A DNA stretch of 12,150 nt. Source: Methanothrix sp. GTDB taxonomy: Archaea > Halobacteriota > Methanosarcinia > Methanotrichales > Methanotrichaceae. Position 1 is the first letter of the stretch, and every line of letters starts with the position of its first letter. Positions 1 through 12,150 of this stretch are shown one piece after another. Position numbers and translations under genes: made by a program. The stretch lies in NCBI GenBank assembly GCA_040770465.1, contig JAXGJB010000053.1:1-12150 (forward strand), written 5' to 3'. Under the pieces are notes generated by a model. The model searched no databases. It was given only the letters and a program-made list of their open reading frames with translations, and was not told the origin of the DNA.

Positions 1-51
1 CCAAAATGAGCCTGGAAAGGCTGAAATAGGGACCCATTTCTAAGAGATTTC

Positions 52-1062
52 ATGGTCCGGAAGCCCCGGAAGGTCGAGACGATCAGGCCGGCAGAAGAGG
101 TTATTGCCCGCCTGGATGCGCTTTACATGGCCTGCCCGAAATGCCCGAGAGAGCCCGCTCTTGATAAGGCCGCGAGCTTCGCGAGGCTCGCCGCGATGGA
201 AGGGCGCCGGCAACGGTGTTCCGGCTGCGGGAGGGCGCCCCTGGACCTGGTGATGGTCGAGGCGATGGAGGTCCTCGTCGACCACAACCTGCGAAGCCGG
301 ACCGACCCCCTCCGGTCGATCGGCTGGCCCCTTGTGGAGGTGGGCTACCCTCTGGCCTACCCGCCGAGGCTGGGGCCAGATGAGCTCATCCTGGTCGGAG
401 AAAACCTGACAAAAGAGGCCGCCGCCGAGATCGTCGAACGAGTCCCGGAAGTCAAGGGCGTCATCCGGGGCGGCGGCGTCCCCGGCGTCGCAGATCTCCG
501 GGCCGCGCCCACCCGCTGGGATCTCCTGGCGGGCTCGGACCTCCGCTGCGACGTCATCAGCTCCCTAATCGGCGAGCTTGTGATCTACAAGCATCAGTCA
601 AAAATACACGTCGAGTTTCCCCGCCAGGCAGCTCCGAAGATGAAGATCCTGGAGGAGCTGTACTTCCGGGGTAAGTTGACCACAATCGCCGACGTCCTCT
701 GCGGCCCCGGGACCCTGGGCCTTGTGGCCGCCCTCGCCGGCGCGGAGCGGGTCGTCCTGAACGACGCCTGGCTTCCGGCGGTGGAGGACGCCATCCTGAA
801 CCTGGAGGCGAACCGGTCGATCCTGGGGATCGAGAAGATCGAGCGTCACAAGACCCCGGCGGGCGAGGTCGGCGCGGAGCCGAGCCTCGTGGCGGAGGCA
901 GAGGGCGAAACTTGCAAAATTGAGGTCTACTTCGGCGATGCCGAGAGGCTATTCTCGCGGGCGGAGCCTGTGGACCTCTGCCTCGTGGACCCCTTTCCTG
1001 GGATGAAGTACGACCGGATCGCCGAGGCGTGCAGGGTCTGCGGTGAGATCGTGATCGTGTAG
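52..1062 (+). CDS. Putative class I SAM-dependent methyltransferase with N-terminal Cys4 (Zn-ribbon-like) region
   Basis: 336-aa ORF with high-GC host-like codon usage. Two CxxC motifs (CPKC, CSGC). Gly-rich SAM-binding motif I variant IADVLCGPGTLG, followed by VVLND (motif II), YFGDA and CLVDPF. Substrate unknown. Confidence 0.75.
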   Translation: MVRKPRKVETIRPAEEVIARLDALYMACPKCPREPALDKAASFARLAAMEGRRQRCSGCGRAPLDLVMVEAMEVLVDHNLRSRTDPLRSIGWPLVEVGYPLAYPPRLGPDELILVGENLTKEAAAEIVERVPEVKGVIRGGGVPGVADLRAAPTRWDLLAGSDLRCDVISSLIGELVIYKHQSKIHVEFPRQAAPKMKILEELYFRGKLTTIADVLCGPGTLGLVAALAGAERVVLNDAWLPAVEDAILNLEANRSILGIEKIERHKTPAGEVGAEPSLVAEAEGETCKIEVYFGDAERLFSRAEPVDLCLVDPFPGMKYDRIAEACRVCGEIVIV

Positions 1063-1066
1063 GAGC

Positions 1067-1450
1067 TCATCGGCGGAGAGATTCCAGGTTATTCCGTACA
1101 ATTTTAGTGGTGGGGTGGTCCTCGCCCAAATTGTTTAGGCATATCTTCAGCCCACATTCCGCACCTTGAGTTTTGAAATTGGTATTTTTACTGCTATCGA
1201 TTTATGATATTAAATTCAATAAATTTAATTTATTAAGCTATTTTAATTTGTTTACGTTGACATTATGTTGATTATTCCTCGCAACGTGACATGATGAGAT
1301 ACCCGCTCAATAGGGAGTCGGCAGTAAGCAGACATAATATTAATGTAGATGAATAGCTAGATTTATAATTATATTAGTGGAATCGCTAGCTAGCAAAATA
1401 TCCGACTTAGGAAGTTAAGGTGCGGAATGTGGGTTCAGGGCCCGCTCGTA
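1067..1450 (-). pseudogene. Orphan TPR C-terminal cap fragment, split by the MITE (segments 1450-1439 and 1150-1067)
   Basis: After removing 1151-1438 (MITE plus one TSD copy), the minus strand reads YERALKICLNNLGEDHPTTKIVRNNLESLRR* (TGA at 1069-1067). It matches the C-terminus of the 3277-6072 protein (YERSLKIFQMRLGDENPYTIAVLNNLESIKR) at 17/31 residues with no gaps. Confidence 0.85.
1151..1433. mobile_element. 283-bp non-autonomous MITE, probably IS1634-related
   Basis: Perfect 17-bp terminal inverted repeats CCCACATTCCGCACCTT (1151-1167) / AAGGTGCGGAATGTGGG (1417-1433). 5-bp direct target duplication TTCAG (1146-1150, 1434-1438). AT-rich non-coding interior. TIR resembles the neighbouring IS ends (CCnnCtTTCCGCA). 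Removal restores an open reading frame. Confidence 0.92.
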
Positions 1451-1474
1451 TATCTGTCTCAAGGTAGCATCAAC

Positions 1475-3196
1475 CCATCTTTCCGCACTAACGGTCCTAT
1501 TTCTAGACATTTTCGCCAGAATTTATAGCGAAGATTTATTAAATATCCCGTTATATCCGATTTTTAGGAGTAGCGAGTATGGAGATAAGGACACTTCCTC
1601 TTGATCATTTAGGTTTAGTTGCAGGTGTATTTGATCAGCTCGATATCGCAGATCTTATCGATAACCGGATTCCAAAGCTCAGAAATCACAATCTTGAGCA
1701 TTCAAAAATCATAAAGGCGATGATCTTAAATGGTCTTGGCTATGTCGGCCAGAGATTATATCTATTCCCAGAATTTTATGAGAAACTCCCCATCGAGAGG
1801 TTACTTGGTAATGGTGTCACCGCAGCAGATCTGAATGACGATGCCCTCGGCAGAACTCTTGATGCGATTTTCGCCTACGGCCCTACTGAACTCTTCAACG
1901 ATATATCTTTGAAGGTAATGAGTCAGCTTGATCTTGGGGTTCAACGGCTTCATGCTGATACTACGAGCTTCAGTGTCCAGGGGAATTACGAGAGTCCCAG
2001 TGGTCGGAACGCTATCGAGATAACCCTTGGCCATTCCAAAGACGGACGGATGGATTTGAAGCAATTCGTGCTGGGATTGGTTACAAACCAGGACGGCATA
2101 CCTCTATTTGCCAAAGCTCATTCCGGAAACGCCTCGGATAAAAACACGATCATGGAATCATTTCTGAAAGTTAAGAAAAGCCTCAACCTTGATGATCCTG
2201 CATATTATATAGCAGATAGTGCGGTCTATAGTGCAAAAAATATTCAACAGCTTGGAACCGAGACGCTCTGGATAACTCGCGTACCAGCAACGTTAACCGA
2301 GTGTAAAACGCTAATTGATAGCGATTTAGGTATGATTCAGTGCTCCGACCCAAGATATAACTGCTATTCAACAACCTCAAACTATGGAGATATATTTCAA
2401 AGATGGGTCGTGTATCAATCTAAGCCGATGATGGAGAGAGCGAAGAAGACTTTCGAAAAGCGGCTCGAAAAAGAAGATCGCATAGCTGAAAGAGAACTGG
2501 CAAAACTCCGCCGTCGAGAGTTCGCCTGTGAAGCAGATGCAAGAAAAGAGGCTGAAATCTGGCTTGGAGAACATCCATTACACAAGTTTAAGGATTTATC
2601 CGTTAGAATCGTCGCCAAAAGATCGGATAAAAAGAGGGGACGACCTAAGAATGGTGAAAAGCTCATTGAAGTTCATTTAATTGAGGCTCAGATAGAATTT
2701 GACGAAGATAAGGTGATAAAAGAAAAATCAAGGCTTGGAAGGTTCATCTTAGCCACAAACGACCTCAATATAGATCCTGATACCATTCTGAGCTATTATA
2801 AGGGGCAACAAGCGGTCGAACAGGGGTTCAGATTCCTGAAAGATAAGAGCTTCCGCGTCTCGGAAGTGTATCTCAAGAAAGAAGAGCGCATTGAGGCTCT
2901 GGCCATGATCATGGTCCTGACTCTCATGATATATTCTATCGCGGAGTGGTTGATAAGAAAGCGAATGCAAGAAACGGGTGAGACAGTGCCAAACCAGCTA
3001 AAGAAGCCTACCCAAAGGCCAACATTCAAATGGATAGCGTTTCTGTTCATGGGTGTAGCTGAAGTAACCATATGGTTGAATGGGGAAATGCATCTATAGA
3101 TAGCGAATCTGAATGATGATCTTATTAAGATTATAAGACTGCTGGGGCGGGACTGCGAAAAATACTATGATTTGGAGCGTTGATGCGGAAAGCCGG
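1475..3196 (+). mobile_element. IS1634-family insertion sequence (1722 bp)
   Basis: Imperfect TIRs CCATCTTTCCGCA (1475-1487) / TGCGGAAAGCCGG (3184-3196), extendable to 17/22 matches. 6-bp target duplication ATCAAC (1469-1474, 3197-3202). Single transposase ORF. GC clearly lower than the flanking host genes. Confidence 0.92.
1579..3099 (+). CDS. IS1634-family DDE transposase; truncated by in-frame TAG at 3097-3099, with the frame continuing to 3183
   Basis: Family motifs LDHLGLVAG, LNDDALGRTLD, LHADTTS (D), GHSKDGRMDLKQ, IADSA (D), GRFILATN and VEQGFRFLK (E). AGGAG RBS at 1566-1570; TATA-like TTTATTAA at 1536-1543. Confidence 0.92.
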   Translation: MEIRTLPLDHLGLVAGVFDQLDIADLIDNRIPKLRNHNLEHSKIIKAMILNGLGYVGQRLYLFPEFYEKLPIERLLGNGVTAADLNDDALGRTLDAIFAYGPTELFNDISLKVMSQLDLGVQRLHADTTSFSVQGNYESPSGRNAIEITLGHSKDGRMDLKQFVLGLVTNQDGIPLFAKAHSGNASDKNTIMESFLKVKKSLNLDDPAYYIADSAVYSAKNIQQLGTETLWITRVPATLTECKTLIDSDLGMIQCSDPRYNCYSTTSNYGDIFQRWVVYQSKPMMERAKKTFEKRLEKEDRIAERELAKLRRREFACEADARKEAEIWLGEHPLHKFKDLSVRIVAKRSDKKRGRPKNGEKLIEVHLIEAQIEFDEDKVIKEKSRLGRFILATNDLNIDPDTILSYYKGQQAVEQGFRFLKDKSFRVSEVYLKKEERIEALAMIMVLTLMIYSIAEWLIRKRMQETGETVPNQLKKPTQRPTFKWIAFLFMGVAEVTIWLNGEMHL

Positions 3197-3276
3197 ATCA
3201 ACCATAGACAGAAGAGTTATAATGGTTTCATGAAATGGTTTTGCGCCAAATGGGATGACATTCTACGCGATAGATG

Positions 3277-6072
3277 CTACAAACGACGCTTAATCGACTC
3301 GAGATTATTTAGCACAGCTATCGTGTAAGGATTTTCATCACCTAAACGCATCTGGAATATCTTCAGGCTTCTCTCGTAATTCTCTTTGGCACCATCGAGG
3401 TCTCGATTCAGCGATAAGATGTTACCGAGGCCATTGAGTGTCGCGGCCATGTCAAGATTATCAGAGTCGGGGCCGAAGAATGCTTCCAGAATTTTCAAAG
3501 CCCTCTGGAAGCTATCTTTGGCACCCCCTAAATCACCTTTTTCGCCTAGGACATTCCCAAGTCCGATGAGCGCCGATGCCACATCAGGATGGTTGGAATT
3601 GGGGCCATAGATCGTCTCATAGATCAATAGAGCCTTATCTAAGGCAGATTTTGCACCATTGAGGTCGTGACTAGCTTGCAATACCATGCCTAAGTTCGTA
3701 AGAGTCAGGGCCATGGCAGGGTGGGGAAAGTCGGGGTAGACATCCTCATAAATCAACAAAGCCTTCTCGTAGCACTCCTTGGCTCCATCAACGTCACCCT
3801 TCTGGACGAGGACATTCCCGAGTCCAACAAACGTCGATGCTACATCAGGATGGCTGGAGTCGAAGCCGTAGATCTCCTTATAGATCGATAGAGCCTTTGC
3901 ATAGCACTCCTTGGCCCCATCGAAGTCGCCTTTTGCAAATAGGACTTCACCAAAACCATGAACTGCCGATGCCACATCGGGGCGGTTGGATTCAGGCCCA
4001 TAGACCTCCTCATAGATCGACAGAGCCCTCCCGTAACTTTTTTCGGCTTCTGCGAGGTTATTGCTAGCTAGCAGGACCGAGCCGAGGTTTATGAGTGCTA
4101 AGGCCACGTCAATGTGATTGGAGTCAGGACCATAGACATCATTGTAAATCGCTATAGCCTTATCAAAACAAGATTTGGCGCCATCTGGATCTCTATTATC
4201 GGATAGGACGGTACCGAGATTCATTAACGTCGATGCCACATCAGGATGGTTGGAGTCATGCCCATAAATTGCTTTTTTGATCTCCAGAGCTTTCTCGTAA
4301 CTAATCTTGGCTTCCTCGAAGTTGCCTTTCTGTCGTAAGACATTACCCAGGTTCCCGAGCACTTTTGCCATACCAGGATGATTGGAGTAGGATCCGTTGA
4401 ATGCTTCAAAAGTCGCCAGAGCCTTATCGAAAGCAACTTTGGAAGCATCGAATTCGGCACGCATTCCTAAATAAATGCCAACCTGGTTCAGAAGGCGACT
4501 GTATGATTCGTGAACATCTTCAAGCCTGACTACATGTTTCGACACGGCCAGAGCATGGGGCAACATGAAAGAGCACTCTGGCCAGGTCTGCGGGTCGTCA
4601 ATGCCTTGAGGAAAGGAGTTGGCCACAAGCAGCACTGCAGCTTCGCCCCATATTTTCCGCTCTTCGTTTGACAATCGATCACGCGTCACGGTCTGGACGA
4701 GCCGATGGACAGAGAGACTTTCGGGAGTCGCGTTTATCAGCGAGTATCGTTGAAGGGTGTCCACTGCCCGATTCACCGCCAGCTTATCAGCCAGCGATTC
4801 CGGAAGATGTCCATTTCCATCGCTGAAGAGCTTTCTGGGGATGTCGTCGGGAGCGAGGAACGCGCAGAGGTTCAAGAGATCCGCACCCACAGCTGCCTCC
4901 TCTTTGACTCGATTCATCGAAACCGTCCAGGCGGTCTCCACCTTCTCCCGATAGCTTTCTGGTTTCTTCTCGTCTTTCCAAAGCTCATTTCGACGGGTTT
5001 GGAAGAGCTCCAGATAATCGGCTAGCGTGATTTTAGTTGCCAGGATGTACGCAGCCGCCTGCTCCAGGGCCAAGGGGAGATCGCCGAGGGCGTCAGCAAG
5101 GGCGTCGGCCCCGCCATGCTGCCCGGTCCGGCTCTGGAGGAACTCGATCGACTCTTCCCGGCTGAAAACGTCGACAAGAAGCGGCTTTGCGGTGCCGCCC
5201 CAGTTCGGGTTTCTGGAGGTGATGATGACGTGACCTCTGCCGGTCCGGGGGAGATAATCTTTCAGATCTTCGGGCTCCTGGGCGTTATCGAAAACGAGGA
5301 GCCAGCCCCCGTTCTGCTCCAGCCAGCACCTAACGGCCTCGACGATGACCCTCTGGTCCTTTGCGTTCTTCTCGGGGAGGTCGAGCCTCGCGGCCAGGCC
5401 CGCGTAATCGGCGGCCAGGGTGGAGGGCTCCTCGGACCGGACCCACCAGACGACCTGGTAATCGTCGGCGTGGCGGTAGGAGTACTCCAGGGCGAGCTGG
5501 GTCTTGCCGACGCCGCCGAGGCCGGTGATGGCAGAGGTCTGGGTGAAGGCGGCGCGCTCTCCGGAGGCGAGGGCTTCGGAGAGGCGGTCGAGCAGGTCCA
5601 CACGGCCGGTGAAGTTGGGGTTGTGGGGGTGCGGTATGTTGTTGATCTTGCCGAGAGTTTTTTCTGCTACAGCTGGTTCTTTTGGGCTGGGATACGTGAT
5701 GTGCACGCCGCCCTCGATACGATCGGACTTTATCGTCGGGCATTGATCGCCAAAAGATATTGCGCTGTCTTTCACATTCTCGACGATGTTACCGCCATCA
5801 TCTGACGGGACTTTTTTGCCCCGTCTCCGGAAAAATGCGTAAAGCACTGTTAGACCAACTAAAATGCCCACTAATTTGTCGACATTATCAAGCAGATCAC
5901 TATCCTCTTTGTCGGGAATATCTGCCTTCGCAATTGGAGCCACTGTTTGATTCGTGCCGTTCTCGCCTCCCTGCGCCTGGGCCAGCGCGGTCGCTGCCAG
6001 AGACAGCATCATCAGCGCCAGGACGATGAGCGGCTTCGGTCTCGTCAGGACTCCTCCAACACTGCCGTTCAA
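3277..6072 (-). CDS. NLR-like STAND NTPase: signal peptide + single TM + NB-ARC + TPR array
   Basis: PNFTGR pre-P-loop motif, Walker A GLGGVGKT (~5500-5523), Walker B WLLVFDNA, sensor-1 VIITSR, GDLPLAL (GxP) and SVHRLVQ (MHD-like). About 9 TPRs follow. The N-terminus has a hydrophobic signal (LIVLALMMLSLAATALA) and a TM (LVGILVGLTVLYAFF) followed by RRRGKK. The TTG start is uncertain; a downstream ATG is possible. Confidence 0.9.
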   Translation of the reverse strand: MNGSVGGVLTRPKPLIVLALMMLSLAATALAQAQGGENGTNQTVAPIAKADIPDKEDSDLLDNVDKLVGILVGLTVLYAFFRRRGKKVPSDDGGNIVENVKDSAISFGDQCPTIKSDRIEGGVHITYPSPKEPAVAEKTLGKINNIPHPHNPNFTGRVDLLDRLSEALASGERAAFTQTSAITGLGGVGKTQLALEYSYRHADDYQVVWWVRSEEPSTLAADYAGLAARLDLPEKNAKDQRVIVEAVRCWLEQNGGWLLVFDNAQEPEDLKDYLPRTGRGHVIITSRNPNWGGTAKPLLVDVFSREESIEFLQSRTGQHGGADALADALGDLPLALEQAAAYILATKITLADYLELFQTRRNELWKDEKKPESYREKVETAWTVSMNRVKEEAAVGADLLNLCAFLAPDDIPRKLFSDGNGHLPESLADKLAVNRAVDTLQRYSLINATPESLSVHRLVQTVTRDRLSNEERKIWGEAAVLLVANSFPQGIDDPQTWPECSFMLPHALAVSKHVVRLEDVHESYSRLLNQVGIYLGMRAEFDASKVAFDKALATFEAFNGSYSNHPGMAKVLGNLGNVLRQKGNFEEAKISYEKALEIKKAIYGHDSNHPDVASTLMNLGTVLSDNRDPDGAKSCFDKAIAIYNDVYGPDSNHIDVALALINLGSVLLASNNLAEAEKSYGRALSIYEEVYGPESNRPDVASAVHGFGEVLFAKGDFDGAKECYAKALSIYKEIYGFDSSHPDVASTFVGLGNVLVQKGDVDGAKECYEKALLIYEDVYPDFPHPAMALTLTNLGMVLQASHDLNGAKSALDKALLIYETIYGPNSNHPDVASALIGLGNVLGEKGDLGGAKDSFQRALKILEAFFGPDSDNLDMAATLNGLGNILSLNRDLDGAKENYERSLKIFQMRLGDENPYTIAVLNNLESIKRRL
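3280..4512 (-). repeat. Intragenic TPR tandem array, ~9 units of mostly 44 aa (132 bp)
   Basis: Consensus HPDVAxxLxNLGxVLxxxGDxxGAKxxYxKALxIYxxxYGPDSN. An identical 24-mer CGATGCCACATCAGGATGGTTGGA occurs at 3574-3597 and 4231-4254, 657 bp (5 units) apart. Confidence 0.9.
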
Positions 6073-6149
6073 TCCTCAATCTACAAAAAGCTTATGTAAG
6101 TTCCTCAAGCTTCCGATCGCCCCGCCCATCACCGCCGCCGAGGGCGAGC

Positions 6150-6248
6150 CGGATCGTCACGAACGACACCTGACTCCCGGCGGAGGAGAACGCCATCCTC
6201 AACCTGGAGGCGAACCGGTCAGTTCTGGGGATCGAGAAGATCGAGCGG
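6150..6248 (+). pseudogene. Decayed internal fragment of the 52-1062 methyltransferase gene (direct repeat of 748-846)
   Basis: 86/99 nt identical by hand alignment, no gaps. Translates RIVTNDT*LPAEENAILNLEANRSVLGIEKIER versus RVVLNDAWLPAVEDAILNLEANRSILGIEKIER, with TGG changed to TGA at 6171-6173. Confidence 0.9.
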
Positions 6249-6300
6249 CTGGGGGAAAATAAATTAAGCCGATAGTCCCGATTTTCCTCGGGATGTAGAA

Positions 6301-7839
6301 ATGAGCTTTGGCATAAGCATAACGAGAATCGGTGTCTTAAAGTGCGCTGCGGCGCTGGTGATCGTCTCAATTCTTTTAATTCCTGTCTCCGTTGCAGACG
6401 AGGCAGGCCAGACGGATTCCGAATCGGGAAAAGACGATCACGTCAAGGCAACGGTCAAAGGCATCGGCTGGAAGAATGCCGTGATGATTAATATGCCCGA
6501 GAGCGAAAGCCCCAACTCCTCCAGCGCGGGAGGGGCGGGTGAGAGCCTCTCGACCTCAGCCGGCAGCCGCAACGATTCGTCGTCGGGAACTTCCAGCGAG
6601 GGAGAAGTGTTGGTGCCCCATTGGATGGTCGGGACTAGAAACGGGACCGTAGGCTTATCGGTCCTGGAAACGGAAGACGGCGGCTATATCGTCCTTGGGG
6701 ACGTCTTCGAGTACGAGGCCTTCGGACCGGTGATGGACTCCAGGGATATCCTGCTTTTGAAGACCGATTCTAACGGGAGCGAGGAGTGGAACAGGACCAT
6801 TGGAGGAGATGACTGGGATTATGGATCCTCGATTCAAAAGACAAGAGACGGGGGCTACATAATCGCTGGGCTCACAAAATCATACGGGATCTCCGGGCCT
6901 GACGAGCGATTACCGGACATCTGGCTGATAAGAACCGATTCAAACGGAACCGAGCTTTGGAGCAGGACCTTAGGCGTCAGATCCTTCGGTGGCCCCGAAT
7001 TCGACGCTGGACTCTTCGCCCGAGAAACGTTGGATGGCGGCTATGCCGTCGCCAGCAACAAATATAGACCTGACGATGACGGGCTGGACGCCTGGATTAT
7101 AAAAACCGACCCTTACGGAGTCGAAGAATGGGATAGAACGATCGGAGACAGAGTCCGGGGAATGTTGGTCTCGGCCCTGGTGACCGACGAGGGCGAATAC
7201 CTCCTTCTCATCAACGAAAGACCCCCCGACGACGACTCCTTAAGACGCGTCATGCTGATCAAGACCGATCAGGAAGGAAACGATATCTGGACCACGGAAT
7301 TTGAGGGAACAGGCGGCCAGTCCGGCCAAATCCTCAGGGCGAGCGAAGATGGAGGATACACCGCTGGAGGCTACGTCGGAGGTTTTAGATCACCCTGGTT
7401 GGCAAAGGCGGACTCCGAAGGAAATACGGTCTGGAAATGGGATCTGAACAGCCTCTTCAACCTGGACCCCGACCTGACCGTCTTCATATCGGAAGACGGA
7501 CTCAGCAAAGGCATCGCCACTCCGAAGTGGAATATCTCCTATGAGCTGTACGATTTCCAGGCGACGGTGGACGGAGGCTACATAATCCTCAGCAGAAACC
7601 CGGCCGGCGAGGTCTGCTTGACGAAATTGAATCCCGGCGGGGTCATGGTGTGGAAAAACACCTACAGCAAGTCCGATATAGGCTTGGGAAACTCGGTTAT
7701 GGAAACCAGTGACGGAGGCTACATCATCACCGGATCCCGGGACAACGACCTCTGCCTCATGAAGACCGATTCGGAAGGCGTCCAGGAGTGGAACAGGATA
7801 TTCCTCAGCGTTCCAGGCGGTCTTGAAATCGAGACCTAA
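6301..7839 (+). CDS. Secreted/cell-surface beta-propeller repeat protein
   Basis: N-terminal signal peptide (AAALVIVSILLIPVSVA), Ser/Gly-rich linker, then 7 repeats of T.DGGY(I/A)..G...L.KTD..G...W. Several N-x-S/T sequons. No C-terminal TM anchor. Confidence 0.8.
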   Translation: MSFGISITRIGVLKCAAALVIVSILLIPVSVADEAGQTDSESGKDDHVKATVKGIGWKNAVMINMPESESPNSSSAGGAGESLSTSAGSRNDSSSGTSSEGEVLVPHWMVGTRNGTVGLSVLETEDGGYIVLGDVFEYEAFGPVMDSRDILLLKTDSNGSEEWNRTIGGDDWDYGSSIQKTRDGGYIIAGLTKSYGISGPDERLPDIWLIRTDSNGTELWSRTLGVRSFGGPEFDAGLFARETLDGGYAVASNKYRPDDDGLDAWIIKTDPYGVEEWDRTIGDRVRGMLVSALVTDEGEYLLLINERPPDDDSLRRVMLIKTDQEGNDIWTTEFEGTGGQSGQILRASEDGGYTAGGYVGGFRSPWLAKADSEGNTVWKWDLNSLFNLDPDLTVFISEDGLSKGIATPKWNISYELYDFQATVDGGYIILSRNPAGEVCLTKLNPGGVMVWKNTYSKSDIGLGNSVMETSDGGYIITGSRDNDLCLMKTDSEGVQEWNRIFLSVPGGLEIET

Positions 7840-7904
7840 AAACGGCCCTGCCGATGATGCCAGCCGCGCAGAATTCCGCCGGTCTCTAATGTGTACCTGC
7901 TGGG

Positions 7905-7925
7905 CTTCACCTTCCACTTCTTTTT
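7905..7925 (+). terminator. Possible archaeal pyrimidine/oligo-T terminator of the beta-propeller gene
   Basis: CTTCACCTTCCACTTCTTTTT about 65 nt after the stop codon. Confidence 0.35.
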
Positions 7926-8060
7926 GGCGATAAATCAACGATAGTTCGCCCGGAACGCGGCGAATGGCCCCGCGCCGTCTTTGCCGGGAAAGGGATGGTC
8001 GCGCCGCCGGGGGGGAGGCGACGATGGGGCGCGGGGGCCGATCACGGCAGCGCCGCAGAG

Positions 8061-8072
8061 TTATATATAAAA
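8061..8072. promoter_or_regulatory. Strong, potentially bidirectional TATA box
   Basis: TTATATATAAAA directly after GC-rich DNA; it reads as a TATA box on both strands. Confidence 0.55.
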
Positions 8073-8103
8073 GAGTTTAAAATATTCCAGACTTCGTTGG
8101 AAG

Positions 8104-8152
8104 TTTGAGCAGATCGGCTCAAATAGTTGTGATTTGAGCATGTCTATTCAAA
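8104..8152. promoter_or_regulatory. Tandem palindromic operator-like sites upstream of cdc48
   Basis: TTTGAGC-N6-GCTCAAA (8104-8123, perfect) and TTTGAGC-N6-ATTCAAA (8133-8152), with starts 29 bp apart. Confidence 0.5.
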
Positions 8153-8381
8153 CCACTGAGCCTTGGGAATCCTTGGCAGTAAGGCCGAAGGTTGGTAGGG
8201 GGTATCGTGCAAAGATCCGGTCTCTTCCTCCTCTCAGAAATTTGAGGAAACAATGAGCATATCCAAGATGTGGCATTCGGCGGTTCCTGATCAGCCTTCA
8301 ATATTGCGGAGGCGGAGGAACTGAGGAGAATACTTAACTAGAAACTCATTCATAAATAAGGGCTCAGAGGGTGTTAAAGAG

Positions 8382-10667
8382 ATGACCGACTCCGAATCCA
8401 TCCGGCTCAAGATAATAGAGGCTGACCAGAGGGACGTGGGAAAGGGGATCGTTCGAATAAGCGAGCGGCAGATGGCCGAGCTGGGCTTGAGCGATTTCGA
8501 CCTGGTGGAGATCAAGGGAAACAAGTCCGCCAGCGCTCTCGCGGTGAAGGCCTACCCCACCGACGAGGAGATGGACGTAGTCAGGATGGACGGACTCATC
8601 AGGTCGAACGCGGGGGCGGGGATCGGCCAGTTCGTCGAGATCACCAAGGCCGAATGGCGACCCGCTGAGAGGGTCACTCTCGCTCCGTTGGGCCGGGGAA
8701 TCCAGATATCCATCCCCAGCGACGCCCTCCGGAAGGTCTTTTTGGGAAGGCCCCTCTCCAAAGGGGACGTCATCTCCACCACCACCCTCCGCCGGCCACC
8801 AGGCGATCTCGCCACAGGGAAGGACACCATGTTCGAAGAGATCTTCCGGAGGCCCGATAAGGCATCGGCCTTCGGCCTCGGCGAGGTGAAGATGAGGGTC
8901 ATCTCGACAACGCCAGCGGGGACGGTCAAGATAACAGAGAAGACGGAGGTGGAGCTATTGTCCAAGGCCGTCGACTCCAAGGCCGCCGCCGACGTCGTCT
9001 ACGAGGACCTGGGCGGGATGAAGCACGCCATCCAGAGGGTCCGGGAGATGATCGAGCTCCCCCTCAAACACCCCGAACTCTTCGAGCGGCTGGGGATCGA
9101 CCCGCCGAGGGGCGTCCTCCTCCACGGCCCGCCGGGGACCGGAAAGACTATGCTGGCAAAGGCCGTCGCCAACGAATCGAGCGCCCACTTCGCCTCGATA
9201 AACGGCCCCGAGATCGTATCGAAGTTCTACGGCGAGTCCGAGAAGAGGATCCGGGAGATCTTCGAGGAGTCGGAGAGAAACGCCCCTGCCATCATATTCC
9301 TCGACGAGCTCGACTCCATCGCCCCAAAAAGAGAAGAGGTGGCTGGAGAGATGGAGCGGAGGATGGTGGCCCAGCTTCTTTCGCTGATGGACGGCCTCAA
9401 AGAGAGGGCGAACGTCATCGTCATCGGGGCGACGAACAGGCCCGACGCCGTCGACCCGGCCCTGAGAAGGCCCGGAAGGTTCGACCGGGAGATCGAGCTT
9501 GGGGTCCCCGACTTCGATGGGAGGCGCGAGATCCTCCAGATCCACACGAGAGGGATGCCGCTGGCCCAGGACGTCGACCTGGAGGAGTTCTCGACCCTCA
9601 CCTACGGCTTCGTCGGAGCGGACATCGCCGCCTTCACCCGGGAGGCGGCGATGAACGCCCTCCGGCGAGTCCTCCCCAAGATCGACTTAGACGAGCCGAC
9701 GATACCCCGGGAGATCCTGGAGGAGCTGGTGGTGACGAGGGAAGACCTGGAGTCGGCGATGCACGAGGTCTCCCCGAGCGCGCTGCGGGAGATCCTGATC
9801 GAGGTTCCGAACGTCACCTGGGCCGACGTCGGCGGCCTTGAGGACGTAAAGCAGCTCCTCGTCGAGGCCGTCGAGTGGCCCCTCGTCTATGGCGAGAACT
9901 TCAGAAGGCTCGGGATCGAGGCTCCCAAGGGCGTCCTCCTCTACGGCCCGCCGGGGACTGGAAAGACGCTTCTGGCAAAGGCCGTCGCCAACGAGTCGAA
10001 CGCCAACTTCCTCACGACGAAAGGGAGCGAGATCCTCTCAAAGTGGTACGGCGAGAGCGAGCGGCACATCGCCGAGATCTTCAGGAAGGCAAGACAGGTG
10101 GCCCCGGCGATCGTCTTCCTCGACGAGCTGGACTCTCTTGCACCGGTCAGGGGCGGGGGAACCGGCGAGCCTCACGTCACCGAACGGATCGTAAACCAGC
10201 TCCTCTCCGAGATCGACGGGATGGAGGAACTCCGGGGGGTGGTGGTGATCGCCGCCACAAACCGCCCCGACATCATCGACCCGGCTCTGATCAGGCCCGG
10301 AAGGTTCGACGAGCTGATCATGGTCCCTGTCCCAGATCCCGAGTCCAGGAGTAAGATCTTCGAGGTCCACACCGGCAAGATGCCCCTGGCCGAAGACGTC
10401 GACCTGGCCGACCTGGTCGGCAAGACCGACCAGTACACAGGAGCCGACATCGCCTCGATATGCAGAAAGGCGGGCCGTCTCGCCCTCCGAGAGAACATGA
10501 ACGCGGAGGAGGTTTTGCAGAGGCACTTTATTGCGGCTCTCGAGGAGGTCGGCCCCTCCGTCACCCCCGACACCATGAAGTACTATGCAAAGCTCTCGGG
10601 AGAGCTGAGGAAGAGAGGGTCTCGGGCTGTCGAGAAGGCCGTAGAGAATATGGAAGAAGGGAAGTAA
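8382..10667 (+). CDS. cdc48: CDC48/VCP/VAT-family AAA+ ATPase
   Basis: N-domain ([21 protein letters not shown]). Two AAA modules, each with GPPGTGKT Walker A, FLDELD Walker B and ATNRPD..DPAL.RPGRFD second region of homology. GAGGGTG RBS. Confidence 0.97.
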
Positions 10668-10758
10668 AATGTTCGAGAGGCGAGCCCCCCATCGCCAGAA
10701 GGGCTCTGCCACTCCGACTCGAATTACAGATCGAATCGAGTATGATCTCTCGGTCCTA

Positions 10759-11073
10759 TCAATCCTTGGCGATCTTCTTTCCCACGAAGTAGAGGACTCC
10801 TCCGCCGACGACGACGCCTATCACGGCTGAGAGGATGTAGGCGATGACCGCACCCTGACCGGACTCGTCACCCTCGAAGGCGTAGTCGGGGAGGGGCGCC
10901 TTCTGCCAGAAGCTCGAGAGACCCTCAAGCCCCGAAGGGACGTACCCCAGCTTCTCTTCGATCTCCTCGTTCCCCCATTCGCCGAAGGTCTCCCCGGTGG
11001 CAAGAAGCCCCAGAGGGACGAGGACCATGAGGATCAACAGGCCAATGACCAGATTTCTAATCGACTTCTCCAT
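10759..11073 (-). CDS. nikN: ECF Ni/Co transporter small membrane component (NikN/CbiN-like, PDGLE-domain type)
   Basis: Two TM segments flanking FGEWG...VPSGLE...APLPDY. Lies 11 bp downstream of nikM, with an upstream GAGGA RBS. Confidence 0.8.
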   Translation of the reverse strand: MEKSIRNLVIGLLILMVLVPLGLLATGETFGEWGNEEIEEKLGYVPSGLEGLSSFWQKAPLPDYAFEGDESGQGAVIAYILSAVIGVVVGGGVLYFVGKKIAKD

Positions 11074-11084
11074 GAGTCCTCACC

Positions 11085-11798
11085 TCAGGCGGCAGCTCCT
11101 TTGGCCGATCTCTTCGACGTCGACTGGTCGTACATCAGGAGGGTCGGGTCGGTCTTCTGGATGTAGGCGAAGATCAGAGCCGTCACTATCGCCTCGATGA
11201 TGCTGAAGCCGAATACGTGCTCGATCAACATCGCCGGCACCGTGACGCCCAGGCCGTAGGGCATGTAAAGAGGAACGCCGCTGGCGTCGGTGTGAAGGAG
11301 CGGCTGAATCCCGAACATGAAGCCCGTGAGGCCTGCTGCAACGGATAGAGAGAGATAACCTGCGATCGCCGAGGCTGCAACCCTCTTTGAGGATCGGATA
11401 TCGGAGTTACCGCTTATGATCTTGTAGACGTAGTAGGCGACAAAGGGCATCACCACCGCCATGTTGAAGCAGTTTGCTGCGATGGCGGTGATCCCGCCGT
11501 CCCCGAATATCAGAGCCTGGAGGATCAGGGCGACGGATATGGAGATTACCCCCGCCCATGGGCCGAGGACGATCCCGATTATCGCCCCGCCTACGGCGTG
11601 GCCGGTGGACCCGCCGGGGATCGGCATGTTGAACATCATTATCACGAAGGAGAAGGCAGCCGCCAGAGCCAGGAGAGGAACCTGACGGGTCCTCAGCTCC
11701 CGGCTGAGCCTCTGCCCAGCGTAAAGCCATATCGGGATCATGATGATCCACATGGCGATATAGGTGTATGGCCCGAGATAGCCATCTGGTATGTGCAT
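11085..11798 (-). CDS. nikM: ECF Ni/Co transporter substrate-binding S component (NikM/CbiM family), 237 aa
   Basis: Starts MHIPDGYL (metal-binding N-terminus). Motifs AFSFVIMMFN.PIPGGSTGHAVG and QALIFGDGGITAIAAN. GGTGA RBS at 11807-11803 places the start at 11798 rather than 11855. Confidence 0.9.
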   Translation of the reverse strand: MHIPDGYLGPYTYIAMWIIMIPIWLYAGQRLSRELRTRQVPLLALAAAFSFVIMMFNMPIPGGSTGHAVGGAIIGIVLGPWAGVISISVALILQALIFGDGGITAIAANCFNMAVVMPFVAYYVYKIISGNSDIRSSKRVAASAIAGYLSLSVAAGLTGFMFGIQPLLHTDASGVPLYMPYGLGVTVPAMLIEHVFGFSIIEAIVTALIFAYIQKTDPTLLMYDQSTSKRSAKGAAA

Positions 11799-11828
11799 AA
11801 CATCACCGTCGATAAGCTGATGATTTTG

Positions 11829-11888
11829 GATATAAATATCTATCGAATTCAACACAAACTGAGATAGTTTTATTTTATAATATTACTA
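11829..11888 (-). promoter_or_regulatory. AT-rich promoter region of nikMN
   Basis: TATA-like TTATAAAA (11880-11873) and TTTATAT (11836-11830) on the minus strand, plus an imperfect palindrome at 11865-11888. Confidence 0.5.
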
Positions 11889-12045
11889 AACCGGGCCGTC
11901 GTGGTTTTTCGGTACAATAAGTTAAAAAGAAGATCAAAGAAGCTCAGATCGGTGGATCTGCCGAAAACCCAAAGGCTCCATCTTGACCGGCAATGAAGCC
12001 GACGAGATGATCATCCCGAAAGAGTTCTAACATTTCGGATCGATT

Positions 12046-12150
12046 CTACTTATGATCTTCTCGATGAACGTGATGCTGGGGATGATAGTGCTCCTGGTAA
12101 ACGGTGCCGTGGCGGTGCATGTGCTTGTGGATGAGGTTTGCGGAAAGGAG
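12046..12150 (-). CDS. 3' end of a probable ECF ATP-binding subunit (NikO/CbiO-like) with a His-rich tail; runs off the window
   Basis: Minus frame reads LLSANLIHKHMHRHGTVYQEHYHPQHHVHREDHK* (TAG at 12048-12046). The LL.ANLIH.H.H.H pattern is what I recall from NikO/CbiO C-termini, and it sits next to nikMN. Confidence 0.7.
   Translation of the reverse strand, partial: LLSANLIHKHMHRHGTVYQEHYHPQHHVHREDHK

Follow-up and report, generated by a model that had tools for sequence, protein, structure and literature searches.

A diverged 3' part and an orphaned old tail suggest in-place replacement within an archaeal NLR gene of Methanothrix

NLR-type receptors are thought to gain new specificities through the exchange of their sensor modules, a process that in prokaryotes has mostly been inferred from domain architectures. 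The locus described here raises the question of whether a short TPR-coding frame, lying downstream of an archaeal NLR gene in the same orientation and split by a MITE, records one such exchange, and if so how much of the gene was exchanged. The locus occupies a single contig (C53) of 12,150 nt, the whole of which was analysed and is called the window below; it belongs to a 2.54-Mb genome of 57% GC, assembled in 66 contigs with an estimated contamination of 3.4%. Habitats of the sequencing runs that contain this DNA, and the source names of distant homologs, hint at a methanogen-type archaeon that probably lives in anaerobic digesters. In the order of the forward strand its features are as follows.

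52-1062, plus strand: methyltransferase-like ORF of 336 residues, which anchors the locus; TAG stop at 1060-1062
1067-1460, minus strand: orphan NLR tail, interrupted by the MITE
1067-1150, minus strand: distal part of the orphan tail, with a TGA stop at 1067-1069 and 27 codons ending ...GEDHPTTKIVRNNLESLRR
1151-1433, no strand assigned: MITE of 283 nt inside the orphan tail; TTCAG duplicated at 1146-1150 and 1434-1438
1439-1460, minus strand: proximal part of the orphan tail; homology to ancestral tails starts between 1460 and 1450, that is, between the MITE and the IS
1461-1474, minus strand: unmatched end of the spacer, with no homology to ortholog tails (the rest of the spacer is at 3203-3276)
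1475-3196, plus strand: insertion sequence (IS) of the IS1634 family, transposase at 1579-3099; ATCAAC duplicated at 1469-1474 and 3197-3202
3203-3276, minus strand: spacer 3' of the resident NLR stop, 40% GC, presumed 3' flank of an incoming segment
3277-6072, minus strand: resident NLR gene, encoding a 931-residue NB-ARC-DUF7779-TPR_12 protein; stop at 3277-3279
3277-5055, minus strand: part of the resident NLR read as replaced, residues ~340-931 (ARC/winged-helix, here DUF7779, 44-residue TPR units, own cap and stop)
5056-6072, minus strand: part of the resident NLR read as native, residues 1-339 (signal-peptide-like start, variable stub, membrane helix, P-loop half of the NB-ARC domain)
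6150-6247, plus strand: fragment of a methyltransferase-like gene, 98 nt
6301-7839, plus strand: ORF512, with CDC48 and CbiM genes beyond

The orphan tail and its insertions

The anchoring ORF has orthologs in 15/15 same-genus and 36/36 same-family genomes in a protein search that covered 60 relatives overall, and the DNA downstream of it was compared in 14 of the 15 same-genus genomes (in the other, G005, the contig end cuts the gene). Its assignment as a methyltransferase is weak: the protein has a PrmA-like SAM-binding stretch (E 0.0017) and a match to PADLOC mad2 (E 6.6e-8), with no match in the Pfam scan.

Excision of the MITE and the IS in silico yields a 59-codon stop-to-stop frame on the minus strand, with an in-frame ATG 40 codons from its stop. 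A sequence-only reading of the window had described a 31-codon frame that matches the end of the resident NLR at 17 of 31 residues without a gap, and whose stop lies 4 bp from that of the methyltransferase-like gene. Both observations were reproduced, the last 31 codons being 60% identical in nucleotides to the resident NLR end, and the TGA at 1067-1069 standing 4 bp from the TAG at 1060-1062. The same reading had placed the orphan about 105 bp beyond the NLR stop; it does lie downstream, but the measured distance from that stop to the first base homologous to ancestral tails is 88-98 nt. Its claim that the orphan is no recent duplication of the NLR end held, in that a copy of the resident end could be rejected, the 60% identity to that end comparing with 76-80% to the tails of four orthologs. 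In blastn the orphan is 79.6% identical to the tail of G015 (E 6e-20), 78.5% to that of G012 and 77.8% to that of G010 over 93 nt, and 75.7% identical to that of G011 over 103 nt, with the alignments starting in the reconstructed region at position 92 (G011) and position 102 (G015).

Across the tails of all eight orthologs the last 93 nt of the orphan are 62-80% identical, the range from ortholog to ortholog being 55-86%, and 19-24 of its 31 residues are identical, by which homology it is predicted to be a terminal unit of the TPR_12/TPR_10 type. The resident NLR's own tail reaches 55-66% nucleotide identity with any ortholog tail. Paralogs on contigs C41, C1, C43 and C55 have related but different caps. 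Given the 4-bp spacing of the stops together with the identity to ortholog tails, we consider the orphan shown to be the positional ortholog of the ancestral NLR 3' end, comprising the last TPR half-unit and cap (~31-35 codons).

The limits of the two insertions could be fixed from outside the window. The MITE has imperfect inverted ends of 42 nt, target duplications of 5-6 bp and three copies in the genome, and is classed as a MITE on these features; the further copies, at C8:68120-68401 (91.5%) and C24:36297-36579 (88.0%), have the same ends and 6-bp duplications of their own. The IS encodes a DUF4277 + DDE_Tnp_1 transposase between inverted ends starting at 1475 and 3196, with a 6-bp duplication, and belongs by these characters to the IS1634 family (IS4-like); annotated transposases of that family, its best annotated matches, are 49% identical over 99% of the length. 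Contigs of other sequencing runs that carry the MITE in other contexts (three runs, from different studies) break exactly at 1151 and 1433/1435, and those that carry the IS elsewhere break at 1475 and 3196/3198, so that the boundaries of the elements are established independently. Each element is shown to have entered by simple insertion, with duplication of its target. The stretches 816-1180 and 3184-3346 are bridged by exact or near-exact contigs, the former from run X1 (possibly the sample from which the window itself derives) and the latter from run X5 of a different study; none of the contigs shown bridges 1433-1475. Among the contigs of four runs there is none in which the flanks of the MITE or of the IS are joined directly, which, these being contigs only, is no proof of absence. 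The ends of the MITE (1151-1167) and of the IS (1475-1494) have the core TTCCGCAC in common, from which it may be that a related transposase could move the MITE.

The slot across the genus

In 8 of the 14 same-genus loci (G011, G015, G014, G002, G012, G008, G006 and G010) an NB-ARC-TPR gene stands tail-to-tail with the methyltransferase-like gene, its stop exactly 4 bp from the other in every case, and all eight proteins end in ...LGEDHPxTKxVRxNLESLRR or close variants. The proposal of the sequence-only reading that the ancestral NLR ended here, tail-to-tail with the methyltransferase-like gene, is thereby upheld. So is its prediction of relatives that combine a related NB-ARC core with a different TPR array and the same tail beside that gene, the arrays of the NLR-bearing relatives being only 39-48% identical to that of the window. 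On one side of the slot stands the methyltransferase-like gene, on the other a conserved DUF3307 / LPG-synthase-like / ThiI block.

The NLR gene is absent from the other six loci, four of which retain a relic tail. That of G009 measures 119 nt at 79% identity and has lost its stop codon, while that of G013 measures 109 nt at 82% identity and is frameshifted. In G004 an internal deletion has left 89 nt of tail at 89% identity together with the first 108 nt of the gene, and conserved positions of the tail are substituted. The shortest relic, in G007, is 24 nt (8 codons); beyond it, on the opposite strand, comes a CHAT-NB-ARC-TPR gene that encodes at least 857 residues (L033 bases 2-2572, minus strand of the locus). 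No relic tail was found at the slot in G001 and G003. Other occupants of the slot are ORF512, in three genomes, and, in G001 and G013, a pentapeptide-repeat membrane protein. A tree of the methyltransferase-like gene, a single gene of ~1 kb, has the NLR losses scattered and places the window genome with G007 and G009 (support 62 and 86).

Where the NLR is retained, its parts do not vary together. Between G015 and G012 the P-loop half diverges (52-65% nucleotide identity) and the winged-helix and TPR parts are alike (72-92%); G011 and G006 are alike in the NB-ARC domain (83-95%) and not in the array (46-65%). The NLR of G008 (L040) has an NB-ARC domain only ~30% identical in amino acids to all others, an array 60% identical to those of G015 and G012, and the same position and tail; it is best read from these alignments as an NLR whose N-terminal half has been exchanged. 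Within the last four TPR units of the G011 NLR (L032), three consecutive 44-residue units are nearly identical to one another, which points to recent tandem expansion or homogenisation in that array. The locus is a mosaic turnover hotspot, in which the NB-ARC half, the winged-helix and TPR part and the N-terminal stub differ in their histories.

A resident NLR of two histories

The resident protein matches PF00931 at 26.7 bits (cut-off 23.5), DUF7779 at 47.3 bits and TPR_12 at 260.8 bits in 7 stretches, and with its NB-ARC domain, winged-helix/arm and repeat sensor it falls in the NB-ARC clade of STAND NTPases. Codon-aligned to its best ortholog, it falls into three parts, with 82-93% nucleotide identity over residues 1-320 (third positions 75-88%), ~70% over residues 321-480 (third positions ~50%), and 45-66% over residues 481-931. 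Selective constraint that differs along the protein contributes to these steps. However, four orthologs (G011, G015, G002 and G006) remain ~80-92% identical to one another up to residue 480, so that the drop near residue 340 is specific to this genome and does not reflect a change of constraint only. Whichever of three comparators is used, a maximum chi-square scan puts the breakpoint at residue 339-340 (chi-square 98-117, versus at most 22 in 200 permutations), and by reading of the alignment it appears to fall at the conserved GxPLAL motif of the NB-ARC domain.

Maximum-likelihood trees separate the two sides of this point. Over residues 161-320 the resident NLR sits among the orthologs on a branch of 0.058; over residues 321-520 its branch is 0.55 and lies outside the tight ortholog clade (support 86), the deeper nodes being poorly supported, and from residue 321 on paralogs are about as close to it as orthologs are. 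Its TPR units are 44 residues long, those of five of six orthologs (G015, G002, G012, G008 and G006) are 42, and the 44-residue type recurs in the G011 ortholog, which has kept the ancestral tail, and in the C43 paralog. The orthologs do not have the TPR array of the resident NLR, and the resident cap differs from the orthologs' cap. At the other end of the gene, the order NLR start, methyltransferase-like fragment, ORF512 is common to the window, G008 and G014, which places the NLR 5' end in its ancestral position. On these alignments the resident NLR is shown to be a chimera, whose first 339 codons are native and whose remainder is diverged.

Several further observations concern the surroundings of the native part and the relatives of the gene elsewhere. 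Ahead of the NB-ARC domain, residues 1-120 (5710-6072, minus strand) begin with a signal-peptide-like stretch and run through a short variable stub into a hydrophobic helix with basic residues behind it, an arrangement that suggests membrane anchoring of this STAND protein; in nucleotides its stub (residues 41-120) matches G015 only at 87-93% identity, and the others at 28-65%. The fragment at 6150-6247, between the NLR start and ORF512, matches the SAM-binding region of the methyltransferase-like gene (nt 697-794) at 87.8% identity and carries an in-frame TGA, and similar fragments precede ORF512 in G008 and G014 too. ORF512, which adjoins the NLR in those two genomes at ~84% identity, has no Pfam family and matches an SBBP beta-propeller lipoprotein model weakly (33 bits, cut-off 400). 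An isolated 42-residue P-loop fragment at C32:15661-15786, ending in a stop within AT-rich surroundings, is 78.6% identical to NLR residues 167-208 and is probably another NLR relic. Two paralogous NLR genes, C41:14544-17504 (minus strand) and C43:19839-22190 (plus strand), have nearly identical upstream open-frame sequence and a conserved stretch directly after their stop codons, with arrays that differ, one having 42-residue units at GC3 0.33 and the other 44-residue units at GC3 0.65.

Where the diverged part came from was pursued in several collections. Neither the DNA of the TPR segment nor the spacer led to a donor in 16 genus and 105 order genomes, the best DNA matches to the segment being the G011 ortholog (67-69%) and the C43 paralog (65-71%), and the spacer having no match in those genomes. 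A search of 5.8 billion proteins returned at best 52% identity, JGI metagenome contigs gave one unrelated 27% match and no donor, and the tails and 3' flanks of the genome's own paralogs and of one G002 paralog do not match the segment or the spacer. Base composition was considered as proof of foreign origin and set aside, because the GC3 of the resident TPR part (0.52, the 12th percentile of long ORFs) is equalled or undercut by paralog TPR arrays (0.33 and 0.49).

How the exchange may have happened, and what it means

We favour, at a probability of roughly 0.68, a reading in which the 3' two-thirds of the NLR were replaced in place by a diverged family member, with the old tail left as a scar. 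An ancestral NB-ARC-TPR gene would have stood tail-to-tail with the methyltransferase-like gene, the orphan being its 3' end. Some 1.9 kb from a diverged member of the same gene family would then have replaced the NLR from GxPLAL on, bringing the ARC/winged-helix, the array of 44-residue TPR units, its own capping unit and stop, and ~90 nt of 3' flank. A single recombination event could account for this, its upstream end being a homologous crossover and its downstream end an illegitimate join within the old gene's last TPR unit; as the incoming piece would have ended past its own stop, the old 31-35 codons would have been left behind out of frame, later to receive the MITE, with the IS1634-family element entering the spacer. 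The donor not having been found, we infer both the direction of the exchange and its single step. The sequence-only reading had a foreign TPR array displacing the sensor; replacement of the 3' part, with the old tail left behind, stands, though the segment is larger than proposed, running from residue ~340 and including the ARC/winged-helix, and its source need not be foreign.

Of the other courses of events, the one that fares best has a tandem stage, in which a second complete NLR gene inserted upstream and a later deletion took out the ancestral gene from its 5' end as far as its last TPR unit, so that the newcomer with its 3' flank came to adjoin the old tail. That the slot can house other STAND genes is demonstrated by the CHAT-NB-ARC-TPR gene beside the 8-codon relic of G007, and deletions sparing ~90-120 nt of tail have occurred in G009, G004 and G013. 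Yet a second NLR or TPR gene is found in the slot in none of the eight NLR-bearing relatives (the sequence-only reading had named a complete second TPR gene as the sign of a simple tandem deletion). Moreover, over its 5' 1 kb the resident gene matches the single orthologous gene of the relatives at 82-93% nucleotide identity, and its upstream synteny is that of G008 and G014, so that a tandem newcomer would need prior chimerism or later conversion. We regard this course as unlikely.

Less likely still is loss followed by re-gain, whereby an ancestor of the window genome, G007 and G009 kept only a relic and the window lineage re-acquired an NLR beside it. NLR loss is common in the genus, and the three relic-bearing genomes do cluster in the methyltransferase-like gene tree, but that tree represents one gene of ~1 kb, and the relics differ in length and junction partner (~93-103 nt in the window, 119 nt in G009, 24 nt in G007), with junction sequences that are not identical among the three. 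Homologous re-gain from a relative would also import the ancestral tail and erase the relic, and the 5' third of the resident NLR is native.

Might the orphan instead encode a small protein, or be a silent module stored for recombination in the manner of polymorphic toxin, pilin or hsdS loci? The open 59-codon frame before insertion, with its in-frame ATG, could be taken in that sense, as could the better conservation of the tail among orthologs (55-86% in nucleotides) than of the arrays (46-65% in several pairs). However, only 31-35 codons are homologous, with no homology upstream of the junction; the MITE splits the relic, the relics of relatives are damaged (the frameshift of G013, the lost stop of G009, the substituted conserved positions of G004), and the 4 bp to the next gene leave no room for a partner, all of which makes a stored cassette very improbable. 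Last and least probable is an artefact, either a chance TPR-like frame (TPR_12-type units are strongly consensus-like, and the orphan is 40-48% identical to the paralog tails on C41, C1 and C43) or a chimeric contig joined through the IS in a fragmented, slightly contaminated assembly, which is contradicted by the orthology of the orphan in both nucleotides and position (E 6e-20, identical 4-bp spacing), by a junction of old tail and spacer that lies outside the IS, by the matching 6-bp duplications that flank the IS, and by the contigs from two studies that bridge neighbouring junctions.

Returning to in-place replacement, the relic has no function of its own and is a scar, not a stored cassette. 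It persists as a short and young sequence, and its location in the 3' region of the convergent methyltransferase-like gene possibly contributes; from T-runs in the locus sequences, the tail was also considered as a candidate terminator of that gene. A broader interpretation, which we offer tentatively and do not hold to be the likelier case, is that the slot would be a dedicated diversification site for a membrane-anchored archaeal NLR, whose modules (ectodomain stub, P-loop half of the NB-ARC domain, ARC/winged-helix plus TPR array) would be swapped repeatedly among alleles and paralogs at a few conserved anchors (signal-peptide region, GxPLAL motif, last TPR unit). With the conserved tail acting as 3' homology arm, its survival beyond the gene in five lineages would be accounted for, and the window would represent one exchange that overshot the arm.

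The polymorphic toxin loci invoked by the sequence-only reading offer a superficial parallel. In such loci (Rhs, CdiA) the old C-terminal part is displaced by an incoming one that brings its own stop, and persists downstream without a change of orientation; to this extent the window is alike. Toxin orphans, however, still have their toxin domain entire, along with an immunity gene and a portion of the conserved core through which they can be re-activated, whereas the orphan of the window has no complete C-terminal domain (31-35 codons), no immunity partner (4 bp to the next stop) and no retained core, the sequence upstream of its junction matching neither the NLR nor its orthologs in the tail comparison and the 16 genus genomes. 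The nearer likeness is to the shuffling of NLR and STAND genes (fungal NWD/HET-type, plant, and prokaryotic NB-ARC-TPR), where tripartite STAND proteins exchange sensor repeats and modules between alleles and paralogs; in fungi and plants, module and repeat shuffling is well described (PMC13449251). The present case differs in being archaeal, in that both breakpoints can be mapped, and in that the displaced old 3' end is still present. A narrow search of the full-text literature returned no description of an orphan-tail footprint for a prokaryotic NLR gene.

As a variable slot between conserved core genes, the locus also recalls hotspots of variable cargo such as defence islands, from which it differs in that no integrase or att-like sites were seen at the slot and PADLOC gave generic TPR matches only for the NLR; a defence role would follow from the family to which the NLR belongs. 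The protein matches the NCBIfam model NF040586 (FxSxx-COOH system tetratricopeptide repeat protein) over residues 149-927 at 486.7 bits (cut-off 300). That system further comprises short FxSxx-COOH peptides and a radical SAM maturase, neither of which had a match among the window ORFs scanned, and the resident NLR departs from it, as read from the translation, in its signal-peptide-like start and membrane helix before the NB-ARC domain.

The locus clearly exemplifies, in a new setting, an evolutionary process that is already known. One exchange has been caught with both of its ends mapped: upstream a crossover at GxPLAL, by which the arm and winged-helix would travel with the TPR sensor, and downstream a join past the donor stop, owing to which the displaced old tail is still in place. 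The mosaic orthologs and four further relic tails provide a concrete natural system for the diversification and loss of archaeal STAND receptors, and the case shows that even very short relics of a gene, where they adjoin conserved genes, can serve to establish the age and orientation of such events.

Follow-up and report, generated by a model that had tools for sequence, protein, structure and literature searches.

A membrane-anchored NLR-like STAND NTPase of variable copy number, with a putatively exchangeable N-terminal module, in Methanothrix

We found that a 12,150-nt stretch of DNA from Methanothrix sp. (GCA_040770465.1, JAXGJB010000053.1:1-12150; the whole stretch is called the window below) encodes a membrane-anchored NLR-like STAND NTPase, which on the cytoplasmic side consists of a canonical switch of NB-ARC, winged-helix and TPR regions. 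It belongs to an accessory gene family that is mosaic and varies in copy number. Judging from sequence comparisons, the N-terminal module is lineage-specific and has the behaviour of a cassette that can be exchanged, with a near-invariant 5' block on one side of it and the NB-ARC domain on the other. NLR-like STAND proteins embody an immune logic that is common to plants, animals, fungi and bacteria. Their archaeal members are little known, and the STAND outputs studied to date are mostly soluble enzymes.

The open reading frame is real. It occupies the minus strand, with an assumed TTG start at 6072 and a stop codon at 3277-3279, and specifies in order a hydrophobic leader, a two-sequon acidic stub, one transmembrane (TM) helix, the basic cluster RRRGKK, NB-ARC, a winged-helix/DUF7779 region and about eight pairs of kinesin-light-chain (KLC)-type TPRs. 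The features of the window, by position, are:

1579..3099, plus strand: IS1634-family transposase, 42% GC, between the 3' end of the NLR gene and a convergent 336-aa gene
3277..6072, minus strand: complete ORF, 931 aa on the assumption of a TTG start at 6072
3280..4395, minus strand: KLC-type TPR array, presumed sensor (residues ~560-931)
4660..4884, minus strand: DUF7779 / winged-helix region (residues 397-471), with VHR at the MHD position (455-457)
5023..5637, minus strand: NB-ARC nucleotide-binding domain (residues ~146-350)
5500-5523, minus strand: Walker A, GLGGVGKT (residues 184-191)
5689..5787, minus strand: conserved cytoplasmic juxtamembrane motif (residues 96-128), ending ...IEGGVHITYP
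5812..5829, minus strand: basic stop-transfer cluster RRRGKK (residues 82-87)
5830..5877, minus strand: single TM helix (residues 66-81), containing G69xxxG73; the AF2 helix spans 63-85
5878..5970, minus strand: acidic stub, predicted extracytoplasmic (residues 35-65), net charge -6, sequons at N38 (NGT) and N41 (NQT)
5971..6072, minus strand: signal-peptide-like leader (residues 1-34), with R11 and K13 in the n-region, a hydrophobic core and ALA-Q
5975..6057, minus strand: near-invariant 5' block, starting at a GGAGG, spanning the hydrophobic leader and ending at the Ala-x-Ala-Gln site
6007..6012, minus strand: alternative start ATG ATG (M21, M22); all 14 related loci have ATG, GTG or TTG at one of these two codons
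6081..6090, minus strand: A/T-rich TATA-like element, putative promoter, common to five related loci; others have a second upstream type
6140..7946, no strand assigned: 1.8-kb upstream insertion by comparison with G027, G025 and G023, holding a 512-aa ORF for a secreted repeat protein

The cytoplasmic body is readily recognised. Pfam places NB-ARC (PF00931) at residues 161-318 with a score that is marginal yet above threshold (26.7 bits, cut-off 23.5), DUF7779 at the residues listed above, and TPR_12 and TPR_10 in seven stretches each (E = 5.5e-79 and E = 7.1e-66, respectively). Further NB-ARC motifs are Walker B at about F261-D262, TSR at 285-287 and the GxP/LPL motif at 332-333, and an alignment of 59 sequences shows no variation at G186, G187, G189, K190, T191, D262, T285-S286, L332-P333 and H456. 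By sequence, the closest solved NB-ARC is that of AfsR (PDB 8k60; E = 4e-9) and the TPR array matches KLC TPR structures (E = 5e-27); a Foldseek search with the AF2 model has the STAND-TPR protein 6mfv_A as its top match. The model is confident for residues 140-931, and residues 1-136 have pLDDT below 50, with helices at 15-24 and 63-85. Within residues 1-150, Pfam found no domain, enzymatic or other, and the protein atlas gave no usable match. These searches and the model agree with an earlier reading made from the DNA sequence only, which had described a STAND protein of the NB-ARC/TPR kind whose N-terminus lacks any recognisable enzymatic domain. The TPR array is 36-48% identical to that of the closest relative, compared with 83-95% for the first 480 residues of the same relative, and GC3 is low across the array.

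Kyte-Doolittle analysis of the first 100 residues gives two hydrophobic peaks, in windows starting at residues 12-17 (the leader) and 66-68 (the TM core, LVGILVGLTVLYAFF). The whole protein has one further comparable 15-residue peak, at 654-656, which lies within a TPR helix. Among database relatives, 38 of 120 have hydrophobic N-terminal segments ahead of NB-ARC. A filter for a leader plus a TM segment was passed by 29 proteins (the window's own and 28 homologs, including two paralogs from its own genome); the stub is net negative in all 29, the 12 residues after the TM segment are net positive in 27, and 25 have at least one sequon in the stub. Because hydrophobic N-termini and this charge pattern recur among relatives, the architecture is not a product of chance. 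By hydropathy and charge counts alone, an N-out/C-in topology is supported, with the stub outside and the NB-ARC and TPRs in the cytoplasm. The sequence-only reading had proposed such an anchor, with which the charge rule across relatives concurs, and the NGT and NQT sequons, single TM helix and RRRGKK that it had noted could each be located at the positions listed above.

The N-terminal module is confined to a single Methanothrix-like genus, in which 13 of 15 other genomes have it. Compared with the syntenic gene in G025, the 5' block has 73-90% nucleotide identity and the part from NB-ARC onward 78-91%, with 16-45% across the stub, TM segment and linker between them. Other modules occupy the same slot: a paralog in the same genome (C1) is a TIR-NB-ARC-TPR protein, and many relatives have TIR (PF13676) or PNP (PF01048) ahead of the same NPNFTGR junction, which agrees with the earlier statement on TIR and PNP effectors in this position. 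Nucleotide-level conservation of the 5' block extends over 14 distinct loci, some of them orphan copies that lack a gene body; the orphan blocks and broken family copies are C6, C32, L015, L024, L031, P0123 and P0124. In the wider family, 18 of 150 representatives at 50% identity were flagged as having an N-terminal membrane anchor, and about 13-14 of these are convincing by eye once TIR and PNP false positives, recognised in the same way, are removed. One of these (P0173) combines an ATG-started signal peptide with sequons, a TM segment and a basic cluster, and another STAND of the same genome has a second, unrelated two-segment anchor.

The explanation that we favour, giving it a little less than an even chance, is that ligand-driven oligomerisation of NB-ARC bundles the TM helices and damages the membrane, the TM module being the effector. 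The TPR array would bind a trigger in the cytoplasm, most likely a protein of viral or other foreign origin. NB-ARC would then swap ADP for ATP and oligomerise, and the TM helices and juxtamembrane segments, being already inserted, would bundle and so permeabilise or depolarise the membrane. The affected cell of the filament would be arrested or killed, which would amount to abortive infection or programmed cell death. A hint that the TM segment may do more than anchor the protein comes from its GxxxG motif and from cassette type A (seven sequences), in which identity is 87-95% in the TM segment (residues 64-87), 74-87% in NB-ARC and 58-82% in the stub. Against a pore, with a single TM helix from each subunit the pore former would be a minimal one, and the N-terminal 136 residues are the part of the AF2 model with no confident fold. 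A word-based search for the module on shorter proteins and other sensors, which distant versions may escape, gave two matches among 623 candidates, both of them fragments of this family (P0123 and P0124); because the module was found on no other sensor type among these candidates, the usual hallmark of a shared effector is missing.

It is somewhat unlikely, in our estimate, that the TM module simply places the NLR sensor at the membrane, for example at the cell envelope or near the places where viruses enter or leave the cell, as a tether or scaffold whose output is delivered by another part, such as a partner recruited by the juxtamembrane motif or the oligomerised NB-ARC itself. This would account for the retention of the juxtamembrane motif in the window's protein and 18 homologs, 19 in all, whose TM segments are of two or more types, and for the little TM sequence that the cassette types have in common, as expected if only hydrophobicity and topology matter. 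The conserved leader and sequons also favour a stable membrane protein over a latent toxin, and they suggest an extracytoplasmic role that is superfluous for a pore. The high conservation within cassette type A, where the TM segment is at least as conserved as the ATPase, is harder to reconcile with a plain tether. Nor is there a sign of the partner: no conserved partner gene adjoins, the DUF3307 gene and 248-aa gene that form a pair upstream in G027, G025 and G023 are deleted in the window, and the HMM of the juxtamembrane motif has no second copy in this 94.85%-complete genome.

The juxtamembrane motif itself may resemble BASS-type motifs, which is an impression of ours. A paired amyloid motif of the BASS/Bell type was considered and rejected, as a regular expression and the HMM both match only the gene itself in the genome (self E = 3.5e-30; next E = 0.034).

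The genomic setting bears on a second alternative, a non-immune signalling STAND that would act as a membrane-bound ATP-dependent switch for envelope, sheath or filament physiology, comparable to AfsR or MalT; we regard it as quite unlikely. The position of AfsR as the closest solved NB-ARC is in its favour, as are the neighbours. The genes flanking this copy and its paralogs (Cdc48, CbiM, MCM, arginine decarboxylase and NfeD) are housekeeping genes, and the gene therefore appears to lie outside a classical defence island. A ~560-aa paralog with no N-terminal domain occurs in 16 of 16 genomes of the genus, so a portion of the family is core. A search of the protein against PADLOC-DB v2 matched no Avs or other known defence model, the only matches being generic TPR models (PDLC01169, PDLC01171 and PDLC02907), and none of the neighbouring genes was matched. 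The defence receptor proposed in the sequence-only reading thus gained nothing from PADLOC, nor from its housekeeping neighbours. The behaviour of the family among close relatives points the other way. The membrane-anchored type varies in presence and copy number, and together with TIR-bearing paralogs, hyperdivergent TPRs and apparent cassette exchange this variation is typical of conflict genes; moreover, the Pfam search shows no DNA-binding or other output domain. NB-ARC copies number 1-6 per genome across the 16 genomes, and in G023 the gene is replaced at the syntenic site. In relatives the 336-aa gene directly abuts the NLR gene; in the window the IS1634-family transposase lies between them, and positions 6136-6249, at the 1.8-kb insertion, are a ~86% copy of part of the 336-aa gene. 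The variable copy number, the replacement in G023 and the two insertions speak against a widespread housekeeping family, which had been named earlier as an outcome that would undo the proposal.

The start of the protein deserves care. It is a 1-nt deletion near 6046-6050, seen in the window when its 5' block is compared with 13 other copies, that brings the TTG at 6072 into frame. This upstream TTG, which gives the full signal peptide, is not conserved among related loci, most of which have no canonical start before codon 21/22 (in L015, L017 and L024 none is in frame there, and L021 has an in-frame TAA just upstream). The leader is translated in full only from a start upstream of codon 21, and a start at codon 21/22 leaves about 11 hydrophobic residues. 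Of the signal peptide and type I topology claimed in the sequence-only reading, what stands is a leader whose n-region is basic, followed by a hydrophobic core and Ala-x-Ala; a cleaved Sec signal peptide, and with it strict type I topology, can be no more than putative when the upstream start lacks conservation. A true start downstream of the TM segment, which the same reading had recognised as fatal to its proposal, is excluded by the family, in which all cassette types keep an in-frame TM segment and basic cluster.

An ACG codon (T10) lying 7-8 nt past the invariant GGAGG was also weighed as a non-canonical start, the spacing being its sole support. Rfam gave 0 matches over the whole window, and single-sequence folds of the 5' block from 14 loci had no common structure by eye.

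These 5' features raise the question of whether this copy is decaying, or is not expressed as read here, having been silenced or given an altered start by the 1-nt deletion, the IS1634 element and the 1.8-kb insertion, with the full signal peptide a frame-shift artefact. We think this improbable. The deletion does bring into frame a TTG that is otherwise out of frame, the locus is rearranged, and the family does include orphan 5' blocks and broken copies, but the 931-codon frame is intact and ends like those of relatives, codons 21/22 still read as the conserved ATG ATG, and the TATA-like element survives along with 67 nt of the sequence upstream. Two short contigs from RNA libraries (Logan) match within the gene, one exactly over 248 nt (X1, 5372-5619) and one with two differences (X2, 4236-4482), and none of the contigs covers its 5' end; DNA carry-over being possible, they are a weak hint of expression. 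The 1-nt deletion in the 5' block leaves expression of the window's copy in question.

That the protein serves an FxSxx-COOH peptide-maturation system as its TPR component, the label that the NCBI naming model would give it, is very improbable: NCBIfam NF040586 (FxSxx_TPR) scores 486.7 bits (cut-off 300) over residues 149-927 and several database relatives are so named, but the model covers just the generic NB-ARC-TPR body, and we rejected this assignment on finding no FxsB radical-SAM/SPASM maturase in the genome (TIGR04269 gave 0 matches above its cut-off, the best scoring 128.1 bits against 370 and lying away from the gene).

Returning to the TM module as effector, the family is a compact test case for whether oligomerising a minimal, pre-inserted TM module executes an immune or cell-death response; if it does, the protein would be a prokaryotic counterpart of the channel-forming resistosomes. 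The family also appears to illustrate effector-cassette swapping between fixed flanks. A bolder version, which we consider unlikely, is a constitutively inserted archaeal 'resistosome' in which an N-glycosylated stub-plus-TM cassette would be the executioner, cassettes would recombine between loci and species via the fixed flanks (the ~85-nt 5' block and the NB-ARC junction), and the orphan 5' blocks would be footprints or donors of such events. If that reading were true, a filamentous methanogen would have a modular membrane death effector that is diversified by recombination. Acetoclastic methanogens of the Methanothrix type matter for methane in digesters and wetlands, where virus-host conflict is poorly charted.

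Among known systems, Avs and bacterial NACHT proteins follow the same three-part plan, in which a STAND ATPase is flanked by a module for output at the N-terminus, putative in our protein, and by a sensor made of repeats at the C-terminus. For the Avs7/Dsr1 families, a figure legend lists TM among the module types, and TM is likewise listed for bacterial NACHT proteins. Our protein differs from both in that its NB-ARC with KLC-type TPRs falls outside the Avs1-7 and NACHT clades, in being archaeal, and in its leader, glycosylatable stub and single TM helix. The literature, subscription journals and supplements lying outside the search, has general mentions of TM-bearing STANDs and yielded no leader/stub/TM NB-ARC-TPR family in Methanothrix or Methanosaeta. 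The earlier description of the receptor as undescribed thus holds for this leader/stub/TM module and fails for TM-bearing STAND, NACHT and Avs proteins in general, which already appear in print.

The same NB-ARC and TPR body is found in NLR-like proteins of Methanosarcinales, actinobacteria and cyanobacteria. In a preprint, Dyrka et al. (2020, 10.1101/2020.01.06.895854) describe NLR-like architectures in Methanosarcinales, a Bell-domain protein in Methanothrix soehngenii, and short N-terminal motifs on NLRs that stand beside membrane-targeting effectors. The difference is that here the membrane element is fused to the NLR, whereas there it is a neighbouring Bell gene. The PH0952-type STAND-TPR protein (PDB 6mfv) and AfsR (PDB 8k60) are likewise ADP/ATP switches with a TPR sensor, but both are soluble with no membrane module, and AfsR has a DNA-binding output. 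A bacterial membrane-embedded antiviral P-loop NTPase is alike in its membrane or ion effect, and differs in NTPase family and TM arrangement. In the single- or few-TM effectors of CBASS and Pycsar, in the CRISPR-associated Cam1 and in the resistosome channel of plant CC-NLRs, membrane damage follows when a sensor drives short membrane-active helices to oligomerise. A nucleotide signal activates those effectors, or they are inserted only after activation, whereas the helix described here would be constitutively inserted and would carry an extracytoplasmic, glycosylatable stub.

Contig C53, all 12,150 bp of which form the window, belongs to a 2.54-Mb assembly (66 contigs, 94.85% complete, 57.4% GC) and carries an NLR-like STAND gene whose anatomy had been read correctly from the sequence. 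A hydrophobic leader, an acidic stub, one transmembrane (TM) segment and a basic cluster precede the NB-ARC domain and TPRs, and Pfam, hydropathy and charge, an alignment of 59 relatives, AF2, and structure and sequence matches agree on this layout (all on the minus strand):

3277-6072: NLR open reading frame, 931 codons, frame unbroken, TTG start
Hydropathy windows starting at residues 12-17: leader
Residues 35-65: acidic stub, net charge -6
N38 and N41: sequons NGT and NQT
Residues 66-81: one TM core, by hydropathy
Residues 82-87: basic cluster RRRGKK
5689-5787 (residues 96-128): conserved juxtamembrane motif with strand-like alternation of residues
Residues 161-318: NB-ARC (Pfam)
Residues 397-471: DUF7779 (Pfam)
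Seven stretches each: TPR_12 and TPR_10 (Pfam)

Pfam found no domain in residues 1-150 of the 931-aa protein. The Walker A residues, D262, T285-S286, L332-P333 and H456 (part of VHR at the MHD position) are invariant across the 59 aligned relatives. AF2 gave high confidence for residues 140-931 and pLDDT <50 for residues 1-136, where it placed helices at 15-24 and 63-85. In structure the model comes closest to 6mfv_A, a STAND-TPR protein; sequence comparison pairs the NB-ARC with AfsR and the TPR array with kinesin light chain.

We examined the N-terminal module in the 120 best database matches, which include the window's own protein. Hydrophobic segments lie ahead of a conserved NPNFTGR junction in 38 of the 120; the other 82 lack them and mostly have a TIR domain or a ~104-aa helical region at the N-terminus. 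A leader-plus-TM filter was passed by 29 proteins, namely the window's own and 28 homologs (two of them paralogs in the same genome), and its thresholds left out a few clear members such as P0006-P0008. In these 29 the stub is 24-56 aa long (median 34) and always net negative, the 12 residues past the TM are net positive in 27, and 25 carry one or more stub sequons. By eye there are at least six distinct TM sequences, each lying in frame with basic residues after it, which excludes a translation start beyond the TM. Hydropathy and these charge counts support an N-out/C-in orientation, as the sequence-only reading had it, with NB-ARC and TPRs predicted to be cytoplasmic.

Where translation begins is less straightforward. 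Aligned at the DNA level, 14 distinct 5' ends (4 from the own genome and 10 from relatives, including orphans without a gene body) share a ~85-nt block (up to ~100 nt) that is near-invariant in nucleotides (81-93% identity) and runs from GGAGG to Ala-x-Ala-Gln codons (window ~5975-6057, minus strand). Only a 1-nt deletion, near 6046-6050 (minus strand) relative to the 13 other copies, brings the TTG at 6072 into frame; this deletion could be genuine or an assembly error. There is no in-frame ATG, GTG or TTG ahead of codon 21/22 in L015, L017 and L024, a TAA lies in frame immediately upstream in L021, and translation of L018, L023, L025, L026 and L031 gives no Met, Val or Leu between a TATA-like element and the leader. 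At codon 21 or 22 an ATG, GTG or TTG occurs in each of the 14. Third positions are not more variable over codons 13-21 (minor-allele fractions 0.10/0.04/0.03), and the normal third-position excess appears from codon 22 onward (0.14/0.05/0.24), a shift that is suggestive only, as few changes underlie it. None of the contigs assembled from RNA libraries covers the 5' end of the gene. We lean slightly towards a start at the ATG ATG of M21/M22, which would leave an N-terminus of 11 hydrophobic residues with an acidic N-tail, and thus a single N-out anchor. An upstream or non-canonical start yielding a full signal peptide is a real possibility, though not the one we expect. The remoter relatives P0018, P0024, P0037 and P0016 have an ATG start within or ahead of the hydrophobic core, and P0173 shows a complete signal peptide together with sequons, TM and basic cluster; therefore a genuine signal peptide probably exists in the wider family. 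The full signal peptide originally proposed for the window's protein would depend on the TTG at 6072, a start that is not conserved.

Further copies of the 5' block lie at L036 8998-9102, L037 9360-9464, L038 7806-7996 and 9956-10058, and L039 6369-6463. In the related genomes G027, G025 and G023 a second block ~2.1 kb upstream of the NLR site flanks a DUF3307 and 248-aa gene pair. Such orphan or second blocks could be traces of recombination or have a regulatory role.

A 49-residue leader query matched 17 of 105 genomes from the order; among them are 13 of the genus's other 15 genomes and single genomes from three further genera in the family. In the own genome (G000) the leader precedes three NB-ARC-TPR genes (on C53, C43 and C41) and a 113-aa orphan ORF on C6. 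The C43 (L033) and C41 (L034) paralogs, with Ser/Thr-rich stubs of ~56 aa, lie within a duplicated segment; three small ORFs (162, 132 and 141/106 aa) are repeated along with them, and for these Pfam and PADLOC gave no match. Other STAND loci of this genome are:

C1 (L035), 8028-10637, plus strand: TIR-NB-ARC-TPR paralog, 869-882 aa, between NfeD-like and MCM genes
C55: 561-aa NB-ARC paralog without an N-terminal domain
C32: broken family fragment
C31 (L048), 1020-3743, plus strand: second, unrelated membrane-anchored STAND, 907 aa

The C1 paralog is a domain swap at the same junction as the membrane module. The C31 protein combines a pair of hydrophobic segments at its N-terminus with a G/S/N-rich linker, a P-loop and a highly regular TPR array. 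Across 16 genomes of the genus an NB-ARC query found 1-6 copies each; all 16 have the ~560-aa form that lacks an N-terminal domain, at one locus each (39-42% identity), and this form appears to be a core member of a family whose other forms vary.

The locus itself has been rearranged. At the syntenic site in G027 and G025, the NLR ends right next to a 336-aa gene; the window has this gene too, convergent with the NLR, but an IS1634 element downstream of the NLR separates the two. At this site G023 has a different membrane protein in place of the NLR and just an orphan 5' block.

Window 1579-3099, plus strand: IS1634-family transposase (NF033559, 385 bits; DUF4277 and DDE_Tnp_1)
Window 6301-7839, plus strand: 512-aa ORF, N-terminus resembling a signal peptide, DGGY and TDSNG..W motifs in repeats
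G023 (L038) 6574-7767, plus strand: replacing DUF2254 and pentapeptide-repeat membrane protein, 397 aa

The transposase gene (42% GC) sits within a 42-44% GC stretch (about 1001-3500). The 512-aa ORF occupies a 1.8-kb insertion upstream of the NLR (6140-7946, relative to G027, G025 and G023); it has no Pfam match, and its only match, a weak one, is to the SBBP beta-propeller lipoprotein family. A ~86% copy of a piece of the 336-aa gene occupies 6136-6249, and the DUF3307 and 248-aa gene pair seen upstream in relatives is missing from the window. Compared with its syntenic counterpart in G025, the NLR gene shows 73-90% nucleotide identity in the 5' block, which collapses to 16-45% over stub, TM and linker and returns to 78-91% from NB-ARC onward, a pattern that amounts to replacement of an N-terminal cassette between fixed flanks. 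GC3 is 0.70 in the leader, 0.44 in stub/TM, 0.74-0.92 in NB-ARC and 0.38-0.66 in the TPRs, a mosaic suggestive of segments with different origins. Over residues 60-480 the nearest relative, P0003, shares 83-95% identity, which falls to 36-48% in the TPRs. Given the variable copy number, the rearrangements, the cassette replacement, the GC3 mosaic and the divergent TPRs, the gene behaves as an accessory, diversifying one and not as a housekeeping one.

A simple defence label fares less well: PADLOC returned nothing beyond generic TPR models for the protein, its paralogs and its neighbours, and the flanking genes are ordinary (Cdc48, CbiM, MCM, arginine decarboxylase, NfeD), both of which argue against it. 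An NCBIfam naming model calls the protein an FxSxx-COOH-system TPR protein; we rejected this identity because the genome has no FxsB over the cut-off, so the name mirrors the generic body only.

Our leading but tentative reading, given somewhat less than even odds, is that a ligand would trigger NB-ARC oligomerisation, which would gather the already inserted TM and juxtamembrane segments into a bundle that damages the membrane. Three observations favour it: the module fills the slot held by TIR in paralogs; in the seven type A cassettes the TM, which contains GxxxG, is the best conserved segment (87-95% identity, versus 74-87% for NB-ARC); and other, unrelated anchors repeatedly occupy this position across the wider family and are found on the C31 STAND. 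The main rival, to us the less likely of the two, is a pure tether. It is favoured by TM sequences that differ between cassette types and by the conserved juxtamembrane motif, which may resemble NLR-associated amyloid motifs and could recruit a partner. Neither a partner nor a second copy of the motif was found in the genome. The strong conservation of the leader and sequon motif would point to a role outside the cytoplasm, for which membrane damage has no need. A bolder idea, that of an exchangeable membrane executioner cassette, is less likely again. Among 623 candidates in a word-based search, the module turned up on no other kind of sensor.

A literature search exclusive of supplements and subscription journals yielded no prior description of a leader/stub/TM NB-ARC-TPR family. 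TM segments appear on prokaryotic Avs proteins in a figure legend on Avs7/Dsr1, and excerpts on bacterial NACHT classes, on membrane-proximal conflict systems and on DGR-targeted STANDs mention them too. Parts of the preprint of Dyrka et al. (10.1101/2020.01.06.895854) describe NLR-like proteins among Methanosarcinales and, from Methanothrix soehngenii, a protein with a Bell domain. Because TM segments on STAND, NACHT and Avs proteins are already in print, the novelty, as judged against these excerpts, is limited to the particular module, that is, the combination of leader, stub and TM with NB-ARC and TPRs.
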